From the sequence record NC_070981.1: a DNA stretch of 64,000 nt. One strand, given 5' to 3'. Numbering within the stretch: position 1 is the stretch's first letter; each line of letters starts with the position of its first letter. The translations under genes and the position numbers were made by a program. The notes beneath the pieces are model-generated. The model was not told where the DNA came from, searched no databases, and saw nothing but the letters and a program-made list of their open reading frames with translations. The DNA is from Escherichia phage EK010. This document shows positions 1 through 64,000 of the stretch, piece by piece.

Positions 1-30
1 TAAGGATTGATATTAGACATGCATTATTTA

Positions 31-523
31 CCCATGTATATCTAACCAGTATTCTCCCACCCGTATTTCTCTTACTCATGTTAAGGAAGGATGAAAGGCT
101 AGCACTGTACAGGCATACTAATAGAAGACTATAACTAACCGGTATTAATAGTAAGAACATTAATGATAACCTATGTAAACTATACTGTTGCTAACACTTC
201 CCCACGTTTGAATGTAATAACTTATGTGATTATTTATGAGTGGATTATTGATGTATGTATGTTTAGACTGGTTATTGTTTACTTTAGTGATTATGTTAAT
301 TCTTTCTTTTAATCTTTTTCTTTTTCAGAGATTCTTTTTTCTTTTGATGAGTAGATTTTTGACTGGTAATTTATTACCGCATGGTCTGACCTGTTACCTG
401 TAACTAACTTACATTATATCCCACCCGTTTCCCCTTCCTCGTTAGGCTTCTTACCCATTGGCTAACCTATGCGGCACGTCTTACCCATCTATCTATCCCG
501 TTGGTCTGCTACCCGTTCTATTA
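31..523. repeat. Direct-repeat motifs in ORF-free left end (TTACCCAT x3, CCCACCCGT x2) flanking a T/C-rich tract
   Basis: Motif copies read at ~31-63 and ~419-500; pyrimidine run ~301-350; no ORF >=60 aa in 1-700. Confidence 0.5.
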
Positions 524-633
524 GTGTTATAAAGTAACATTCTGTCAGTAAGCTGTACCTCTGAGTAAGAAAGTTTAGTAAATTAAACTCCTTTTAGATT
601 CAATGAGTTATGAAATAGTTTGAAAATAAGTGG

Positions 634-661
634 TTGACATGTTTTTCCTTTAATATATAGT
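634..661 (+). promoter_or_regulatory. sigma70-type promoter (TTGACA -35, TATAGT-like -10) with upstream A-rich tract
   Basis: TTGACA at ~634-639, -10 ~656-661, 40 nt before ATG 702. Confidence 0.55.
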
Positions 662-701
662 TGCGACTGTAGTTTGTAGTTCACATCAACCGAAAGGATT
701 A

Positions 702-1571
702 ATGAAAATGTCAAAGTTAGCAATTAAATACTTGAATCAAGCAAATGATGTACTTTCTCCGTTAGGTCTTTCCGTTGGTGTGCCTTCTCAATGGATGGAT
801 AACCAGCAAGCTCGTACCAGCTTTAAAAACTCTGTCATTCTGGCTTGTCTTATCATAGATTCCGCTGCGAACGCCTTACAGTGTGAAGATGAGCAGTCAA
901 TGAAAGAGAATGGTTTTACAGATATGCAAGATGCTATCAACTGTTACATTCAGGCTAATTTAGATAGTTGGACTCAGAATGATTGGCCTGAATCTTGCCG
1001 CGATGTTAACGCAGTATTATCCCGCTTGTCTGCTATGGTTGAAGCTATTCAGAACAAGAAGAAGAAAGATAGTAAGCCTTCTATTGCAAGTAAGATTATG
1101 AAGTCTGTCAACCTTGCAAGTTATGCACTGGTTGCAGCTATCGGTGTTAGTGCTATCGCTACCAATGTGCAGGCAAAAGACTCTCTTTCTACAGGTCTGC
1201 AATCCTTTGTTAGCACGTTTAAGAATGCTCCTGATATGGCTTGCCGTGACGTTGGCAGTGATGGTAATGATTCATTTTGGAAGGTGCATTTTAACTCTGT
1301 AACCGTAAAAGATGTGCGTGTCACTCTTACCCCGTTAGGTGAGAAATCAGGCGTTCAGTCGGTCATTAATTTGAAACGTGCTGACAGTGATCACGACATG
1401 GTGACTTATTCTCTATATCAGAAGATTGAGAAAGAGAAATTACAGTTTGTAACTAATCTCGTTAGCTATGGTGATGTTAGTGAAACTGTACTCGCTACCA
1501 CTGCTTATAATGACGGTGTAGCAGTTTATACAACCTTTATTAACTTTGCTAATTGTGAGGCTATTCAGTGA
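702..1571 (+). CDS. hypothetical protein (289 aa)
   Basis: Track ORF; ATG start after promoter; no recognisable motif. Confidence 0.7.
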   Translation: MKMSKLAIKYLNQANDVLSPLGLSVGVPSQWMDNQQARTSFKNSVILACLIIDSAANALQCEDEQSMKENGFTDMQDAINCYIQANLDSWTQNDWPESCRDVNAVLSRLSAMVEAIQNKKKKDSKPSIASKIMKSVNLASYALVAAIGVSAIATNVQAKDSLSTGLQSFVSTFKNAPDMACRDVGSDGNDSFWKVHFNSVTVKDVRVTLTPLGEKSGVQSVINLKRADSDHDMVTYSLYQKIEKEKLQFVTNLVSYGDVSETVLATTAYNDGVAVYTTFINFANCEAIQ

Positions 1572-1816
1572 ACGAATCATTTGCAACCGTGATAAACGCC
1601 TATATGTGCATCCAGCACGGTGATTTGGTTATCAGTGGTAAATATGGCCTTGTACTGATTCCTATCCGTGCTTTGGCTTCCTTGTCTTCAGCACATGCAC
1701 GCATGACTATTGCCCGATTGTCCGGCCTTGATCCCATGACCGCTAACGAGTATCGTGATTTGCTGGTTAAGTCTGGTTTATCGCTGGAAGAACTGTTAAC
1801 CGTCGAGGATAATTAA
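1568..1816 (+). CDS. hypothetical protein (82 aa)
   Basis: Track ORF; start overlaps upstream stop (ATGA coupling). Confidence 0.55.
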   Translation: MNESFATVINAYMCIQHGDLVISGKYGLVLIPIRALASLSSAHARMTIARLSGLDPMTANEYRDLLVKSGLSLEELLTVEDN

Positions 1817-1818
1817 CG

Positions 1819-2091
1819 ATGGAAACTATTGCCATTATTGAAACACATAATTACGGCGTAGGCATTACACTGAATTATGATGCTATGGCTGACGTTGGTA
1901 ATTTGTTATTGATCACCCCTAGCGATATGAAAATTATTGCCTTCACTGGTATTATGCTTATTGGTGCGGATTATCTTGAGCTAGCCCAATTCTTTGCCCG
2001 TAATGGCCTACTATTGGACGTTGACGAGGTGCAAGCCATTTGTGAAACCTTTGATAACTATCTAGATAAGGTAGTAAGTGGTGAGCAATGA
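1819..2091 (+). CDS. hypothetical protein (90 aa)
   Basis: Track ORF tightly following previous gene. Confidence 0.55.
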   Translation: METIAIIETHNYGVGITLNYDAMADVGNLLLITPSDMKIIAFTGIMLIGADYLELAQFFARNGLLLDVDEVQAICETFDNYLDKVVSGEQ

Positions 2092-2105
2092 TTCATAAAT
2101 ATTTC

Positions 2106-2134
2106 TTGCATTGCCTGATTGCTTTCTGTATCAT
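2106..2134 (+). promoter_or_regulatory. possible sigma70-type promoter (TTGCAT-17-TATCAT)
   Basis: Hexamers read in intergenic region before 2191 gene. Confidence 0.35.
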
Positions 2135-2190
2135 GTTATTTACCTATGACATGATTTCTTATGTTGCACGTTCCTTGTAAGGGTTGGATT

Positions 2191-2517
2191 ATGAAAATTA
2201 AATTAGCTGTATGTGCTGCCTTGTTCGCTGTTTCTTCCGTGTCACATGCTGCCGTATTCAATGAGGCTAGCCTTGATGGTCTGCAATGCACCTATCTAAT
2301 GGAAAATTACGACACTGGCAAAAAGTCTAGCAAGGTAGTATTGATTGACCTGAATGATTATGATCATCGTGTCGTTGATGGCAAGCATGCAATGCTAGTC
2401 AATGAAACTACAGGCAAGCAAATTACTATTGATCACATGATGCGATCTAGCATGACGTTGTTCGATGAGTCGATGAACGAAATATCATCCGGTAACGGCA
2501 CTTGCACCAATCCGTAA
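2191..2517 (+). CDS. small exported protein with N-terminal signal peptide
   Basis: Internal ATG of track ORF 2161-2517 gives MKIKLAVCAALFAVSSVSHA signal-like N-terminus. Confidence 0.55.
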   Translation: MKIKLAVCAALFAVSSVSHAAVFNEASLDGLQCTYLMENYDTGKKSSKVVLIDLNDYDHRVVDGKHAMLVNETTGKQITIDHMMRSSMTLFDESMNEISSGNGTCTNP

Positions 2518-2536
2518 CCAATCCGTAAGACTCTCT

Positions 2537-2562
2537 AAGCGCCCTTTTGAGGCGCTTTTTTC
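2537..2562 (+). terminator. intrinsic terminator
   Basis: AAGCGCC/GGCGCTT stem, 7-nt loop, T-tract, directly after stop at 2517. Confidence 0.7.
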
Positions 2563-2766
2563 ATTTCTAAGGTGATTGTATGCCTTACTCCCTTTTAGCT
2601 CGTTGTGATGCGTTACAGGACGCTTATTATTGCTTTACAAGCCATTTCCTGTGATGTATCACGCGTGCACGTTCCTTTACCTCCTGATTTCTTTGTAGTT
2701 CCTATCCTCCCTAAAATAAATTCCTTTATAAAACAGTGAGATATAAAATAATTTGAAAAAAGGGTA

Positions 2767-2795
2767 TTGACAGGGTTTTCCTGTATAGTAATATG
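2767..2795 (+). promoter_or_regulatory. sigma70-type promoter P1 (TTGACA-16-TAATAT)
   Basis: Consensus -35 hexamer plus A-tract UP-like element upstream. Confidence 0.6.
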
Positions 2796-2922
2796 AATCC
2801 CGTAGTAAGCAGTAAGTAACAACAAGTAGTAAAAACTCCTCGATAGGTGATTAGCATCACGGTAAAAGGCTTCAACGGGGAGCGGTAGGAATACCGACAG
2901 TAAGACGCACAATGAAGTGCTA

Positions 2923-2936
2923 CGCTCTTTAAAAAT
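2923..2936 (+). promoter_or_regulatory. boxA-like antitermination motif CGCTCTTTAAAAAT
   Basis: Matches lambda nutL boxA (CGCTCTTAAAAA) and rrn boxA (GCTCTTTAACAA) consensus. Confidence 0.5.
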
Positions 2937-2970
2937 CAGGCTAGAAAGTGAAAATACTTTAAAAATAGTA

Positions 2971-2999
2971 TTGACACCGAAAACAGCCTGATTCATAAT
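2971..2999 (+). promoter_or_regulatory. sigma70-type promoter P2 (TTGACA-17-CATAAT)
   Basis: Near-consensus hexamers, A-rich upstream. Confidence 0.65.
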
Positions 3000-3032
3000 A
3001 AGCACTCAGTCAGCGATGACTTAAAATATCCC

Positions 3033-3046
3033 CGCTCTTTAAAAAT
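3033..3046 (+). promoter_or_regulatory. boxA-like motif CGCTCTTTAAAAAT
   Basis: ~30 nt downstream of P2 -10. Confidence 0.55.
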
Positions 3047-3095
3047 ATGATTTGTCTTACAGGTGGCGGCGACGTCATTACTATAAGGCGCTTAG

Positions 3096-3124
3096 TTGAC
3101 CACTAGAATTGATTCCTGATTCAT
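3096..3124 (+). promoter_or_regulatory. degenerate copy of the P2/P4 promoter module (TTGACC ... CATACG)
   Basis: Aligns with P2/P4 but -10 hexamer is degraded. Confidence 0.25.
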
Positions 3125-3302
3125 ACGTGAAACAGGCGGACGATGAGCAACAAAATAAGCCTCATTTGTTCGATACTTTCAAATGGTCGATGCTTGAAAG
3201 CGCACTAGATTCCTAAAAGACAAATCAGACTTATCATCTTGCCCTTTCGCATAGATTCACGCGAGATAAGGGAACGGAATAAAAGAAGACGATAAAAAAG
3301 AG

Positions 3303-3330
3303 TTGACAAGGTGAAACGTTCTGATAGAAT
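3303..3330 (+). promoter_or_regulatory. sigma70-type promoter P3 (TTGACA-16-TAGAAT, TG extended -10)
   Basis: Hexamers read directly; A-rich UP-like tract upstream. Confidence 0.65.
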
Positions 3331-3353
3331 GTTCACTAAGCAGTAAGAAACAC

Positions 3354-3367
3354 CGCTCTTTAAAAAT
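3354..3367 (+). promoter_or_regulatory. boxA-like motif CGCTCTTTAAAAAT
   Basis: ~20 nt downstream of P3 -10; followed by TAAGCG-CAAC-CGCTTA hairpin. Confidence 0.55.
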
Positions 3368-3469
3368 ATGAATCAGAAAGTTAAGCGCAACCGCTTACAA
3401 TCTTGTTAATCCAATGCGTGATTAACTGGTCATTCGAAAGAATAGACGAGAAAAAGATTTAAAAAGTGG

Positions 3470-3498
3470 TTGACACGCTAAACAGGATGATTCATAAT
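3470..3498 (+). promoter_or_regulatory. sigma70-type promoter P4 (TTGACA-17-CATAAT)
   Basis: Near-identical module to P2. Confidence 0.65.
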
Positions 3499-3587
3499 GA
3501 GCACTCACTAAGCAAATCACCGCGAAGTGAACAGCGTAACAACGGCTAACAGTTGCATAGTGTGAGAAAACACACTGATAGATTTAC

Positions 3588-3600
3588 CGCTCTTTAACAA
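3588..3600 (+). promoter_or_regulatory. boxA-like motif CGCTCTTTAACAA (rrn-type)
   Basis: 12/13 match to E. coli rrn boxA as I recall it; followed by TTTAAACA. Confidence 0.55.
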
Positions 3601-4414
3601 TTTAAACATTCTCCTATATCGGTTGAATATGCTAGATGATAATAACCATCGGATAGCATACCAGATAAAACGGTGTAAGATTCTCTAAACTATCAGAGTA
3701 AACAACCTTACAATCCCTTAACTGGAAACGTCACCACTGATAAACAGATTCATCGAGTGCACGCAAAGACTTAAGCTAATCGCCCACGGTTAAGGGTAGC
3801 GGCGGTCATCGCTAACAAGGCGCTACGGTGAAAGAAGTTAATCGGGGTAGGCAATTCCGACGAATACAAGCTCAATTGAGAGCGGCGGTGAGTGGTTAAA
3901 GAGTAGCAAATTGCTATTTAACAATAAGGTTTAGTGTGAACGTTTACGAAGTGAATGATTTGAGGCCACTATTGATGGCGTACATAATCAGTTTATGTAG
4001 TAAACCTGCTGAAAGATATAAAACGTCAATGTATCAGGCGGCTAATGACTCTTTCGCAATAACCTCCCGTAGTGGGCGATGGTTAGCGATTGAGAGTTAG
4101 TATAAAAGGATAGGCGGGAGCGAAAGCAAAGTAAACGATATTACCGACGGTTACAATAAAGTAACTAATTAGAGTCGGGCACACTGCCTTATTGTGATGA
4201 TTGATCATCGCTGGCAAATCGGCTTTGTTTATAGCGATTAGTTGAATCCACCAGATGAAACATCACGGCAAGTTAGGCGGCAAGGTTAACTCCTGATAAG
4301 ACCGCCTGATTTACCACTGGTTACTAATAGTTAGTGATTAGTGTTAAGTCATTGTGACTTGAATAGCTCATAGAGAGCGGCGCATAGTGCGTTTACAATT
4401 GAAAGGTGAATATC

Positions 4415-5317
4415 ATGGCTAAAGTTTTTAATCTGGTTAACGAATCCGGCTTTAATGCACTGGCTAACAACATTCGTAGCAACAACGCGGCAATCAAACA
4501 AGATGTTTCTAATTTCCTGTTAGGTCATTTGCAGCACTTCCGCACTAACGGTAAGAAACTTCATGTATTGCAGGCGGCGGTTGATTTTCTGTTAACTGAA
4601 CGTTATCGTGATTTAGATGTGATTGCAGTTGCAATCTCTTTCCTCACTCCTATCAAGTTTAACACCGATGCGGCAAATGGTCGTAAAAAGTGGATTAATC
4701 TGGAAGGTGAGGCGAAAGCGAAAGAAGATGCGAAAGAAGCGCAAATTAAGGCCAAAATGGAACAAAACCGCGCTCGCTGGTCAAACTCCTTTGAACGCTT
4801 TGCTAAAGGTGAAGACGTGCAGGTTGATAACCCAGCATTCTACAAAGGTTGCAACGACAACGTTCCGGTAGCAAACCAGATCAACCAGAAGGTTAACGAA
4901 AACTTTAATCAGGATATTTATGCACTGGTTGACCGTCTGGCTGCAATCCGTATTGAATCGGCATTACTAGCAGATGAACGCAATGGCGCATCTTCTGATA
5001 ACACTATCGCATTGAGTGAAGAAGTAGGCAAAGTTAAGAAAACTTTCGATTCACTCCTTAAGAAAGTAACCGCTTCAACTGTATCTATCAGCGATGACTA
5101 CCTGATTAATGCCTCGACTAAAGAGCTTGAATCTTTGGACTCATACGCCGATGAAATGGAAAAGGCGATCAACGAAATGACTGAAAAATTGTCTAACCTT
5201 CGCGGTCGTATCTCAAATGCTTCAACTATCAAAGCTAATGAGAAAGCTGCGCAGGAAGAAGAAGAAGTGTTGCGCAAAGCTGCCGAAATCATGGCGGCAC
5301 GCCAACAAGCTGCATAA
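4415..5317 (+). CDS. hypothetical early protein (~300 aa, charged, coiled-coil-like C-terminus)
   Basis: Track ORF 4406-5317; ATG 4415 preceded by AAAGG SD; first gene after promoter/boxA leader. Confidence 0.7.
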   Translation: MAKVFNLVNESGFNALANNIRSNNAAIKQDVSNFLLGHLQHFRTNGKKLHVLQAAVDFLLTERYRDLDVIAVAISFLTPIKFNTDAANGRKKWINLEGEAKAKEDAKEAQIKAKMEQNRARWSNSFERFAKGEDVQVDNPAFYKGCNDNVPVANQINQKVNENFNQDIYALVDRLAAIRIESALLADERNGASSDNTIALSEEVGKVKKTFDSLLKKVTASTVSISDDYLINASTKELESLDSYADEMEKAINEMTEKLSNLRGRISNASTIKANEKAAQEEEEVLRKAAEIMAARQQAA

Positions 5318-5338
5318 CCCATAATAAAGAACAAGTAA

Positions 5339-5371
5339 GGCGCTATTCGAAAAGGTAGCGCCTTTTCTTTT
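5339..5371 (+). terminator. intrinsic terminator
   Basis: GGCGCTA/TAGCGCC stem with T-tract after stop 5317. Confidence 0.7.
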
Positions 5372-5416
5372 ACTAGTGCATTGATTCAGTGTGCTAATCA
5401 AAGAAACTAAAAAGAG

Positions 5417-5650
5417 ATGATCACCATGCCAAAATTGAAAACAGAAGTTAAGATGTATCGTAATATCTTAAACAATATGACCTATCGTAAAACCGATAGA
5501 TATGGAATCGAATGCAAATGCACCCTTACCGGTGAATGGTATCCGTCACCGATTCAAGAACAAGCCTTGATTGATAACTCTGTCACTTATACTATCACGC
5601 AGGAAACTAAGTTAGGTCGTCTACTTCGTAAGCTAGGGCTTCGCAAATGA
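5417..5650 (+). CDS. hypothetical small protein (77 aa)
   Basis: Track ORF with AAAGAG SD-like sequence. Confidence 0.5.
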   Translation: MITMPKLKTEVKMYRNILNNMTYRKTDRYGIECKCTLTGEWYPSPIQEQALIDNSVTYTITQETKLGRLLRKLGLRK

Positions 5651-5868
5651 TTTTAACTCAATCCCACCTTTGCCCCATCTGTAAGAAAGCACGTGCTAAC
5701 AACAACCATCGCAAATGTAGCAGAATCTTACAACGTCGTCGTAATGATGCCGAGATGGATAAGATTCGAAAGAATCAGCATGAGCACGAAAGAAAACAAG
5801 CGGCGATTAGTGCATCTTCTGTAATGTATCGTCGTGTAAGAGCACTCCAATATAAAGAGGTTGTTTAA
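5647..5868 (+). CDS. hypothetical small basic protein with CxxC motif (73 aa)
   Basis: Track ORF; start overlaps upstream stop. Confidence 0.5.
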   Translation: MILTQSHLCPICKKARANNNHRKCSRILQRRRNDAEMDKIRKNQHEHERKQAAISASSVMYRRVRALQYKEVV

Positions 5869-6078
5869 ATGACTAGTTTAAGCACGTTAGAGAAGAAAGC
5901 GACTCGACTGTTAGGGCGTCGTGTCCGCTACCACTACCTGAATAAAGGTAAGGCATTAACCGGACGTATTACCACGGTATCCAGTTGTCGCGGTAAACTG
6001 ATCTCTGTAAGTGTTCTCTTTGATGGTGAAAAGGTAGCAATTACACGTAGTTGGAAGTCATTTAGTTTAATTGATTAA
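5869..6078 (+). CDS. hypothetical small protein (69 aa)
   Basis: Track ORF adjacent to previous gene. Confidence 0.5.
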   Translation: MTSLSTLEKKATRLLGRRVRYHYLNKGKALTGRITTVSSCRGKLISVSVLFDGEKVAITRSWKSFSLID

Positions 6079-6148
6079 GTTATTTGGTTAAGCCTTGCTG
6101 TGTGGTAAGGCTTGCACGATATAATTTATCAGCGAAAGGAATAAAGCA

Positions 6149-6592
6149 ATGGCTAAATCTAAAATCAGCATGAAAGGCGGACGAGTGTTCTCTATGAGTG
6201 AGCTGGAAAAAGAAAAGCCAGCCGCTGTTAACCATATTAGCAAACGTAGCCTTAAACGCAGGGCTATGAAACAGGCCGCTCAAGAACATAAAGAATCTCC
6301 TGTACCAAAGGTACTAGGTCGCCGTGTTCATCGTGCTGATGCGCTTCTTCTTGCTGATCACAAGCGTTCCTTGTTAACCAACGGGGCGGCGAAAACGGAA
6401 CAAGAAAAGCGTTTAGAAATCTTCTGCAACGGTCGCACTAAAGGTAAGCAGAAGAATAAAGGTAGCACTAAGCCGCCGAAAGCATTCCCTACTACTAGCC
6501 AATGTGCACCTGATGTTTTCTACGCTGATAGCAAACACAAGTGGGGAGTTGAAAAATATATTGACCCAATCAAAACAGCAAGAGTTAAGTAA
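6149..6592 (+). CDS. hypothetical basic protein (147 aa)
   Basis: Track ORF; Lys/Arg-rich. Confidence 0.6.
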   Translation: MAKSKISMKGGRVFSMSELEKEKPAAVNHISKRSLKRRAMKQAAQEHKESPVPKVLGRRVHRADALLLADHKRSLLTNGAAKTEQEKRLEIFCNGRTKGKQKNKGSTKPPKAFPTTSQCAPDVFYADSKHKWGVEKYIDPIKTARVK

Positions 6593-6622
6593 GCCCCTTC
6601 TGTACCAGTGGTCAACTACTAT

Positions 6623-6646
6623 GACGCTCTTCTTGAGCGTCTTTTT
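6623..6646 (+). terminator. intrinsic terminator T1
   Basis: GACGCTC/GAGCGTC stem, TTTTT. Confidence 0.75.
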
Positions 6647-6650
6647 GTCT

Positions 6651-6671
6651 GCCGCCTTTGTGCGGCTTTTT
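6651..6671 (+). terminator. intrinsic terminator T2
   Basis: GCCGC/GCGGC stem, TTTTT. Confidence 0.7.
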
Positions 6672-6752
6672 GCGTAGCTAGTGATGCCTAAAGGGAACTC
6701 CCTTTGTGAATCATTGGCATGGTTCAATTCCTATTGGATGGTCATTTGACCG

Positions 6753-6776
6753 GGCCTTTAACGAGGCCTCTTTTTT
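6753..6776 (+). terminator. intrinsic terminator T3
   Basis: GGCCT/AGGCC stem, TCTTTTTT. Confidence 0.55.
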
Positions 6777-6800
6777 AAGAGTCTTTACGAGGATTCTTAA

Positions 6801-6932
6801 ATGAGTGAGGTCATGTTCACTCTTTCAGGTCGCCCCGTCTTCGGATGGGGCTTTTTTATGCCCGTAAAACAGGGGGTAGTAAGTTCTGATAACGACAGCC
6901 CAGCTACTTTTGACATTGACTATTTATTATGA
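6801..6932 (+). CDS. possible short leader ORF (43 aa) spanning terminator T4
   Basis: ATG with GAGGA SD; overlaps start of 6910 gene in another frame; below track size cut-off. Confidence 0.2.
   Translation: MSEVMFTLSGRPVFGWGFFMPVKQGVVSSDNDSPATFDIDYLL
6832..6857 (+). terminator. intrinsic terminator T4
   Basis: GCCCC/GGGGC stem, TTTTTT. Confidence 0.7.
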
Positions 6933-7296
6933 GGCAGGGAATCAGCCAACCGCTTGCAAAGCATTAGTAGCGGATACCGTAATAAACAGAATGTCACAAC
7001 GAAAACTGACTGCCGAGCAGGTTATAAACCAACGAAACCAGTTCGAGTGGATACCCGTCCTATTAAAGAAGGAGAAACCTTTTAAGCGTTATGTAAAGCT
7101 GATTCGTGATGATAATCCTCTGATAAAGAAAGCAATCAGAGAGAGCGAGGAGCTTGCAAGACGTGCACTGAAGAAGGGTTATGTGCCTTTATATAGCGGT
7201 ACATACTTTCAGAGTAAGAGCGAAGGGGTGCCAAAGTGGTATACCAATCCAATGTATTGTGGTGATTTAGTGTTCAATAATAGTGCCCGTGACTGA
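6910..7296 (+). CDS. SleB/CwlJ-like cell-wall hydrolase domain protein
   Basis: IYYEAGNQ...CKALVADTVINR...QVINQRNQFEW motifs typical of Hydrolase_2 family; apparent TTG start. Confidence 0.55.
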   Translation: MTLTIYYEAGNQPTACKALVADTVINRMSQRKLTAEQVINQRNQFEWIPVLLKKEKPFKRYVKLIRDDNPLIKKAIRESEELARRALKKGYVPLYSGTYFQSKSEGVPKWYTNPMYCGDLVFNNSARD

Positions 7297-7497
7297 TTCA
7301 TAGGTGCCAAGATCGACAAACTAAATTCCCTTATAAATCACCTACTTATGATTTTCTCTGTAAAAAGTGGTAGTGATTCGGAACCAGAGGTAATGACTGT
7401 ATATAGACCTCTGAAAATTATTGATAGAAATTAAGTTTAGAAATAATAAATTCTAAATAATATTTCTTATAATATCTTACTTTAAGAGGATAAAGAT

Positions 7498-7803
7498 ATG
7501 ACTTTAGAGGTTTATAAGTTCCTTCTCGTACTCACTGTAACGATCTCTACTCTAGGATTTATTGCTTTAAGTAATAAATCAGCAAGCTGGAAGCGTCGTT
7601 ACGAGTTCCTTCTTAAGCAAGAGGAAGTCTTTAATGCTGATGTTCGTTCCAAACTGCTCAAGATGCAGGAGCAAATTGAAGCACGTAATGATCGTTTGGC
7701 TTCTTTGGGTTGGGAGATTAAACGTATTCAAGATCTCAACAAGCAACTCACTGAAGAAATTAAACGCCAGAATGAGGAAACAGAGGATGCGCTCAAAGGT
7801 TAA
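7498..7803 (+). CDS. membrane protein with N-terminal TM helix and coiled coil
   Basis: Track ORF; hydrophobic FLLVLTVTISTLGFIAL. Confidence 0.55.
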   Translation: MTLEVYKFLLVLTVTISTLGFIALSNKSASWKRRYEFLLKQEEVFNADVRSKLLKMQEQIEARNDRLASLGWEIKRIQDLNKQLTEEIKRQNEETEDALKG

Positions 7804-7963
7804 GTTTACCACTGGTAACACTGTTCGCCTTGTTGGCGGTACTCAAACAGGTGTTATTCGTCGGAGAACAACGATTGATGGTGTTCTCTGTTATCTTGTT
7901 CAGTGGAATGGTGAATCTTCTCCTTCCTTCGAACGTCGTACTGATTTGGTGTTAATCAAATGA
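7787..7963 (+). CDS. hypothetical small protein
   Basis: Internal ATG of track ORF 7634-7963 with GAGGAAACAGAGG SD. Confidence 0.4.
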   Translation: MRSKVKFTTGNTVRLVGGTQTGVIRRRTTIDGVLCYLVQWNGESSPSFERRTDLVLIK

Positions 7964-8190
7964 AAATTAATCTCTTCTCTGTAGTTGTTACCAAAAAGCT
8001 CAGTGAGTTACGTCCTGGCGATGTGTTCCGTTTACCAACTAACTCTGAAAATGTCTACCTAAAGACAGACACTAGACTTAACGATATGCATCGTGTGGTT
8101 GGTCTTAGTCAGGGGACACTGTTCCAATTACAGGAAGACCATGAAGTTATCCCTGTACCTGATGTTCAAGTAACTCATATCGGTGGTTAA
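7960..8190 (+). CDS. small protein, paralog family A (LRPGDxF ... EDxEVxPVP)
   Basis: Track ORF; shares motifs with 13142-13390, 9245-9496, 11500-11754. Confidence 0.55.
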   Translation: MKINLFSVVVTKKLSELRPGDVFRLPTNSENVYLKTDTRLNDMHRVVGLSQGTLFQLQEDHEVIPVPDVQVTHIGG

Positions 8191-8499
8191 ATGATAAATC
8201 TTAATATCCGTAGAGGTTTTTACCCTAAAGTCTCTTTCCGTGCTCAACTGGAGCAGCTTCCTGGTGTAACTTTCTTAGAGTTTACCTACAGCTGCGGTCG
8301 AGACAATCCCGGTTTCACTGTCACAATTGAATCTGGTTGGTTTAATATGACCATCATGCCAGAAGATGTTAACAATGCACTCCGTGGTATTAAGTCCGGC
8401 GGCCTAAACCTTTTAGCTCCCAAGGTGGGTGATGAACTTCTCACTGTGATTCGTAATGGTGTGGATAAAACAGCTAAGATGGTTGAAGCTCTTAAGTAA
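8191..8499 (+). CDS. hypothetical protein (102 aa)
   Basis: Track ORF. Confidence 0.55.
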   Translation: MINLNIRRGFYPKVSFRAQLEQLPGVTFLEFTYSCGRDNPGFTVTIESGWFNMTIMPEDVNNALRGIKSGGLNLLAPKVGDELLTVIRNGVDKTAKMVEALK

Positions 8500-8507
8500 C
8501 ATCGACT

Positions 8508-8580
8508 TATAGCCCTTGTGTTTATCAGAGGGCTATGTGAGGGTGTTCCTCAATTAACTATAATCTCAACGCCATATGGC
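8508..8580 (+). repeat. conserved intergenic hairpin element, copy 1 (TATAGCCCTTGTG..TATCAGAGGGCTATGTGAG ... CTCAA.TAAC)
   Basis: About 32/34 identical to copy at 13395; 8-bp inverted repeat ATAGCCCT/AGGGCTAT. Confidence 0.6.
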
Positions 8581-8728
8581 TCACCGCTAGGGCGAGACTT
8601 GTCTCAAACATCCGGTGATAGACTAAAACCTGTTAATTTTCGAACAGCTTTCCGATATGTAGGGGTATGTATCGGTTTGGGATAGAGAACAATCTAGGGG
8701 TAGAGAGTTCTCGACAGTTAGTACAAGC

Positions 8729-8762
8729 GGAAGCCTTAACGTGTAGGGCTTCCCTTTATATT
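8729..8762 (+). terminator. intrinsic terminator
   Basis: GGAAGCC/GGCTTCC stem followed by CTTTATATT. Confidence 0.45.
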
Positions 8763-8801
8763 AACTGGCAATCCTGCCTTCACCAACAAAGAGAGAACGA
8801 T

Positions 8802-8942
8802 ATGAAGAAGACAACCAAACGTATGAACCGTCCTGAGCGTATGGAAGCAGTGGCAAATGGTGCTCTGAAGATTGAGTCTGCCATGCTTCGTCTGACAACT
8901 AACATCCGTAAGCGTCAAGGTGATTGGTTCTACGGTGGATAA
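8802..8942 (+). CDS. hypothetical small protein (46 aa)
   Basis: ATG with AAGAGAGAA SD after terminator; track ORF 8667-8942 would span the terminator. Confidence 0.4.
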   Translation: MKKTTKRMNRPERMEAVANGALKIESAMLRLTTNIRKRQGDWFYGG

Positions 8943-9025
8943 TTAATAATGGGCTGCCCTTAGGGGTGGCCTTTGTTGTTTTAATTAAGGGACAACTCTT
9001 ACTTAAACTAACAAGAGAGGTTGTT

Positions 9026-9235
9026 ATGAACATTCGTTTAGTTCGTGAGCAAGATGGCAGACAGGTTGTGCTAGGTGAGATTATCCGTGCTGCACACAAC
9101 CTACTCCCTGAAAAAGATGAAACTGTCTGGGTTGATGGAGAGTATCGCCGAGTGTTGTCGGTTGTTAAGTCCTTTGAACCAAAGCGTAACAATGAAAAAG
9201 CTCTTACCTGCTGGTTTGAGGTTAATATTACATAA
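9026..9235 (+). CDS. hypothetical small protein
   Basis: Internal ATG of track ORF 8924-9235 with AGAGAGG SD. Confidence 0.45.
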   Translation: MNIRLVREQDGRQVVLGEIIRAAHNLLPEKDETVWVDGEYRRVLSVVKSFEPKRNNEKALTCWFEVNIT

Positions 9236-9244
9236 GGGGTTGAT

Positions 9245-9496
9245 ATGTTCAATCGTTTATTTGACCGTAAAGGTCGCACTGACATACTGATACCTTCTAT
9301 CGGTGTGCCAGCTAAGTTCGGTGAGATACGTGCTGGTGATTTCTTCATGGAATCAGGTCGTCTTCATCTGAAGATCAACCTTGAACACGCTGTTGAAATC
9401 CTTAGTGATGATAAGCCAATCATCGGCACTTCGGTGTACAGTGCAAACCATACTGTATTTGTTGTCAATGTTCAGATTGAGATTAAATCACCATGA
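9245..9496 (+). CDS. small protein, paralog family A
   Basis: Track ORF; FGEIRAGDFF ... LHLKI motifs. Confidence 0.5.
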   Translation: MFNRLFDRKGRTDILIPSIGVPAKFGEIRAGDFFMESGRLHLKINLEHAVEILSDDKPIIGTSVYSANHTVFVVNVQIEIKSP

Positions 9497-9750
9497 AGAC
9501 AAACTTCCGAGCAGCAGTTATTACTAAAGTAATAGCAGTTGGTGATGTAATGATGCAAGTTCCTCTGAACACTCGTTACATTGCCATTGACCGAATGGGT
9601 TATGTGTGGGCTTGGAAGTGGAAGCCTACTTACAATGAACTGTTCGACGAATACCAGTGCGCTGGGCCTTACATGCCAACGTTGGTTGGTGTGTATGAAG
9701 ACGGTCCTTGTCGTACTCCTCAGTTAATTGAACTACCGGCGTGTGCTTAG
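9493..9750 (+). CDS. hypothetical protein (85 aa)
   Basis: Track ORF. Confidence 0.5.
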   Translation: MKTNFRAAVITKVIAVGDVMMQVPLNTRYIAIDRMGYVWAWKWKPTYNELFDEYQCAGPYMPTLVGVYEDGPCRTPQLIELPACA

Positions 9751-9751
9751 T

Positions 9752-9916
9752 ATGATTAAATGGTTCAAGCGTCTTGTGCACCTGCATGATTGGGTAATCC
9801 TTGAAAAATATACGCTGAAGATTACTGACGATCACGGTGGGACAAAGCACAAAGGTCTTCGCTATATTATGCAGTGTAAAGTGTGTGGTCATGTTACCAA
9901 GCGTGACATGATCTAA
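9752..9916 (+). CDS. small CxxC protein, tandem paralog 1 (MIKWFKRL...)
   Basis: Internal ATG of track ORF 9728-9916; near-identical N-terminus to next gene. Confidence 0.5.
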   Translation: MIKWFKRLVHLHDWVILEKYTLKITDDHGGTKHKGLRYIMQCKVCGHVTKRDMI

Positions 9917-9925
9917 GGGATCATT

Positions 9926-10090
9926 ATGATTAAATGGTTCAAGCGTCTCTTTCATTTCCATGAGTGGGAAGATCTTTCTACTTATGAATTGACGATCACA
10001 AATAAACTTACTGACAGAGAGCGACAAGGGTTGCGTATCTACTCTCGCTGTAAAGTGTGTGGTCTGCACAAGAAAACAGATCTGATCTAA
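9926..10090 (+). CDS. small CxxC protein, tandem paralog 2 (MIKWFKRLFHFHEW...CKVCG)
   Basis: Hand-translated 54-aa ORF below track cut-off; paralogous to flanking genes. Confidence 0.5.
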   Translation: MIKWFKRLFHFHEWEDLSTYELTITNKLTDRERQGLRIYSRCKVCGLHKKTDLI

Positions 10091-10098
10091 GGGGTGTT

Positions 10099-10308
10099 AT
10101 GTTCTTTCGTAAGAAAAAGCCCGAAGATTCTGAGTGTAAGCATGAGTGGGTGATCACTGAAAACCTACATATCACTCACGCTAAAGACACTCCAGTCGAG
10201 AGAAAAGAGTCTCGTGTATCTCGTATCTGTAAGCGCTGTTTGAAAATAGAACAGCATAAAGTTCCCGGTCATATTGGTCATGATGTGGCCTTGCGTATTT
10301 TCAGTTAA
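10099..10308 (+). CDS. small CxxC protein, tandem paralog 3
   Basis: Internal ATG of track ORF 10057-10308; shares HEW ... CKRC pattern. Confidence 0.5.
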   Translation: MFFRKKKPEDSECKHEWVITENLHITHAKDTPVERKESRVSRICKRCLKIEQHKVPGHIGHDVALRIFS

Positions 10309-10317
10309 ATAAATATA

Positions 10318-10395
10318 GCACCCTTAGCTCAATTGGATTAGAGTAGCGACCTTCTAAGTCGTCGGTTACAGGTTCGAATCCTGTAGGGTGCACCA
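10318..10395 (+). tRNA. tRNA-Arg (anticodon UCU)
   Basis: Hand-folded cloverleaf: 7-bp acceptor stem GCACCCT/AGGGTGC, anticodon loop CUUCUAA, T-arm ACAGG-TTCGAAT-CCTGT, encoded CCA. Confidence 0.85.
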
Positions 10396-10413
10396 ATTAA
10401 CGTAGGAGGGCAT

Positions 10414-10740
10414 ATGAGCTGGGGTGGTGTAATTACCTTAACCTGTATCTTTATCGCCTGTGTAGCTCTTACAGGCTGCGTACAGCATCGTCCTGATGGA
10501 TGGTGTGCATTATCGGTAGAAGGTGTCTGTGTTTCCCGTTGGCATAGCGGGGAGAAGATTCCTAGTGGTGAAATTGATATGCGTTATGCTGGTGCTTCTT
10601 GTTCTAATGGCGGTGCTGTTGACGAGAAGGCTTATGCAGAGCGTAACATGGAAACCCAAGGTGATTGGTCACGTTATGACTTCATCTCCCGTGGTGTACA
10701 GTGTAGTGGCTCTGTGACAACAACAGGTAAGGAGTGGTGA
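10414..10740 (+). CDS. Cys-rich lipoprotein (lipobox LTGC)
   Basis: Signal peptide VITLTCIFIACVALTGC; track ORF. Confidence 0.6.
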   Translation: MSWGGVITLTCIFIACVALTGCVQHRPDGWCALSVEGVCVSRWHSGEKIPSGEIDMRYAGASCSNGGAVDEKAYAERNMETQGDWSRYDFISRGVQCSGSVTTTGKEW

Positions 10741-10741
10741 T

Positions 10742-10996
10742 ATGTCTGGTCATTATTCTGATACGAAAGCTTTACTGGAAACAGCGGCTCAGACTTCATG
10801 CCAACAGCAAGTAAAAATGTTGTTGGTTGATATTCGTAATCTGCGTTGGCTTATCAAAGAAGGTCATATCGGAAACGCTGCCTATTACAACGTTAAAGAT
10901 ATCCTTCGCCGCCAGCACTTTCTTATCCACGGAAACGTGGTCACTCGCAACTATCAATGGAACGGTCAATGGTTACAGCAGCGTATGTCCTCCTGA
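10742..10996 (+). CDS. hypothetical protein (84 aa)
   Basis: Track ORF. Confidence 0.5.
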   Translation: MSGHYSDTKALLETAAQTSCQQQVKMLLVDIRNLRWLIKEGHIGNAAYYNVKDILRRQHFLIHGNVVTRNYQWNGQWLQQRMSS

Positions 10997-11223
10997 TTTA
11001 TGTTATTGGTTGGTGGTTGGCAGCCATTGTAGTTAAATGGTGCTTCAAAACCAATACACTCTACAACTTCTTCCATTCCTCATGGAGTGGTAAGCCTGAT
11101 GAATACTCTATTTGGACGGTGATATTCTTCTGGCCTTTTATGCTGATCTTTATCCTCTTCTTACCTTTACTTATGTTGATAGGTTGGGTAATGGATAAGG
11201 TGACAATCTTTGTTACTAAGTAA
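10957..11223 (+). CDS. membrane protein (2 predicted TM helices)
   Basis: Track ORF; hydrophobic segments; start uncertain. Confidence 0.45.
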   Translation: MERSMVTAAYVLLIYVIGWWLAAIVVKWCFKTNTLYNFFHSSWSGKPDEYSIWTVIFFWPFMLIFILFLPLLMLIGWVMDKVTIFVTK

Positions 11224-11414
11224 TATCGTGAAGGATTCTTACGAGAGTCCTTTGAGATAGGACTTCAGATCTCCTATCAACTAACCGCTCAATGTTGAGC
11301 ATTTTATTCACATAAGCCCCTCATGGGCTGGGTTTAATGCCGGTAAGCGTTTTACGCTATCCACTACAGCATCGGATTGTTAGGTCTTACATGCAACATT
11401 AATTAATAGGATAT

Positions 11415-11444
11415 GGGAGGATTCGTCCCCTCCCCCTATTTATG
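11415..11444 (+). terminator. possible terminator hairpin
   Basis: GGGAGG/CCTCCC stem, weak T-tract. Confidence 0.3.
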
Positions 11445-11499
11445 AAAGCATTCTTCCGAGAGTTCTCTCATAAATTGGTCCATAACTAAAGGTGGTAAA

Positions 11500-11754
11500 A
11501 TGAAAGTTAACAAACCAGCCAGTAAGAACGCAATACCCCTCAGTGCTTTGCGACTTGGGGATTGCTTCATGTACCCTAACAGTGAAGATGGTGATTTGTA
11601 CATCTTACTGTCTACCGAGTTCTCAACTCGACTCTGCATCAAGGGCGCGGACGAGCATAGACTTGTAGCCTGTCTTAACACAGGCCGAGCGACAGCTCCT
11701 CGTAAAGATGTTGCTGTTATTCCTATTAAAGCTGAAGCAACTATTAAGGAGTAA
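11500..11754 (+). CDS. small protein, paralog family A
   Basis: Track ORF; AAAGGTGG SD; LSALRLGDCF motif. Confidence 0.55.
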   Translation: MKVNKPASKNAIPLSALRLGDCFMYPNSEDGDLYILLSTEFSTRLCIKGADEHRLVACLNTGRATAPRKDVAVIPIKAEATIKE

Positions 11755-11757
11755 GCA

Positions 11758-12021
11758 ATGGCTCTGACCATTAACAAAACTCGTATTGCGGATATTCCTC
11801 TAATGGTGGCAGGTGTTTCTATCGGTTCTTTCTTTACTTTGAAAGAAGATAAAGAACAAACCATTTACATGAAAGTGAACAAAAGCTCTAATGGTTGTGA
11901 ATACCACCGAGCTGTGTCTATGCAGAGTGGATACGTTCGTAATATGGCATCCAATATGCCAGTTGGTATTGTGTTTGAATCAGCAACTCTGGATTTAGTG
12001 GAGAAGATCAGTGAAACATAA
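11758..12021 (+). CDS. small protein, weak paralog family A member
   Basis: Track ORF. Confidence 0.5.
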   Translation: MALTINKTRIADIPLMVAGVSIGSFFTLKEDKEQTIYMKVNKSSNGCEYHRAVSMQSGYVRNMASNMPVGIVFESATLDLVEKISET

Positions 12022-12268
12022 AGACCATCCAAAGTATGTATCGCTATTGGATGCAGCCCTTCTCTGCACGTACTGGCTCCTTATTATTATTGGGGTTGTG
12101 CTAATGATATGTGGTGTCGTACAGTTCTTTATGTATCTACAAAGCGTGTTAGATATCACATTAGCTAACACTATAATCCTTGCAATTCTCGGTGTTATTG
12201 CTTTCTGTGTGATTGTCTTCTTCGTTTGGTTATCTATGAACGACGACTCTACACACACCTTCTATTGA
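12011..12268 (+). CDS. membrane protein (2 TM helices)
   Basis: Track ORF; strongly hydrophobic. Confidence 0.5.
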   Translation: MKHKDHPKYVSLLDAALLCTYWLLIIIGVVLMICGVVQFFMYLQSVLDITLANTIILAILGVIAFCVIVFFVWLSMNDDSTHTFY

Positions 12269-12281
12269 CAGGAGAAAATCA

Positions 12282-12398
12282 ATGAGAAAACGTGCCTACT
12301 CTGAAGAAGAAATGGTTAACTTGAAAGGCTTCGGTCAACGACAGCCTGACGGCTCAGTTATCTGGTACATTAACGGACAGAAAAAGGCAAGTAAATAA
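12282..12398 (+). CDS. possible small protein (38 aa)
   Basis: ATG with GGAGAAAA SD; below track cut-off. Confidence 0.3.
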   Translation: MRKRAYSEEEMVNLKGFGQRQPDGSVIWYINGQKKASK

Positions 12399-12467
12399 GC
12401 CCTCTTCTCTCCTCCTTTTAACTACTATGACGCCTCTCTTTTCGGCGCTGTTTTGGAGCTTCAAAAA

Positions 12468-12881
12468 ATGGCTGGGAAATTCCCCAACGTAAGCAAGAAA
12501 TTGGCTTACCTCACGTATAAAGAAAACATTGATCTTCTGGTCAAGCTATATCCGGCTTCATTCAACAAGCAATTCCCTCTTCCTTTGGAGCTTAATGTCC
12601 ACAAGGAAATCGCCCGCAAGACTGGTTGGTCAGCGGAGAAAACAAGCATGGTGCTCAACATCTGGACTACTCGTATGGAGTATGTGATGATGGCCTGTAG
12701 CACTGGTAAACGCTTCAAGCTGCACTCTGTAGCTATGAAGATTCATAGCCCTATTGACCCTGAGCCGATGGCTGGCTTTATTAGCCGTCTGAAATCTTTC
12801 CGTGATCGTGGTCGTGTAGTGAAATTCAAGCATGACTTCTCTTACAAGTTTGGATACGAAGCGTTCCAATTTGTTGTTTAA
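12468..12881 (+). CDS. hypothetical protein
   Basis: ATG inside track ORF 12453-12881. Confidence 0.55.
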   Translation: MAGKFPNVSKKLAYLTYKENIDLLVKLYPASFNKQFPLPLELNVHKEIARKTGWSAEKTSMVLNIWTTRMEYVMMACSTGKRFKLHSVAMKIHSPIDPEPMAGFISRLKSFRDRGRVVKFKHDFSYKFGYEAFQFVV

Positions 12882-12908
12882 TCTCTCTTTAATGTAAGGT
12901 AATAAAAC

Positions 12909-13142
12909 ATGTCTAAAGTTAGCGCAATTGATGCCATCCGTCAGCCGTTCCAGTTCCAGTCTAAATCAACTCAGACCCACAGCGAACCGCGTCAGATTCG
13001 TCTGGGCGGTACAGAGAAGTCTGTGTTTGATATTGCGAAAAACAAAAGCGTAACCATCGTCGAAGGCGGCGAGCTGGTTAATGTTTCCCATCGTATCCGC
13101 ACTGGCAAAACTGCCAAAGATCGTGCTAAGAAAGGTCTGTAA
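12909..13142 (+). CDS. hypothetical protein (77 aa)
   Basis: Track ORF. Confidence 0.5.
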   Translation: MSKVSAIDAIRQPFQFQSKSTQTHSEPRQIRLGGTEKSVFDIAKNKSVTIVEGGELVNVSHRIRTGKTAKDRAKKGL

Positions 13143-13390
13143 TGCAAATTGCTGATAAAATTCCTAAACAAACTTCCAAAATAAAGGATCTTTATTCAGG
13201 GAGTGTGTTCCGCTCTGTTAAATATCCAGAAGAGTTCTTTATCAGAGTTCCTTCCATACAGGCTGGAGGCCACTCTAAACCAGTAACAGCTGCAAATTTA
13301 AGTACAGGACATCTATACCGACTGGATGAAGATCTGGAAGTATACCCTGTCCCAGCAGCAATCCTCCGCTTCGATGGAGCCACAGAGTAA
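13142..13390 (+). CDS. small protein, paralog family A
   Basis: Track ORF; LDEDLEVYPVP motif shared with 7960-8190. Confidence 0.55.
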   Translation: MQIADKIPKQTSKIKDLYSGSVFRSVKYPEEFFIRVPSIQAGGHSKPVTAANLSTGHLYRLDEDLEVYPVPAAILRFDGATE

Positions 13391-13394
13391 CATC

Positions 13395-13465
13395 TATAGC
13401 CCTTGTGAGTATCAGAGGGCTATGTGAGCTATTCTGGCTCAACTAACCTAAACTTAATTTAATCT
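13395..13465 (+). repeat. conserved intergenic hairpin element, copy 2
   Basis: Same sequence module as 8508-8580, again directly after a stop codon. Confidence 0.6.
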
Positions 13466-13586
13466 TACCCGTATGGGGCCGATGCTAGGGAGAGGGATAA
13501 TCCTCGAACATCCGTCGGATAGAATATTTTAAGAGCAGGTTATCCACAGATATTGGGTGATATCTATTTAATTGGCCTTAAAGCTT

Positions 13587-13611
13587 GGCTCTCTTAGGAG
13601 AGTCCTTTTTT
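13587..13611 (+). terminator. intrinsic terminator
   Basis: GGCTCTC/GAGAGTCC stem with one bulge, TTTTTT. Confidence 0.55.
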
Positions 13612-13631
13612 AAGTTCAAAGAAGAGGTTGT

Positions 13632-13799
13632 ATGGATAATAAGTTGAAAGCTAAATTCTTATTGGCAGCAATCTTTATTTGCTTAGCCACTGTGGGGTTT
13701 GCCCGTGTGACTTCCTTTGTATCTTGTGAGTTAAGCAAGAATAACAGAGGGTCTTATGACTGGCTAACCAATCAATGTGACAAACAGGAGAAGTTATGA
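13632..13799 (+). CDS. small exported protein (55 aa, signal peptide)
   Basis: ATG with GAAGAGG SD; stop overlaps next ATG; below track cut-off. Confidence 0.4.
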   Translation: MDNKLKAKFLLAAIFICLATVGFARVTSFVSCELSKNNRGSYDWLTNQCDKQEKL

Positions 13800-14158
13800 A
13801 CCTACGCCCCATTAAAGGCCATGTAAACCTGTCTACGCTTCATAAAGTAGCAAATGATTTAGGTGGTATGGATGAAGAAGATCTGAAGCAGAATTTGCTC
13901 TGGATTGCTAATGGCATCAAGGCGGCAAAGGCCAAAATGGCTCGTGCACAAGGTAAACTAAAAGCGAATAAATATCTTATTCGCCGTCGTAATACCTTAC
14001 CTCAGGATGTGGTAAGTTTAGCTTTATCAGGATATAAAGCAGCAGAGGTAGAGCTTCAGGAAGCAGAGTTTGAAAAGATGCGCTTCCAAGAGAACTATCG
14101 AAACTTCCGTAGTATTGACTACATTCGCAAGTCTCTGAGCCTTTTGGTAGCAGAGTAA
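13796..14158 (+). CDS. hypothetical protein (120 aa)
   Basis: Track ORF. Confidence 0.55.
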   Translation: MNLRPIKGHVNLSTLHKVANDLGGMDEEDLKQNLLWIANGIKAAKAKMARAQGKLKANKYLIRRRNTLPQDVVSLALSGYKAAEVELQEAEFEKMRFQENYRNFRSIDYIRKSLSLLVAE

Positions 14159-14169
14159 AGAGGTAAAAG

Positions 14170-15387
14170 ATGTTCCCTGTAACACTTCAAAGCTGGAAAG
14201 AATCAGAAGACGTTGTAACTGTTTGGCCTCCTTGTTATGGTTTCCTGAAAGCAGGTTACTATCAGGGTGGTGATTATGATGAAGATGAAGATGGCTATCC
14301 TGACTACTACAACGCATATGACAGCAACTACGGCTGGAATATCCGCATTAAGGTGTGGAGTGAGGGTATGATGGTTCGTCAAGGCACTGCTGAAGAGAAC
14401 GTTCTTGAAAACATGATGCCCATGTCTGAAATCAAGTACATCTGGAACTCTGGTACACACCTTCCCGCTTATGGTGTAAAACGTTATGGTGATAAAGAGC
14501 CTATTACCACCCAGTATTTCCGCGAAGGGTTGGAGAATGGAGACCCTCGTCCTCCTTCTCACGTAGAAACATGGGCAGAAGAAAACAATCGCCCGGATGT
14601 TACTGATCGTGCTGTAATGGAAGCCTTTGAAGCATTCATGGATAAAGATCTTGACTCGTGTCTGGTATGGCATGAAGTAGGGTTCATGGGTGTTTGTACT
14701 GATGGTTGCCCTGCTGATCGCGCTCTGTTCTATCTAATGCTGAATCGTACATTCTATACAGATGATGAAAAATCTGCTGTGTATGAAATGTTGAACAAGA
14801 TGTATAAGAAAGGTTGGTCTCCTTTAGCCTCTCTTGCATTCAGCCGACTGATCAACCCTTCAGTGGATGTGTTCGGTAACGAACGTGTTGCTTTAACAGG
14901 GAATGATTACGATTCGTGTATCTTCCAAGCATCTCTGTATACAGTAGGTGTTGGTAGTACGATGATTGAGCCTCGCCAGACCAAATGGCGACAGTGTGAA
15001 TACACTGAAGGTGAGGGACACCTACGTGATGAAGACTTCTCCAGTCTGATCTACCGTAGTGAAGGTGTGCGTGATTGTCGAGTGAATAACTCGATGTTCT
15101 TACCAATCCTTCTTCCTCAGTATTGTAATCTACCAGAGGGTGAGCGTCCGGTCATCACAGAGAAGTCACTCTTGGTTGAATTTATCCGAGAAGTGGCTGA
15201 ATCTGAAACATCTTTTGCTAAAATTGTATTCGGTTATAACTGGAACAATGAAACAGCTTCAGCTCGAAGCTATAATATGTATAACATTATTAGTAACATG
15301 TCCAATGGACTAACCGATAGTGTTTATGCAGTACGTCCCTCAGAAGAGTGGGAAAACATTTTGGAAAAATTATTCTTCAATAAATAG
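14170..15387 (+). CDS. hypothetical protein (405 aa), first gene of ligase cluster
   Basis: Track ORF. Confidence 0.65.
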   Translation: MFPVTLQSWKESEDVVTVWPPCYGFLKAGYYQGGDYDEDEDGYPDYYNAYDSNYGWNIRIKVWSEGMMVRQGTAEENVLENMMPMSEIKYIWNSGTHLPAYGVKRYGDKEPITTQYFREGLENGDPRPPSHVETWAEENNRPDVTDRAVMEAFEAFMDKDLDSCLVWHEVGFMGVCTDGCPADRALFYLMLNRTFYTDDEKSAVYEMLNKMYKKGWSPLASLAFSRLINPSVDVFGNERVALTGNDYDSCIFQASLYTVGVGSTMIEPRQTKWRQCEYTEGEGHLRDEDFSSLIYRSEGVRDCRVNNSMFLPILLPQYCNLPEGERPVITEKSLLVEFIREVAESETSFAKIVFGYNWNNETASARSYNMYNIISNMSNGLTDSVYAVRPSEEWENILEKLFFNK

Positions 15388-15395
15388 AGGCGAAT

Positions 15396-16346
15396 ATGTC
15401 AATCTCCGCATCGATTGCTCCGGTAACACCAGCAGAGAACTTCGGTGAGTCAGTGTTCAAAGGAAGAGCTTGCTTTGGTACTTTTAACTGTATGCACATG
15501 TACTCTGTTACAGACATTAATGGTGAAAGTCTTAACCAAACAAGCCTTCGTGACAGAACTTCAGAAATTGAAGTTATTAACTTCTGGCCTCACAATTTTT
15601 ATGGCGTACCAGCTAAAGATATCGAAAATGCTTTAGTTGAAGCAACAGACATTTTTAATTCAATGTCTTGCTATAAAGATATGTTCTCTGTCACTTCGGT
15701 GAATTCAATTGCCGTGAACCTTCGAAACCATCCAGCAGACAAGGTGTTTACTGGACTAATGACCATCCGTAGCTATTTGGATGGTGATTTTAATGGAATG
15801 GAGTTCCTTCAGGAAGGCGTACAAGACAAGGAAGAGTTGCTTAAGCGACAACGAATCGGTTTAGCTCTACGCCTAGCTGGTTTAAGTCGTAACTTCTTTG
15901 GTCGCTGGTGTTATAGTAATGACGTAGACTCAACTGATGAGTCAGCAGCGACTTATTTTGATGGTGACATGAGTGCAATTGCATTTCTGCCACTAATTTG
16001 CACCACTGATGAATTTTCTGAAAACGTATGGGTTCAGAATGTGTTCGGTGTTGATGATAACCTAGATGGTTATGTACGAAACCATAATGATGGAGTTCTC
16101 CGTCGTATGGCACGTCGTCGTGACCAAGACCCTGACCATTACGAGAGTATGAGTGAATGGTTACGTCTCTGGTCAACTTGTGCAGGTCACAAGAGAGAAG
16201 TATTAGATCAGCGTATGGATAGAATTACTGTTCGTAGTTTTATTGAACGTCTGATGCAAGCAGTACCTTCCTCAATGACACCAGAAGAAGCTGGTGCCCG
16301 TGTTGTTTCCCTTTTTGATGAACTCGTGGAGTATTACAATGACTAA
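15396..16346 (+). CDS. hypothetical protein (316 aa)
   Basis: Track ORF. Confidence 0.65.
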   Translation: MSISASIAPVTPAENFGESVFKGRACFGTFNCMHMYSVTDINGESLNQTSLRDRTSEIEVINFWPHNFYGVPAKDIENALVEATDIFNSMSCYKDMFSVTSVNSIAVNLRNHPADKVFTGLMTIRSYLDGDFNGMEFLQEGVQDKEELLKRQRIGLALRLAGLSRNFFGRWCYSNDVDSTDESAATYFDGDMSAIAFLPLICTTDEFSENVWVQNVFGVDDNLDGYVRNHNDGVLRRMARRRDQDPDHYESMSEWLRLWSTCAGHKREVLDQRMDRITVRSFIERLMQAVPSSMTPEEAGARVVSLFDELVEYYND

Positions 16347-17145
16347 GCGCGCTTTCCTTATTGGCTCTGACCCTGAAATGTTTGTTCGTACTGCTTCCGG
16401 TATTATCACCTCTGTGGCTGGTAAGCTGGGCTGTTCTAAAGATAATAAAATTGATCTGGCTCCTGATGTTCGTCTTCAAGAAGACAACGTTCTGGCTGAG
16501 TTTGATATTAACCCACAGAAAGGGTTTGAAGCGTTTGATGATAATATTCAGCGTGGTATTGATCTGACTAACAAAGTTCTCAATGAACGTGGCATGGAGG
16601 CAGCACTTGGGATTAGCTCTCATGTGTTCACTTCAGAAGAACTTGAATCATTCCACCCGTCAGCTTTTGTATTTGGCTGTACTCCTGATTTCAATGCCTT
16701 CACTGGACAAAAGAACCCTTCACCAGTCGCAACCGATAAGGGTTTGCGTACTGCTGGGGGTCATGTGCACCTTGGTGTCTCCGGGACTTTAGAGATTACT
16801 CGACAAACTCAAATGATGTTGGGTGTGTTGTGTGATTACTTCCTGTCCTTGCCAGCTGTGATCATGGATAAAGACACTCGTCGTAAAGAGTTGTACGGAA
16901 AGGCTTCTGCCATTCGCTACAAAGATTACGGTATTGAATATCGTTCTCTTTCTAACTTCTGGATTGGTGATAAGTCCACTCGCAAGTTTGTTTATGAGCA
17001 AGTGGATAAGGTTGTTCAGGGTTGTGATATGGAAGTGTTGATGTCACTTCACTCTCGCCTTCCAATTGAAAAGCTTCATAACATCATCAACAGCAACGAT
17101 GTTAAAGAAGCGGATAAATTCTCCTCTAAACTCCAGATTGTATAA
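16339..17145 (+). CDS. amidoligase-like protein (GSDPE ... GGHVHLG motifs)
   Basis: Internal ATG of track ORF 16294-17145; HxH motif and pattern similar to 17778 gene. Confidence 0.45.
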   Translation: MTKRAFLIGSDPEMFVRTASGIITSVAGKLGCSKDNKIDLAPDVRLQEDNVLAEFDINPQKGFEAFDDNIQRGIDLTNKVLNERGMEAALGISSHVFTSEELESFHPSAFVFGCTPDFNAFTGQKNPSPVATDKGLRTAGGHVHLGVSGTLEITRQTQMMLGVLCDYFLSLPAVIMDKDTRRKELYGKASAIRYKDYGIEYRSLSNFWIGDKSTRKFVYEQVDKVVQGCDMEVLMSLHSRLPIEKLHNIINSNDVKEADKFSSKLQIV

Positions 17146-17154
17146 GGTGATATT

Positions 17155-17781
17155 ATGAGCTTGTTAAGAGATTTTCAACACTATTATTGTGGAACATGGA
17201 TTGCTCAGCGATCACCTGATGGTAAAAACCTCCCTCTATATGTGCTTGATGTTCGTCAGCAAGGTAACTTTGATATCGACGACTACTCACACGACGCTGA
17301 AATGTCTTTAGTGTTTGAGGCGGAACGCTGGACTAAAAACTCTGAAGGTCAGTTTGAACGTCAGATTGTTAGTAATATCCCAGTGTTTGATCACAGCCTC
17401 ATTCTAGAGTCTCCAGATGTAGGATACCTTCAGCATGGTAATAACATGGTGAGCTGGACCCATATCAACCCTGTTCGTCAGCGAGCTAAAGGCTTGATGG
17501 GGAATAAACTTCGTGGTGCTGCACCTTCTCTCGGACGTTCGATTCCGGGTGATTTGGTGTACAACTTGTTTAATCCAGAGTTTGAAGGGTTGGTTACTCG
17601 TTTCATCTATATCAACCCTGTCGATGGAAAAGTGTATTACAAAGGGGCTTACGTTGGAAACGTGCTTCTTGAAGCTGGCTATGGCGACAACGGTCGCCAA
17701 TCTTTAAACCTTCTGGAGAAGTTCAAGCATATTTCTTCAGACCTGTCATCATATAATGTAGAGTTGGTGGAATCATTATGA
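17155..17781 (+). CDS. hypothetical protein (208 aa)
   Basis: Track ORF. Confidence 0.6.
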   Translation: MSLLRDFQHYYCGTWIAQRSPDGKNLPLYVLDVRQQGNFDIDDYSHDAEMSLVFEAERWTKNSEGQFERQIVSNIPVFDHSLILESPDVGYLQHGNNMVSWTHINPVRQRAKGLMGNKLRGAAPSLGRSIPGDLVYNLFNPEFEGLVTRFIYINPVDGKVYYKGAYVGNVLLEAGYGDNGRQSLNLLEKFKHISSDLSSYNVELVESL

Positions 17782-18878
17782 CAACCGTAGCACAAGTTTT
17801 TGGATACCGTAACCCTCGCTTATCTGAACCACATCCAAGTATTGCTTTTCAGTGTGGTGTAGGTATTGAGTTAGAAGTCGAAGGTACAATTGACATTGAC
17901 GCTGATATGTGGGTTTGTACTGAAGATGGCTCTCTTCGTGATGGTTGTGAATTAGTGTGTGCACGACCTTACAACGGTGAAGAATTACTTCGTGCTATTA
18001 ACAATCTGAGTGAAGCAGTACAGGACTCTGGAGCCGAGGGAACTTGGCGCTGCTCCACTCACGTTCATATGGATATGCGGGACGCTGATAGTAATATCCT
18101 TAAGAAAGTTATTCTTGGGTGGACGTTCTATGAAAAGATGATGTTCAAATGTTCTGGATATCATCGTTACCGTAGTAACTTCTGCCCAGCTTTTGCTGTT
18201 GTTCAAGCTCAAGTTATGAATGCTTCATCAGCGTTCAACCGAGATGGGGAAGATTTCTTCCGTACTCTTGTTAATAGCTGGGACAAGTATACCTCCCTTA
18301 ACCTGTTGCCTCTATCTCAGTTTGGTTCTGTTGAGTTTCGTATTTCAGAGCCGAAGTGGAAAAAGAGTCAGCTGCTAAATCTGGTCAATCGCTTCTTGGT
18401 TCTCAAGAAACTGGCTGTTGAATATGCAGATTTAGATAATGAAGCTTATGTTGAGAAGTTGAATGAGCTGCGCTTCGCTCCTATGATTCAACATCTACCT
18501 CTAGACTATACTCCAAGAGATAGCGATCTCACTGAAGGGTATCGTCTTGCCCGTGATATTCTGTTCTGTCGTGAGCAATCTGTAACTTTGGTTGGTCGTG
18601 TTCGTGTGCAACAGACTGGCCCTGATGGTGAAGTCCTTATCAACTTACGTGATATGAATGACTTCTATGGTTTCTTGGGATATGTGCGCGGTAATGCCAA
18701 CACTGTCTATGAAGAGATCATGACCTACTACACTCCTCAGATTGAAAGCACTCGAATCGCAACGGTTCGTGAAATTCGTCACATGTTTGCATTGATGCGT
18801 GAATCAGGTAGCAGTGATAATAACATCACTGATTACATTCCAGACCATCTGGAAATGCAATTAGAACGACTGCTGTAA
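17778..18878 (+). CDS. putative amidoligase (GS/GCS-like, Amidoligase_2-type)
   Basis: GVGIELEVEG and STHVHMD motifs; sits next to a GATase and an AIG2-like gene. Confidence 0.55.
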   Translation: MTTVAQVFGYRNPRLSEPHPSIAFQCGVGIELEVEGTIDIDADMWVCTEDGSLRDGCELVCARPYNGEELLRAINNLSEAVQDSGAEGTWRCSTHVHMDMRDADSNILKKVILGWTFYEKMMFKCSGYHRYRSNFCPAFAVVQAQVMNASSAFNRDGEDFFRTLVNSWDKYTSLNLLPLSQFGSVEFRISEPKWKKSQLLNLVNRFLVLKKLAVEYADLDNEAYVEKLNELRFAPMIQHLPLDYTPRDSDLTEGYRLARDILFCREQSVTLVGRVRVQQTGPDGEVLINLRDMNDFYGFLGYVRGNANTVYEEIMTYYTPQIESTRIATVREIRHMFALMRESGSSDNNITDYIPDHLEMQLERLL

Positions 18879-18955
18879 CACAATGGGCGCTCTGATAAAG
18901 GGCGCATTTAAAGGTTAATTAGATGAAAGGGTTTACCCTTCAGGTGGATTAGAAA

Positions 18956-20989
18956 ATTTGTGGTATCGTATTAGCTGGCGGCAACATGACCTCAACAGAT
19001 TTGGATATTTTCAACCAACTTCTGTATGCTGGTGTTTTCCGGGGACAGCACTCAACTGGTGTGTTTGGTCAGCGTAAAGGTGAAAAGCAAGTCTTCTCTT
19101 ATAAAGAAGCTCTTCCTTCTTATGCTTTTATGCTCCAGACAGAATATACAAATATTACCAAAGGGCTTACGAACTACGTGGTTCCTCCTTCGTGGATTGT
19201 TGGTCACAGCCGACATGCCACTCGTGGGGCTGTCAATGCTCGAAATGCTCACCCATTTACTCACGGGGATATTACTCTGGTTCATAATGGAACCCTGTTA
19301 GATCAAGATCTCCTTCCTGACAGTAAGCGTTTCGAAGTTGATAGTGAAAACATCTGCCACTCAATTAATACCATTGGAGCAGCAGAGACTATCCAAAAAC
19401 TGGATGGTGCATTCACTTTAATCTGGCATGACGCCAAAGATAACACGCTTCACATTATCCGTAATGATGAGCGTCCTTTCCACCTAGCCCGTTGTGGTTT
19501 AGATTGGTTTGGGGCTTCTGAAGAAGCTATGCTTATGTGGATTTTAGAGCGTTCTAAATCCCACAAGAACCGTATCAATGACCACTTCGAGTGTAAAGTG
19601 GGAACTGAGTATATCTTTGATGTGTCTAACAGTCGTATGACTCTGGTTCAAGAGGTGGAGCACAAGCTTCCGGTTTTTACGGTAACGAGTCGCTGGGGCG
19701 GCTATTACTCGAACTCCTCTCTATATCAGAACCAACAGACAAACAAATCAAGCAGCAGCACAAGCGACATTTACGGAAACAAAGACGACAAGCCCGGCGT
19801 GACAAGCGGAGACATTCGTCGTCGTAAAGCGATTGAAGACCAGAACAAACTGGCTGCCGATCGTGGTCTTCCTTATCGTCGTGATGGTCGTGTGGATATT
19901 ATTCCTCACGAGTTCCATGCTTATAACAACACAGATCGTGGTAAGATGGTTGGTTACATCTACGACGATAAAGCCCAAGAGTATGTCGAAGGGGATGTTC
20001 ACAACGTAGCCAAAGATGAATATCTTAAGGCTCTTGAAAACCCAAAGGTAGTATATCGCGGGACGATTGCTTGTATCTCCGAAGTGGACAGTATGATTCG
20101 CCTCGTACTAACTTCAGGGCTGTTTGTTGATGCTACAGATAAGGAGCCTCAAAGCACTACTGCTGATTTTGATGATGATATCCCTTTTGATGCAGAGGAC
20201 TCCTTCATCACTAAAAATGGTGTAGAAGTCACTCGTAAGTTCTGGGAATCTCACTCTCATGGTGATTGTGGTGGTTGTGATAAGCACATTGACTGGAAAG
20301 ATGCTCGTAAGGCTGTGTTTGCTTATCAAGCATACTGGCATCCAGAATGCTTCGAAGCGTTATCTAAAACCTCTGAAGATGAAGAAGATGTGCCTTTGGG
20401 TGTATGTGCTATCTGTGGTGAAGTCAAGACTGATTTCGAGTTTGACAACGAAATGAGTAAACTTCGTGGTGAAGACGTTTGTTATATCTGCTCCAAAGAA
20501 ATCAAAGATAAAGTAAAGAATGTTACTCTATCTGAAGGTTATATTTGGACTAAAGCAGTAGACACAACCAACCCACGTCGTCCTGAAGTAGCTGTTCGTG
20601 TTGATGAACGTATGCTTAGCCGTATGATCGTAATGGTTAGCTCAGCAAAACGTTCAGGGGATATCACACTTGCAGATGTTCCTAATTCGTATTTGGAAAA
20701 ACGTGGTGGTGATACTTATGCCATCTCTGTTTATGGTCCAAAGAATGCCCCAAAGGAGGTACCCGCTGAGAAAGCGGAGACATTTCCAGAAAAGTCAACC
20801 TCTCTCCGAAAAACAGTTGTCAGTTACGATGGACAACGAACAGCTGAGTTTACAAAAGCCCTCTGGACTTCAATTGGGTTTTGTGCAGTCTGTTATAAAC
20901 AAATTCCGTGGCGTGATGCAGAAACTTGCTCACTAAACAAAGAAAATAGAGTGATCTGTAATTCAGATTACTGTAAAGGTAAACACTAA
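18956..20989 (+). CDS. class-II (Ntn) glutamine amidotransferase with Cys-rich C-terminal extension
   Basis: CGIVLAGG...LQ-like RGQHSTGV...HSRHATRG...NAHPF motifs; Cys nucleophile lies 9 codons upstream of the first ATG (18986), implying ATT start at ~18956 after AGGTGG SD. Confidence 0.8.
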   Translation: MCGIVLAGGNMTSTDLDIFNQLLYAGVFRGQHSTGVFGQRKGEKQVFSYKEALPSYAFMLQTEYTNITKGLTNYVVPPSWIVGHSRHATRGAVNARNAHPFTHGDITLVHNGTLLDQDLLPDSKRFEVDSENICHSINTIGAAETIQKLDGAFTLIWHDAKDNTLHIIRNDERPFHLARCGLDWFGASEEAMLMWILERSKSHKNRINDHFECKVGTEYIFDVSNSRMTLVQEVEHKLPVFTVTSRWGGYYSNSSLYQNQQTNKSSSSTSDIYGNKDDKPGVTSGDIRRRKAIEDQNKLAADRGLPYRRDGRVDIIPHEFHAYNNTDRGKMVGYIYDDKAQEYVEGDVHNVAKDEYLKALENPKVVYRGTIACISEVDSMIRLVLTSGLFVDATDKEPQSTTADFDDDIPFDAEDSFITKNGVEVTRKFWESHSHGDCGGCDKHIDWKDARKAVFAYQAYWHPECFEALSKTSEDEEDVPLGVCAICGEVKTDFEFDNEMSKLRGEDVCYICSKEIKDKVKNVTLSEGYIWTKAVDTTNPRRPEVAVRVDERMLSRMIVMVSSAKRSGDITLADVPNSYLEKRGGDTYAISVYGPKNAPKEVPAEKAETFPEKSTSLRKTVVSYDGQRTAEFTKALWTSIGFCAVCYKQIPWRDAETCSLNKENRVICNSDYCKGKH

Positions 20990-21000
20990 GAGGTATAGTT

Positions 21001-21234
21001 ATGGAAGTTCGTAAACTGATGTTGGATAACGTGGTAACTACCCGTCGTATTCCGATGACAAGCACAGGATGTGATAACCTCCGAGCAATTCAGAAGTGGA
21101 TGCAAGAAGGTATTGGGAAGCTGGTTGACTCTCCAGTAGAAATCCCTTTTCCAACCGTCATTAATAACGTGTTGGCTGACTATGTTAAAATGAAGGGGAT
21201 TAAAGTTGAGCCTCATGTCAAGCAAGGGAGCTAA
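21001..21234 (+). CDS. hypothetical protein (77 aa)
   Basis: Track ORF. Confidence 0.5.
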   Translation: MEVRKLMLDNVVTTRRIPMTSTGCDNLRAIQKWMQEGIGKLVDSPVEIPFPTVINNVLADYVKMKGIKVEPHVKQGS

Positions 21235-21436
21235 GCCTCACCTGACAATGCTGGAGTATCAACAACTCCGACTTCAACAACTGGTAACGGAGCAGCGAAA
21301 GCTGTATCCGTTTGCTTTTAACCTAATTGATTCACCAAGCGATGACCAAGAAGACGAGATGTTCGCCAAGTATTGGGAAATCGAAGTTAAAATTCAATCC
21401 TGTCGTAACGAAATTCTTAAACTAAAAGGTATCTAA
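21206..21436 (+). CDS. hypothetical protein (76 aa)
   Basis: Track ORF; start uncertain. Confidence 0.45.
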   Translation: MSLMSSKGAKPHLTMLEYQQLRLQQLVTEQRKLYPFAFNLIDSPSDDQEDEMFAKYWEIEVKIQSCRNEILKLKGI

Positions 21437-21438
21437 AA

Positions 21439-22674
21439 ATGACTACTCGTATCCGTGTTCTTCCGTATGGCCCTTCTGATTCTGTTAACGCTCTGGTAAC
21501 TGCCATTAACGATACTATCCGTGATGAACGTATCAACGCTAACATAATGGGTCTTCTTTCAGAGAACAGTCGCTGGCGTTCTCGTGAGGGTGATGTGGTT
21601 GTGAACTACGGGAACCGTCGCTATCCTGAATCCTTCTTTGGTTCTGCAACTGTCCTTAACCGTACCGCAGCCTTACATATGGCAGCGAACAAACGTCGTG
21701 CTTTCAGCGTGATGGACCAAGCAGGTGTTAAAACTGTTGAGTATACAGATGTTCAAGAGATTGCTCAGGAGTGGTCAAACTCTGGCAACATTGTGTATGA
21801 ACGTCATGAACTGACTGGTCACTCTGGTTCGGGTATCGTTGTTGTTGAGCCTCGTGATTCAATTGGTCAAGCTGAACTGTACACCAAAGGTATTCAAGGT
21901 CCACGTCGTGAATGGCGTGTCCATGTGTTCAAAGGTGTTATCACCTATGTTCAGAAGAAGATTCGTCGTAACGGCTATCGTGAAGACCCTAACTATCGTG
22001 AAGATGTTCGTAACCATCACACTGGTTGGGTTTACTCAAGTTCCTTCACAGACGCTCCAAATGATGCATCTCTGATCAACGCAGTGAAAGCTGTTGAATC
22101 AATGGGTCTGGATTTCGGTGCAGTTGATATCATCACCAAAGGTCAAGAAGCGTGGGTACTGGAAGTTAATACAGCACCGGGCCTGACTGGTACAACTCTG
22201 GATACCTACCGTCATAACATTCTTGAGTTTGTTAAAGCTCAAAACCCTCTCTATACCCCTCAGTATAAAGTGGTTTACCAGACTCCGATTGAAGATGGAG
22301 ACGGTGAGTTGGTGGATGATATTGAAAGTGCTGATGATGAAAACTTTGCACTGGAAGGACAAGTAGCACAGCCGATTGATTCAGTTGATGTGGTTCCTGA
22401 AGAAATGCAACTGGAAGGTCAGATGAATACTCAAACTATTCGTAATGCACCTACTGGCTACACTTTGTCTCGTGGCTACTGGATTGCAAATATCCGTCAT
22501 GTCCACAACAACCTGCAACCGAATGCAATGTCTGCCAATGTCATCCTGTTCTGTGATGGTCGTAACTTCTACCGCAGTGGTTGGAACGTTCCGGTCAATC
22601 CAGTCCAGATTCATAACCCTCGCAAGTTAGAGTCTGTCAATGTTGAAGGTAGCGAAGTAGCAGTAACTCTGTAA
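21439..22674 (+). CDS. ATP-grasp family ligase
   Basis: GHSGSGIVVV, EWRVHVF, WVLEVNTAPGLTG motifs. Confidence 0.7.
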   Translation: MTTRIRVLPYGPSDSVNALVTAINDTIRDERINANIMGLLSENSRWRSREGDVVVNYGNRRYPESFFGSATVLNRTAALHMAANKRRAFSVMDQAGVKTVEYTDVQEIAQEWSNSGNIVYERHELTGHSGSGIVVVEPRDSIGQAELYTKGIQGPRREWRVHVFKGVITYVQKKIRRNGYREDPNYREDVRNHHTGWVYSSSFTDAPNDASLINAVKAVESMGLDFGAVDIITKGQEAWVLEVNTAPGLTGTTLDTYRHNILEFVKAQNPLYTPQYKVVYQTPIEDGDGELVDDIESADDENFALEGQVAQPIDSVDVVPEEMQLEGQMNTQTIRNAPTGYTLSRGYWIANIRHVHNNLQPNAMSANVILFCDGRNFYRSGWNVPVNPVQIHNPRKLESVNVEGSEVAVTL

Positions 22675-22705
22675 TTAAATTAAATTAAACAAAAAGGAAT
22701 TTGTA

Positions 22706-22948
22706 ATGTTGTCTATCGAAGATTTGATCAGCCGTGGAATGACCGAAGAAAAAGAGCCTCTGATTGTAGGCTCTCGTAAAGCTATCAACCAACTCTGTGA
22801 AGAGTTCGGAATCACAAATAAGAGAATGATTGGTAATCAGTTCTCTGCAATCATCACCTTCCTCAAACGAGGTGATAAATATTCAATGGAATGTGCTGAG
22901 CGTATCATCGCAATTGCACAAGCAGATAAGGGAGTAACAAATCTATGA
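22706..22948 (+). CDS. hypothetical protein (80 aa)
   Basis: Track ORF. Confidence 0.5.
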   Translation: MLSIEDLISRGMTEEKEPLIVGSRKAINQLCEEFGITNKRMIGNQFSAIITFLKRGDKYSMECAERIIAIAQADKGVTNL

Positions 22949-23130
22949 ATAAATACACAATCATGTTTCGTACAATGTCAGCAGAAGGAAATATTCAATC
23001 TCTGGACATTCAAGCAGATCGCTTTGAATCACTTGGAACAAGTGTTAACTTCTTCCGAGGTACAGAGCTAGTGGGTACATTCCAATCTGATGTGTTGACT
23101 GGTGTGATCAAACACTTCGAAGTAGAATAA
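22945..23130 (+). CDS. hypothetical protein (61 aa)
   Basis: Track ORF. Confidence 0.45.
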   Translation: MNKYTIMFRTMSAEGNIQSLDIQADRFESLGTSVNFFRGTELVGTFQSDVLTGVIKHFEVE

Positions 23131-23189
23131 TTTGCTTTAGCCTCTTCGAAAGAGGGGGCTAGTTCGAATTTAGCTTACAAAGGAGTTTT

Positions 23190-23726
23190 ATGGAATGGAG
23201 AGAACTTCCCGGATATGAGGGACAGTATTCAATCTCTGATAAAGGGGATATCCGTAGTAATTACCGATGGTATCTTAACCCTAAGACACTAACACGCCAT
23301 AAGAAAGATCGTGAATTGATTATGACACCCAATGTTGGTTCAGCGGGTTATGCTCGAATCAAATTAAGTGATCAGATTTTTCATCCGTATCACAGATTGG
23401 TAGCTATTGTTTGGGTAAGCAATCCAGAAAACAAACCTTTCATCAACCATAAAGATGGAAACAAACTGAACAACAACCCTTCTAATCTAGAATGGGTTAC
23501 TTGTCAGGAAAACAATATACATGCATATCAGACAGGTTTAAACTCTGGTATGCTAAGAGCAGAAACCCTTTCACATGTGTGGAATTTTATATCTCCCGAA
23601 GGGGTTCAAACCGAAATCACTAACCTTTGTAAATATTGTAGAGAGAATGATTTATCTAAGTCCTCTATGATAGCAGTACACAAAGGAACTCAATATCAAC
23701 ATAAGGGTTGGAAAAGAAATGAGTAA
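23190..23726 (+). CDS. HNH homing endonuclease (NUMOD4-like N-terminus)
   Basis: WRELPGYEGQYSISDKGDIRS and NHKDGNKLNNNPSNLEWVTCQENNIHA motifs. Confidence 0.8.
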   Translation: MEWRELPGYEGQYSISDKGDIRSNYRWYLNPKTLTRHKKDRELIMTPNVGSAGYARIKLSDQIFHPYHRLVAIVWVSNPENKPFINHKDGNKLNNNPSNLEWVTCQENNIHAYQTGLNSGMLRAETLSHVWNFISPEGVQTEITNLCKYCRENDLSKSSMIAVHKGTQYQHKGWKRNE

Positions 23727-24153
23727 TGAGAAAGTTTTAGTAGCAACTTACGGCAGCTTGAGAAAAGGTCAACACAACCACGCTATCAATGCTCGTGCAG
23801 GTGGTGTGTCTATCGGTGAAGGGTGGACAGTAAACAACTGTAACCTGTATCAGTATTGCACAGCATACTTCCCAAGTGTATCTCTGGTGCATAACAGCAA
23901 TGGTAAGCCTGTTCGTGTAGAGGTCTTTGAGACAACCCAAGCTGGTCTGGAAGGCCCATATGACGGTCTGGAAGGTCACCGTGGCAATGATAACCCATAC
24001 ACCTTTTACAAACGTACATTGATCCCAGTATTATTGGACAGTGGTGAAACTGTGGAAGCGTGGATTTACCATATTGACGAAGAACAAGATGTTCTTGTTG
24101 AATCTGGTGACTGGACAGCATATCTGGCAGGTGAGAAGGATGACAGTAACTGA
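23719..24153 (+). CDS. gamma-glutamyl cyclotransferase (AIG2/GGCT)-like protein
   Basis: N-terminal VATYGSLRKG motif. Confidence 0.65.
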   Translation: MSNEKVLVATYGSLRKGQHNHAINARAGGVSIGEGWTVNNCNLYQYCTAYFPSVSLVHNSNGKPVRVEVFETTQAGLEGPYDGLEGHRGNDNPYTFYKRTLIPVLLDSGETVEAWIYHIDEEQDVLVESGDWTAYLAGEKDDSN

Positions 24154-24346
24154 CAGGCAGAAGTTAAGAAAGCTGGAATCTGACTACTTGAAGATGCGGT
24201 GGAAAATTAATCGCTATGAAAAGTTTGTCAGTATGCTCACACCTGATAAGCACTCTGAAGAATTTATTCACAGAACAAAGCAAACCTTGCAGGGTTTTAG
24301 AAACTTGCAAGATGATGTGTGGGAAGAAATACGATCGTTTTACTAA
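24140..24346 (+). CDS. hypothetical small protein
   Basis: Internal ATG of track ORF 24041-24346 with GAGAAGG SD. Confidence 0.4.
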   Translation: MTVTDRQKLRKLESDYLKMRWKINRYEKFVSMLTPDKHSEEFIHRTKQTLQGFRNLQDDVWEEIRSFY

Positions 24347-24381
24347 GAAGATTGCTCAAGGAATTCCAAGGAGGATAGAGC

Positions 24382-26172
24382 ATGTCAAAGATCATTTTGG
24401 GAGACACAGGCTGTAAAGAGTGTATCTCTCATGGTCGTGATAAGACCCGCAATCACATGATTCTCTTCCGAAATGAAGAGTCCGGTGAGGAGTGGGGTTC
24501 ATGTAACAGATGTGGTGCGTATGAAATCTTCGAGAAAGGAACGACGCCCACTCCTAATGAAAAGAAAGAGCTGTCCCCTGAAGAACTCCGAGAAGTCTTA
24601 GACGATTGCTTAGAGCTTCCTCAGGGAGAGTTGACTCGTCGCTTAATTCCTAAAGCTGTATCTGAACGTTATGGATGCCGTATCGGTTTAAGCCAAACAG
24701 ATGGTCAAACTCCTGACAGCTACTTCTTCCCTCGTGAACGTGATGGGAACATTGTTGGATATGAAGTAAAACTTCTAGACAGCAAGAAGTTCTATTATGT
24801 AGGTAATGTGAAAGAAGCCGACTTGTTTGGTATGGCTCAAGCACAACGTGGTGACGTATACAACAAGAAACTCTTCATCTTTGAAGATCCTCTCTCTTGT
24901 ATGTCTGGGTTCCACGTACTTACCGCGTTTACAAACGCAACTAACATCAAACCTGCTTGCGTCTCTCTTCCGTTCGGTGCAGGTTCAATCTCTTCTGTAT
25001 TATCAAGAAACCGTGATTTTATTAATGGTTTCGAGGAGATTGTACTCTGCATGGACAATGATGATGCAGGTGAGATTGCTTTAACTAAGGGTCGTTCTCT
25101 GTACCCGCATGTTAAGTTTGCAAGGATTCCAAAAGGTACGTTCACTTATAACGGACAAGAAAAGGAAATCAAAGATGCAAACGACATGTTACTTGCAGGG
25201 AGAGGTCAAGAGCTTTTCAACAATCTGAAATATTCAGCTAAGCGGGAATCTCCTGCTGGAGCTGTTACAGTTTTTGATTGCCTCGAAGATGCTCTGAAGA
25301 AAGCGGAATGGGGTATCCCTTATCCGTGGAAAACTCTCAATGACATGACCTTTGGTATTCGTTGGGGAGAGATGGTTGCAATCGGTGGTGGTGTTGGTTC
25401 AGGTAAAACCTTAATCGCACATGAACTGGTAGCATGGCTTTGCCTTGAGCACGGTTTTAATGGTGGTGGCTTCTTCTTGGAAGAGAAGGTAGGCATGTCT
25501 GTTAAGAACATTGCAGGTAAATCCGCATCCATCCCATTCCACCGACCAGATGTTGAGTATGAAGAAAGTCAGCTACGAGATGAAGCACTTCGATACGCTG
25601 ATAAGTTTTTCTTGTACGACAACTTTGGGCAGAATGAGTGGGAAGACATTAAGCAGTGTATTCGCTTTTGGGTAGTTGAGAATCAGTGTAAATTTATCAT
25701 TCTTGATAACATCACTGCATTGGTATCTCACTTAACTCCGTCTGAGGTAAATACAGAAATCAGCAAGATTGCTTCAGAGCTTGCTGGTATGTGTAAGGAA
25801 CTGGACTTCACTGCTTTTGTGTTATCTCACTTGAATGCTCCGGCGGGCGGTGCCCCTCACGAAGAAGGTGGTCAGGTTAAAGAAGTACAGTTTACTGGCT
25901 CACGTTCATTAATGCGCTGGTGTCAATGTATTATCGGTTTCGAACGTAATAAACAAGCGGATGGGTTAGGTAAAAACTTGTCAATCATACGTCTGCTCAA
26001 AGAACGTAACTACGGACAGACAGGGGTTTGCTATACCAAATACATTAACGAAACAGGTCGTCTTGTGGAACGAGAAGATCATGAAGTTGATGAAGATAAT
26101 CCGTTTACAGTCACCAATGGAGAAGATGCAGCTTCCTTACTTTCACAAGAAGGGGAGGCACGTCCATGGTAA
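24382..26172 (+). CDS. DNA primase/helicase (T7 gp4-like)
   Basis: N-terminal Cys4 zinc ribbon, Walker [10 protein letters not shown], Walker B FIILDNIT. Confidence 0.85.
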
Positions 26173-26714
26173 AGAAACTGTATGCGTTTGATATTGAAGG
26201 TGATAACCTCTATGACGGTATTCAGAATGTCTGGTGTATATGGATATTTGATGTACTGTCTGGAGAACGGTGGGGGTATCGCCCTCACCAAATTGAAGAA
26301 GCACTACACAAACTGAAAGAAGCTGATGTAGTAATAGGTCACAATATTATTGATTTTGACCTTCCTGCTTTGTTTAAATTCTACTCTCATGTGATACCTT
26401 TTCGTTTTAATGTCTTTGATACCCTGTGCCTGAGTCGATACCTCAAGCCTGATCGTATTGGTGACAGTCCAGAATACCCCAAAGGCGACCCTAGACATGG
26501 ACCTCGCGGTCATGGCCTCAAGCAATGGGGCGAATTTCTGGGAGAGCTGAAGGGTGATTATGGCGAACAGGAAGAAGCATGGGATGCATTCACTGAAGAC
26601 ATGTTCACATATTGTGAGCAAGACGTTAACTTGACAGTTAAGGTTTACATGTGTCTTTGTCAAATGGCAGGATTTGATTATAAGAATCCCCCATCTCTCA
26701 ACTGGAAAATGTAG
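26166..26714 (+). CDS. DnaQ-like 3'-5' exonuclease (separately encoded proofreading domain)
   Basis: Exo I FDIEGD, Exo [13 protein letters not shown], Exo [11 protein letters not shown]. Confidence 0.8.
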
Positions 26715-26716
26715 AA

Positions 26717-28177
26717 ATGATTAAGATTCCATTATCTGAATTGAACCTTCAAGAAGGAGAAGCCCTCAGTGTAGGGCTTGACCTGATTCGTAATTTGATC
26801 AGAGATAACGTAGTCCCTGATGGTATCTATCCTGTTATTGCAGGTGGTGCTATCCGTGATACGTTCTTCCAAAATCGAACTCCGAATGATGTTGATATCT
26901 TCCTAGTTCAAGGAGGGCTTCGTTGGAACACTCGCCAGGAAAATAGCCCTGCTAACGTAGGTAATGCTGCACTGTTCCTTGACAACTTCTTATCTTGGAC
27001 AGAAAGTAAGGGGCTTCAGGTTACATCTCGCCTAGTTCAGCCTGTTAACGGGACAACCTATGCTGAAGCGCTTTTCACTTTCCAAGAGATTCTGGAAATT
27101 GAGATTGATCAAGTGAAGATTCAGATGATGATTAATCTCCCTCTGGATATGGATACTTTGAGTCGTCGCTTTCCTATGATCTGTCAAGGGTTTATGACTC
27201 TTGGTGATTTGTATGTGTCAAACGAAGGTTTGTTTGCAATGTCATACACTCGTGACATTCCTGTGGTATCTAGTCGTGAAATGAAGTATGTTCACAAGAA
27301 GTGGCCTGAAGCAACTGTTGCAGTTTATAGCAGTTCTACCGAATATATGCACCTTGCAATGGGAGCTTTCGGTGAGCCAGAAGTTCACCTGATTAGTGAT
27401 TTAGTTGGACCTATGGCTGGTGTAAATTTATATCAGAATCAGCGTCGTCATTATACCCTGAAGATGATGGAAACTATATTAAACATTCCTCAGGAAAGGG
27501 GTCGTAGCTATCTGGACGAGGAAGTTAACCTACAGACAGAATGGTCTAGTGGATTAACCACTATAGGTGCTGAAGCAATTACGCAGCCTTGGACTCCGGG
27601 AACTAACAGACGAGATCTTCAAGCTTTTAATGAAGAAACTTCTCGAACTGTTCGAGGAGGTGTTGTAGGGTATAACGTACAACCTCATGAAAGACCTCGT
27701 GACACTTTTACTGGCAGTTTTGGTAGTGCACACTCTTCTGGAATGGATACTCGTACATGGCATGTCCAAGGAGGAACTGCTCGTCCTATTCCTTCTCCGT
27801 CAATGGATGATTTGCAGCGTTCTCGTCGTTCATGGGAAACAGTAAGCTCTGTTGTTCAGGGTCTACGTGCTAGTGATGTAGAACGTGTAGAAGTTGGCGA
27901 TGTGCTGGAAGATGGATTGCTGGCGATAGCGGCTCGTGAAGCTGCTCGTACTGGCTTTGCATCTTTAGCTAATGATGCTAACGAAGCTCCTCGCCCTCGC
28001 CGTCGTAGCGGTTTAGCTCACTCTAACACTGAACTAGGTTCAGAACTCCGATCTGCTGCTCGTGAGCTATCTGGTGAGCTTCACAACAACCTAGCAGGTG
28101 TTACACTATCTCGTGAAACAGCTCGTAATATGATTAATAATTTGGCATCATCTGTACAAGGAAACAGAAACTCATGA
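26717..28177 (+). CDS. Pol-beta superfamily nucleotidyltransferase (tRNA-NT/poly(A) polymerase head-like) with R/S-rich C-terminal tail
   Basis: IAGGAIRDTFF...DVDIF matches GGxVRD...DxD head motif. Confidence 0.5.
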   Translation: MIKIPLSELNLQEGEALSVGLDLIRNLIRDNVVPDGIYPVIAGGAIRDTFFQNRTPNDVDIFLVQGGLRWNTRQENSPANVGNAALFLDNFLSWTESKGLQVTSRLVQPVNGTTYAEALFTFQEILEIEIDQVKIQMMINLPLDMDTLSRRFPMICQGFMTLGDLYVSNEGLFAMSYTRDIPVVSSREMKYVHKKWPEATVAVYSSSTEYMHLAMGAFGEPEVHLISDLVGPMAGVNLYQNQRRHYTLKMMETILNIPQERGRSYLDEEVNLQTEWSSGLTTIGAEAITQPWTPGTNRRDLQAFNEETSRTVRGGVVGYNVQPHERPRDTFTGSFGSAHSSGMDTRTWHVQGGTARPIPSPSMDDLQRSRRSWETVSSVVQGLRASDVERVEVGDVLEDGLLAIAAREAARTGFASLANDANEAPRPRRRSGLAHSNTELGSELRSAARELSGELHNNLAGVTLSRETARNMINNLASSVQGNRNS

Positions 28178-28707
28178 GTCTTTTAGGTTCTCAAGAATTA
28201 CACAGCGTTATTGATAGTGGCTTTTTAGATGCGGAGCATAAATATGTTAACGCTGCTAGTGTGGATATCCGTATTGGTGATACTATCCTTGTTGAAGAAC
28301 AGGCTGATGGTATTGTTGACATTGATGCTAAAGAAAACCTCAAGTGGAAAGAAGTGAAAATCCCTGAAGATGGCATTGTCATTACTCCGGGACAGTTCTT
28401 CTTAGCTCACTCTATGGAAGAATTTAACCTTCCAGATAACATCTCAAGCCTGTTTGTACTCCGCTCCTCGATGGCTCGTTGTGGTTTGAACCACCTACAT
28501 GCTGGTTGGGCTGATGCAGGGTTTAACAGCAGTAAGCTAACCTTTGAGTTCCATAACGTTACCCACAATCACAGCTTACGAGTTCGTGCTGGGATGCGTG
28601 TTGGTCAAATGGTTATGTTTGAACACTCTCACGCTGGTGATGATTCCTATGCAGTGAAGGGTCGTTACAATGGCAGCAATGGTGTAGTTGCTTCTAAAGG
28701 TGTATAA
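28174..28707 (+). CDS. dcd: dCTP deaminase family protein
   Basis: SSMARCGL...GWADAGF...LTFEFHN motifs of dCTP deaminase/dUTPase fold. Confidence 0.8.
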   Translation: MSLLGSQELHSVIDSGFLDAEHKYVNAASVDIRIGDTILVEEQADGIVDIDAKENLKWKEVKIPEDGIVITPGQFFLAHSMEEFNLPDNISSLFVLRSSMARCGLNHLHAGWADAGFNSSKLTFEFHNVTHNHSLRVRAGMRVGQMVMFEHSHAGDDSYAVKGRYNGSNGVVASKGV

Positions 28708-28923
28708 TTGATGGAGTTTGGAACAATGAAAAGACGTTGGGTAGTTCGTGTTCACTGGAGCAGTGGTGCAGAGTCAATGGGTATTAGAAACACCCGTCAA
28801 GAAGCTCGCGCTCATAAGAAGTTCTTGTTAAGTTGTGAAAGCACAATTAATAAGATCACTATCCACAAAGCTCAAGACTTTAAATCAGGTCGTTTCTATA
28901 TCAGCGGAAAGGTACATTACTAA
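28708..28923 (+). CDS. small protein, paralog family B (WxVxVxW ... TRQEAR ... KVHY)
   Basis: Track ORF; 4 paralogs in window. Confidence 0.5.
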   Translation: MMEFGTMKRRWVVRVHWSSGAESMGIRNTRQEARAHKKFLLSCESTINKITIHKAQDFKSGRFYISGKVHY

Positions 28924-29129
28924 TGGCTAGATTATGGGCAGTTCGCGTTAAATGGGCTAACAAAGACCTTGGTGGTGATTGTATTAAATTATTCGACACT
29001 CGACAAGAAGCTCGTCTTGCTAAGAAAGCTACAAAAGCTTTAGGTCTCGCTGAAAAAGTAGAGATTCATCGTTGGTTTCAAAATGACAATAACAGTGCAG
29101 GATCCTTGACTAGCAAGGTTCATTACTAG
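28923..29129 (+). CDS. small protein, paralog family B
   Basis: Track ORF. Confidence 0.5.
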   Translation: MARLWAVRVKWANKDLGGDCIKLFDTRQEARLAKKATKALGLAEKVEIHRWFQNDNNSAGSLTSKVHY

Positions 29130-29153
29130 TTGGTAGTAGATATGATAACTCTC

Positions 29154-29162
29154 AAATGTATA
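29154..29162 (+). promoter_or_regulatory. AAATGTATA motif (8/9 match to recurring TAATGTATA element)
   Basis: ~38 nt upstream of ATG 29200. Confidence 0.3.
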
Positions 29163-29199
29163 TACAGTATAAGAATATTGTATGAAACAGGAGAGAGTT

Positions 29200-29529
29200 A
29201 TGTTAGATTTGAGTAAAGTGGCCCCGCCATCTGAAGAGATTAGCAAAGCTAAAGTTATGCAGCAGTTCTATCATCGGGATATGCTTGGTCGTTATATCAA
29301 GAATCGTGATGTTGTTGCATGGTCTATTGGAAATCAAGGTTATCTTCTCAAAGTGTTGCAAGTTACTGGCTCAACAGCCAAGCGAGTCAAAGTCTATGAC
29401 CCTGAAATGGGGCGTTCTAAATCAGTAGACCCTCAGAATTGCATTGTTATCACACAACAGGTCATGGATAACATTGCTCGTAATGTAGCTAATTCAACTA
29501 ACTTAGAAGGGGATGCACCTAATGCATAA
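29200..29529 (+). CDS. hypothetical protein
   Basis: ATG with CAGGAGAGAG SD inside track ORF 29182-29529. Confidence 0.5.
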   Translation: MLDLSKVAPPSEEISKAKVMQQFYHRDMLGRYIKNRDVVAWSIGNQGYLLKVLQVTGSTAKRVKVYDPEMGRSKSVDPQNCIVITQQVMDNIARNVANSTNLEGDAPNA

Positions 29530-30088
29530 TAATGTCTTCGACTTACCTGAACTAACACGAGTGGGTTCTAGCAACCCATTCTCTACTACTGACTCTTCTA
29601 TTTCTCGTCTTGAGGGAATGAATAAACTGATTAGTGGTAACAGCTTAGAACACATCTTATGTGATGTGCAAGCTAACCTTGAACTTCTACACATCAAAGC
29701 AAAGAACTACCACTGGAACGTCTCTGGAGCTGGTTTCCAAGGTGTTCATGGTATGTTCGATGAACTAGAAGATTATGCTCGTGAGGCAGGCGACCGAATA
29801 GCAGAGCGTATGCGCTTCCATTGTGTTAAGGTGGATGCCACTGCCAGTAACTATTTAGGTCACGCTTGGTTCCGAGAAGGTAACGCTGATCTCGACATGG
29901 ACGGTATGCTTTCCGACATGTGCATGACTCTTATGTGTATCATTGAGAAGATGGATGAGTTTGATTCAGACTTGTGCACCTATCCAGTGGACCAGAGTAT
30001 GCTTCAAGAAATTAATGAAGGTCTTGGCAAGTTCTGTTACTTCGTCAAGAGCAACATGTCCCACTCCAGTGGTGATGTGTCTTACTAA
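29513..30088 (+). CDS. Dps-like ferritin-fold protein
   Basis: KNYHWNVSGAGFQGVHGMFDELEDYAREAGDRIAERM matches Dps ferroxidase-site region. Confidence 0.7.
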   Translation: MHLMHNNVFDLPELTRVGSSNPFSTTDSSISRLEGMNKLISGNSLEHILCDVQANLELLHIKAKNYHWNVSGAGFQGVHGMFDELEDYAREAGDRIAERMRFHCVKVDATASNYLGHAWFREGNADLDMDGMLSDMCMTLMCIIEKMDEFDSDLCTYPVDQSMLQEINEGLGKFCYFVKSNMSHSSGDVSY

Positions 30089-30152
30089 TCAAACCTCCGC
30101 CCTGTCTCGTTTGTTCAAGAGGTGGGGCGAACTTTTTTATAAGGATGTGAAT

Positions 30153-30332
30153 ATGTTTTCAGCAATCGTATGGTCTGTGTGGGCAATTCTTGTTGGCGGT
30201 ATCGTTTATCTGGCTCAGAAGCAGATGCTTAAAGAGAATCCGAATGATGCTAAAGCCATTAAACATGGCAGCATTGCTCTGGTAGTCTTCTCTGTTGTTA
30301 TTCCTTTCCTTCTTCACCTATGGACTGCATAA
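30153..30332 (+). CDS. small membrane protein (2 TM)
   Basis: ATG with AAGGA SD inside track ORF 29943-30332. Confidence 0.45.
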   Translation: MFSAIVWSVWAILVGGIVYLAQKQMLKENPNDAKAIKHGSIALVVFSVVIPFLLHLWTA

Positions 30333-30508
30333 TGAAATTAAACCTCCCTGAAGAGCTACAAGCACATGCTATTATTGTTAGTGGCTGTGTAATGGGTCTT
30401 GGTCAGACGAAGAAGATTGCCCATGATTTAGCAAAAGGGCAGTATAAATCTTTTATTGTTGTTCCTGCTACCCAACGTCATATCAATCTGTTTATTAACA
30501 AGGAATAG
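30332..30508 (+). CDS. hypothetical small protein
   Basis: TAATG overlap with upstream stop; track ORF 30320-30508. Confidence 0.4.
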   Translation: MKLNLPEELQAHAIIVSGCVMGLGQTKKIAHDLAKGQYKSFIVVPATQRHINLFINKE

Positions 30509-30509
30509 A

Positions 30510-30785
30510 ATGAGTAAAGTGATTAAGTTTTATAGTAACTCCTGTGCTCCGTGTGCAGCTATGGCTCCTGTGTTTAAGAAGGTTGTGGCTGACTATAACG
30601 TTGAAGTTGAAGAGGTAAACATCTCTGAAGGTGATGGTCGAGAGCGGGCCATTGAGTATGGTGTTCGCAGTATCCCAGCCTTCATAGTCCCTGATAATAA
30701 CAGTGGTGCTCACTATAGTTTGTCAGGTATGCAAACTGAATCTAATCTCCGTGCATTTTTAGACACGGCTCTGAAAGGTAAGTAA
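30510..30785 (+). CDS. thioredoxin-like protein (CxxC active site)
   Basis: FYSNSCAPCAAMAPVF; ATG with AAGGAA SD inside track ORF 30456-30785. Confidence 0.7.
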   Translation: MSKVIKFYSNSCAPCAAMAPVFKKVVADYNVEVEEVNISEGDGRERAIEYGVRSIPAFIVPDNNSGAHYSLSGMQTESNLRAFLDTALKGK

Positions 30786-30786
30786 T

Positions 30787-30999
30787 ATGTCCGAATGTAA
30801 ATGGGCTTTACAAGTAAATTGGGGTGGTAATAGAAGTGACATTGCCGCCACTATCTCGTTACAACGAACCCGTGAAGCTGCTCGTACACTTCGTCGTATG
30901 TTTATCAGTGGTGGTCAGAAACCATGTGATGTTAAAATCTACAAAGTTAAACATACCAACGGTGTTATGCAAATTGACACCAACGTAAATTATCGCTGA
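30787..30999 (+). CDS. small protein, paralog family B
   Basis: Track ORF. Confidence 0.5.
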   Translation: MSECKWALQVNWGGNRSDIAATISLQRTREAARTLRRMFISGGQKPCDVKIYKVKHTNGVMQIDTNVNYR

Positions 31000-31006
31000 G
31001 GCAGAT

Positions 31007-31222
31007 ATGGAAAAGAAACCTTGGGTTACTTTTTGGGTAGTTAAGTGGTTTAATTTTGATAGTACAATCCCTAGCTTCTCAACATACTCCACACGGAAAG
31101 AGGCTCGTCGGTTTAAGCGAGCTTTAAAAATTGCTAATACCGGTGCTTCTAAGATTACAATCCAGAAAGGGATTGAAACAGAAAGCGGAAGCAACATGGT
31201 TTATAAAAAGATTCACTATTAA
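31007..31222 (+). CDS. small protein, paralog family B
   Basis: Track ORF. Confidence 0.5.
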   Translation: MEKKPWVTFWVVKWFNFDSTIPSFSTYSTRKEARRFKRALKIANTGASKITIQKGIETESGSNMVYKKIHY

Positions 31223-31229
31223 GGAAGAA

Positions 31230-31697
31230 ATGATACAAGACGACTTGGAATACAACCCTAAGACTGGAGACTTCTTCTGGAAGAACACAAAAGGTCGAAG
31301 GGTTAAAGGAAATCAAGCTGGGTATGTATCTTCTCTAGGTTATCGTTACATTGAGCATGAAGGGAAAAGCTACAGAGCTTGTCGCCTTGCTTGGTTCTTT
31401 GTTCATGGAAAGTTTCCTGAGTTTGAAATTGACCACATCGACCAGAACAAACTTAATGACTCAATTGATAACCTAAGAGATGTGAATCCATCTACTAACT
31501 GCCATAACAGAAGGCAGTACGATGTTGATAACAAGATAGGAAATCTTCCTAGAGGTGTGTATCTTCGTAAGACAGCTTCTGGTGATAAATATCGAGCCAT
31601 TATCGGCGTCAAAGGTAAGAATATATACTTAGGGACTTTTGCTTCTTGTGAAGAGGCAGAAGAAGTTTACAACAAGGAGAAGTTGAAGTATGTCTGA
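31230..31697 (+). CDS. HNH homing endonuclease with AP2-like DNA-binding domain
   Basis: EIDHIDQNKLNDSIDNLRDVNPSTNCHNRR; paralog of 42035 gene. Confidence 0.8.
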   Translation: MIQDDLEYNPKTGDFFWKNTKGRRVKGNQAGYVSSLGYRYIEHEGKSYRACRLAWFFVHGKFPEFEIDHIDQNKLNDSIDNLRDVNPSTNCHNRRQYDVDNKIGNLPRGVYLRKTASGDKYRAIIGVKGKNIYLGTFASCEEAEEVYNKEKLKYV

Positions 31698-32340
31698 TTT
31701 TTTAAAAGCAACACTGGTAGAGCACATGGGTTCCGACAAATCTGTGGTCAATGCAGCAAGGGTTTCCTTTGGTGTGACACGAGATGGTGATCTGAACGAA
31801 CGTGACGAGCGGTTGATTAAATTCTTAGCTCGGGAACGTCATGTGACTCCTTTTCGACACCCTCAAATCACCTTTCGGTGTAAGGCTCCCATTGCAATTG
31901 CTAGACAACTCAATAAACACCAAGTTGGATTCTCATGGAACGAAATGTCCCGGCGGTATAAAGATGGAGCAGTTGAACTCTTCATCCCTAAAGAGATTTT
32001 TGAAAGACCTTCGGACCTCCATGCAGGTGCGGGGAATCTCCTTACCACAGGAGCACAAAACTCTGCACTAGTTCTGATTAATCGGGCATACGAAACAGCT
32101 CTTGAGTCGTATGATGAATTGATTAAGTTTATCGCTCCAGAGCAAGCTCGATTTGTTCTACCTCAAGGTATGATCACGGAGTGGGTGTGGACAGGTTCTT
32201 TATATGGCTGGTCAGAGTTATGTCGTCAGCGACTGTCCGACCATGCTCAGTATGAAGTACGAGTGTTCGCATCAACGGTCGATGAAGAGCTTCGTAAACT
32301 TTTCCCAATCTCATGGGATGCACTACGTGAAGCCCACTAA
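31690..32340 (+). CDS. thyX: ThyX-family (flavin-dependent thymidylate synthase) homolog with divergent active-site motif
   Basis: Aligns along its length with ThyX (AARVSF...TPF.H...KAPI..ARQ...S.NE.S.RY) but canonical RHR is K-H-Q here. Confidence 0.75.
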   Translation: MSDFLKATLVEHMGSDKSVVNAARVSFGVTRDGDLNERDERLIKFLARERHVTPFRHPQITFRCKAPIAIARQLNKHQVGFSWNEMSRRYKDGAVELFIPKEIFERPSDLHAGAGNLLTTGAQNSALVLINRAYETALESYDELIKFIAPEQARFVLPQGMITEWVWTGSLYGWSELCRQRLSDHAQYEVRVFASTVDEELRKLFPISWDALREAH

Positions 32341-32347
32341 AGTATGT

Positions 32348-32378
32348 AGCTTCTGTCAAAAGCAGAAGCTTCTTATCA
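32348..32378 (+). terminator. intrinsic terminator
   Basis: AGCTTCTG/CAGAAGCT perfect 8-bp stem, T-rich tail. Confidence 0.6.
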
Positions 32379-32511
32379 ATTTCAAGCTGAACGAGGAAAC
32401 AGGTTTGGGTCATGCTTTTTGTCATGATTGCAGGCACTACCTTGAACAGAAGCAACACATAAACTGGTTGCATTACTACCATCCAACAACATTCAAATTT
32501 AAGGTTGTTAA

Positions 32512-32715
32512 ATGAGAACATTGTGGACTCTTGACTGTCAAGATGATGAAGGAGAGCGTTGGACTTGGAAATATTTCCTAGATAAACCAACACCTGATAA
32601 CCCTGCTTTAGATTTTACTTCATATGAAGATGCTAAGAAGTTAGTAAACGGAGAAAAGGTTTGGTCTCCGGATGATGAAGTTCAATACTTTTTAACAGAA
32701 CGGAAATTTTCATAA
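32512..32715 (+). CDS. hypothetical protein (67 aa)
   Basis: Track ORF. Confidence 0.5.
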   Translation: MRTLWTLDCQDDEGERWTWKYFLDKPTPDNPALDFTSYEDAKKLVNGEKVWSPDDEVQYFLTERKFS

Positions 32716-33035
32716 TGATTGACAGTAATACATTTAGGACTGGTAACGGAAACGAGATTAGTCCTGCTGAAGTGATTAAACGACACAGAACGCAGATGCT
32801 TATCCATTCCTATCTGTATTATTGGTTGGATGACCCAATCTGGTCTGATGACAAATGGCAACAAGTGGCTGATGACTTAACCACTTTGCAAGAGATGTAT
32901 CCTGAGCCTATCGGATTCTTTGATTCAGAGTTCAATGGATGGAATGGCTCCACTGGTATGCATCTTCCTCATGACGAGCGTATAGCTTGTATGGCTACTG
33001 AAGTATACCGTTTACATAAGGACAAATCAATCTGA
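32715..33035 (+). CDS. hypothetical protein (106 aa)
   Basis: Track ORF. Confidence 0.5.
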   Translation: MIDSNTFRTGNGNEISPAEVIKRHRTQMLIHSYLYYWLDDPIWSDDKWQQVADDLTTLQEMYPEPIGFFDSEFNGWNGSTGMHLPHDERIACMATEVYRLHKDKSI

Positions 33036-33213
33036 AATGTTTTAAATGTGAATCAACTCTTCTCCATTTGGACTCGAAAGTAATACGGGAGCTTGCCAAA
33101 GGCTCCCCGACTAAAGGGAAGAATAAGAAGTTTGTCGAAATTAAGGTTATAGGTATCCATTGCTCAGAGTGTAAATCCTGTAGCTTCTTATATGAAGAAC
33201 ACGGAGGTAGGAA

Positions 33214-33951
33214 ATGAGTCGTAGAGAATCTCGGAAAGCATCACGGAGAGAATTACGTCGTGAAGCTCTCGTCACCAAGAAAGGAAAGCGGGAATTTGAA
33301 GAAGTAGTTCTTGCTAAGCCGGTAGTACCTCAGAACCAATTCCAGAGTGAGCTGCTTAATGCAATTAAAACCAAACAGGTTGTATTCACAGATGCTCCTG
33401 CTGGTTGTGGTAAGACCTTCGTAATCACTTCTACAGTGATTGATGCTCTGAAGAGTGGGAAGATTGAGAAGATTATCCTAAGCCGACCTGCTGTTGGTAT
33501 GGGTAATAGTCTTGGATTACTTCCCGGTGGACTTCGTGAGAAGTTTGAACCATACCTAATGCCAATCGTTGATGTTATTACTCAGCGCTACGGTAAAGGT
33601 TTCTACGAATGTCAAGTAGGTAATGGTAATATTGAGTTCGTACCTCTGGAATATCTACGTGGTCGCTCGTTCAACGATGCTATCGTGATTGTTGATGAGT
33701 TCCAGAACACTACTCCTGATGAAGCATATTCAATCATGACACGTCTTGGTGAAACCTCTCAGATGTTCTGCATGGGGGACACTAACCAGCACGACATGCG
33801 TGGTGAGAGCGGTCTTGATTGGGCTACTGATTTCATCTACCGTCACCAGTTATTTGAATTTGCCGCTCTAGTAGATGGCGAATCAGATGATATTGTTCGT
33901 TCAGGTTTCTGTAAAGCTATTGTTAAAGCAATGGAATCTGAAAAATCATAA
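33214..33951 (+). CDS. phoH: PhoH-like ATPase
   Basis: Walker A APAGCGKTF, Walker B-like IVIVDEFQN. Confidence 0.8.
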   Translation: MSRRESRKASRRELRREALVTKKGKREFEEVVLAKPVVPQNQFQSELLNAIKTKQVVFTDAPAGCGKTFVITSTVIDALKSGKIEKIILSRPAVGMGNSLGLLPGGLREKFEPYLMPIVDVITQRYGKGFYECQVGNGNIEFVPLEYLRGRSFNDAIVIVDEFQNTTPDEAYSIMTRLGETSQMFCMGDTNQHDMRGESGLDWATDFIYRHQLFEFAALVDGESDDIVRSGFCKAIVKAMESEKS

Positions 33952-33954
33952 ACA

Positions 33955-33963
33955 TAATGTATA
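33955..33963 (+). promoter_or_regulatory. TAATGTATA motif, candidate phage-sigma promoter element
   Basis: Exact 9-mer 33 nt upstream of ATG 33996. Confidence 0.4.
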
Positions 33964-33995
33964 CTCCTTAGTGTACACTGATATATTAAGGAGTT

Positions 33996-34319
33996 ATGAT
34001 GACCGATAAGGCGAAACGTGATTATGCACAAGAACGAAGAACTGCAATCGCAAGGGGTGAAACCGGCGTTGGTAGCAAGAGCGGAGATGCTCAGCGCCAC
34101 CGTGCACGTCGCATCGTTGAAAAGCGCGATGGAAAAGCTGCTGTCCGAGGTAAAGATGTTGGACATAAACGATCAATCAAGTCGGGAGGTTCTAATGCGT
34201 CAAGTAACTTACGTGTTGAATCAGTCTCTCGAAATCGCTCGAACGGCGGCAAAAGTGGAGATCGTGCTGGAAAATCAGCAGGAGGAGTCAAATCGAGAAA
34301 AGGCGCTCTAAGTCAATGA
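33996..34319 (+). CDS. highly basic Gly/Arg/Lys-rich protein
   Basis: Track ORF with AAGGAG SD; chosen over overlapping frame 34018-34311. Confidence 0.5.
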   Translation: MMTDKAKRDYAQERRTAIARGETGVGSKSGDAQRHRARRIVEKRDGKAAVRGKDVGHKRSIKSGGSNASSNLRVESVSRNRSNGGKSGDRAGKSAGGVKSRKGALSQ

Positions 34320-34810
34320 TTCCGATTTCCGACTACTTGTCATACGACCCGGATACTGGTTTATTGATTTTTACCGAATCTAGCTCTAAAGGTAAGAAAT
34401 GGAATAAATCACATCCGGGAAAAGTGGCAGGGGCTGTTGATGAAAAAGGATATATCAGAGTTTACTTTGAAGGGAGGAGATGGAAAGCTCACAGACTTAT
34501 AGCTTCTGTGCTCATACCTAACCCTGAAAATAAACCACAAATTAACCACATCAATGGTAACAAAAGTGATAATAGGTTAGAGAACCTAGAGTGGGTCACT
34601 GGTCATGAAAATATACAACATGCTTTTTCAACAGGTCTTAATGTTGGTAAAGAGAGGGATGCTAATGGAATGACTAAAATCAACACATTGGATGTGGAGA
34701 AGATCAAGAGTTTATATGTTAAAGGCTCTACCACTCACGGAACAAGAGCACTAGGTAAGATGTTTGGCGTAAGTCACACAGCTATCCGACATGCTTTAAG
34801 CTCAAGTTAA
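34316..34810 (+). CDS. HNH homing endonuclease
   Basis: INHINGNKSDNRLENLEWVTGHENIQHA. Confidence 0.8.
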   Translation: MIPISDYLSYDPDTGLLIFTESSSKGKKWNKSHPGKVAGAVDEKGYIRVYFEGRRWKAHRLIASVLIPNPENKPQINHINGNKSDNRLENLEWVTGHENIQHAFSTGLNVGKERDANGMTKINTLDVEKIKSLYVKGSTTHGTRALGKMFGVSHTAIRHALSSS

Positions 34811-34814
34811 TATA

Positions 34815-34845
34815 AGGCTACCCATTTCGGGTGGCCTTTTCTTTT
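34815..34845 (+). terminator. intrinsic terminator
   Basis: 9-bp stem AGGCTACCC/GGGTGGCCT (one G-U), TTTTCTTTT. Confidence 0.65.
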
Positions 34846-34866
34846 ATGTAACCTAAGGTAATAAAT

Positions 34867-35118
34867 ATGTCTAAAGTAACTTACATCACTGTAACTGATT
34901 TCCTCCCTTCTCTGAACACAACTGAGAGCTATACTTTTCCTGTAGAAAATGTTACAAGCTCTGTTGAGATGATTCAGTTTAACAAAACAACAGCTCGTAC
35001 TAATGTAGCCCTTCGTGGTCCTGATGGCAAGTTCATCTCCTTCCGTGATAAGGCTGTTCCTAAGTGTATTGCTAAGTCTATTGAAAATCTGAAACCTTTC
35101 CCTAACTTTGGTGCATAA
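34867..35118 (+). CDS. small protein, tandem paralog pair C (KTTARTNV ... DGKF ... NLKPFP)
   Basis: Track ORF. Confidence 0.55.
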   Translation: MSKVTYITVTDFLPSLNTTESYTFPVENVTSSVEMIQFNKTTARTNVALRGPDGKFISFRDKAVPKCIAKSIENLKPFPNFGA

Positions 35119-35377
35119 TATGAAGATTAGCTTAATCCAAATTCGTGATCATCTCTTTAATGGTGACGCTCAGACTCATGACTACAAGGTTAATCAAGGA
35201 CAACACCCTACCAACCATCTTATTGGAGGGATTTCTTTATTGCCTAATAAAACAGCACGGACTAATGTAATGATTCGTGGTAAGGATGGTAAATTCCTCT
35301 CTTATCGTGATCCTGAAATCTGTGCTGATGTTCGTACAGCCATGAACAACCTAAAACCATTCCCGACAGTGGAGTAA
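35108..35377 (+). CDS. small protein, tandem paralog pair C
   Basis: Track ORF. Confidence 0.55.
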   Translation: MVHNMKISLIQIRDHLFNGDAQTHDYKVNQGQHPTNHLIGGISLLPNKTARTNVMIRGKDGKFLSYRDPEICADVRTAMNNLKPFPTVE

Positions 35378-35380
35378 GTT

Positions 35381-35734
35381 ATGCCAGTACCTCAACGCCT
35401 AGAACGTCACTGCGTTCTCAAATGGGATAATATTCATGATAACCTCTCTATTCAAGAGTTTCGTCAGTTTATCGAATTGACAGCGAAGATTAACCGAAAC
35501 CAACCAGCTCGAAACTTTGTGGTGGTTAGTGATAAGTATCCAGAGCTGTATGAGCAGGTGTGGGGGATGAAACTAGCACAGGTTCAGAGGAATAGTAATG
35601 AACGGAGAGAAGCTCGTAGACAGCGAGCAGAAGATGTTCCAGCAGTCTTTTATGTGGATGAATTGGCTGATTCATATGAAGCTTTAGATATTGTTGAAGA
35701 CAACCAAGCATTCACAGATTTAATATACCAATAA
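35381..35734 (+). CDS. hypothetical protein (117 aa)
   Basis: Track ORF. Confidence 0.55.
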   Translation: MPVPQRLERHCVLKWDNIHDNLSIQEFRQFIELTAKINRNQPARNFVVVSDKYPELYEQVWGMKLAQVQRNSNERREARRQRAEDVPAVFYVDELADSYEALDIVEDNQAFTDLIYQ

Positions 35735-35747
35735 CTATAAGGAGTGG

Positions 35748-37595
35748 GTGATGGATAACCCTGATAAGTTACCTTTCATAACGGAGATGACAGTCGCTGA
35801 TATAATCTCAAAACAAGCGAAGCATGGAGTCAACTTCAACAGAAGAAACGCTCGGTGGTTTGTTCACCTTCTCAAAGAGATTATTGTCAATATTGATAAA
35901 GAACTGATTCCTCTCCTCCCCAAAATGCGGGTGGATGGTTCAACTTATGCTAAGCCTTTTAAGAAATCAGGTGCTTTACAGAAGTGGCCTCAACTCTATT
36001 GTGATAGGGTTGGTCTTAAAAGAGAAGATATCGGTGGGGCGTTTACTTGCGTTGAGTATGTAGACTTTGACCCATCAAAAGATGCACGTATCAAAGAAGC
36101 CTTGATGGATGAAGGTTTTATACCTCCAGAGTGGAATTATTCTAAGAAACCTTGGAATACTTTTGAAATTCGTAAAGCTATGAAGAAGTATGGTACATAC
36201 TCTGCATGGTATTCTGCTTGGATTCGAGGTAACGCTAAAGAGAAACAGACAGCAGAGATGATAGATGCTGATATCCGAAGGTTTTTGGATAAGCACTTCC
36301 GTTATCACACTGTCAACTATATGAAAGCCTATGTCAGCGGTTTAGGTCTTAACCCTAACAGGAAGAAGCCTGTAACCTTTGATGAAATCAAAAAAGCTTT
36401 GGCTACATCAAACAAGTGGCCTACAGCCCCTACAAACCTTGAGGAGACTCTTGAAGAGGGGCTTGGGGGTGAGCTAGGGGGTGTAGGAAGTTTGCTTAAG
36501 AGACGCGTTGTAGCGGCTCACAGGCTAGGTTTGATTAGCGGGCTTATCGACAAGGAACGTAAAGATGGTAAGTTGTCCGCCGAAGCTAATAGCTGCGCTA
36601 CTCCGACATTTCGTTTTAAACATCGCATTGTTGTTAATATTCCTTCTCGCGGTTTGTTTGGTCACGAGTGCCGCAGTCTTTTTCAATCTGACTATTCCTC
36701 AGACGATAGTCATAACCATCCTTTCATCATTACCAACCATATCCCTGATGGGTGTTACGTACGAAAGGGTACTAACATTATCTACGAAATGGGAAAACCG
36801 GGCAAGAAAGACAAACCAATAGGTGCTTATAAATTTTATGTACCTGCTGGTCGTGAAATCTTCTTAGGTTACGATGGCTCTGGTCTTGAGCTGAGGATGC
36901 TTGCTCATTACCTTATCAAAGAATGTCGTGAGATGCTCGCTGAAGCAGAGCAGGAAAACAACCCAGCTAAGAAACGAGAAGCTGAACGCGGTCTAGCTTC
37001 TGCTGTTATGTACAGAGATATTCTTTTAGAAGGAGATATTCACTCACACAACCAAAAACTTGCTGGCCTTCCTACTCGTGATAATGCTAAAACGTTTATC
37101 TACGCATTCAACTACGGAGCTGGTGACGCTAAGTTAGGAAGCATCGTAGGTGGTGGCTCTGATGAAGGGGCTGTCATGAGGGCAAGATTCTTAGCAGAGA
37201 ATCCTTGTATTGCAATTCTTATTGAACGTATGACAGAGAAAGCACAAAGTGGATACATCTACGGTGTGGATGGACGTCGTATTACAATGAGAAGGGATGC
37301 AACTGGAAAGGTTATGGTTCATAAAGCCTTAAACACCCTCTTACAGAGCGCTGGGGCGATTGTTATGAAGTATGCAATGCTATTCCTTAATAAATGGATT
37401 GAGCGTGATGGTGTTCGTTGTGCGAAGGTTATTGACATGCATGATGAAGGCCAGTTCACTGTACATCGTGACGATGTTAACAAACTTCGTACCCTCACTG
37501 AAGAGTGTGTTCGTAAAGCAGGTGAATACCTCAAAATGGAATGTCCTCTTGCATCTGATTGTAAGATTGGGTTAAACTGGAATCACACTCACTAA
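35748..37595 (+). CDS. family-A DNA polymerase, polymerase domain
   Basis: Motif A DGSGLELRMLAHY, motif B KTFIYAFNYGAG, motif C VIDMHDEGQF. Confidence 0.9.
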   Translation: MMDNPDKLPFITEMTVADIISKQAKHGVNFNRRNARWFVHLLKEIIVNIDKELIPLLPKMRVDGSTYAKPFKKSGALQKWPQLYCDRVGLKREDIGGAFTCVEYVDFDPSKDARIKEALMDEGFIPPEWNYSKKPWNTFEIRKAMKKYGTYSAWYSAWIRGNAKEKQTAEMIDADIRRFLDKHFRYHTVNYMKAYVSGLGLNPNRKKPVTFDEIKKALATSNKWPTAPTNLEETLEEGLGGELGGVGSLLKRRVVAAHRLGLISGLIDKERKDGKLSAEANSCATPTFRFKHRIVVNIPSRGLFGHECRSLFQSDYSSDDSHNHPFIITNHIPDGCYVRKGTNIIYEMGKPGKKDKPIGAYKFYVPAGREIFLGYDGSGLELRMLAHYLIKECREMLAEAEQENNPAKKREAERGLASAVMYRDILLEGDIHSHNQKLAGLPTRDNAKTFIYAFNYGAGDAKLGSIVGGGSDEGAVMRARFLAENPCIAILIERMTEKAQSGYIYGVDGRRITMRRDATGKVMVHKALNTLLQSAGAIVMKYAMLFLNKWIERDGVRCAKVIDMHDEGQFTVHRDDVNKLRTLTEECVRKAGEYLKMECPLASDCKIGLNWNHTH

Positions 37596-37612
37596 TTTGT
37601 AGTGGAGGAATA

Positions 37613-37804
37613 ATGACTAGACACGTACATGAAACATGGGCCATTACGGGAGCAAAAGATGCAATTGTTTGCTGTAATGGACATTTCTGCATCTATAACA
37701 CAGAAAGAAAAGCTATTCAAGAAGCGGCTGAGTTAATGGAAGAGTTTCCTGATAAAGATTTCTCTATTAAGAATCTAACCATCAACCTTCCGTGGAAGAG
37801 CTGA
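37613..37804 (+). CDS. hypothetical protein (63 aa)
   Basis: Track ORF. Confidence 0.5.
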   Translation: MTRHVHETWAITGAKDAIVCCNGHFCIYNTERKAIQEAAELMEEFPDKDFSIKNLTINLPWKS

Positions 37805-37819
37805 ATCATATTACGAAAT

Positions 37820-37847
37820 GAACTAGTCTTATTGATTAGTTCTTTTT
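37820..37847 (+). terminator. intrinsic terminator
   Basis: GAACTA/TAGTTC stem, TTTTT. Confidence 0.5.
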
Positions 37848-37861
37848 AAGGAGACAAGGAA

Positions 37862-37996
37862 ATGGAAGAAGTAAAAAGTTCTGAATGGTGCTTGAAGCAA
37901 CAAAAACTCGCACAGGAAGAAGGACGTTTTGATGATGCCAAAGTGTATGGGGAGCTTTTTCATACATGGGTTGAACGAGAGGAGAAAGATCAATGA
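37862..37996 (+). CDS. possible small protein (44 aa)
   Basis: ATG with AAGGAGACAAGG SD; below track cut-off. Confidence 0.35.
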   Translation: MEEVKSSEWCLKQQKLAQEEGRFDDAKVYGELFHTWVEREEKDQ

Positions 37997-38160
37997 TGGA
38001 TTTGATTCGTAAACCTGCTCCAAAATGGAATGTATATTTCCAAGATGCTACAGGAAAATTTCACAACCAACTGGTTTATTCTGATGAAGAACGCGATGAA
38101 GTCGCTGCTCAGATTAAAGCGGATGGTGGTACAGTTCTCAAAATTTATGAAAGGGAGTAA
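37993..38160 (+). CDS. possible small protein (55 aa)
   Basis: ATGA-coupled to previous ORF; below track cut-off. Confidence 0.35.
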   Translation: MMDLIRKPAPKWNVYFQDATGKFHNQLVYSDEERDEVAAQIKADGGTVLKIYERE

Positions 38161-38162
38161 TA

Positions 38163-38405
38163 ATGACTTTAACATCTAAAGAATTGAAAGAGACTCTAGA
38201 AACAACTGAAGGTAAGCAATTCTTTGTTGCACAGATTCATTCTATGGGCAAAGATTCACTACGTCAGGCTTTGTATGAACTAACTACTGCGGTTCTTCAA
38301 ACAGAAGCTGACGCTGAAGAAGCTCTAATTAAGCTAGAAGCCGCTCAGGCTGAAATTAATGGTTTGAAAGTTCGTATCAGTGAACTGGAAACACAGAATA
38401 AATAA
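38163..38405 (+). CDS. hypothetical coiled-coil protein (80 aa)
   Basis: Track ORF. Confidence 0.5.
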   Translation: MTLTSKELKETLETTEGKQFFVAQIHSMGKDSLRQALYELTTAVLQTEADAEEALIKLEAAQAEINGLKVRISELETQNK

Positions 38406-38428
38406 GCTACCTTCGGGTGGCTTTTCTT
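38404..38428 (+). terminator. intrinsic terminator
   Basis: AAGCTACC-TTCG-GGTGGCTT hairpin, T-tract. Confidence 0.6.
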
Positions 38429-38443
38429 GTCTAAGAGGCTAGT

Positions 38444-38836
38444 ATGAATATTGGTTTAGATTATGATGACACTTTTACAGTGGACAAGGAGATGTGGACC
38501 CACATTGTAGGTCTTATGAAATCTCGTGGACACGATGTTCGTATTGTCACTTATCGTTTTGCTCAGCCCAATGGGTATTCAAATGAAGAGCTTCTAGCAG
38601 ATGCAGCAAGTCTAGATATTCCTGTTATTTTTTGCAACGGTGTTCAGAAGGATTCTGTCACTCAGAGCTTGGGTTTCTTTGTGGATGTTTGGATTGATGA
38701 CTTCCCTGTCGGTATCCCTAAAATGGACCACCTAGATGGTATGCTGAAGGGCGTAAGGCTTAATGACCTTAGAGCAGCACCTCCGGTAGAAATAGCCTCT
38801 CCTGTGTACTCTGAAGAGCCTCTGGTGATACGATGA
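38444..38836 (+). CDS. possible HAD-like phosphatase/nucleotidase
   Basis: N-terminal LDYDDTF resembles HAD motif I (DxDxT); weak. Confidence 0.4.
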   Translation: MNIGLDYDDTFTVDKEMWTHIVGLMKSRGHDVRIVTYRFAQPNGYSNEELLADAASLDIPVIFCNGVQKDSVTQSLGFFVDVWIDDFPVGIPKMDHLDGMLKGVRLNDLRAAPPVEIASPVYSEEPLVIR

Positions 38837-39012
38837 AGAAGTTTCTAATCTGGTCTATTGTAATTGCTCTGTTTCTTTGGGTGATGGATGCTCTTGGAGA
38901 TTATAGCAAAGAAGACTGTGAGACTCGAATCTCTCAAGAGTTTAAATCAGAGACCAAGTGGGTTGATGGTCGCTGTTACATCAAGGATTGGGGAAGGGTC
39001 TTATCAAGATGA
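38833..39012 (+). CDS. possible small membrane protein (59 aa)
   Basis: ATGA-coupled; hydrophobic N-terminus; below track cut-off. Confidence 0.35.
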   Translation: MKKFLIWSIVIALFLWVMDALGDYSKEDCETRISQEFKSETKWVDGRCYIKDWGRVLSR

Positions 39013-39188
39013 AGAGATACAGCATGTGGTTCAATGAGGTAGAAGAGGGTTTTGATGAAGTTGGTGGTTGGGTTAATATCCTAAACACAGACGATATAGA
39101 AGAGGCCGAGAAATGCGCCCTAAACTACAACTCTGGATATTATGAAAGAAATTGGGAGCACGATGAAATACTACAAAGTAGTTTATAA
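39009..39188 (+). CDS. small protein, paralog pair D (KRY..W ... GW ... TDDxEEAE ... NY..YYE)
   Basis: Internal ATG of track ORF 38988-39188. Confidence 0.45.
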   Translation: MKRYSMWFNEVEEGFDEVGGWVNILNTDDIEEAEKCALNYNSGYYERNWEHDEILQSSL

Positions 39189-39348
39189 GTTAAATTTATA
39201 CCTTCGTGGAACAGGCAGTCTTGAAGTGTCAGGGTGTAAAGTTGTAGAAGAAGAAAACCCTATTAAAGCTGTTGAGAAGGTTAAAGAGATTATTAAGCTT
39301 GAAGAAATAGGAAGTTTTGAATTAGTTGATATTGAGGAAGTTAAATGA
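39163..39348 (+). CDS. hypothetical small protein
   Basis: Internal ATG of track ORF 39142-39348. Confidence 0.4.
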   Translation: MKYYKVVYKLNLYLRGTGSLEVSGCKVVEEENPIKAVEKVKEIIKLEEIGSFELVDIEEVK

Positions 39349-39569
39349 TTTGGGTTCATACTTATAAGATTGGAAAGAAAACAGTTGACCGAATTCACTA
39401 TGATGAAGCGGAAGCTCAGGCTTCTCTAGCGGTTCTTGGTGGCAAAGTTAAGAATTACATAGAGGCTGATAAAACAACTAAGGGTGTCCCTGTTCTAGAA
39501 TATCTTGGAACAAATAATCCAGTCACAGCGATGACAGTCATTAACAGCAAACAAAGGGAGATCTTATAA
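39345..39569 (+). CDS. hypothetical protein (74 aa)
   Basis: Track ORF. Confidence 0.5.
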   Translation: MIWVHTYKIGKKTVDRIHYDEAEAQASLAVLGGKVKNYIEADKTTKGVPVLEYLGTNNPVTAMTVINSKQREIL

Positions 39570-39772
39570 TGTCTAAAGAGTATATTGTTAAAGCTGAAGG
39601 TAAAGGTTTGTTTCAATTCGTCACTGATGCGACGGATTATGGTCAATTGATAAACTTCGTAGAACTTGCAAAGCTCAAGGAAGAAATTGATGCTCTGTAT
39701 GCCGATGAGCAATCTCGACTCCTACAAGAGTCTCTCAGTGGAGATTACATCTGCGATGGTTGCACAATCTAA
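39569..39772 (+). CDS. hypothetical protein (67 aa)
   Basis: Track ORF. Confidence 0.5.
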   Translation: MSKEYIVKAEGKGLFQFVTDATDYGQLINFVELAKLKEEIDALYADEQSRLLQESLSGDYICDGCTI

Positions 39773-39923
39773 ACGATACAAAGTCTGGCTAGACGAAGGA
39801 GCTGAATATCCTGATGGTTCTGGCTGGAAAGTTGTTCTAGAAACAGACGACAGGGAGGAGGCTGAAACGAAAGCTGAATCCTTCAACTACTCATATTACG
39901 AGGACACATACGAGAATGGCTGA
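39756..39923 (+). CDS. small protein, paralog pair D
   Basis: Internal ATG of track ORF 39666-39923; paralog of 39009 gene. Confidence 0.45.
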   Translation: MVAQSKRYKVWLDEGAEYPDGSGWKVVLETDDREEAETKAESFNYSYYEDTYENG

Positions 39924-40536
39924 AGTTTATTTTGCAGGTGATGGTCACCTAGGCCATCGTAACATCTGTAACTTTAGGAAGAAGTTTAGTAGTATTGAAG
40001 AACATGATAAAGCTATCTTAGCAGCGTTTGATCATGTTACTAAACGCGATAAAACTTTCTTTACAGGTGACTGGGTGTTTGAGAAATATGCACTTGATAT
40101 TATCGCTGAAGTAAAGGGAGAGAAACATCTTGTCTTAGGGAACCATGACAGATTAGAACTTCTCCCTGATATGATGAAAGTCTTTAGACATATCAGCGGT
40201 GATTATAAGTACAAAGAATTTTGGGTAACTCATATTCCTATCCACTCTGATGAAATGAGAGGAAAGTATAATATCTATGCTCATACTCATAATTCTACTA
40301 TCAGAGATTGGAGATACTTCTGTACTTCTATGGAACAAATTGATTACAGAGCTGTGTCTCTGCAAGAGATTAGAAAAGAACTGGAAAGTAGGAAAGAGTG
40401 GGTAGCTTCTTTATTACAAAAAGATCATCCAATTACCAGCGAAGTACAAGAGATGTTAAGTAAACAAGCTGAATCTAACTTACCTTTTCAGAGAACAGTA
40501 GAACAAACTAGCTTTAAAGGTCTTTTAGAATGGTAG
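39916..40536 (+). CDS. calcineurin-like metallophosphoesterase
   Basis: GDGHLGH, FTGDWVF, LGNHD motifs. Confidence 0.7.
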   Translation: MAEVYFAGDGHLGHRNICNFRKKFSSIEEHDKAILAAFDHVTKRDKTFFTGDWVFEKYALDIIAEVKGEKHLVLGNHDRLELLPDMMKVFRHISGDYKYKEFWVTHIPIHSDEMRGKYNIYAHTHNSTIRDWRYFCTSMEQIDYRAVSLQEIRKELESRKEWVASLLQKDHPITSEVQEMLSKQAESNLPFQRTVEQTSFKGLLEW

Positions 40537-40730
40537 AAGTTATTGTTTTAAGTTAAGTTTTCTTTTGATTTTAATAGAGAATCAAAGTCCTAGGAGTCCT
40601 CAACCTAAATCAAGGATTTCCTTAATTCTCTATTTTTATCTCGCAGGTGTCTCCTGCCCTTCGGTACTTGCAAGGGTTACGATGATTGCCCAATATACAA
40701 GCCTGCAATAGCTTTACTAGCTATACCATA

Positions 40731-40739
40731 TATACATTA
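40731..40739 (-). promoter_or_regulatory. TAATGTATA motif on minus strand
   Basis: Plus-strand TATACATTA; orientation opposite to neighbouring genes. Confidence 0.25.
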
Positions 40740-40801
40740 CTACTTACTGTTATCTACTACCAAAAAGGTTATAGTATAATAGAACCTTATCTGTATAAGT
40801 G

Positions 40802-40810
40802 TAATGTATA
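40802..40810 (+). promoter_or_regulatory. TAATGTATA motif, candidate phage-sigma promoter element
   Basis: Exact 9-mer ~60 nt upstream of ATG 40870. Confidence 0.4.
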
Positions 40811-40869
40811 TAGTATACAAACCGCTCAAAGAGAGCAACAATCTTAAATCTATATAAGGAAATATTAAT

Positions 40870-41610
40870 ATGTCTATGATCCCTGAACTGTCTGTATCCC
40901 GTAAATCCAACTACGATGTAATCCCTGATGGTGAGTACGAAGCACGTATTGTTCGTGTTGTAGGTTTGGGTGTTCACAATCGTGACCCTTGGATTGACCC
41001 TAAAACCAAAGCAGTTACTCCTAAGAACCCAGCTTTCCGTATGGACTTAGCTTTTGAGCTGATTGGCGTAGATGCAACAGGGACTGATAATGAAGGCAAA
41101 CCTCTGGACCCTCGCCCTGCTTGCCAGTTTAAATCTTTCGATGTAAATCCACGAGCTAAGAACTCTGGTATTCTGAATCTGATTAAAATGATCGACCCAA
41201 GTGTTCAAGCACTGAAAGGTGATTTGGGTTGGTTTAAAGATATGCTGTTAGGTCAGCCTGTTAACATTCTGGTTAATTCCTATGTAAACAAAGCTGGTGA
41301 GAAGAAAAACTCTATTAAGAGTATCACTCCAATTCCGACCAAATATCGTGATGCTGTAGGTGCTCCTCGTAGTGAGTTGATCTTCTTCGAACCGTATGCT
41401 GAGACTGATGCTAACTTAGCTGCTTATCAAGCAATCTTCCCATTCCAACGTAACCTCTTGACTCAAGCTAACGATGCTAAGAACATTCCTCTGGCTGGTC
41501 GTGAAGTTACCAAAGCTTCTGACACTGAACAGAAGGACGCAACTCCGAGTATCCCTACTATTAATGAAGAGCCGCAGTCTACCTTTGAAGAGGACGACTC
41601 TCCTTTCTGA
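40870..41610 (+). CDS. possible single-stranded DNA-binding protein
   Basis: Acidic C-terminal tail ending EEDDSPF, reminiscent of SSB C-termini (DDDIPF); no fold evidence. Confidence 0.4.
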   Translation: MSMIPELSVSRKSNYDVIPDGEYEARIVRVVGLGVHNRDPWIDPKTKAVTPKNPAFRMDLAFELIGVDATGTDNEGKPLDPRPACQFKSFDVNPRAKNSGILNLIKMIDPSVQALKGDLGWFKDMLLGQPVNILVNSYVNKAGEKKNSIKSITPIPTKYRDAVGAPRSELIFFEPYAETDANLAAYQAIFPFQRNLLTQANDAKNIPLAGREVTKASDTEQKDATPSIPTINEEPQSTFEEDDSPF

Positions 41611-41633
41611 TGAATCTCTCCTTGTAATAGCTT

Positions 41634-41657
41634 AGCCACCTTCGGGTGGCTTTTTTC
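41634..41657 (+). terminator. intrinsic terminator
   Basis: AGCCACC-TTCG-GGTGGCT hairpin, TTTTT. Confidence 0.75.
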
Positions 41658-41669
41658 GTTGGAGTTAAA

Positions 41670-42011
41670 ATGGAAAAGCTTCAAAACAATATAGGCTTTC
41701 TTATTTTCACAGCTCTTATTTTCTTTGGTGGAATGAAGTTTGAGCAATATCGAAACGATAGCAGTGCTCTTGACCAAGAGAAGAAACAACAAGAGATAGA
41801 GATTGAGAGAGCCAAGGCTGCTGATGAAGTAGCTCAGAAAGTTCTTACCGGTTTAACTAACTGGAAGAAGAACACGGAAACTATTTACAAAGAGATGCAT
41901 TATGAAAAGACTAAGCCAGTTTTTTACAATGTGTGTGCTAGCGATGAGTATGTCTCTTTATTTAACCAAAGACAGGAAGAAGCTAAGAGGGTTTTAAAAT
42001 CGAAGGAATAG
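41670..42011 (+). CDS. membrane protein with N-terminal TM helix
   Basis: ATG inside track ORF 41646-42011. Confidence 0.5.
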   Translation: MEKLQNNIGFLIFTALIFFGGMKFEQYRNDSSALDQEKKQQEIEIERAKAADEVAQKVLTGLTNWKKNTETIYKEMHYEKTKPVFYNVCASDEYVSLFNQRQEEAKRVLKSKE

Positions 42012-42034
42012 AAGAGTTTTTATCCTATGATGAA

Positions 42035-42493
42035 ATGTCAGGAAAACTAACGTGGAGAAGCTCTGAAAAGAAGAGCAATCAATGGAACTCTAGGTTTGCT
42101 GGAAAAGAGGCTGGCTGTTTGATAGATGCTGGATACATTGTTGTGAGGTTTAATGGGAAAGCACATAAAGCTCACAGAGTGGCTTGGTATTTAAAAACAG
42201 GAGAAATCCCTGATACTGATATCGACCACAAAGATCAGATTAAATCTAACAATTCTTGGACCAACCTGAGAAAAGCAACCAATGCGCAGAATCAGATGAA
42301 TACATCTGCTCAGAAGAATTCTATAACAGGTATAAAAGGTGTCGGATATAGAAAGGATGTTAACAAGTGGACTGCTCGAATAGGGTTTGAGGATAAAGTT
42401 ATTTGGCTTGGTTTTCATGATACACTGGAAGGAGCTAAGTGTGCATATAAAGAAAAAGCTATTGAGTTGTACGGGGATTTTGCTAGCTTTTAG
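42035..42493 (+). CDS. HNH homing endonuclease with AP2-like domain
   Basis: IDHKDQIKSNNSWTNLRKATNAQNQMN; paralog of 31230 gene. Confidence 0.75.
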   Translation: MSGKLTWRSSEKKSNQWNSRFAGKEAGCLIDAGYIVVRFNGKAHKAHRVAWYLKTGEIPDTDIDHKDQIKSNNSWTNLRKATNAQNQMNTSAQKNSITGIKGVGYRKDVNKWTARIGFEDKVIWLGFHDTLEGAKCAYKEKAIELYGDFASF

Positions 42494-42707
42494 TTTATCA
42501 GCTTGTTCAACGAGCGACAACAGCAGGCAATCAATGCCCTTACCAACAAACCTAAAAGCTGAATGTAGAGTTGACCTACCTCTTTTAGAGAGTGCTCAAG
42601 GGAAGGCACTAGCCACTACGTTGGAGTGGTATCAGGACCAGTACACAGAATGTGCTGCTAATCACAATGGATTGTTAGAAGCTCTGAAAGAGCGTGGAAT
42701 AGAATAA
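42417..42707 (+). CDS. putative lipoprotein (lipobox LSAC)
   Basis: ATG inside track ORF 42387-42707; overlaps 3' end of HNH gene. Confidence 0.4.
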   Translation: MIHWKELSVHIKKKLLSCTGILLAFSLSACSTSDNSRQSMPLPTNLKAECRVDLPLLESAQGKALATTLEWYQDQYTECAANHNGLLEALKERGIE

Positions 42708-43045
42708 TGGAAGTCCTTAATTTCTACAAAGAGGGGTTGAAGATTCCAGAAGGCGCTATTTACATAGGAAGATATAGTGCCAAGCATGGTCTACCACAAT
42801 CTAAGTATCACAACCCAATAAAGCTCCAAGAGGGTGAGCCAAGAGGTTCTACTCTGGATAAGTATAGGAAATATTTATGGGGTGAGATAAAAGCTGGCAG
42901 AATAACTGTGGAAGAGCTTGCAAATCTGTATGGAACAAACCTTGTGTGTTATTGTAAGCCCAAACCTTGTCATGGGGATATCCTTATGGCTGCTATAAAA
43001 TGGGCAAAAGAAGAAATGGATAATGCTATAACTAAGGAAAGATGA
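42707..43045 (+). CDS. DUF4326-like protein (CYCxPxPCHGD motif)
   Basis: Track ORF; motif [15 protein letters not shown]; assignment from memory. Confidence 0.45.
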
Positions 43046-43695
43046 TGGCGAAGAAGACAACACCTACAAGATATCGAATTCATGGAATCCCTATTAAGTA
43101 TATCTCAAACTATGAAGAGTTTTACAGAGTGAACTGGAAAGTGGTTCACAAGTTCTTCATGTATGATATCAGGGATTATCATGAAGCAGAAGATGTGGCA
43201 CAAGAAGTGCTCTTGAATGCTTGGAGATTTGTCTTCGCTAAGCAGGATGAGAGAGTCCTAGAGGATGAGAAAGACCAAGAGCATATGACTTATCGAGTCA
43301 AGAACATTATCTGGTCGATTCGTTCTAATCGTCAGACAGTTGGAGACCGACGTATCTACTCTATTCCAGAGGCTGATATGTTTAGACCTCCTGAGATGAA
43401 CTCATGGGAAAGTCCTTTAGAAATTGCGATGGATAAGCATGATTCTACTGGAGACCCATTCTTGGAATCTAGAATCTTTTTCTTCTTCCAAGACCTGAGT
43501 GACATTATGGAAAACCGTAAGATGGCAAGCATGTTCTCAATGCTCTTTCTCGGCATCCCACATGATCACATCCAGCAGGAGCTGGGAATTTCACACGGAA
43601 CCTTCTATCGCCGTTATGCAGAGAATCGTGATCTGTATGAAGCGGTAGTAGAGAAGCACTTTGATAAAGAAGATCTTCAAGGGATGATTCAATAA
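43042..43695 (+). CDS. phage-encoded sigma factor (sigma70/ECF-like)
   Basis: Region-2-like [15 protein letters not shown] and C-terminal HTH-like region. Confidence 0.65.
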
Positions 43696-44291
43696 TGAGT
43701 AAACCATTAGTAGTAATTCTGAATGGACCACCGGGTTGTGGTAAAGATACAATCGCTAATGCTTGGCTAGAATTCACTAAAGAGAACATTGAATTTAAGC
43801 CACATATAAAGGCTTTTAAGGAGCCTATGTACCGAGTTGCTGCTGCTGCATTAGGTATTCCTATTGACGAGTTCATGGAGCTGTATAGCGACCGTGAGTG
43901 GAAAGAACGAAGCCGTCCTGAATGGGGCGGTAAGTCAGTTCGAGATTTGATGATTGCAACTAGTGAGAGCTACTTGAAGCCAATGTTTGGTGATACCTGT
44001 ATGGGTAAGTTGGCTGTTAGTAGTATCAAACGACAACTGTTAGGACAGAAAGATGTTATCGTCTTCTCTGATGGTGGATTCAAAGCAGAAGTTTCAGAAC
44101 TGGAAGAACAATTCCATGTTCAAGTAGTTCAGATTCTTCGTGATGGTTGCACTTTTGAAGGAGACTCTCGGTCTTACATCGAAGGCAGTCAGAGAAACAC
44201 ATATTACCTAGTAAACGATTCTACTGTAGAAGATGCAATAGACTATTTAAATTGGATTGTTGTACGGACACGGAGAGATCTCTATGTCTGA
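43695..44291 (+). CDS. P-loop kinase (possible dNMP kinase)
   Basis: Walker A GPPGCGKDT. Confidence 0.55.
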   Translation: MSKPLVVILNGPPGCGKDTIANAWLEFTKENIEFKPHIKAFKEPMYRVAAAALGIPIDEFMELYSDREWKERSRPEWGGKSVRDLMIATSESYLKPMFGDTCMGKLAVSSIKRQLLGQKDVIVFSDGGFKAEVSELEEQFHVQVVQILRDGCTFEGDSRSYIEGSQRNTYYLVNDSTVEDAIDYLNWIVVRTRRDLYV

Positions 44292-45105
44292 TGTAATTTA
44301 TCCTGAAGTAGCAATTGTGGATGCAGATGTTCTGCGATATGAAGTCGGTGCTCTTACACAAGAGCATCCTTTTCTAGACACAGGTCGTGTTCCAGTTGAT
44401 TATGGATTCTTGATTGAACGACTTCAACATAAAATAGATGTAATCATTGCAAGGTCTGGTTGCGAGAAAACAATCTTTTACTTCAGCGAAGGTGGTAATT
44501 TTCGGTTTGATATTGCTAAGCAGCAAGGTTATAAAGCTAATCGACCACTGGGAGAAAGACCTCATCATTGGCAGAACGTTAGTGATTATATTAAAGAAAA
44601 TTACGAGTATGTAGAAGTTTTTGGGAGAGAGGCAGATGATGCCTTAGCTGAAAGACAGAGACGTGATAAGAACACTATCATTTGCACCCGTGATAAAGAT
44701 TTGTTAATCACCCCCGGATGGCATTACCGTTGGGCTTGCGGGGAGAGACAGAAAGAAGTACCTCCTCATTATGTATCAGAGGAAGTAGCATGGCAGAACT
44801 TCTTCTACCAGATGTTGATTGGGGATAGGACAGATAATATTCCCGGATGTGGTGAGAAGGTTGAAATGATGTGGGGTGGCAACCTAGTGATGCGTCGTCA
44901 AGGTGTTGGCAGCAAGGCTGCAATCGAACTTATTGAGAAGGTATTCGATAAGTGGACTCTTTATCATATTATACGAATGGAATACTATAAGAGGTTCGAG
45001 GAAGAAGCAGAAGCTAAGATGTTAGAAAACGCTCGATTGCTCTTCGTTGGACAAGCTGAAGGCGACCTCTTTGATTGGTCGTGGTTAGATAAAACTTGGG
45101 AATAA
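44284..45105 (+). CDS. 5'-3' exonuclease / flap endonuclease (FEN family)
   Basis: GREADD, TRDKDLL, GDRTDNIPG motifs. Confidence 0.8.
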   Translation: MSDVIYPEVAIVDADVLRYEVGALTQEHPFLDTGRVPVDYGFLIERLQHKIDVIIARSGCEKTIFYFSEGGNFRFDIAKQQGYKANRPLGERPHHWQNVSDYIKENYEYVEVFGREADDALAERQRRDKNTIICTRDKDLLITPGWHYRWACGERQKEVPPHYVSEEVAWQNFFYQMLIGDRTDNIPGCGEKVEMMWGGNLVMRRQGVGSKAAIELIEKVFDKWTLYHIIRMEYYKRFEEEAEAKMLENARLLFVGQAEGDLFDWSWLDKTWE

Positions 45106-45115
45106 GGATATTATA

Positions 45116-45307
45116 ATGGGTAAATTTGACTATCGTTCGTATGATGAAAACTCCTCTACTCGTGAATCTCGTAAAGATCAAAAGATTAAGCACCAAGCAT
45201 TTGATCGTCGCACAGGCCGTATCCCTCGTGCTGATAAAGAATCACACCGAGTCAATAAACGCATTTGGGAAGACGCTGATATGGATGTAGGTTATGGCGA
45301 AAGCTGA
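45116..45307 (+). CDS. hypothetical protein (63 aa)
   Basis: Track ORF. Confidence 0.5.
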   Translation: MGKFDYRSYDENSSTRESRKDQKIKHQAFDRRTGRIPRADKESHRVNKRIWEDADMDVGYGES

Positions 45308-45698
45308 GAAGACAAGATGCTCTGGTCAGTGGACTGAAGCACGTTATAACTCCTTCATTAAGTCAGGGATTCGTTCTCTGACTAGGAAATGGAAACCTAT
45401 GTTTGATTCTCTCAAAGAGGCTCAGACAGAACGTAAAATCAACCCTAAAACTGGCAAAATGGCAATGCATTACAAGTGCGCCATGTGTGGTAATGATTCT
45501 CCTCTTAAAGACGTAGCAGTAGACCATATAGAGCCTATTGTTCCAGTGGACCATGAAGCTACTTGGGATGAAATCATCGAGAGGGCTTTAGTTGAGAAAG
45601 ATGGTTTTCAAGTCTTATGCAAAGAGCCTTGCCATAAGATAAAAACTAAGGAAGAGAATGATGCAAGACGCGAATTTAAAAAATCTAGAGACTTCTGA
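45294..45698 (+). CDS. HNH endonuclease
   Basis: CAMCGN ... DHIEPIVP ... CKEPCHKIK motif. Confidence 0.65.
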   Translation: MAKAEKTRCSGQWTEARYNSFIKSGIRSLTRKWKPMFDSLKEAQTERKINPKTGKMAMHYKCAMCGNDSPLKDVAVDHIEPIVPVDHEATWDEIIERALVEKDGFQVLCKEPCHKIKTKEENDARREFKKSRDF

Positions 45699-45960
45699 AG
45701 AAAGAGAAGTCTTTGAATCTATGAACAAGGAAAACACATATGATCAAGTATCTACGAAACAAGTTCTTCGCTTTAGCTATCGTAATTGGAGAGGCGAAGT
45801 TGCAGACCGCTCCGTTATTCCTTTACGAACCTCAGTTGCTTCTTCCCGCTATCATAATGGGGGCAAACCTTGTTGGATAATGACCGCTTGGGACAATGAT
45901 AAGAATGACATTCGAGAGTTCAAACTCTCTGATATTATTAAGTATTATGACTTAATCTAG
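45658..45960 (+). CDS. hypothetical protein (100 aa)
   Basis: Track ORF. Confidence 0.45.
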   Translation: MMQDANLKNLETSEEREVFESMNKENTYDQVSTKQVLRFSYRNWRGEVADRSVIPLRTSVASSRYHNGGKPCWIMTAWDNDKNDIREFKLSDIIKYYDLI

Positions 45961-45968
45961 GAGAACAA

Positions 45969-46235
45969 ATGGATTTTAGTTCAGCACTTATTAAAGTAAA
46001 AGAAGGTAAGAAGATTGCTCGTTCTGGTTGGAATGGTGCAAATCAGTTCGTCATCAAAGCAGGTGGATATGAAGTAGAAGAAGCTCGACCGGGTTCTGAT
46101 TATGAAAAAGCTGGCATCACAGGTCGATTCACTATCGCCCCTCATTTAGACTTAAAGAATGCTCAGGGTATTATGCAACCCGGATGGGTTCCATCTCAGG
46201 GTGATTTATTTGCAGATGATTGGGAGGTCTTATGA
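45969..46235 (+). CDS. DUF2829-family protein (Tad2-like candidate anti-Thoeris factor)
   Basis: N-terminal ALIKVKEGKKIARSGWNG and C-terminal DLFADDWEV match DUF2829 signature as recalled. Confidence 0.5.
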   Translation: MDFSSALIKVKEGKKIARSGWNGANQFVIKAGGYEVEEARPGSDYEKAGITGRFTIAPHLDLKNAQGIMQPGWVPSQGDLFADDWEVL

Positions 46236-46417
46236 TTGACTTCGAAGAAGAAAATTGGGATGTGTGATGAATTCGATGGATTCTAGTAGCCTTGGGTTTT
46301 CTCTTTGTTCTAATAGTTCCTATTAAGAGTAAGGACACACCCCCTACTGTACAGTAGATATGGCAAGAGAAGTGATAAAGGTTTGATATAAAACGTCGAA
46401 CCTGTATCTAGAAATAA

Positions 46418-46450
46418 AGAAGCCCCCTTCCTTTCGGTTGGGGGCTTTTC
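46418..46450. terminator. bidirectional terminator between convergent plus- and minus-strand gene blocks
   Basis: AGCCCCC/GGGGGCT stem with T-rich tracts on both strands. Confidence 0.65.
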
Positions 46451-46454
46451 TTGT

Positions 46455-49400
46455 TTACTCCTTAGCTCGAACTCTAACACGAAGTTTAGCTTGACGCTTA
46501 CTTCTCTCCAACTTGTCAGACAGAGAACCACGTTTGACTTTCAACTCTCCCTCGTCATTATACTTCTCCAAGAACTGTAAATACTCTTGTCGAGTAGTTG
46601 TCTTGTAAGAAGGAATCTTAGCATTAGGATTCGCTTCAATCACACGTCTAATCTTAGCTACATCATCCCTCCCTAAAAGTTTCCCTTTAGCTTGTTCTGC
46701 TGTAGAACCAAAGATTTTCTCAAGTGCTCGAGATTTGTTACCACCTGCCGAAGCAGCACCAAGTTTCGCAATAGCAGAATAATCATCAGCACTAAACCAA
46801 GCCACTGGATTATCTCCATAACGTTTCTTGTTCTCAGCAGCAGTCTGTAGAGCACGTACAAATCGACGGTTGTTACCAGCCTTATCTGCACCATGAACCC
46901 TATCTAGAACCTCTGCAACACTCGCCAACTCCTGCAAGTCTTTCCCTTCAATAAAAGCTTTCTCTGCTTTGTTAGCAAAGTCGTCTTCCTGCTTTTTAAT
47001 ACTTTCAAGAATATCAGAGTTAGCCTGAGATCTTTCATCCTCAGGTAGAGCGGAACGAATCTTCTCCATTTCTTTCTCTTCATCTAAAAGTTTCTTAAAG
47101 TCAGAATCAACTTTACGAGCATCTTCGATAGCTTTTGCTGTTTCTGCATCAAGGTCAGAAGCTTTCCCGTCTGCATCACCAGTTGCCTTAGCAATCTCTC
47201 TTTCGATTGGAGTAGCTGTTTCATACTTCTTAACAAACTTCTCTACGTCAGATTCGATACGAGCACGAGCATTCTGATGTTCCACTGGAGTCATAGGTTT
47301 CTCTAACAAAGCATACCGATTATCCATATAAGAACCAGCATACGCTTCAGCATCCTCCCTAGAAACCCCCTTCTCTTCCAGAGTGTTGACTAAACGCTTA
47401 TGAATGTCATCACGTTGACGTTGAACTGCCATTAGGTCATTCTCCCGTTCCTGAGCTTCTTTCAGAGCCTTATCTCTCTTCACTCTAGAATCAATATCAA
47501 ACCTACGGTTCATTTCCTCAGCCTGTTCATACATTCTATTCCACTTAGCCTCACGAGCATCTTCCTCTGCTTCGGTCAAACGTCGTTTGCGATCGAGGTA
47601 ATCACTCTCAGCGTTGTGAATACGTTCAATAATACTACGGAAACGCTCTGGTGGTACTGGAGAGTTTTTATCATGGTGAGCAGCAAGCTGTTTCAAAGTA
47701 CGACCTTCCTGAGCTTCTCTGACACTTTCAGGCAACTCTTTGAACATCTTCTCCATCTCGGATTTCTGAGCCGCTATAGCTTCCAAGGACTGCTTTTCAG
47801 CTTCCATAGCTGCCTTGGCATCATTACGAGCCTTAGCTCTGTTACGGAGCGTCTCAAGACGTTCTTGACGTGCTTGCAAGTGTTTAGCCGCTGCTTCGTA
47901 TTGAGAGTTCTTGTTAGCCTTGTTGAACATGTTAACTTCTCGGTTATAGGTATTGATAAACCCATCCCACACATCCTTCATTTGACCAACTTCCAAAGCC
48001 TCAACCCTTCCAGCTTTTTCTGAAGATTTAAACTTACTCTCCACAAAGTCTTCCATAATCCTACGCATAGCATCTTTCTGAGCAGGACGTAAAGGTTCTG
48101 CATCAAGCAGTGTACCAATTTCATCCTGAAGCTCTTTCTTCTGATCTACCAGTTTAGGAGCATCTTTCTTGTCAAAAGCTTTATTCTCTTCCAGAGCCTC
48201 TCGATAGAGACGGTCAAATTCATCATCTCTCTGTTTCTGATATAAACGCTCAGCTCTTCGTTTCAGTGAATCTAGGCTTGTGACGTTTCCACCCAAACCC
48301 TTCTCTTCAGCACGTAAAGCCTTAGTAGCAATATCAGAAGGCAATCCACGCTCTTTTACCCAATCAGCAAAAGAAGAACGAACATGTTGAGACTTAGCAG
48401 AAGCAATACCTTGCTGTGAAGCTAGCTGGTTTCTAGCCATCTCTTCATGACGCTGTGTGTTGTTTGCTTGGTCTTCCTGACGGATACGACGCATAAGCTC
48501 TTTAGGGTCTCCTTTATAAGAAAGGAAGTTTTCCGCAGTAGCTTTAGCTTTAGCAGCAGCCGAATACAAAGAACGAGCAAATCGGTCAGCACGATCTTTT
48601 GTTGCCTGACGGGCAGCAGTTGACATAGAAGCCAGACGCTCTACACCGAGTGATGGTTTAACAGGCTCAAGAGCCTTCTCAGGAGCTTTAGGCGCACGAG
48701 CAGGTAATGGCTCAGGTTTCTCTTGAGGTTCCTCTACGGTCTTCTCAGGAGCTTCTTTAGCACGTTCCGCTTCCTCTGCTTCTTGACGTTTCTTCGCTTC
48801 TGCTACAGCTCTGCGCTGAGCTACTAGCTCTCTTGCTGTAAGAGCTTCTTGCTGTGGTTCAGGTTCTGGTGTAGCACTTTCTTGAGCCTGAGCAGCTTCA
48901 GCTTCTTGACGTCTAAGCTCTGCTTGTTGGAGAGCACGTCTTTGAGCAACTAGATCCCTCGCAGTAAGAGGTGTTTCAGTTGGAGCTGGAGAGGAAGGAA
49001 TTTCTTCCGTCACAGTAGTAGCAGAAGGCTCCTCACGAACCGGTTCGGAAGGTGCATCATTTTGAGTACGGAATTTGATGTCTTCTGTGGTTGGTTCTTC
49101 TTCCATTTTTGCTCTTGCTTCTTCAGCCTGAGTCCTAGCTCGTTGTACTTCTAAATCAGCCCTAGCCAAAGAGCGGATAGCTTCGCTATTAGCTGACTGT
49201 TGCTTCTCACGTTGAGCACGAGCACGATCGGAAGTAAAGCGGTTAAGTACATACTTGGCTGCACCGAGAGGATTCTTAACTAACACAGGAGCCGGAGCTT
49301 CACGAAAACCGTCATCAGTCAGAGAGGTCCAACCACGGTCTTGGTTACTCATGAACTTAGCTGTATTATTCAGAGTGAAAGCATCTTGGATAGGGTTAAA

Positions 49401-50900
49401 ACCTTCAGGCATACCTTTTAGTTTCTTTAATCCACCAATGGCCTTCTTCATTTCTGGAGAAACATTTTCAGAGAGCTTCTGCAACTGAGTAGCTTTATCA
49501 ATGAAGTTGTTTAGGTCTTCACCATCACGAGCTTTGAAACGATTAGCTTCACTGTAAAAAGTTTTATAAGCATCAATAAAATCACGATCAGCTTGAGTAC
49601 GGTTTTTAATGTCAATAGCACTACCAGTAAAATCACCACTTGCTCTCAGAGCTACTAACTCTCGGTCTAGATTGTCTAGAACATCAGTAAGAGCTTTGGT
49701 GTTATCTTTAGTGTAGTCAGCCATTGCATCTTTCATTGCCACAGCTTGTTTCTGGTTGTACTCATTGTCAGCAAAAGCTTTACCTTGAGTCTTCTTAGGA
49801 GAAGCTAAAGGATTAAGACCGGGAACGTTAGAACTATCTTTCTGAACCGTAGCAGCCTTCTCTGCACGACTTTGATCTGTATTTAATATACGTTGAACAG
49901 CAGGAGAGTCCATAGCAACTGCATCTGTGATTCGGAAACCATTTTCATCCAGAAGGTTTAAAGCAGAGGCAGCATTAGCATTCTCAGCTTTAGCATAGGC
50001 TTCACGAAGTTCATCAGCGTTAGCAGCTTTACGAATAGCCTCATCTTCAGCAGCAATGTCAGTCTTAACATGCTCAGGAGTACGATCAAACACTTGAGGA
50101 CTAGGACGACTTATTAACCCATGAACCCCACCAATCGCCCCACCATAAGCGGCACCGAGTGCACCTTCTTCAATAGCCCCTTCTAAGACATTAGCTAGAG
50201 TAGTGTCATCCCCATATTTGTTCTGAGCTTCAGCAGCACCAACAATAGCACCACCCTTAGCACCAGCAACTGCGTTAGAGGCTACGCTTTGTCCTACACG
50301 ACCAAGAGTAGTAGAAGCTGTACCAGTCATGCCCGGAAGTATCTTCTGAGCAGCGTAGTTAGCACCACCAACAAGAGCAGCATCTAAGACTGACTTATCT
50401 TCATCTTCTTTAGGAGTTTGATCAGCATAAGCACGACCTGTTTCACGAGCTGCAATCACAGCAGCAGCAACAGCAGGGTTTGCAACTGTCAAACCAATAT
50501 CAGCAGCAACACCAGCATACTGACCAGCTGTTTTACCAAAACCATCTTCTATCTTGGATAAGCGTTCTTCCAGCAATTGCTTAGAGTTCTCTTGAATGCG
50601 CTTACCGTAGCTTGTTTCCGAACCAGTTAGATTTTCACCAATCTCTACCAGCCCACCTAAACCTTTAGCAGCACTAGCTGCAATGTTAGCACCACCTGAT
50701 TGAAGAGCGTTAGACACACCTTGAGCAAACTCCCCAATAGCACCTCGTTCTTCTTGTTGTGGTTGCTCTTGTGGTTGAGTCTCAGGAATAGTGCCCCCTG
50801 CTGCCTTGTATTGTTCTCTCATTTGAGCCTGTTGCTCTGGAGAGGCATTCAGATACGCAGGAGCTTTGGAAGCTTCTTCCCACGATTTTAAATTAGCCAT
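46455..50900 (-). CDS. large internal virion / ejection-type protein (1481 aa)
   Basis: Track ORF; Gly/Ala-rich hydrophobic N-terminal region, long coiled-coil-like region, internal repeat LTAR(D/E)LVAQRRA. Confidence 0.6.
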   Translation of the reverse strand: MANLKSWEEASKAPAYLNASPEQQAQMREQYKAAGGTIPETQPQEQPQQEERGAIGEFAQGVSNALQSGGANIAASAAKGLGGLVEIGENLTGSETSYGKRIQENSKQLLEERLSKIEDGFGKTAGQYAGVAADIGLTVANPAVAAAVIAARETGRAYADQTPKEDEDKSVLDAALVGGANYAAQKILPGMTGTASTTLGRVGQSVASNAVAGAKGGAIVGAAEAQNKYGDDTTLANVLEGAIEEGALGAAYGGAIGGVHGLISRPSPQVFDRTPEHVKTDIAAEDEAIRKAANADELREAYAKAENANAASALNLLDENGFRITDAVAMDSPAVQRILNTDQSRAEKAATVQKDSSNVPGLNPLASPKKTQGKAFADNEYNQKQAVAMKDAMADYTKDNTKALTDVLDNLDRELVALRASGDFTGSAIDIKNRTQADRDFIDAYKTFYSEANRFKARDGEDLNNFIDKATQLQKLSENVSPEMKKAIGGLKKLKGMPEGFNPIQDAFTLNNTAKFMSNQDRGWTSLTDDGFREAPAPVLVKNPLGAAKYVLNRFTSDRARAQREKQQSANSEAIRSLARADLEVQRARTQAEEARAKMEEEPTTEDIKFRTQNDAPSEPVREEPSATTVTEEIPSSPAPTETPLTARDLVAQRRALQQAELRRQEAEAAQAQESATPEPEPQQEALTARELVAQRRAVAEAKKRQEAEEAERAKEAPEKTVEEPQEKPEPLPARAPKAPEKALEPVKPSLGVERLASMSTAARQATKDRADRFARSLYSAAAKAKATAENFLSYKGDPKELMRRIRQEDQANNTQRHEEMARNQLASQQGIASAKSQHVRSSFADWVKERGLPSDIATKALRAEEKGLGGNVTSLDSLKRRAERLYQKQRDDEFDRLYREALEENKAFDKKDAPKLVDQKKELQDEIGTLLDAEPLRPAQKDAMRRIMEDFVESKFKSSEKAGRVEALEVGQMKDVWDGFINTYNREVNMFNKANKNSQYEAAAKHLQARQERLETLRNRAKARNDAKAAMEAEKQSLEAIAAQKSEMEKMFKELPESVREAQEGRTLKQLAAHHDKNSPVPPERFRSIIERIHNAESDYLDRKRRLTEAEEDAREAKWNRMYEQAEEMNRRFDIDSRVKRDKALKEAQERENDLMAVQRQRDDIHKRLVNTLEEKGVSREDAEAYAGSYMDNRYALLEKPMTPVEHQNARARIESDVEKFVKKYETATPIEREIAKATGDADGKASDLDAETAKAIEDARKVDSDFKKLLDEEKEMEKIRSALPEDERSQANSDILESIKKQEDDFANKAEKAFIEGKDLQELASVAEVLDRVHGADKAGNNRRFVRALQTAAENKKRYGDNPVAWFSADDYSAIAKLGAASAGGNKSRALEKIFGSTAEQAKGKLLGRDDVAKIRRVIEANPNAKIPSYKTTTRQEYLQFLEKYNDEGELKVKRGSLSDKLERSKRQAKLRVRVRAKE

Positions 50901-50936
50901 AACGTCTCCTTATAAATAAAAATGTCCTACCTCCTA

Positions 50937-50945
50937 TATACATTA
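50937..50945 (-). promoter_or_regulatory. TAATGTATA motif, candidate phage-sigma promoter element
   Basis: Exact 9-mer on minus strand 37 nt upstream of start codon at 50900. Confidence 0.4.
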
Positions 50946-50970
50946 TAAGAGATAGGACTTAGGTCTTAGA

Positions 50971-52638
50971 TTACTGTAACATCCAACTCGTGTCCGCTGG
51001 AGCAGAAGAAAGAGCGCCTGTTAATCGAGGATTTGTAGCATCTCCACCAACAGCTGCTTCAGCTTCACTCTCAAACGTACCGAATGGGTCATAGAAACCA
51101 GCAGAAGGAATAGCACGGTTGACAAGAGCTGTCGCTCGTTTCTTATCCATACCAGAACCGATATATGCCTCAATTGTTGCTTTCTTAGCATCCTTCACAC
51201 CTTTCTCAGCAGAAGTAGCACCAACAGTTGCCTGCTTACGAGCATATGACAGAGCAGCATCAGAAGGACGATAACCTGCTTTAAGGGACCATGTATTACC
51301 CAACTTAACAAAGATGGACGGGTCTTCTGCAAAGTGGGCTAAGTCATCAGCTTGGAGAGAACGGTTAGCACCGATTTCTGCCCTTGCGGAGTTCATGATA
51401 GCCTGCATGTAAGCAGAACGAGCAGTTTGGTAATCCTTATCCTTAACAGCTTTGTCTGCTAAATCCAAGTCCTTATGAGACTGGTTGAACAGACCTGCTT
51501 TCTCTGCCCACTGCTTAGCAACTGTACCTTCTGCTGTGTTCTGAGCAAGACGAACTTCTTTCGGATTGAAAGTAAAGCTCTGAGCAGCTTTCTCTGCACG
51601 ATCTGCTTTAACTTGATCACGATATCCAATAAGTTCTTTCTGTTTCTCGAACTGAGCATTAGCACGTTCTTCAGCAGCACGACGAGTTTCAGCAGCACGT
51701 TCCCGCATCGAATTCTCTTGAATCTGTTGACGTCTATCCCACTCACGATTGGCACGTTCTTCATCCTGAGCAGCAAGAGCCATTTTCTCCTGAGGACTCA
51801 TCTGACGCATCTTGAGAAGAGAAGGATCTCCCGAAGCAATTGCAGCAGCAACTGAATCTTGAGAGTAGCCTTGTTCTAACAGAGCATCACGGTTGGCTTC
51901 TAGTTGTTGTTTAGTTTCATCCTGAGCAGCTAAGCCAGAACCAATCTGGAAAGCTTCAATAGGGGATTTACCTGACATGATAGAAAGACCAACACCCATT
52001 AAGCCAGTATAGAAACTAGACTTCTGGTAGAATGGTTGCTTCTGAAGCTCATTCCAAGCTTGTGCTGGATCTTTAGCTTTAGCTACTTCCATAATATCAT
52101 TATTAATACGTTCTTGGTCTTTAGCACGAGTTGCACCAGCCATACCTTCAGGAGCTGGATTACTATTAGCTAGAGTGTTAATAACATTCTGAGCCTGTTC
52201 CACTTGAACTGGAGAGAACTCTTTATCTGTTTCTTCCAAAGGTTTACGAGGAGGAGTAACAGGAAGTGGGTCACTAGGCATCAATCCAGCAGCTTGTAGA
52301 CCTTCATCAGAGGATAGATCTGGGTTATTTATAGCAGGAGCTGGTTCGCCAATATCAATACCCTGAAGGCTTGTAGGAGTCCCTTGATTCTCTGCTTCCA
52401 TAAGGCGCTGTCTAAATCCCGGATTTAACATAGCTTCTTGGTCCTCTTGAGCAGTAGCAACAAGAGAGGATAAACCTACAGGAGAAGCAGGAGGTCTCCG
52501 GTTATACATAGAAACATCAGCAGCTGGGTAAGTAGGTCTTGCCATGTATGGAGAGGCCGAAGCGGCCCCTTGTTTAACACCATAGATCTGATTTCTTGGG
52601 TCTTGACTGCGAAGATACGCATAAGAAGTTTGTTGCAT
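50971..52638 (-). CDS. virion-associated protein (555 aa)
   Basis: Track ORF in structural block; AATTAGGAG SD upstream. Confidence 0.6.
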   Translation of the reverse strand: MQQTSYAYLRSQDPRNQIYGVKQGAASASPYMARPTYPAADVSMYNRRPPASPVGLSSLVATAQEDQEAMLNPGFRQRLMEAENQGTPTSLQGIDIGEPAPAINNPDLSSDEGLQAAGLMPSDPLPVTPPRKPLEETDKEFSPVQVEQAQNVINTLANSNPAPEGMAGATRAKDQERINNDIMEVAKAKDPAQAWNELQKQPFYQKSSFYTGLMGVGLSIMSGKSPIEAFQIGSGLAAQDETKQQLEANRDALLEQGYSQDSVAAAIASGDPSLLKMRQMSPQEKMALAAQDEERANREWDRRQQIQENSMRERAAETRRAAEERANAQFEKQKELIGYRDQVKADRAEKAAQSFTFNPKEVRLAQNTAEGTVAKQWAEKAGLFNQSHKDLDLADKAVKDKDYQTARSAYMQAIMNSARAEIGANRSLQADDLAHFAEDPSIFVKLGNTWSLKAGYRPSDAALSYARKQATVGATSAEKGVKDAKKATIEAYIGSGMDKKRATALVNRAIPSAGFYDPFGTFESEAEAAVGGDATNPRLTGALSSAPADTSWMLQ

Positions 52639-52652
52639 AATTATTCTCCTAA

Positions 52653-53621
52653 TTAAGAGCTAGCTAAGCCACCGATAACACCGCCAGCTAAAGCGCCCCA
52701 AGGGCCAAAAGCTGAACCAGCAGCAGCACCACTCGCAGCACCACCTAGGAAGCCTCCACTACCACCAGATGTTTTAGTAGTTGTGGTTGTCCCTAAAGCT
52801 CCATTAAGAACCCCGGCAGCACCTAGTTGATTGTTAATATCCTGCCAACCCCAATTAGCAGCATTCTGAGCATTCTCATAAGCATTGTTCAAATCAGACT
52901 GCTGTTGTTGCTGCTGTTGCAGTCCTGCATTCCACTGATTCATCATTTGCTGTTGTGATAGCTGACCAGCTTGGTTTCCTAGATTAGCAAGGTTGGAGCC
53001 AATGTTAGATAAACCACCCAAAGCAGATGCTTGTGTTTGTCTATTACCAGAAAGAATGTTCTGTGCTTGAGTTAGAGCGGAGTCATAAGCACTATTAGTA
53101 ATATTAGTTGCTGTGTTCTGCATCTGGTTCAGAGCATCACCCTGAGCAAAAGATTTAGCCATACGTGCACCAGAACCTTGCTGACCAGCAAACTGCTGAG
53201 AGATTTGAGGAAGTGCATTCCTAGCCAAACTCTGTTGGGTTTGTTCATTATTCGCTGCAATAGCTGCTTGCACAGCCTCGTCGTCATAGAGCTGGCCTGC
53301 AAGAGCACCAATCTGTTCTCCAGTGATTTGACCAGAGTTTGAAAGGTTATTGTATCCAGAGTATGCATTATCTAGATAACCTAAGCCAGATTGAGCAGCA
53401 TCCATATACTGAGAAGAAAGTGCACCTAATGCACCAGATTGTGATAGATTGTTCAGAGCCTCTTGCTGGTTTTGATTAAGTCCAACATTTTCTCGATACA
53501 CATAATCGCCTGAACTAGTGTTATTAACCTGATTGACCAACTGATCAATATAGGATTGAATGTAGTCAGGTCTTGTCATTTTAGAAGTAGTCTTGCTACT
53601 CCCACCACCAAATAAAGCCAT
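52653..53621 (-). CDS. Q/N/G-rich virion protein
   Basis: Track ORF; N-terminus MALFGGGS paralogous to next gene. Confidence 0.6.
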   Translation of the reverse strand: MALFGGGSSKTTSKMTRPDYIQSYIDQLVNQVNNTSSGDYVYRENVGLNQNQQEALNNLSQSGALGALSSQYMDAAQSGLGYLDNAYSGYNNLSNSGQITGEQIGALAGQLYDDEAVQAAIAANNEQTQQSLARNALPQISQQFAGQQGSGARMAKSFAQGDALNQMQNTATNITNSAYDSALTQAQNILSGNRQTQASALGGLSNIGSNLANLGNQAGQLSQQQMMNQWNAGLQQQQQQQSDLNNAYENAQNAANWGWQDINNQLGAAGVLNGALGTTTTTKTSGGSGGFLGGAASGAAAGSAFGPWGALAGGVIGGLASS

Positions 53622-53630
53622 AGCTCCTCC

Positions 53631-54683
53631 TTAATTTGCTCCAAAGGCTCCTAGAACACCACCTAAGATATTACTCCCTGCGGTAGATAACCAGTTGCTC
53701 TGACTATTCTGTTGAGACAGGTTTGAGCCACCAATCATAGGACCAGCCATCCCAGCTTGACCTCCAGAAGCATTGTACGAATTCCAAGCATTAGTAGTTT
53801 GCTGGTTAGGGGTAAAAGCACCTAGACGACCAGCAATACCAAGACCAGTAATCCCAGCACCAAGGATTTGTTGTGAAGTATTAGGGGCAGCACCTTTATT
53901 AGTAATAGTGTACCCAGCCATTGGACTTACTGAGTTTAATACATTAAGCTGATTGTTAAGCCGATTCCAACCATACTGCTGACTGCCAATAGTATTCTCC
54001 CAATTGTTGTTAGCTTGGAGTTGATCTTGCTGCTGTTGAAGGTTTCCAGCAGTGAGCTGATTCTGTATTGCTTGTTGACCAGCTTGTACTCCAGCAGCAC
54101 CTAGATTCAAGTTCTGACCTGCTAGACCAGATTGAGCATTTAGCAAACCTTGCTGATAAGAGCTGTTATTCAGAAGATTACTAACACCCATATTTTTACC
54201 CTGAATAGAGCGAGAGAGGTTAGTATTCGCTGAAGAAAGAGCAGCACCTTGGGCAGCAGCACGTCTCAGAGAACCTGAGTCAGATCCATTGCCAAGGGAT
54301 ACATTAGCAGCAGCTTTACCTGTAGACTTAGCTAGTGCAGAATTATTCAATCCAGAACTAAAGTTATTAACATCCTGAGCAGAGATACCACCTTTATTAA
54401 CTAGGTTTTGGTATTTCTGAGCCAACTCATTCATCTGGTCTAGCCCTTGTTGAGTTCGAGGAGTATACATCTGACTAAATTGGTTAAGTGTATTAGAGTT
54501 TGCTAAATTAGAAAGAGCTGCCGTTTGGCCTTCATTGAAGCCCGCTATATTACGACTGATGAACCCTTGGTCATTTTGATTCATAGCTTGGGCATTGGCT
54601 ACAATCTGTTTCAGAAGAGCATCAACCTGAGAAGACGGAGCTACCGTAGTCTTAGATTTAGGAGCAGAACCGAAAAGAGACAT
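53631..54683 (-). CDS. Q/N/G-rich virion protein (paralog)
   Basis: Track ORF; N-terminus MSLFGSAP. Confidence 0.6.
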   Translation of the reverse strand: MSLFGSAPKSKTTVAPSSQVDALLKQIVANAQAMNQNDQGFISRNIAGFNEGQTAALSNLANSNTLNQFSQMYTPRTQQGLDQMNELAQKYQNLVNKGGISAQDVNNFSSGLNNSALAKSTGKAAANVSLGNGSDSGSLRRAAAQGAALSSANTNLSRSIQGKNMGVSNLLNNSSYQQGLLNAQSGLAGQNLNLGAAGVQAGQQAIQNQLTAGNLQQQQDQLQANNNWENTIGSQQYGWNRLNNQLNVLNSVSPMAGYTITNKGAAPNTSQQILGAGITGLGIAGRLGAFTPNQQTTNAWNSYNASGGQAGMAGPMIGGSNLSQQNSQSNWLSTAGSNILGGVLGAFGAN

Positions 54684-54692
54684 ATGTCCTCC

Positions 54693-55490
54693 TTATCTGT
54701 AAATGTCAGTGCCTATGCTAGACAGACGTCTAAGCACGGCTTGTGTTTGTGGACTATATCGAGAACCTGCCTGAGTGGGAGCATGTGCTCTTTGCACAGT
54801 TTGAGAGTTAGGTTGCTTTCCTGCAAGCATAGAGGCAGCTGCCAATACAGCATTACCAAAATTCTGTTGAGGTTTTTGATCCTCTCCGGAAGATTGTTCG
54901 TCAGAGTAAAACTCTACAGGACTACCACCTAAAGCTCCAGCCTTACTTGCAGCTATCTCTGCCTGAGTTGGAGCATTAGCAGCTCCTTCTTTAGTAAGTG
55001 TGTTAGAGCCGAATTGGTCTACAGGTTGTGCTGCTTTCAAAGCACCGACAGGGTTAGCCACTTGAGATGCTGCTGTATTCTTATCAAAGAATGGTAAGAA
55101 TAACTTGTTGTTCATAGAATCTAAAGCTTGAGGAGTAAACCCACGCTTACCAGAGAACATCTGTTTTGCACCACCAGTCCCTTCTGAATATCCCACCAAA
55201 GCTTTCCTCACATCACCATCAAAAGCTTTTAGGTTGTCTCTCAAATACCTAGCACCCATATCAATATTCTTTGCAGGGTCTAATCTATCTTCTAGTTTGT
55301 AACCATAATCTTTAGCCAACCCTTTACTGATTTGCATTAAACCTACTGGCCCTGTACCTGATGCAACAGAGGGTCTACCACTAGACTCCCTCTGGATAAC
55401 TGCATGGATAAGAGCAGCAGGAATGCCGTACTTCTTAGAAGCTTGCTGGACCATAGGATCTAGCTCAGACACTCCCATTCTTATTGTCAT
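54693..55490 (-). CDS. lytic transglycosylase (SLT domain)
   Basis: HAVIQRESSGRPSVASGTGPVGLMQI motif. Confidence 0.8.
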   Translation of the reverse strand: MTIRMGVSELDPMVQQASKKYGIPAALIHAVIQRESSGRPSVASGTGPVGLMQISKGLAKDYGYKLEDRLDPAKNIDMGARYLRDNLKAFDGDVRKALVGYSEGTGGAKQMFSGKRGFTPQALDSMNNKLFLPFFDKNTAASQVANPVGALKAAQPVDQFGSNTLTKEGAANAPTQAEIAASKAGALGGSPVEFYSDEQSSGEDQKPQQNFGNAVLAAASMLAGKQPNSQTVQRAHAPTQAGSRYSPQTQAVLRRLSSIGTDIYR

Positions 55491-55502
55491 ACGTCCTCCT
55501 TG

Positions 55503-56537
55503 TTATATACTTGCAAAAATTTTAGTTGCATCTAATACAGGAACGGAGATCCCTATAGTTGAGTTAGAGCCTAGGTCGTAGGAGTTATCCCACTGGAACA
55601 TATACCTCCCATACCCTGTACCAAAAGAAGAACCATTCATAGTGTGTGACCTAGCATGTTGGAAATACCAACCACTACCATTACCTCGGATAGCACCTAC
55701 ACCAGAAGATAAAGGTATCATTGGGTATGAGATTCCTGTATTCCCACCACTATAAGGCATAAAATTGTGAATCATCATTGGTGTTCTGTAAGTAGAGAAT
55801 ACACACTGAGAACCGTTAGGAGAATAAATGTTCAGTCCACCGTTGTGAGTAGGAACACTGCCACCATCACAGAACACTGCAACCCTAACTGTTCCGATGT
55901 TACCACCTGCGTTGTTGTTTCCGTTGTTGTAAGATCTGTTTTGATATACCCGAATAGTTCTATCACCAGCTGTGTATAGAAGACCTGCACCACTGTTTGA
56001 CCAATTGGCAAATACCATGTATCTGTTAGAATCAAACCCACTAATCGCAGGTATCTGCATAGAACCGTTGATTGTGCCCTCCCAAGCATAAATACACTGA
56101 CCAACCGTACCACTATCAGAGATAGAGAAGTAGTCAGCTGTGTTTGAAAAAGTAATACCGTAGTTTCTGTTAGCTCTAGGCCAAATCTGGTATACGTTAA
56201 ATCCACAGTCAAACAGAGGGTTACTTCCGGGGTTCTGGTTGATGCTGACCCTGAAGGTAGAGTTATTGATTACAGAAATTCCAGTGACACAATAAACATC
56301 AGGAATTAAGTTAGGAGGAACTTCCCATTGCCAGCACAAACTGCCAATCGGAGCAATAACAATTTGACCTGAACCGTCCCATCCCGATATAGGGAAATCT
56401 CTGCTTCCTCCATTGAAGTTGTAGTTACCACTCACTCTATTCTTGAATTGAGGGAAAGTTGAACCACTATCAATAAAAAGTTCAGAAGGAGTTGCTGGTC
56501 CCGGCCCTACTGGTTTAGTCCAAATTCCATATGCCAT
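55503..56537 (-). CDS. tail-associated protein (344 aa)
   Basis: Track ORF in structural block; Gly/Asn/Ser-rich. Confidence 0.55.
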   Translation of the reverse strand: MAYGIWTKPVGPGPATPSELFIDSGSTFPQFKNRVSGNYNFNGGSRDFPISGWDGSGQIVIAPIGSLCWQWEVPPNLIPDVYCVTGISVINNSTFRVSINQNPGSNPLFDCGFNVYQIWPRANRNYGITFSNTADYFSISDSGTVGQCIYAWEGTINGSMQIPAISGFDSNRYMVFANWSNSGAGLLYTAGDRTIRVYQNRSYNNGNNNAGGNIGTVRVAVFCDGGSVPTHNGGLNIYSPNGSQCVFSTYRTPMMIHNFMPYSGGNTGISYPMIPLSSGVGAIRGNGSGWYFQHARSHTMNGSSFGTGYGRYMFQWDNSYDLGSNSTIGISVPVLDATKIFASI

Positions 56538-56538
56538 A

Positions 56539-57552
56539 TTACCATGTCCCTATTCTAATTCTTAACGTACCACTGCCGTCATAGAAATCTATACGGCTTC
56601 CATTCATCCACAACCTGTTACCACCAGAGGTTGGACCTAATTGAAAATCTCCACCAACTGTAAGTCTCCAGTTAGACCCACTCATTGCACCAGCAGTAAT
56701 CTTGTTAGCTGACAAGTTTTGAATCTGAGCATTACTAACAGACACATTATCAATCTGTGCCCATTGGATTCGAGCATTTGATATCATTGCTGTCGTTATG
56801 TTGACGTTCTTGATATCAGCAAACTCCATCCTAGCTCGACCATTCTCAAAGACGAAAGGTGCATTACCTGATGTACCATTACCGACAATAAACTTATTCG
56901 CTGTAACTTGAAACTGACTATTCGTACCATTGTTGGTAAGCTTAACTCCAGCATACTGACCGTTAACAGAAGAGTTAACACCCCACGTAGCTTCATAGGA
57001 GGAAAGTTTCATATATTGAGACAGAGAGTTCTGAACTGTAGTAACTTTACCATCTACCGTTGCTATCTGTTGACCTTGAGCGGTAAGCTCTGTTTGAACT
57101 AAAGCAATCTCTTGACCTTGGTCATTTACAATACCTTCTACCGTTTGAATCTTAAGATTAGTCCCTTCAATAGAGGTCTTGAAGCCTGCTACCGTCCCAT
57201 CTAGTTTGGTAGGAGGAACAGTTGAGTTATCCCAAATATCTTCAGTGGACAGATTACCCATTTGTGTCTGGATATCAGCAATAGCTGTTTCAATCTCTGT
57301 AGTAATTCTATTCTCAAGTTCGTCAAATTGAAGATTCATTGCATTAAGAGCTTTGATTCGAACATCAATCTCATCATGTATCTCATCAATTGCTTGGAAC
57401 ATTTGGTTTGTAGCGGTGCTGACTTTCTGGAGTTCATCATAAACCGCAACGTTGTATTTATCCGTATCCTCTACATTGTTGAGAAAGCCAACGTTGTAGG
57501 GAAGCGTGGTGTTGTTTCTTCCAGTATTCTTACGAAAACCTCCAGCACCCAT
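56539..57552 (-). CDS. tail fibre-like protein
   Basis: Track ORF; coiled-coil N-terminal region then beta-rich Gly/Asn region. Confidence 0.55.
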   Translation of the reverse strand: MGAGGFRKNTGRNNTTLPYNVGFLNNVEDTDKYNVAVYDELQKVSTATNQMFQAIDEIHDEIDVRIKALNAMNLQFDELENRITTEIETAIADIQTQMGNLSTEDIWDNSTVPPTKLDGTVAGFKTSIEGTNLKIQTVEGIVNDQGQEIALVQTELTAQGQQIATVDGKVTTVQNSLSQYMKLSSYEATWGVNSSVNGQYAGVKLTNNGTNSQFQVTANKFIVGNGTSGNAPFVFENGRARMEFADIKNVNITTAMISNARIQWAQIDNVSVSNAQIQNLSANKITAGAMSGSNWRLTVGGDFQLGPTSGGNRLWMNGSRIDFYDGSGTLRIRIGTW

Positions 57553-57570
57553 AAGTACCTCCCATTATAA

Positions 57571-57596
57571 ACAATAAAAGGGGCCGAAGCCCCTTG
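57571..57596 (-). terminator. intrinsic terminator (minus strand)
   Basis: GGGGC-CGAA-GCCCC hairpin with T-tract on minus strand. Confidence 0.6.
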
Positions 57597-57599
57597 TCG

Positions 57600-60599
57600 T
57601 TACCTTCGACCGCCAACAGCAAACTCTATAGTGAGTCCATTCATAGATGCATTACTGTTAACATCATTATCTATAACATTATAGAATAGGTATGGATGGT
57701 TCAATCTTACTGACACATGACGGTCTACCCCAACCCTAAACTCTTTAGTTGAGTGATTATGTCCATACTCATTAGAGAATTGACTTCCACCTGCTTCGAA
57801 CATATAAGTGCCTGTTCCTGTCACTTGTGGTCTAAACCTGTTGATGTGTTTTTGATTCCATTCATTAGTGACATTATCAAAGTCAATACCAGTCCTCTCT
57901 AGCCTCATTTCTAAAGGCCTTTCTATGACTGTATCGTTTGATCTGTCATAAAAATAATCTAAAGCACCAACATCTACTTGATAGAACCCTCTCAAGAAAG
58001 AACCTACTATTGTAACCCTCTGACGGAAGTTTGTTGCATCCTTTCTCCAGACAAGTTTATCAATAGATGGATCATCCCAAGTGACTTCTTGAAAATCTGC
58101 CCAAATAGGACCACGCTCAAGAACAGGAGGATCAACCAAACCAATACAATAAGAGTGTGGAATAGTACGGAAAGACCAAGTATCAAATTCGTAGTTCCAA
58201 ACAGCAGCTTTGGTACAAGCGAAACTCTCTTTTGGCTCTCCCGGTCCTACGTATAGAATCCAAACTTCTTTCTTATCTTGGTGTAGGTGAACTTTAGTAG
58301 CTATGGGATTAACTAAACAAATCTCATTGATTAGCATATTCTTAACACGATTGGAAGCAATTGACTTCTTAGATGCCCCATTATGAAGAATAACATCGTT
58401 CTGAGTAACTACAAAATGACCACCCTCTACTTCCACAACACATTCGGGAGCAAGAATTCCTGAATCGTTAAACAACTTCTTAAACATCAGAGGTTGATAT
58501 GTGTTATTAGTGGGTGACCCAATGTATGTCTCAAATTCAGTGTAAACAAACAAATAGTCCTTCAGAGGTAACACTTCTATAAGACTACCGTTCGAATCTG
58601 CAAGATCAATATACCCTGCATACCCATTCTCAAGAGCTTCAGTCTGTCCGACAATATTAGCAGCAAGATCAGAGCTGACAGCCCTATCATATGCATAATC
58701 ATCCCACAGCTCTGGAGCCTTGTTCTCTTCTGCAAAATTAGACCAACGAAGACGCAACGGGTAATGTGTTGTAACGCCAGAAGCATTAGATTCTCTCATA
58801 TTCAGAGCAAACAATCTGTTGTTAAATGCACGAATGCGCTCACACTTCCAGTTATACTTCTTAACAGAAGGGTTCCCTGATGCATCTACTACTGTCTGTT
58901 CGCCCCATCCCGGCAAGTCAACAAAGTATTCAGAATCAAACTCTTTAACTTGAGGAGTTTCATAATGGGTGGTTGCAACTGCACAGTTAGAGATGATAGT
59001 ATGATACCACGGGTAATCTTCAAAAGCATCGTAGTCTTTTTGAACCATCTGACTTACAGTGCAGGTAACTTTCACTTCACCCTTACGGAGAGCTGTGAGC
59101 TTGAGAGTAGGGCTACTAGTGTTGGTAGTAGACACATAACCACTCTTATCTACAGTCCATTTATAGGAATAGTTACCAGTCGGAGAAGCTGTTGCTGTCA
59201 ATACAATCTCTTCACCAACATCCAGAGAGGCATCTATAATATCCAAAGTCACGCCACTTAAAGGAGGGTCATTAGCTAGAAGAGCAGCTCTGCCAAAACC
59301 TTCAAGGTCCATTACGTTAGAGTAGTCATAGAAATTGTTACCTTCTGCCATACCTGTTGTATCAATTCCAGTGTTCTCTGATGCAAAATATACCACATCT
59401 TCTTTCTCAATCACAGGCTCTTCTACCGGAGCTTCAGGAGTAATAGAGTAAGACAAAGAACGAGCCATTCTAGAAGCCAAACCAACTTGAACTTCACAAG
59501 TAGCGGTACGTTTACCTTCTACAGTTGTTGCCGTGATTTGAGTATACCCCGCTACTAGGCCAGTAATGGTTGCTTCTGTACTAGAACCACTAACAGTAGC
59601 AATGTTGGGGTTAGAACTTGTCCAAGTGATTGCTTTGTTAGGGGCATTGGCTGGATTAACCGTAGCTGTTAGTATGTACTGAGTCCCCCTATTCATTGTT
59701 ACATTCTCTTGACTTAAAGAGATGCTATCAATCTGAGGAATTGCAGAAACTACACAAGATGCAGTTTTTGTCCCATTATCAGCTGTAATGGTTACGTTAC
59801 CTTCTCCTGAAGCCCTCAACACTGCGGTTAAAGAGTTTGAGTTAGGAGTGACTGACACAATACTTGGATTAGAGCTTGTCCAAGTGACGCTTGGTTTTCC
59901 TGTAATAGCAGTAAGTGTTGAAGTTCCTCCTTTTCTCACTGTCAATGTATCCTGACTTAAGAAGATTCCAGAATCTCCATCAATAATGTTAACTGCAATC
60001 TGAGTAGAAATGGATTCATCTGCCGTTCGAACTGTAACTACTAAATTACCCTCAACAGCTTTAGAAGTAAGAGTTGCTCTCTTAGAATCTGTAGGATCAA
60101 CAACAATACTGCCATAGGCTGAGTTACTTACTGACCAAACTAGGTTAGTATTTTGTGCATCTTCTGGAGTTACACTAACTTCCAAAACCTTTGTTTTATT
60201 GAAAGTCATAGAAACAGAGGATTCTTTAGGGGTAATAGAAGATACTACCGGATAAATCTTAAGTGTCGCTGTTGCTTTCTTAGTTGCTGTAGCAACCTTG
60301 CGACTGATGTCAGTAAGCCCTTCATCAGTTAATTTGTACAACTTCTTATCTGTACCAACTACAAGGAAACTGTTGCCAGCGCTATAATAGTCAAAAGGCA
60401 TAGAGATGAAAGAGAGGGGGGTAAGCTCCTTATCTTCATCAACGTAAGAAAGAGGGGCATTGCCCCCCGTCTTAAAAACCCTTTGCTCAACAAAACGAGC
60501 ATTAATAGCGTTAGTGAAAGCATTTGGTGCTAAGTCAGTAGGTGCTTGGTCAGCGATAACCCCAACTGCCCCTAATGATTTTATTGGATATAAAGCCAT
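57600..60599 (-). CDS. large tail protein with tandem bacterial Ig-like (Big_2) domains
   Basis: Repeated Big_2-like segments (e.g. QENVTMNRGTQYILTATVNPANAPNKAITWTSSNPNIATVS). Confidence 0.7.
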   Translation of the reverse strand: MALYPIKSLGAVGVIADQAPTDLAPNAFTNAINARFVEQRVFKTGGNAPLSYVDEDKELTPLSFISMPFDYYSAGNSFLVVGTDKKLYKLTDEGLTDISRKVATATKKATATLKIYPVVSSITPKESSVSMTFNKTKVLEVSVTPEDAQNTNLVWSVSNSAYGSIVVDPTDSKRATLTSKAVEGNLVVTVRTADESISTQIAVNIIDGDSGIFLSQDTLTVRKGGTSTLTAITGKPSVTWTSSNPSIVSVTPNSNSLTAVLRASGEGNVTITADNGTKTASCVVSAIPQIDSISLSQENVTMNRGTQYILTATVNPANAPNKAITWTSSNPNIATVSGSSTEATITGLVAGYTQITATTVEGKRTATCEVQVGLASRMARSLSYSITPEAPVEEPVIEKEDVVYFASENTGIDTTGMAEGNNFYDYSNVMDLEGFGRAALLANDPPLSGVTLDIIDASLDVGEEIVLTATASPTGNYSYKWTVDKSGYVSTTNTSSPTLKLTALRKGEVKVTCTVSQMVQKDYDAFEDYPWYHTIISNCAVATTHYETPQVKEFDSEYFVDLPGWGEQTVVDASGNPSVKKYNWKCERIRAFNNRLFALNMRESNASGVTTHYPLRLRWSNFAEENKAPELWDDYAYDRAVSSDLAANIVGQTEALENGYAGYIDLADSNGSLIEVLPLKDYLFVYTEFETYIGSPTNNTYQPLMFKKLFNDSGILAPECVVEVEGGHFVVTQNDVILHNGASKKSIASNRVKNMLINEICLVNPIATKVHLHQDKKEVWILYVGPGEPKESFACTKAAVWNYEFDTWSFRTIPHSYCIGLVDPPVLERGPIWADFQEVTWDDPSIDKLVWRKDATNFRQRVTIVGSFLRGFYQVDVGALDYFYDRSNDTVIERPLEMRLERTGIDFDNVTNEWNQKHINRFRPQVTGTGTYMFEAGGSQFSNEYGHNHSTKEFRVGVDRHVSVRLNHPYLFYNVIDNDVNSNASMNGLTIEFAVGGRR

Positions 60600-60610
60600 T
60601 ATAGCCCTCC

Positions 60611-61414
60611 TTAGCTAATACGTCTCCAAATGTGTGCTGCTCGGAACGGAGGCAATGTGTTAATAGGTTGGCGAGATGTATCATCACGACCAAAACTAAC
60701 AGAACCTGTGATTGTGTGTGAGTGAGTATTAGTGTCAGTCACCTGAGTGTAACCACTACCCGGACTATACCAGTTAGGGCTGCTGTTATGACCACTTGCA
60801 TCACCTCGTCCCATTCTGATATTGTGTGAGTGGGAATAAGAACTAACTTGGAAACTAGAACCGTTGATTGTGGTTAGAGGGATATTATCAGCACGAATCG
60901 TATTGAATACGCGACCACCTGTACCACCTGCTTGAAATTCTACACGTTGGGCGTTAGGAACAGACCCATCAGGGTTAACAACACCAGTACCCATAATAAC
61001 ACCTGTTACTTTGGCCCAAGAGCCAAAACCAAGAGATGCGGAATCACCCGGATTGATATCTTCTTCAGTGATGTAATAAGAACCAATACGGTACAACTTA
61101 TTCTGCATCCAATTCAACATGAAAGCTTCCATCTGACCTTTGGTTACAGCATCTTTGTCTCCAGTTCCCGGAGTAAGATTTTTAATCATAAGATTACCAA
61201 CATCCATAGCATCACCAGTAAAAGTAATCTTCTCTGATAGAGCTTTAAAAGACTCAGAAGAGAGGTCTACCGGCTCTGTAATATTAGGGAATGTGTTAAT
61301 CAAAACCTGCTTAATGAGGCGGAGTTGAGCCGCCCCTTCGTAAATGTAATCCCTGTCCCGAGGGTACAGAGGGTTTAAATCGGTAGTCACTACCGCAGTT
61401 GTTTCGATAGCCAT
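60611..61414 (-). CDS. tail fibre protein
   Basis: Track ORF; DAVTKGQM motif typical of fibre N-terminal regions. Confidence 0.55.
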   Translation of the reverse strand: MAIETTAVVTTDLNPLYPRDRDYIYEGAAQLRLIKQVLINTFPNITEPVDLSSESFKALSEKITFTGDAMDVGNLMIKNLTPGTGDKDAVTKGQMEAFMLNWMQNKLYRIGSYYITEEDINPGDSASLGFGSWAKVTGVIMGTGVVNPDGSVPNAQRVEFQAGGTGGRVFNTIRADNIPLTTINGSSFQVSSYSHSHNIRMGRGDASGHNSSPNWYSPGSGYTQVTDTNTHSHTITGSVSFGRDDTSRQPINTLPPFRAAHIWRRIS

Positions 61415-61426
61415 AAGGCACCTCCA

Positions 61427-61951
61427 TTAATATTTTCCTGTGGTGTATAGGTCTGCTTCTGCAACCCTACGATTGTGAAGTCCCGGACTCTGTTGTTTTA
61501 CACCCTTAACAGTTATCTTATCCCAACGCAAGAATTCTGAATAAACATCACCCTTTACGTCCCCGTTAATCACTTTCCTAAGTTTTGAGGTTGATAGAGC
61601 ACCACCACCAACATTAAAGTTGAACGAGGTGACAGCATCAAACTCATGGGCTAACATAGGAACTCTTATGTTTTTCTGAGTAGCACGAACAGAGTCTTGT
61701 GTGTCTCTATCTAGCAGAGCTAGACAATCCTCTATAGAATACGTTAATCCTTGTCTTACTGGATACCCATTCATATCGCGCGTAGCCCCTACACATATTG
61801 TCCAGATTCCAGCGGAGTCTTTATAGGCTTTAGTTCTCATGCCTTCATGTTTCATGATAAACTCCATACCGTCTGGACTCAGGCTCATTTGTACAGGTGG
61901 CAATGCGATAGCGTCCATCTTGACCTCCTTTTTGTTATTATGATAGGTCAA
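61427..61951 (-). CDS. GH24 (T4-type) lysozyme
   Basis: EGMRTKAYKDSAGIWTICVG catalytic E/D/T motif; true start may be an internal Met. Confidence 0.85.
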   Translation of the reverse strand: MTYHNNKKEVKMDAIALPPVQMSLSPDGMEFIMKHEGMRTKAYKDSAGIWTICVGATRDMNGYPVRQGLTYSIEDCLALLDRDTQDSVRATQKNIRVPMLAHEFDAVTSFNFNVGGGALSTSKLRKVINGDVKGDVYSEFLRWDKITVKGVKQQSPGLHNRRVAEADLYTTGKY

Positions 61952-62170
61952 TTAAGGAAGAATTTTTCTCAGAGCTGAAGATTGAGCATCTGGGCAAATA
62001 ACAACCAAATTATTTTGAATGGTCCTTTGTTTACATTGAGAACTGAGCTTCTCTACGGGAGCTTCTATAACAGAATGAGAGCTTACCGCATTTACAGGCA
62101 CTGCCGTAGAAATCACAAAACCAGTCCCTAAGCAAGCAAGACCATAAGTTACTTGTTTCATCATTTTCAT
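61952..62170 (-). CDS. small exported/TM protein (possible holin or lysis accessory)
   Basis: N-terminal signal/TM segment with VNA cleavage-like site, immediately upstream of lysozyme. Confidence 0.4.
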   Translation of the reverse strand: MKMMKQVTYGLACLGTGFVISTAVPVNAVSSHSVIEAPVEKLSSQCKQRTIQNNLVVICPDAQSSALRKILP

Positions 62171-62240
62171 TTTCTTCTCCTTTTCGTTTTCCTTTTGGAT
62201 ATAGTAGTTTCATTACTTATTCACCAGTTTCACTCCTAAA

Positions 62241-62256
62241 AGCCCCCGAAGGGGCT
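62241..62256 (-). terminator. GC-rich tetraloop hairpin after tail-fibre stop (possible attenuator)
   Basis: AGCCCC-CGAA-GGGGCT; only 3 T on minus strand. Confidence 0.3.
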
Positions 62257-62260
62257 TATC

Positions 62261-64000
62261 TCACTTCTCTGCTAACTTCGCTTCTAGAACTTCAATACGC
62301 TTCAGCAGATCTTGAACAACCTGCATGGTATCTAAAAGCATTGGAGTTGCATCCAACTCTTTCTGTTCCTGCTCTACCCCATCGTTGTCATGGAATTTAC
62401 GAGTTTTAACATAAAGAGGTTCAACTTTCTCTGCCTGCTGTGCAATGATACCACGACGAGTTCTTCCTTGATTATCATTGTTGTACACAAACGATTTGAA
62501 ATCCAAACCTTTTATCGCACGAATTGCTTCATCAGGAGAGATATCTTGGATGTTATGTTTCAACCTTTCATCAGATACAGGATTCATAGCAAGAGTATAA
62601 GTTCCAGCGGAGCCGGGCTGCCATGTGTAATAGAAAATCTCATTTCTGTTTGGTCGAAGGGTTAAACGACACCCGAATTGGTTATTTTCATCACCAGAGA
62701 CATGCCAACAGGAATCAGCAAAAGATCCAGCATCATTGTGAATCATCCCTACATGGGTAGTAGTTTTGTATCCACCTTGAGATGCTTGGGAAGCACTCAG
62801 TATAGAGTTAAAAGAGTAGTTAGCACCAATCCCTTGGTTATCTATAGAAAACGTCCCTCTGCGAATTCCTGTTTCGTTCCAAGACATCAATGTTCTAGAC
62901 CGAGCAGCATACCTATCAGAGTTCAGGGTTCCAGAATCGTCAAAAGCTAATTGCTTGGTAACACCTTTGGTTTTATTATAAACACCAATAATCCCATAAT
63001 AAACTCCGTCGATATAAGCATCAGTTTGGAGCGTAGTAGAAGCCTCTACTTCTGAACCAATTTTATATTCAGCAACAACAGAACCACTAGTTACTCGAGT
63101 TCCACCAGCAGGACGGTTTGCATCACTATTAATAACTGACCAAGAAGTGTTAGCTGCTACAAAAGCACCTTTAGCTCTGATAACCCAAACGCCGATGAAT
63201 GAATTTGTTCTAACCTCAGAAACGTCGTCCTTACCGTAGACCGGACTTGAGCGCGATGCGTCGAGCCTGAATGAGATATACCTAGTCCCAGCTTCGGGGG
63301 TTGTTAGATTTAGCACCCCTTGAGCAACTGGTGTAGGGAAGTAAACGGCCCCTCCTTGTTGCGCATTGTTGTAGGCATAAGATTGCCACTGACCAGTTAT
63401 ATTTGGCGCGGCGGCCTCGTGGATCTTTCTGGTGAAATCTCCTGACCCACGACCATATAGACCCTTTATACTTCCCGGTTGAACACCATTCTTATCAGGA
63501 ACTCGGAATGTGGTAGAGCCATCGCCTAGTGAATATTGAGACCTTTTCAGAGGATCTGCCAGCCAATCAGCATCAGAGATAGGTGTTATCATTTGCGCGT
63601 ATGCCCAAAGCTCTGGATAATCTGTACGAGAAAGAAGTTGACCATCTGACGGGATATCATTAGATGGGATATAAGCTCTACTGTCAATTAAACGGAAATC
63701 ACCAATGTTGAAATTGGAGATACCATTCATTGTAGGGCCACCAGAACCTCCACCACTGTTACGAAGCTGCCTTAGTGTAACTGCATCATAGTCACCTACA
63801 GCATCTGCTACAGTAACCGGTTGCTGAAAGGTAACTTTCTCGGTAAATTGTTTGATATCAGAGTTGATACCAGTTCGAGTTACACCAATGGTGCGTCCTT
63901 TGGAATCTTTTACATAGGAACCGATTGAAGCGAAAGGTAAATCCTCGATCTCAGGACGATAACGTTTAGAGTAAATAGGATACTTGGTTTCTATACCACC
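62261..64000 (-). CDS. tail fibre with collar domain and C-terminal S74 intramolecular chaperone; 5' end beyond window
   Basis: SDERLKHNIQDI chaperone motif, DGQLLSRTDYPELWAYA collar motif; hand translation upstream of the track Met (63730) stays open to 64000 and contains VTVADAVGDYDAVTLRQL. Confidence 0.7.
   Translation of the reverse strand, partial: GGIETKYPIYSKRYRPEIEDLPFASIGSYVKDSKGRTIGVTRTGINSDIKQFTEKVTFQQPVTVADAVGDYDAVTLRQLRNSGGGSGGPTMNGISNFNIGDFRLIDSRAYIPSNDIPSDGQLLSRTDYPELWAYAQMITPISDADWLADPLKRSQYSLGDGSTTFRVPDKNGVQPGSIKGLYGRGSGDFTRKIHEAAAPNITGQWQSYAYNNAQQGGAVYFPTPVAQGVLNLTTPEAGTRYISFRLDASRSSPVYGKDDVSEVRTNSFIGVWVIRAKGAFVAANTSWSVINSDANRPAGGTRVTSGSVVAEYKIGSEVEASTTLQTDAYIDGVYYGIIGVYNKTKGVTKQLAFDDSGTLNSDRYAARSRTLMSWNETGIRRGTFSIDNQGIGANYSFNSILSASQASQGGYKTTTHVGMIHNDAGSFADSCWHVSGDENNQFGCRLTLRPNRNEIFYYTWQPGSAGTYTLAMNPVSDERLKHNIQDISPDEAIRAIKGLDFKSFVYNNDNQGRTRRGIIAQQAEKVEPLYVKTRKFHDNDGVEQEQKELDATPMLLDTMQVVQDLLKRIEVLEAKLAEK

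Follow-up and report, generated by a model that had tools for sequence, protein, structure and literature searches.

Bacteriophage T7 has a 160-bp terminal repeat that contains three copies of the motif CCTAAAG, with eight more copies at positions 175-340, between the repeat and the phiOL/A1 promoters. Further copies are found before the right repeat, none lies on the other strand, and the copies follow one another with a period of 13 bp. The T7 early promoters A1-A3 are located downstream of the left terminal repeat arrays. The arrays were reportedly named SRL and SRR by Dunn and Studier in 1983; to our knowledge they have no established function, and a literature search on work about them found nothing. 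Repeated elements near a cut, in which orientation matters, are also known from the R sites of lambda cosB and from pacL and pacR, which flank pacC in SPP1. In these two phages, as is generally known, tens to hundreds of base pairs separate the short elements from the cleavage site, which in SPP1 they flank on either side.

Short direct terminal repeats (DTRs) have been described for several phiEco32-like phages. The ends of phiEco32 were mapped experimentally (PMC4281155; PMC9965538), and its 193-bp repeat is exact at both ends of the record. The reads of SU10 show a sharp drop at the repeat ends (PMC4281155), and whole-genome nanopore reads of YF01 gave repeats of 193 bp (PMC9965538). The homologous last gene of SU10 has one sigma-70 promoter in front of it, like that of phiEco32 (PMC4281155). 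For SU7, no phage RNA polymerase gene has been reported (PMC8399022).

The DNA analysed here, a stretch of 64 kb referred to as the window, is collinear with the genome of Escherichia phage E20-1 (Kuravirus, Gordonclarkvirinae), and corresponds to the reverse strand of that record from position 77850 on. The two sequences are nearly identical, with six differences in the first 4600 bases (at 3-5, 2250, 2573 and 2589). Parts of the region have matches in about 70 public phiEco32-like genomes. Twenty relatives were compared, in three clades named after the window, phiEco32 and EP335, which together cover the genera Kuravirus, Suseptimavirus and Nieuwekanaalvirus. A search of IMG/VR with the first early protein returned no relatives, a search with the conserved promoter pattern matched phiEco32 and one other contig only, and an exact search with the first 36 bases of the window gave no match. 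Bases 1-700 very probably represent the early-gene end of a Kuravirus genome, comprising the inner part of the DTR, a non-coding leader and a sigma-70 promoter, in a phage that packages its DNA from concatemers in the manner of T7.

The assignment of the repeat relies on alignment to relatives. The last base of the phiEco32 repeat aligns with position 100 of the window. The SU10 repeat (193 bp) and the annotated repeats of YF01 (193 bp) and 4E8 (206 bp) stop at the same alignment column, and NC-B carries an exact repeat of 250 bp at both ends with the same boundaries. The records of Paul and IME267 have their last base at the 100/101 column, while that of SU7 has its first base there. Comparison with the genome ends of related phages, which the preliminary description had proposed as a check, thus finds the boundary at 100/101 in eight relatives. 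Bases 1-100 are homologous to an experimentally mapped repeat with matching boundary positions and form the inner 100 bp of a DTR, as judged from the phiEco32 and NC-B repeats. Since the phiEco32-type boundary is homologous to 100/101, the window begins within the repeat, and its edge is, by this alignment, an arbitrary cut rather than a genome end. The earlier proposal that the 700-bp left end is a candidate terminus, packaging or origin element is therefore partly supported as regards the terminus: only bases 1-100 belong to the DTR, by homology, and bases 101-700 consist of the leader and the sigma-70 promoter, which the preliminary description had not noted.

The inner boundary (91-113, ATGAAAGGCT/AGCACTGTACAGG, the stroke marking the boundary between bases 100 and 101) falls at the centre of GCT/AGC. 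Its sequence context, GAAAGGCT/AGCACTG, is conserved, and the flanking bases are kept in distant relatives. The outer boundary reads GGACCT/AGCC, so that CT/AGC is common to both boundaries. The conservation of the inner boundary predicts a terminase cut at 100/101. E20-1 and nine close relatives (SU7, PAS59, Bas86-88, MLP3, BS3, TH43 and TH34) have 249 bp between the two conserved boundaries, which implies a full DTR of about 249 bp in the source phage. With 100 bp of this repeat inside the window, the physical end should be located about 149 bp to the left of base 1. As the window has one genome end and the E20-1 record one copy of the repeat, we infer the repeat of the source phage from its relatives.

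The 193-bp DTRs of phiEco32, SU10, YF01 and Paul are homologous in sequence to the repeat of the window clade, with both boundaries at identical alignment columns. The outer core GCGCGTTTCCTAAAAAGGGGGAGTCCTCATTTAAAAAAGGG is conserved among the phiEco32-like DTRs and common with the window clade. These DTRs are placed between the late genes and the rightmost early operon, as in the source phage. The difference lies in the length, which is about 249-250 bp in the window clade versus 193 bp, with extra middle sequence that includes additional copies of the motif described below.

Several public records are cut within the repeat or annotate it inconsistently. In PAS59, the annotated end repeat of 275 bp, from window position 34 to about 300, is off the family boundary. 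The SU7 record ends at window position 48 and the UKE3 record at 45. The repeat given for SU7, just 53 bp at the right end of its record, corresponds to window 48-100 and has the same inner boundary; its own authors advise caution. The NC-B annotation lists 250 bp on the left and 194 bp on the right despite 250 identical bp, and the records of E20-1 and of the BASEL phages contain a single repeat copy each. That of E20-1 was opened inside this single copy, with the repeat unannotated.

At the other side of the leader, a sigma-70 early promoter, TTGACA-16 nt-TATAGT, is located at 634-661 on the plus strand. It matches the consensus at 11 of 12 positions, its spacer is within the 16-18 nt range, and it precedes by 47 nt the start codon (708) of a gene with the same orientation. 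All 20 relatives carry TTGACA-N16-TATAGT, the block from about -100 to +25 is almost invariant among them, and the SU7 and 4E8 records annotate a promoter at this element. Judged by these hexamers, this would be the promoter at which host RNA polymerase starts the first early operon, and transcription would begin near 665-669, given the usual distance from the -10 hexamer to the start. The first early gene (708-1571, plus strand, 287 aa) is preceded by the ribosome-binding site AAAGGA at 693-698 and belongs to PHROG 36409, which is labelled as of unknown function; its protein has no significant match in Pfam. An ATG at 702 is out of frame in relatives. The operon extends over 708-2517, and downstream of it, at 2537-2557, lies a terminator-like hairpin with a T run. 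In the ORF-poor spacer after 2557 (to about 3500), four TTGACA-type sigma-70 promoter-like sites are found at 2767, 2971, 3303 and 3470, in agreement with SU10 and phiEco32, where the spacer separating genes 120 and 121 is described as having three promoters (PMC4281155). Since the early genes and their promoter lie about 0.8 kb from the predicted physical end, this end is probably the one that enters the cell first; by analogy with T7, it would also be packaged last.

The protein encoded at 2161-2517 on the plus strand, a small early protein, has a signal-peptide-like N-terminus (MKIKLAVCAALFAVSSVSHA). It matches PHROG 13168, labelled 'terminase', at 1e-42 and shows a weak Pfam match to T4 Spackle (E 0.026). 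In Bas89, a small gene of the corresponding early operon is also labelled terminase. A DNA-binding or terminase protein was sought in the first operon; the sole 'terminase' label was the one on the 2161-2517 protein, which looks misannotated given its signal-peptide-like N-terminus. A periplasmic role, for example in superinfection exclusion, is possible for this protein. On the scale of the window, the cumulative GC skew goes up to about 46 kb and then down. The peak may correspond to the switch from rightward early and middle genes to leftward late genes, in line with the published convergent layout of the family. Cumulative skew was rejected as an indicator of an origin, as it tracks gene orientation and is uninformative on replication.

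Between the repeat and the promoter, bases 101-633 form a leader that we consider non-coding, as its ORFs are not conserved. It begins with a variable spacer next to the repeat boundary (101-200), with indels even between close relatives, followed by a non-coding block at 201-260 (CCCACGTTTGAATGTAATAAC ... ATGAGTGGATTATTGATGTATGTAT) that is kept in distant relatives. The T/C-rich run reported earlier at about 301-350 corresponds to a pyrimidine tract at 296-348 on the plus strand, which is the most T-rich part of the window. It holds the top T-rich 45-mer of the 64 kb (69% T), is the sole stretch with at least 65% T, and contains a core, CTTTTTCTTTTTCAG, that is kept across genera. A second conserved block at 355-385 (TTTGACTGGTAATTTATTACCGCATGG) contains the palindrome GGTAATTTATTACC at 365-378, and another palindrome, TGTTATAAAGTAACA at 525-539, is kept across genera; both were read from the sequence. 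The latter is a possible site for a dimeric protein. The A/T-rich region upstream of the promoter (560-633, plus strand) is highly conserved among relatives and is possibly an UP-element or activator region.

Searching the region against Rfam gave nothing above one chance-level match. RNA folding of 400-640 yielded z-scores of +1.0 and -0.15 for the two strands, with no structure signal, and folding gave no hairpin at the repeat boundary. Intrinsic terminators were searched for in 1-1000 and none was found. The phage sigma factor gp36 uses the promoter element tAATGTATAtA (PMC4281155). Within the block at 233-260, TGATGTATGTA (249-259) fits this element at 9 of 11 positions; the phiEco32 counterpart fits worse, and a promoter of this middle/late type was rejected here. 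Exact gp36 elements (TAATGTATA) occur in the window at 33955 (+), 40731 (-), 40802 (+) and 50937 (-). Three of these four extend to TAATGTATATA, and the pair at 40731 and 40802 is divergent.

The DTR and the early promoter being already established in the family, the only undescribed element of this region is an array of CCC(G/A)T copies on one strand. The three and two repeat copies noted in the preliminary description are confirmed: TTACCCAT is found at 28, 451 and 481, and CCCACCCGT at 56 and 420, all on the plus strand. Their core, ACCC[AG]T, is present six times on the plus strand of bases 1-700 and is absent from the minus strand. The two related modules into which the repeats had been grouped are likewise real and conserved, and they constitute two of three clusters of one strand-polar family across the junction. 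The first cluster, part of which is inside the window, occupies 26-79 on the plus strand, within the DTR, with ACCCAT at 30-35, ACCCGT at 59-64 and a degenerate ACTCAT at 74-79. In E20-1, two more copies lie just to the left of the window start, and the copies of this cluster are at equal positions in all relatives whose record includes the repeat. The second cluster (419-516, plus strand) lies in the leader and comprises ACCCGT at 423-428, ACCCAT at 453-458 and 483-488, TCCCGT at 496-501 and ACCCGT at 511-516, with spacings of 30, 30, 13 and 15 bp. Its right-hand part, GTTGGTCTGCTACCCGT (500-516), is invariant across a six-genome alignment. Compared by eye, the motif shows no convincing match to the DnaA box or the Chi site.

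For the comparison with relatives, the motif was counted as the core CCC[AG]T with a pyrimidine-rich 5' flank (YACCC(G/A)T) in the junction sequence of each record. Every one of the 20 relatives has 4-11 copies on the plus strand and 0-1 on the minus strand, and the plus-strand number rises to 8-11 wherever the record includes the terminal repeat. The spacing is regular, since 125 of 127 distances between copies are within 12-16 or 27-32 bp, with a unit of about 14.5 bp. The motifs are therefore kept in relatives, and the absence of conservation that was to refute the earlier proposal is not observed. The relatives also reveal a third cluster, on the late-gene side and outside the window, 130-480 bp beyond the outer repeat boundary. 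In 14 relatives it contains 2-7 copies on the plus strand and none on the minus strand, and 4-7 copies in genomes with at least 350 nt of flank; its coordinates are 286-520 in the E20-1 record and 457-589 in NC-B, and in a further set of relatives it is found about 200-460 bp to the left of the outer boundary. Copies of the third cluster often have the longer form ACCC(A/G)T(A/T)AAGGC and partially overlap the first small annotated genes. Altogether, the array consists of three clusters over about 1.4 kb: on the late-gene side, inside the repeat, and between the repeat and the early promoter.

The motif variant differs between clades. The window clade mostly has CCCAT, the phiEco32 and EP335 clades mostly CCCGT, and the change occurs in step across the clusters. 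Such a change, which counts as roughly one evolutionary event, would fit, weakly, with one co-evolving factor that recognises all clusters. At positions 3-5, the window has AGG where E20-1 and every aligned relative have CCC (CTACCCAT to CTAAGGAT). The AGG costs one motif copy at the very edge of the window and may be a genuine variant or an end artefact of the source record.

The architecture of the array closely parallels that of T7. Both T7 and the source phage have a short direct terminal repeat and a motif of 5-8 bp on one strand, regularly spaced, inside the repeat and on both sides of it, with the late-side cluster known here from relatives only. In both, an array separates the repeat from the first strong sigma-70 early promoter, within the initial 0.5-0.8 kb of the genome. 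The motifs themselves share no sequence homology (CCC(G/A)T with a pyrimidine-rich 5' flank versus CCTAAAG), and the spacing is 13 bp or multiples of it in T7 versus about 14.5 or 29 bp here. In addition, the T7 array is denser and abuts the repeat, whereas here 200-420 bp separate the flanking clusters from the boundaries. Packaging in T7 is coupled to the phage's own RNA polymerase, an enzyme that these phages lack. The repeated elements of lambda and SPP1 resemble the present ones in being short and close to a cleavage site, here a predicted one, but those phages use cos or pac (headful) packaging instead of short direct terminal repeats, and their elements have no similar sequence.

We favour, with a probability of about one in three (0.35), the reading that the CCC(G/A)T copies are binding or pausing signals for the terminase, or for an accessory protein, that recognises and cuts the concatemer junction. 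This reading is preferred because the arrays bracket the repeat on both sides and enter it, because their strict polarity suits a translocating or oriented machine, and because the first cluster lies 36-114 bp from the cut that would make the end nearest to the terminase and late genes. The terminase genes themselves are located outside the window. Somewhat more tentatively, strand-polar CCC(G/A)T arrays could serve as signals to find, orient and cut the junction, and thereby be the functional counterpart of the T7 arrays.

Other explanations of the repeats and of the region around them were weighed against this one. That the repeats are a by-product of chance or base composition can practically be dismissed. 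The motifs are indeed short and the plus strand is locally C-rich, but the six core copies compare with an expectation of 0.27 derived from the rest of the window, and with a mean of 0.40 in dinucleotide-preserving shuffles, none of 2000 of which reaches six. The group at 423-511 is moreover the sole cluster of at least three closely spaced copies in the 64 kb, and the position, strand and spacing of the copies recur over three genera while the flanks diverge. It is also very improbable that the region encodes small proteins, namely the 49-aa ORF of E20-1 and a 55-aa ORF at 236-403, in which case the T/C tract would be Phe/Leu-rich coding sequence. E20-1 annotates ORF120 (49 aa) at window positions 163-312, BS3 annotates three small ORFs in this region, and the 55-aa ORF translates to a hydrophobic peptide. 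However, the latter has no recognisable ribosome-binding site and is shortened to 12-16 codons in 12 of the 20 relatives, and to 12-13 codons in most of the close ones, with variable frame and sequence beyond. The substitutions compared between phiEco32 and the window show no concentration at third codon positions. On the minus strand, a stop-free stretch of 63 codons at 2-190, open at the left edge of the window, becomes an ORF of 69 aa in E20-1, and the length of this ORF over the repeat boundary is anywhere between 0 and 91 aa in relatives. For want of conservation, the minus-strand boundary ORF was rejected as a gene, as were those at 163-312 and 236-403. As stated in the preliminary description, bases 1-700 are free of complete ORFs of at least 60 aa; the 55-aa ORF is the largest, and the 63-codon stretch runs off the edge.

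The main rival to junction processing is a replication origin formed by the arrays and the AT-rich stretch between them, which we consider unlikely. In detail, and with equally low probability, the repeats would be iterons for an initiator, the segment of 27-32% GC with its T tract would be an unwinding element, and the strong promoter might activate the origin. The layout resembles that of iteron origins such as lambda ori and those of plasmids, in which regular direct repeats adjoin an AT-rich segment: here the direct repeats flank 101-418, which has 27-32% GC and includes the T-rich 45-mer, and the strong promoter adjoins. In T7, a secondary origin is located close to the left end, at the phiOL promoter. 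Typical iterons measure 17-22 bp, however, much longer than the 5-8 bp of the motif core. The copies here are divided among three clusters, one of them within the terminal repeat and one on its far side, a distribution more in keeping with a junction signal than with a single origin, and no initiator protein was identified. Less probable still is that the second cluster is an operator array, through which a phage or host regulator would act on the early promoter. This cluster lies at -123 to -211 from the -35 hexamer in all 20 relatives and within a highly conserved block, but the constant distance may only mirror the absence of indels in that block. Its sites are far upstream of the promoter core, and further copies of the motif occur within the terminal repeat and on the late-gene side of it. 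Furthermore, early shut-off in phiEco32 proceeds via an RNA-polymerase-binding protein, with no operator (PMC4281155, citing Pavlova 2012).

The significance of the region depends on which reading is correct. If the array is a packaging or junction signal, it would be a tractable starting point for studying end recognition in phages with short terminal repeats. The role of the T7 arrays could then also be tested in a second, independent system, one that is not complicated by a phage RNA polymerase. If it is not, the region is a genome end of an ordinary and already understood kind. If the junction-processing reading is true, the array could help in designing vectors for transduction or packaging in these phages, themselves candidates for therapy.

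Follow-up and report, generated by a model that had tools for sequence, protein, structure and literature searches.

Tandem sigma-70 promoters and rRNA operon-type boxA elements precede a conserved structured leader RNA in the phiEco32-like phage EK010

Introduction

The rRNA operons (rrn) feature a boxB-boxA-boxC arrangement and a leader-trailer helix (PMC8632103; PMC10250234). In the absence of the lambda N protein, Nus factors acting at boxA are documented to counter Rho-dependent termination, while the suppression of intrinsic terminators through boxA has been described as N-dependent (PMC5725501; PMC10250234). rRNA is also reported to be intrinsically Rho-resistant (PMC5725501). boxA elements shield the long untranslated transcripts of CRISPR arrays from Rho as well (PMC7665894). 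The use of promoter-boxA combinations by phages is little documented in the literature searched, and boxA was not found together with phiEco32 in the same search, outside of which lie the reports of Pavlova et al. 2012 and Savalia et al. 2008.

The DNA analysed here, referred to as the window, is a stretch of 64,000 nucleotides from Escherichia phage EK010 (NC_070981.1), a phiEco32-like Kuravirus. An initial annotation had suggested that early transcripts of this phage exploit the rRNA antitermination system of the host. We compared the locus with its counterparts in related phages and with the systems described above.

Results

The promoter-boxA region is housed in a 1.9-kb spacer, free of ORFs, located ahead of the gene 124 homologue (Table 1). 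A search for loci related to gene 124 returned 5 close loci. The unit maps 2.7–3.5 kb from the genome end; in OP293233, a near-identical record, the end lies about 88 nt from the site corresponding to position 1 of the window.

The four near-consensus sigma-70 promoters reported in the initial annotation, each preceded by an A-rich tract 5' of the -35 hexamer, are all present, as are the degenerate promoter copy and TAAGCAGTAAG, a direct repeat common to the P1 and P3 transcripts. P2 and P4, which had been described as nearly identical, are similar modules sharing 73% identity over 63 nt. P1–P4 correspond to four of the five top-scoring sigma-70 sites found on the + strand in the 1–9000 interval. 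Promoter-like sites taken together are not enriched in this interval (16, compared with 21.2 in shuffled sequences), and P1–P4 are distinguished by quality and clustering rather than by the site total. The predicted promoters are supported by their agreement with the sigma-70 promoters reported in the matching spacer of phiEco32 and SU10 (PMC4281155).

Table 1. Location of promoters, boxA elements, RNA structures, terminators and gene 124 in the window
Feature	Position	Strand	Remarks
Terminator ending the gp128-125 operon and delimiting the module on its 5' side	2537–2557	+	Annotated in SU10
Promoter P1, TTGACA-16-TAATAT, 10/12	2767–2794	+	A-tract 5'; also in phiEco32, SU10, TH38, Paul, EP335 and Bas87
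Small hairpin GCACAATGAAGTGC, directly 5' of boxA1	2907–2920	+	Minimum-free-energy fold
boxA1, GCTCTTTAAAAAT(C)	2924–2936	+	14/14 nt identical to E. coli rrnB 16S-23S spacer boxA
Promoter P2, TTGACA-17-CATAAT, 11/12	2971–2999	+	Promoter scan
Hairpin AGTCAGCGATGACT, GCGA loop, 5' of boxA2	3008–3021	+	Minimum-free-energy fold
boxA2, GCTCTTTAAAAAT	3034–3046	+	Exact consensus match
Degenerate promoter copy, TTGACC...CATACG, spacer too long	3096–3127	+	Sequence inspection
Promoter P3, TTGACA-16-TAGAAT with TG, 11/12	3303–3330	+	Good -10 in a subset of relatives only
boxA3, GCTCTTTAAAAAT	3355–3367	+	Fixed place, about -1055 from gene 124, in 22/22 relatives
Promoter P4, TTGACA-17-CATAAT, 11/12	3470–3498	+	Both hexamers near-invariant among relatives
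Whole conserved structured untranslated leader	3540–4393	+	240 supported pairs
boxB-like hairpin 5' of boxA4, stem 3558–3564/3571–3577, loop AGAAAA	3558–3577	+	Covarying
boxA4, GCTCTTTAACAATTTA	3589–3604	+	16/16 nt identical to E. coli rrnB leader boxA
Structured domain 1, ~290 nt, closed by long-range helix 3601–3613/3888–3900	3601–3900	+	3 pairs with compensatory changes
boxA5-like element, GCTATTTAACAAT, C4 to A	3913–3925	+	Invariant in relatives; base-paired in consensus structure
Structured domain 2, ~275 nt, closed by long-range helix 3921–3938/4180–4195	3921–4195	+	Consensus structure
Gene 124 homologue, first gene of the unit	4406–5317	+	Probable start ATG 4415 after Shine-Dalgarno AAAGG
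Intrinsic terminator after gene 124, conserved in phiEco32	5337–5364	+	Terminator scan
Intrinsic terminators, four in tandem, 3' of the gene 120 homologue	6623–6851	+	Two conserved in phiEco32

Exactly four matches to CGCTCTTTAA occur in the 64 kb of the window, all on the + strand (2923, 3033, 3354 and 3588), compared with a chance expectation of about 0.13 estimated from base composition. Similarly, GYTCTTTAANA, the published gamma-proteobacterial boxA consensus, has four exact matches, all on the + strand, versus 0.68 expected. Each copy is located on the sense strand 24–129 nt past a predicted sigma-70 promoter matching the consensus at 10–11 of 12 positions, the distance between the end of the -10 hexamer and boxA being 129, 34, 24 and 90 nt for P1, P2, P3 and P4, respectively. 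As stated in the initial annotation, three copies end in AAAAAT and one in AACAAT. The former correspond to the boxA of the host 16S-23S spacer (TGCTCTTTAAAAATC) rather than to a lambda nutL-like variant; identity to the E. coli rrnB spacer element, featuring AAAAATC, extends over 14/14 nt, and the copy carrying AACAATTTA is identical to the rrnB leader boxA over 16/16 nt. The lambda nutL boxA matches the phage copies less well than the rrnB boxA. When folded locally, boxA copies have a mean probability of being unpaired of 0.45–0.67. The additional boxA5-like element at 3913 departs from the consensus at C4.

The spacers of 22 related phages contain 89 boxA copies in the sense orientation and none in the antisense orientation, and no sense copies were detected in 78 kb of flanking DNA from these relatives. 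The comparison of related leaders, which had been proposed as a check of boxA conservation, revealed that the element is invariant in all 22 phages except at position 10, the N of the consensus. boxA copies are retained even where the upstream promoter has changed. By sequence, the motif is a bona fide rrn-type boxA, given its exact fit to the consensus, identity to rrnB inclusive of flanks, sense-only occurrence and invariance among relatives. In the distant relative phage 7-11, no sense-strand boxA was found at the early end or at the early promoters, and boxA is therefore not an ancestral trait of the phiEco32/7-11 group as a whole.

The region downstream of P4, which the initial annotation did not describe, is a conserved structured RNA. 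In the leader (3540–4393), 99.1% of alignment cells are paired over the 240 pairs of the structure. Compensatory changes are observed in 67 pairs, as opposed to 29.3±2.8 in shuffled alignments (0/500) and 4–11 in slid controls. The leader is conserved at least as well as the neighbouring gene in 5 out of 7 comparisons. A coding function was rejected, as no + strand ORF of at least 30 aa is shared and 12 of the 22 relatives lack any. In current annotations, the same stretch is either blank or filled with spurious small ORFs.

No leader family was retrieved from Rfam 15, which was searched at gathering thresholds over the whole window and at permissive E-values over the 2500–4450 interval; the best match in this interval (E=0.087) is eukaryotic miRNA noise. 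A tRNA-Arg gene at 10318 is the sole match in the window that passes the gathering threshold. The spacer gave no match to 5,426 E. coli genomes searched in distant mode, which argues that the spacer RNA is not derived from the host or a prophage.

The boxA4 element resides in an invariant block of about 30 nt and is unpaired in the covariation-supported structure. It is positioned (3589–3601) between the boxB-like hairpin (3558–3577) and the long-range helix closing domain 1 (3601–3613/3888–3900), which begins where boxA4 ends. Covariation is seen in the hairpin as well as in the helix, the hairpin featuring UA13/CG7/AU2, GC16/AU5 and AU19/GC3 compensatory pairs. The succession of a hairpin, an unpaired boxA4 and a long-range helix strand matches the rrn layout. 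The helix closing domain 2 begins inside the boxA5-like element; because this element is off-consensus at C4 and paired, the second domain may lack a functional boxA. Two additional pairings were discarded. An inverted repeat (I5) involving boxA4 and 3895–3903, which would sequester boxA, is broken in 14 of the 22 relatives by a mismatched pair (C-A or C-C), and its shifted alternative, the domain 1 closing helix, carries compensatory changes. The pairing between 3582–3588 and the ribosome-binding region of gene 124, predicted by RNAalifold, is invariant and was therefore omitted from the structure.

All the terminators cited in the initial annotation, at 2537, at about 5337 and, four in tandem, at 6623–6851, are present. 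The first of these, which had been listed among the read-through targets, is located upstream of all four boxA copies. It cannot be a boxA target, since it ends the gp128-125 operon, the promoter of which (634) is not followed by boxA. Given that the suppression of intrinsic terminators is described as N-dependent, read-through at 5337 and 6623–6851 would be an extrapolation. The C>G profile of the leader highlights modest candidate Rho-loading stretches only, and is uninformative as a "rut" profile.

Discussion

On balance, we consider it probable that the main early transcription unit of the phage starts in this spacer, built like a host rRNA operon and working through Nus factors. The phage probably borrows the rRNA transcription machinery of the cell for its early transcripts; boxA identity, sense-only occurrence and conservation all favour this proposal of the initial annotation, from which the 2537 target and the resemblance to nutL have to be subtracted. 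Judging from sequence, Nus factors are likely recruited at the leader, where they would most plausibly provide Rho resistance and assist RNA folding across the untranslated region. A more obvious need for boxA than the one initially envisaged lies in its placement at the head of 0.9–1.6 kb of untranslated, highly structured RNA, a context in which rrn operons and CRISPR arrays also employ the element.

In the proposed mechanism, host sigma-70 RNA polymerase would start at two to four strong tandem promoters equipped with A-tract upstream regions, and each transcript would gain at least one host-identical boxA within 18–125 nt of its start. NusB-S10 bound to boxA, along with NusA, NusG and SuhB, would turn the polymerase into an antitermination/chaperone complex of the rrn type, which may cross the 0.9–1.6 kb of untranslated RNA at a faster elongation rate and free of Rho-dependent termination. 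The 5' strand of each long-range helix would be held near the RNA exit, enabling the two ~280-nt domains to close correctly, and the modified polymerase would go on to transcribe gene 124 and the early genes that follow it. As counterpoints, the tightly folded leader may itself resist Rho, as rRNA is reported to do (PMC5725501), the candidate Rho-loading stretches are modest, boxC is absent, the boxA5-like element is off-consensus and paired, and phage 7-11 lacks boxA at its early promoters.

We tentatively put forward a fuller version of this reading, in which the leader would be a miniature mimic of the rRNA operon, and its real product would be the ~0.85-kb two-domain RNA, not a mere 5' UTR. 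The RNA would reach a very high level in the first minutes of infection, and would be folded by the rrn antitermination/chaperone complex through boxA-anchored helices of the leader-trailer type; perhaps it would also be excised by RNase III, by analogy with pre-rRNA. It is conceivable, though rather less than likely, that such molecules form a new class of large phage non-coding RNAs, with possible targets of capture such as Nus factors, ribosome-assembly factors, RNases or a defence system. In that case, virulent phages would generally use the promoter-boxA module, which also occurs ahead of phage tRNA arrays and in T5-like pre-early regions, to produce untranslated RNAs.

The initial annotation envisaged that early transcripts would read through the terminators at 5337 and 6623–6851. 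In a developed form of this explanation, boxA-modified polymerase, possibly aided by a phage N-like cofactor, would resist these terminators and those beyond, so that one promoter cluster could express ~30 kb of early genes. Strong hairpin terminators are found on the sense strand, are conserved in phiEco32, and are not followed by a strong promoter, from 5337 onwards; the earliest exact gp36-type promoter motif on the + strand is only at 33955. Moreover, GNRA-type hairpins lie beside several boxA copies, small basic proteins are encoded just 3' of the unit (e.g., at 5647–5868, 73 aa, pI 10.7), and NusA is repositioned in rrn complexes, in which it no longer stabilises hairpins (PMC8632103). 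We regard this explanation as doubtful, because the N protein of lambda is described as a requirement for boxA-mediated suppression of intrinsic terminators (PMC5725501), and ten neighbouring proteins compared with Pfam and PHROGs yielded neither a function nor any N-like or Q-like factor. In addition, the order in which a hairpin is followed by boxA is the reverse of that of lambda nut, and one of the cited terminators precedes every boxA. Alternatively, early RNA made in very large amounts and carrying 4–7 boxA copies could serve as a decoy, titrating NusB, S10 and SuhB from the seven host rrn operons and impairing host ribosome synthesis in the course of host takeover. Several copies per transcript, made from strong tandem promoters and identical to both host boxA types, would suit this purpose, and boxA transcripts from multicopy plasmids are said to compete for a host factor, as reported by Friedman and colleagues in 1990. 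Nevertheless, a decoy is improbable: the copies are placed as a cis-acting element would be, at transcript starts and beside long-range helices, the conserved 0.85-kb structured RNA downstream would not be needed, and phiEco32 gp79 already shuts off sigma-70 transcription (PMC12276001).

Just as improbable, in our opinion, is that the unit functions as a genome-entry motor, in which host polymerase starting at strong promoters near the entering end would pull the DNA in, boxA making the complexes fast and Rho-proof during the transcription of untranslated DNA. T7 genome entry is driven by transcription, and T7 has a comparable layout, with boxA following the tandem A1–A3 promoters. The proximity of the EK010 unit to the genome end and the presence of promoter-boxA modules in the first-entering terminal repeat of the T5-like phage Stubb fit with such a function, which however leaves the structured, covarying leader RNA unexplained. 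Finally, the repeated 13-mers are direct repeats within a long non-coding region, and in several phages boxA is found 47–49 nt before the next -35 hexamer, as might be expected of iterons recognised by a replication or regulatory protein, or of parts of upstream promoter elements. A DNA-level function is highly improbable, as the spacing between boxA and the next promoter varies (47, 116 and 270 nt, with no promoter after boxA4), all copies are sense-oriented, the match to a host RNA signal is complete, flanks included, and the compensatory base-pair changes in the surrounding sequence denote selection at the RNA level.

The rRNA operon-like reading has consequences beyond this phage. If boxA works as it does at rrn, the EK010 leader would provide the rrn antitermination/chaperone complex with a natural substrate that is non-ribosomal and set in a small and easily mutated genome. 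The two covariation-supported long-range helices located near boxA elements would make the model in which boxA retains the 5' strand until the pairing strand has emerged directly testable outside ribosome biogenesis. For phiEco32-like phages, in which the analysis marks a conserved 0.85-kb structured RNA, the reading would explain how early genes spanning up to ~30 kb can depend on a single cluster of sigma-70 promoters. In the T5-like Proteus phage Stubb, promoter-boxA modules are arranged in tandem in four copies, and boxA is found directly upstream of several phage tRNA arrays. That such modules recur in T7, in T5-like phages and ahead of phage tRNA arrays suggests that the association of promoters and boxA is a general strategy.

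The lambda boxA departs from the rrn sequence (CGCTCTTA...). As in lambda nut, in EK010 a recognition sequence for host NusB/S10, known in the phage by its sequence, starts early transcripts that must pass terminators. In contrast, EK010 boxA is identical to that of rrn, and conserved hairpins are located 5' of boxA, rather than 3' as in lambda; the hairpin that does follow boxA3 has a non-conserved loop, unlike lambda boxB (GAAAA/GAAGA). In CRISPR arrays (2020; Baniulyte et al. 2017), a boxA fitting the same GYTCTTTAANA consensus likewise heads a long untranslated transcript, which it protects from Rho. Those are chromosomal host loci with a single boxA, whereas EK010, a virulent phage, carries the element in several copies and in association with a structured RNA.

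T7, likewise a virulent coliphage, has three strong sigma-70 promoters in tandem (A1, A2 and A3) close to its genome end. The leader that they share contains an rrn-type boxA (GCTCTTTAACAAT, at 813), located after A3 and before gene 0.3. Because T7 lacks a lambda N-type protein, any action of its boxA would be exerted through host factors alone. T7 features one boxA for three promoters and a leader of ~110 nt to gene 0.3, whereas in EK010 every promoter is paired with a separate boxA, ahead of a structured leader of 0.85 kb.

The EK010 unit differs from E. coli rrn in that it encodes no rRNA or tRNA, its domains being ~280 nt long, carries 4–7 boxA copies, and runs into protein-coding early genes. 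The phage -10 hexamers are not followed by a GC-rich discriminator. boxC (UCUGUGUGGG), found 18–19 nt after boxA in rrn, is absent, boxA4 being followed by TTAAACATTCTCC, and the long-range helix starts 0–6 nt after boxA, as opposed to 18–19 nt. Conversely, tandem strong promoters (P1 and P2 in rrn) with A-rich upstream regions are common to both, as is boxA itself, identical over 16 nt for the leader type and 14 nt for the spacer type. In both systems a hairpin is found 5' of boxA, and directly 3' of it lies a strand of the long-range helix that closes a structured untranslated domain. Both also possess a second boxA or boxA-like element, which is located between the two domains in the phage and in the 16S-23S spacer in rrn.

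Promoters and boxA copies in the spacer

The promoter-boxA array lies in a 1.9-kb spacer without annotated genes, flanked by the gp128-125 operon and gene 124. Over 2500–4500, the window shares 99.9% identity with Escherichia phage E20-1 and 88% with phiEco32 and SU10 (Gordonclarkvirinae, Kuravirus), aligned as the reverse complement. The spacer promoters, as such, are already known. In the literature searched on phiEco32-like phages, which does not include the two primary phiEco32 papers, no mention of boxA was found, nor any paper in which "boxA" and "phiEco32" occur together.

Four sigma-70 promoters, P1–P4, are present at 2767, 2971, 3303 and 3470, each with a perfect TTGACA and a score of 10–11/12. 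The 64 kb contain exactly four copies of CGCTCTTTAA (2923, 3033, 3354 and 3588), all of them on the + strand. GYTCTTTAANA, the experimentally derived boxA consensus for gamma-proteobacteria (Baniulyte et al. 2017, PMC5725501), retrieves the same four matches in the window vs 0.68 expected. A fifth, degenerate copy (GCTATTTAACAAT) is found at 3913. The initial annotation had described the four promoters and four boxA copies, the repeats shared by P2 and P4 and by the P1 and P3 transcripts, and a set of terminators. All of these are borne out, and the promoter-boxA array is more than a chance occurrence.

Both boxA forms match rrnB of E. coli K-12. Phage boxA4 is identical to the rrnB leader (cacTGCTCTTTAACAATTTAtcag, 16/16 nt), and boxA1 is identical to the rrnB 16S-23S spacer (TTGCTCTTTAAAAATCtgg, 14/14 nt). 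The AAAAAT form, previously likened to lambda nutL, is instead an exact match to the host spacer boxA. Sequence and conservation strongly support the identification of the motif as the host's own boxA, in both its leader and spacer forms. Just 3' of boxA1, TAGAAAGTGAAAA (2942–2954), also conserved in phage ECBP2, is identical at 13/13 nt to the rrnB spacer right after the 16S 3' end (L024 2044–2056; E=0.019 in a small search), a match that may be due to chance or may mark a second rrn-derived piece.

Conservation in related phages

Spacers of another 21 phages, belonging to the genera Kuravirus, Suseptimavirus and Nieuwekanaalvirus, were used to analyse the conservation of boxA copies, a comparison suggested in the initial annotation. 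Every phage compared carries 3–5 exact consensus copies and the 3913-type element. BoxA-type elements occupy fixed positions (-1055, -822 and -498 relative to gene 124) and variable upstream sites. The spacers contain 89 copies overall, every one of them sense and none antisense; no sense copy was found in 78 kb of flanking sequence. All the variation is at position 10 (A51, C24, T13, G1), which is the N of the published consensus; positions 1–9 and 11 do not change.

BoxA copies vary less than promoters among these phages. For instance, ECBP2 has a different, weaker promoter ahead of the first boxA. In the MAFFT alignment of the 1.1 kb upstream of gene 124 (A1), a good -10 hexamer at P3 (3303–3330; columns 38–66) is limited to some phages, namely, the window, SU7, NC-B and 101114BS3, with a variant in Bas93. 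Most relatives keep the -35 hexamer alone, and boxA3, just downstream, is invariant in 22/22.

A structured leader RNA

The consensus fold of A1, a sequence-only alignment, comprises 277 pairs, 70 of which show compensatory changes. Restricting the structure to the part transcribed after P4, and removing invariant long-range pairs, left 240 pairs, with standard pairs in 99.1% of cells. Both sides change in 67 pairs, vs 29.3±2.8 in shuffles (0/500 reach 67) and 4–11 when 3' partners are slid by 1–3 columns. No ORF of 30 codons common to the phages was found in the leader, which is at least as conserved as the gene 124 coding sequence in 5/7 comparisons. Neither an Rfam family nor any of 5,426 E. 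coli genomes gave a match to the leader.

Features of the spacer and its leader RNA
Feature	Position	Description
gp128-125 small operon	one flank of spacer	own promoter at 634, terminator at 2537
Hairpin	3558–3577	stem covaries (UA/CG/AU), conserved AGAAAR loop
boxA4	3589–3601	unpaired in consensus structure
Long-range helix	3601–3613/3888–3900	closes ~290-nt domain
Small hairpin		overlaps 5' half of boxA5-like element (the degenerate copy)
Second long-range helix	3921–3938/4180–4195	closes ~275-nt domain
Additional hairpins		from second domain to gene 124 ribosome-binding site
Gene 124	other flank of spacer	

RNAalifold also pairs 3582–3588 (ATTTACC, just 5' of boxA4) with 4405–4411 (GGTGAAT), 820 nt away in the Shine-Dalgarno/start region of gene 124. 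Because none of these positions varies, covariation has no bearing on this predicted pairing, which could link boxA occupancy to gene 124 translation.

In the GenBank annotations of MZ234015 and MZ234028, 6–9 tiny ORFs labelled "hypothetical protein" are placed on both strands of the spacer. They overlap covariation-supported helices and lack conservation as reading frames. At 2161–2517, a 118-aa protein is annotated as "terminase" in relatives (phrog_13168), a label that looks spurious, since the protein has a Sec-type signal peptide (MKIKLAVCAALFAVSSVSHA) and lacks a Pfam domain.

Putative function of the array

The initial annotation proposed that boxA enables read-through of the terminators at 2537, 5339 and 6623–6857, an interpretation that is partly supported. 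The case for a processivity device is real: the terminators at 5337 and 6623–6851 are on the sense strand and conserved in phiEco32, no strong promoter was found 3' of them, and the first exact phage sigma-factor promoter motif on the sense strand is ~30 kb downstream. However, terminator 2537 is ruled out as a target, being upstream of every boxA. Moreover, suppression of intrinsic terminators is described as dependent on lambda N, with Nus factors alone countering Rho (PMC5725501), and no N-like protein is recognisable among neighbouring proteins.

The 6623–6851 region holds four tandem intrinsic terminators, two of which are conserved in phiEco32. They lie in the 320 nt that follow the gene 120 homologue, a gap in which phiEco32 carries an additional gene (119). 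Just past the first terminator, 5417–6592 encodes several small proteins in a row, all very basic (pI 9.7–10.8), including a 73-aa protein with CPIC...RILQRRRNDAEMDKIRKNQ. They match no family and are candidate RNA-binding or antitermination cofactors.

Promoters and boxA copies would together form an rrn-type, N-independent device for loading Nus factors. It would serve first to make host RNA polymerase fast and resistant to Rho while crossing 0.9–1.6 kb of untranslated RNA, whose folding it would also aid; the modified polymerase would then proceed into the early genes. This mechanism, the likely purpose of which differs in emphasis from that initially proposed, is probable; Nus binding, Rho sensitivity and a chaperone effect at the leader are inferred.

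The boxA copies might alternatively act as a decoy for Nus factors, starving host rrn operons, or the strong end-proximal promoters might pull the genome into the cell, as in T7. Both readings are compatible with Nus loading, and each is improbable as the explanation. A binding site acting at the DNA level is the weakest alternative and very improbable, because boxA copies show a strict strand bias, are identical to a host RNA signal and are surrounded by RNA-level covariation.

Comparison with known systems

Host boxA recurs in other phages. T7 features the closest known phage arrangement: its GCTCTTTAACAAT, at 813, is preceded by promoter A3 (750) and followed by gene 0.3 (925), with one boxA per three promoters and a short leader. 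In Proteus phage Stubb (T5-like; MH830339, - strand of L104 4800–5800), four tandem promoter-boxA modules map to the terminal-repeat pre-early region, near the A2 gene, and alternate spacer-type (AAAAATC) and leader-type (AACAAT) copies. Stubb belongs to another phage group, not related to the phiEco32-like one, that shows this architecture. T5 has a single copy, GCTCTTTAAAA, on the pre-early strand at 4988, and no sense-strand boxA was found at the early end of the distant relative 7-11.

The 16-mer common to phage boxA4 and the rrn leader has exact matches in at least 120 IMG/VR contigs, one of them Stubb, and the matches listed reduce to 74 distinct contexts. Among these 74, a sigma-70-like promoter ends 11–97 nt upstream in at least 31, and at least nine have the start of a tRNA gene no more than 600 nt downstream (no more than 16 nt in seven); one of these is a 20-tRNA array. 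In seven contigs (L079, L086, L144, L056, L132, L145 and L092), tRNA arrays (up to 20 tRNAs) have the exact rrn-leader-type boxA (GCTCTTTAACAATTTA) 6–16 nt before their first gene, often 20–30 nt after a consensus sigma-70 promoter. As judged from sequence, placing host boxA in front of genes for untranslated RNA seems to be routine in phages. Together, T7, the tRNA contexts, Stubb and T5 suggest that virulent enterobacterial phages borrow host boxA recurrently, in particular ahead of RNA that is not translated.

In rrn operons, boxB (a dispensable hairpin), boxA and then boxC make up the 5' strand of the leader-trailer helix bookending 16S rRNA, and the spacer carries a second boxA; in the model cited for these operons, NusB-bound boxA anchors the 5' strand at the polymerase RNA exit until the trailer emerges (PMC8632103, PMC10250234). 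The phage leader keeps this order (hairpin, boxA4, long-range helix, second boxA-like element) but lacks the boxC sequence. In CRISPR arrays, boxA stops Rho from curtailing a long untranslated transcript (PMC7665894), and the same logic as in rRNA and CRISPR arrays is proposed for the phage leader. Compared with T7 and host sites, the window stands apart by having one boxA per promoter and both host variants, and by a large covariation-supported leader with rRNA-like closing helices beside boxA. The promoters themselves were known; the large structured leader is new.

Follow-up and report, generated by a model that had tools for sequence, protein, structure and literature searches.

A large conserved plus-strand RNA fold with rrn-like leader signals upstream of gp124 in Kuravirus coliphages

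Why does a phage genome keep 1,400 nt free of open reading frames (ORFs) when ORFs of at least 60 aa cover 90% of its sequence? The window analysed here is a 64-kb stretch (64,000 nt) of Escherichia phage EK010 (NC_070981.1), and all positions are counted from its first nucleotide. Window positions 2700-4500 are 100% identical, in reverse-complement orientation, to Escherichia phage E20-1 (OP293233.1), a phiEco32-like podovirus of the genus Kuravirus, subfamily Gordonclarkvirinae. The right genome end lies about 90 bp from the window start, and early transcription runs from the right end. Zero ORFs of at least 60 aa in any frame overlap 3006-4405, which is the longest internal ORF-free gap of the window (1,400 nt; the runner-up measures 405 nt). 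The first-pass annotation had described the part of this gap between 3601 and 4414 as lacking such ORFs and as unusual for a tightly coded genome, and both statements hold. The top ORF within 3601-4414 has 54 aa (3936-4100, plus strand), and 38% of shuffled versions of 3601-4414 likewise lack an ORF of at least 60 aa. Absence of ORFs alone is not beyond chance and is unremarkable for non-coding DNA; what stands out is that a compact genome contains so long a non-coding stretch and that the stretch is conserved. In phiEco32 the homologous stretch is the interval between gene 125 and gene 124, about 1.9 kb long and unannotated, and in the CHD5UKE1 record nine tiny 'hypothetical proteins', most of them antisense, fill the homologous region. 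In the SU10 genome paper it is termed a 'spacer region' with three sigma-70 promoters (PMC4281155). Our data point to a probable answer: 3601-4400 would specify a large (about 0.8 kb), highly structured plus-strand RNA that is antiterminated by Nus factors, forms the leader of the gp124 mRNA and acts as RNA.

Conservation of the stretch and lack of coding signal

The full 814-nt region is kept in all 96 related phage records, with 78-100% identity to the window, so that it is both present and conserved in close relatives, a point that the first-pass annotation had left to comparison. Its length across these records is 810-824 nt, with the exception of phage LAMP, which carries an insertion. 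The colinear conserved block common to all Kuravirus-group relatives begins near 3231. In an alignment of 25 sequences, mean pairwise identity is 0.83-0.94 at 3581-3930 and 4081-4414, which matches the gp124 coding sequence, with a variable island at 3931-4080. By phase, the variability amounts to 0.126/0.142/0.132 in the region versus 0.087/0.058/0.308 in gp124, where the expected codon pattern is seen, and the region is less variable than gp124 third codon positions. The flat phase variability means that the region carries no coding signal, and the data indicate purifying selection at the nucleotide level. Scanning for tRNA and tmRNA gave a tRNA-Arg at 10318 as its sole call. A BLAST search with the region found zero matches in 5,426 E. 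coli genomes, and therefore no host-derived segment is present beyond the short boxA described below. The word AATGTAT at 4030 was considered as a promoter for the phiEco32 gp36 sigma factor and was rejected, as the word is not conserved.

The first-pass annotation had also suggested very small proteins. Three small plus-strand ORFs are largely intact among the 25 relatives: 3828-3899 (23 aa, 22/25), 4194-4241 (15 aa, 24/25) and 3623-3688 (21 aa, 18/25). Together with the nine tiny ORFs of the CHD5UKE1 record, they are what speaks for one or more proteins of fewer than 60 aa overlooked by ORF calling. Against this, variable columns are spread over the three codon positions without bias (9/11/12, 6/4/5 and 10/8/12, respectively), the peptide differences among relatives are mostly non-conservative, and a phase signal is absent throughout the region. 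Only 1 of 25 relatives keeps the 54-aa ORF intact, and no ORF of at least 12 aa is both intact in all 25 and codon-position biased. The CHD5UKE1 ORFs are mostly antisense, and the intact small ORFs sit in strongly paired helix arms, which accounts for their conservation. Overlooked small proteins are thus a very improbable explanation of the stretch.

Promoters, boxA copies and the gp124 transcription unit

The signals around the region are as follows.

2537-2557, + strand: intrinsic terminator (terminator scan), ending the upstream small-gene operon (gp128-gp125 homologues)
2767-2794, + strand: unit A, promoter TTGACA-16-TAATAT with A-rich upstream tract; boxA GCTCTTTAAAAA at 2924-2935
2971-2999, + strand: unit B, promoter TTGACA-17-CATAAT; boxA GCTCTTTAAAAA at 3034-3045
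3303-3330, + strand: unit C, promoter TTGACA-16-TAGAAT with TG; boxA GCTCTTTAAAAA at 3355-3366
3470-3498, + strand: promoter D, TTGACA-17-CATAAT, the last before the RNA and conserved in the alignment
3559-3576, + strand: boxB-like hairpin GTGTGAGAAAACACAC, 6 pairs, 3 of them covarying
3589-3600, + strand: last boxA, GCTCTTTAACAA (boxA scan and rrnB comparison)
4402-4408, + strand: Shine-Dalgarno sequence AAAGGTG, preceding the ATG of the gp124 homologue
4415 (ATG)-5317 (stop), + strand: coding sequence of the gp124 homologue, 300 aa, helical, with strong codon periodicity
5337-5372, + strand: intrinsic terminator (terminator scan) with an 11-bp stem and T-run, annotated in SU7

The terminator at 2537-2557, which is annotated at the same place in the SU10 and SU7 records, is the upstream border of the unit, and the terminator 3' of gp124 closes the transcription unit of RNA and gp124. 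Between the RNA and the gp124 ribosome-binding site the terminator scan found none. An A-rich tract lies upstream of each of the four near-consensus sigma-70 promoters. Exact boxA sequences of the form GCTCTTTAA(A/C)AA begin at 2924, 3034, 3355 and 3589, each 3' of a TTGACA promoter, and agree with the consensus that was tested, (U/C)GCUCUUUAACAA on the transcribed strand downstream of a promoter. The boxA matches of the whole 64-kb window are confined to 2924-3924 on the plus strand, the fifth being a copy with one mismatch at 3913. Across 40 loci the number of promoter/boxA units is 2-5 per phage, and the distance from the last boxA to the gp124 ATG is 826-936 nt (826 nt in the window).

The last unit mimics the leader of a host ribosomal RNA operon. 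The last boxA and the next 4 nt form a 16-nt identity (GCTCTTTAACAATTTA) to the E. coli rrnB leader. Positions 3580-3597 (AGATTTACCGCTCTTTAA) are invariant in 25 relatives, and position 3598, inside boxA, varies between C and T. The boxB-like hairpin has TGAGAAAA (stem and loop) in common with the E. coli rrnB boxB hairpin; the rrnB leader is arranged as GCCGCTGAGAAAAAGCGAAGCGGCAC-TGCTCTTTAACAATTTATCA and the phage sequence as GTGTGAGAAAACACAC-(12 nt)-CGCTCTTTAACAATTTAAAC. This order of boxB followed by boxA, which is the rrn order, is clear for the last unit only. In a far clade of relatives an equivalent hairpin, with 5 covarying pairs, also precedes the last boxA. A GU-rich boxC is absent after boxA, where the sequence is TTTAAACATTCTCCTATATCGG, without an element like UGUGUGGG.

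The gp124 homologue is linked to the RNA in every case. The protein belongs to a PHROG of unknown function and has neither a Pfam match nor a PDB sequence match. A Foldseek search against PDB and BFVD returned nothing beyond its own orthologues, and no recognisable RNA-binding fold was found.

A plus-strand RNA fold and its reach in distant relatives

Alignment A1, which contains 25 sequences over window positions 3556-4430, was the input to RNAalifold. The consensus has 231 pairs in 38 helices at -242.6 kcal/mol, arranged in three domains.

3601-3900, + strand: RNA domain 1, multi-branched (RNAalifold and covariation), with the long-range closing helix 3601-3613/3888-3900
3901-3919, + strand: hairpin at the junction of domains 1 and 2
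3913-3924, + strand: internal boxA-like word GCTATTTAACAA with one mismatch, at the same junction
3921-4195, + strand: RNA domain 2, closing helix 3921-3938/4180-4195
4194-4393, + strand: RNA domain 3, a row of hairpins (covariation and covariance model R1)

The closing helix of domain 1 begins directly 3' of the last boxA. It has 11 pairs, 3 of them with two-sided changes, and in the intermediate clade all of its pairing (100%) is canonical and 17 cells are compensated. Inside it are hairpins at 3628-3660, 3661-3725, 3730-3852 and 3869-3884. The word TTTAACAAT, in the area of the junction between domains 1 and 2, is retained in all clades. In domain 2 the apical hairpin (3956-3990) is variable, with 7-9 covarying pairs, and further hairpins lie at 4024-4040, 4041-4101 and 4144-4178; TCCCGTAGTGGGCGAT and GAGCGAAAG are its conserved motifs. 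Domain 3 consists of hairpins at 4194-4266 (inner hairpin 4217-4239), 4270-4313, 4315-4343, 4345-4361, 4366-4378 and 4379-4393, and its end is 8 nt from the gp124 Shine-Dalgarno sequence. The loops of the RNA are A-rich, and most are conserved at 0.9 or above. The inverted repeats reported in the first-pass annotation are confirmed: GATGATTGATCATC, which lies at 4196-4209, and AGGCGG/CCGCCT, at 4277-4282/4302-4307, are both arms of covariation-supported or invariant helices. The two words that it had listed as recurring, GCGATTAG (4233-4240) and GTGATTAG (4333-4340), occur once each, in the 3' arms of two hairpins, and hence do not form a significant repeat family.

Homologous phage regions, proposed earlier as the material for a covariation analysis, provide clear evidence for this fold. 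In A1, 76 of the 231 pairs show two-sided changes, in 337 cells. A column-shuffle control gave 34.8 +/- 2.9 pairs and 83.5 cells, and the observed values were reached in 0 of 500 shuffles. In a slid control, in which the 3' partners were moved by 1-3 columns and the phylogeny was retained, the values were 8-12 pairs and 12-23 cells. Standard pairs make up 98.9% of the pair cells of the 25 sequences, a percentage that is inflated because alignments A1 and A4 are not independent of the structure, which either was derived from the alignment or guided its fitting. The pair cells also reveal the strand, with G-U at 11.2% versus A-C at 0.4%; if the same helices were formed on the minus strand, the paired share would fall to 88%. 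This asymmetry indicates selection on a single strand of plus polarity rather than on duplex DNA. Folding of 3601-4400 as a single sequence gave a minimum free energy of -237.9 kcal/mol (z = -7.7) for the plus strand and -205.9 kcal/mol (z = -3.65) for the minus strand. A long-range pairing of boxA with the Shine-Dalgarno sequence (3582-3592 with 4401-4411), which was proposed by RNAalifold, was rejected because it shows zero covariation and broken cells; it is canonical at 47-57% in other clades. A reading of the RNA as a CsrA sponge was also rejected, as only 4 GGA occur in 875 nt.

Three checks are independent of the derivation of the structure, namely five intermediate sequences, the far clade folded alone and a covariance-model search with a model termed R1. 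Relatives of gp124 in metagenome assemblies reach down to 45% identity. Each of the distant-relative contigs fetched has a gene-poor zone of 1.4-3 kb upstream of the gp124 homologue, and small called genes inside this zone were found in one distant contig only (L031). In the five intermediate sequences (56-61% identity, outside the derivation set) the structure is canonical at 68-81% of pairs and 43-66 pairs have changed on both sides, and the slid controls are canonical at 33-51%. Six far-clade sequences in a sequence-only alignment are canonical at 55-61% versus 33-47% for the slid controls; retention is best in domains 2 and 3, and the alignment of domain 1 is poor. When the far clade was folded independently, the layout was the same: a hairpin before boxA, a post-boxA helix that encloses some 300 nt as a first domain, a second domain with ACAAUUUGGUU/AGCCAAAUUGU as its closing helix, and finally the 3' hairpin series. 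The motifs ATCGCCCACGG, TTTAACAAT, TTATGTAGT, TAGTGGGCGAT and GAGCGAAAG persist across all clades.

R1 was built from Kuravirus domain 3 only (4194-4346, 154 positions). It recovers 11 of 11 distant loci, in which gp124 is 45-72% identical, at the equivalent place with 69-128 bits (E 1e-13 to 1e-27), and its background was one 22-bit match in 640 kb. In the R1-fitted alignment, which leans to the structure by construction, two-sided changes are seen in 38 of 44 pairs, and 97.7% of cells are paired. Degenerate-pattern scans of metagenome and GTDB sequences used a loose pattern, and 6 of 240 fetched loci, among the matches listed, are truly Kuravirus-like; among the same matches no bacterial-genome locus carries a Kuravirus-like region. 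Searches of IMG/VR gave 5 and 3 loci. The early end of phage 7-11, which is distant and belongs to a different family, has neither boxA nor gp124. The proposal of a structured leader or non-coding RNA is therefore strongly supported by the lack of periodicity, the plus-strand covariation, the z score of -7.7 and an architecture that is kept where gp124 is only 45% identical.

Known counterparts and possible function of the RNA

Rfam 15 in lax mode over 3500-4450 gave best scores of 13-15 bits versus thresholds of 34-60, with E above 1, and an Rfam scan of 1-8000 found nothing in the region. The families covered without a match include GOLLD, ROOL, OLE, group I and II introns, RNase P, tmRNA, 6S and riboswitches. 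No report of a non-coding RNA or a boxA in these phages was found in the literature searched (the two primary phiEco32 papers aside). As far as Rfam and the searched literature go, this is a new RNA family, and its arrangement is new in virulent coliphages. The element joins two known kinds, the rrn-type boxA antitermination of long untranslated RNA and the large ornate non-coding RNAs.

Rho quickly terminates untranslated RNA, and boxA antitermination shields long untranslated transcripts (PMC7665894). With Nus factors, boxA protects rRNA and CRISPR arrays (Stringer et al. 2020, PMC7665894). The rrn leaders carry boxB, boxA and boxC, and leader-trailer helices (PMC10250234). Like the E. coli rrn leader, which has P1 and P2 promoters and an rrnTAC antitermination complex, the phage sequence has tandem strong sigma-70 promoters with A-rich upstream tracts and a boxB-like hairpin followed by boxA, with a long untranslated structured RNA downstream, and its long-range post-boxA helix encloses a folded domain as the leader-trailer helix does. 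Unlike E. coli rrn, it lacks the GU-rich boxC, repeats boxA after every promoter, carries as cargo a 0.8-kb RNA that is unrelated to rRNA by Rfam and BLAST, and has a protein gene following on the same transcript. The boxA of CRISPR arrays likewise lies upstream of an unusually long untranslated transcript (PMC7665894), but that cargo is a repeat-spacer array processed into crRNAs, whereas the phage cargo is a single non-repetitive multi-domain fold.

The early control region of T7 is the nearest known phage layout. Its promoters A1, A2 and A3 precede an exact GCTCTTTAACAA (813-824), with gene 0.3 next, at 925, so that in both phages strong promoters for the host RNA polymerase near a genome end are followed by boxA and the first early gene. 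T7 carries a single boxA 3' of its three promoters, whereas here each promoter has its own, and the spacing of about 100 nt between boxA and gene 0.3 in T7 compares with 826-936 nt of conserved folded RNA here. The short leader of the T7-type region also holds an RNase III site. The lambda nut site also has boxA and boxB, and HK022 put is about 70 nt long. Like lambda nut with N and HK022 put, the phage element is predicted to modify host RNA polymerase through an RNA signal carried by an early transcript. Unlike in lambda nut, the boxB-like hairpin precedes boxA, and the boxA has the full rrn consensus instead of CGCTCTTA. We know of no N-like protein in these phages. ColE1 RNA II resembles the phage RNA as an untranslated, specifically folded sigma-70 transcript of several hundred nt; unlike it, the phage region has no antisense RNA I promoter (3601-4414) and is directly followed by a protein gene. 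GOLLD and ROOL are found in phages and prophages. With these two and OLE the phage RNA shares the 600-800 nt size class, a conserved architecture of many helices and A-rich conserved loops (PMC12286853). It differs from them in lacking an Rfam covariance-model match and in its host range, virulent coliphages. To our knowledge, a 5'-leader position before a protein gene and an rrn-type boxA array are not features of GOLLD, ROOL or OLE.

From the sequence we infer Nus-factor loading, Rho evasion, the expression level and any trans-acting role. Host sigma-70 RNA polymerase would transcribe the RNA immediately after infection, from any promoter of the tandem array. At the next boxA, the nascent RNA would recruit NusB/NusE and, with NusA, NusG and SuhB, give a Rho-resistant elongation complex of the rRNA type. 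This complex would cross 0.8-1.6 kb of untranslated RNA and may aid the closing of the long-range helices. The polymerase would read untranslated through the 0.8-kb RNA into gp124 and would mostly stop at the terminator at 5337-5372. The resulting RNA would fold into three domains and would physically form the 5' leader of the gp124 mRNA. The region has a GC skew of +0.17 to +0.30 (G over C) over 3800-4300, which is the opposite of a Rho loading site and argues against Rho loading. The missing rrn-like boxC after boxA and the intrinsic terminator 3' of gp124 are counterpoints to antitermination; we know of no rrn-type complex that overrides intrinsic terminators efficiently.

The size of the RNA, the long-range closure of its domains, its conserved loops and its gene-like conservation suggest that the RNA itself is the functional product. 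Instead of a passive spacer, it would most likely be a stable, abundant RNP scaffold or decoy that acts with gp124 and/or host proteins in host take-over; the constant linkage to gp124 and an expression that we would expect to be of rRNA-promoter strength favour such a role early in infection. That the RNA acts in trans is possible but doubtful: it would be an abundant, stable RNA released from the gp124 mRNA and produced, in the style of rRNA, by the captured host machinery for rRNA synthesis and folding (Nus factors, SuhB), and it would form an RNP or higher-order RNA particle, possibly with gp124, that takes over or decoys a host system such as ribosome biogenesis factors, RNases or RNA-sensing anti-phage defences. 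Because the RNA runs into the gp124 ribosome-binding site without a terminator, there is room for a purely cis-acting role as a 5' untranslated leader that only shields the early transcript against Rho and RNases and/or adjusts or postpones gp124 translation, and that loses all function when separated from the mRNA. This explanation, a serious rival that we nevertheless regard as rather unlikely, would fit the abutment of the RNA on the gp124 Shine-Dalgarno sequence, the constant linkage of RNA and gp124 in a unit that ends at the terminator after gp124, and the matching arrangement in T7, where the leader is short; selection for Rho avoidance would produce just such a dense structure and G-over-C skew. 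But about 830 nt with some 38 specific helices, long-range closures and loop motifs conserved at 0.9 or above exceed the needs of insulation, and dropping the leader would be a cheaper cure for a Rho problem. The sole candidate for a translational switch, the pairing of boxA with the Shine-Dalgarno sequence, is without covariation and is broken in relatives.

An element acting as DNA, either a replication origin (for example one activated by transcription, or primed by a folded transcript like ColE1 RNA II) or a spacer for transcription-driven genome entry like that at the T7 left end, is improbable. The origins of T7 and T4 and that of ColE1 are typically crossed by strong transcription of non-coding DNA, as would be expected here. 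The phage region also lies near the genome end that bears the early promoters and has an RNA structure that could serve primer or R-loop formation. Selection, as read from the G-U and A-C pairs, has acted on the pairing of one strand and not on duplex sites. The first-pass annotation had also offered an origin-like region as an option, for which no positive evidence was obtained: iteron-like repeated words are absent, 3601-4414 lacks an antisense promoter, and the region has no skew switch, the sole switch lying near 46 kb. Moreover, the dense RNA fold disfavours R-loops, and a mere spacer would not retain compensatory changes.

Large conserved RNA folds that exceed 500 nt are seldom encountered, and the majority (GOLLD, ROOL, OLE) belong to organisms that are difficult to handle experimentally. 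The phages phiEco32, SU10 and those of the BASEL collection grow on E. coli, K-12 derivatives included (PMC11990801), and the function of this RNA is therefore open to direct testing. If the trans-acting reading is true, this would be the first RNA of the large ornate class that the genetics of an E. coli phage could readily address. The 1.4-1.9 kb 'spacer', which about 100 records leave unannotated or fill with spurious tiny ORFs, should be annotated with its promoters, boxA copies and non-coding RNA, and in phage engineering it should not count as a neutral insertion site. A virulent phage appears here to copy the host rrn leader, with boxB, boxA and a leader-trailer-like helix, several times in tandem for a non-ribosomal RNA, which would add to the roles of Nus-factor antitermination already known from rRNA, lambdoid phages and CRISPR arrays.

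Borders and organization of the putative operon

The four sigma-70 promoter units with their boxA copies (the promoter array), the predicted structured RNA at about 3601-4400 on the + strand (the RNA) and the gene for the phiEco32 gp124 homologue (gp124) lie between two strong intrinsic terminators. The unit therefore appears self-contained and looks like an early operon.

Features of the putative operon, its relatives and the rest of the window
2537-2557 and 5337-5372, strong intrinsic terminators, one on either side of the promoter-array/RNA/gp124 unit
2613-3005, - strand, ORF of 130 aa that lies antisense across the promoter array
3913-3924, internal boxA-like word GCTATTTAACAA at the domain 1/domain 2 junction of the RNA, a fifth copy with 1 mismatch to boxA
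10318-10395, single tRNA-Arg, anticodon TCT
L002 2184-3774, nine tiny ORFs annotated across the RNA in the CHD5UKE1 record

Both the antisense ORF and the nine tiny ORFs of CHD5UKE1 look like annotation artefacts. Comparison of window 2500-3230 with loci L002-L025 showed that the upstream portion of the promoter array is mosaic, and promoter/boxA units have been gained, lost and shuffled among close relatives, with 2-5 boxA copies per phage, whereas from about 3231 on the whole sequence is colinear. In phage T7 (L287), an exact rrn-consensus boxA, GCTCTTTAACAA, is found at 813-824 between promoter A3 and gene 0.3, and carries no annotation in the RefSeq record.

Internal elements of the RNA

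The core of the internal boxA-like word, TTTAACAAT, is retained across all three clades (the Kuravirus group, the intermediate clade and the far clade). This word may serve as another site for Nus-factor loading, or it may be no more than a conserved junction. The lowest conservation in the region is at 3931-4080, which matches the apical hairpins of domain 2, and covariation persists in the hairpin at 3956-3990 within this island (7-9 pairs). Phage LAMP (L008, about 2200-2330) has an insertion of approximately 35 nt in the counterpart of the island, which thus looks like a tolerated expansion segment. A terminator scan marked GCTGGCAAATCGGC followed by TTTGTTTATA at 4210-4223. This is probably not a terminator; its bases are part of the hairpin 4217-4239 in the consensus fold of 25 aligned relatives.

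gp124, the wider window and uncultivated relatives

gp124 (4415-5317) is an all-helical protein of 300 aa with a long C-terminal helix and invariant basic motifs, namely NGKK at 45-48 and G89, K91, K92 and W93 within GRKKW. It gave no match to known folds or families. Because its linkage to the RNA is constant, gp124 is a candidate RNA partner.

A single tRNA-Arg is reported for phiEco32-like phages, as in the window. At about 46 kb the sign of the GC skew reverses, and this presumably marks the point between the early/middle and the late gene blocks at which transcription turns to the other direction.

The promoter-boxA-RNA-gp124 module and several small early genes downstream are common to uncultivated relatives (L029, L031, L032, L034, L036, L038, L041, L042, L044 and L045), which are represented in Logan/ENA assemblies by contigs 4.5-100 kb long. 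These relatives represent at least two more clades outside the named genera.
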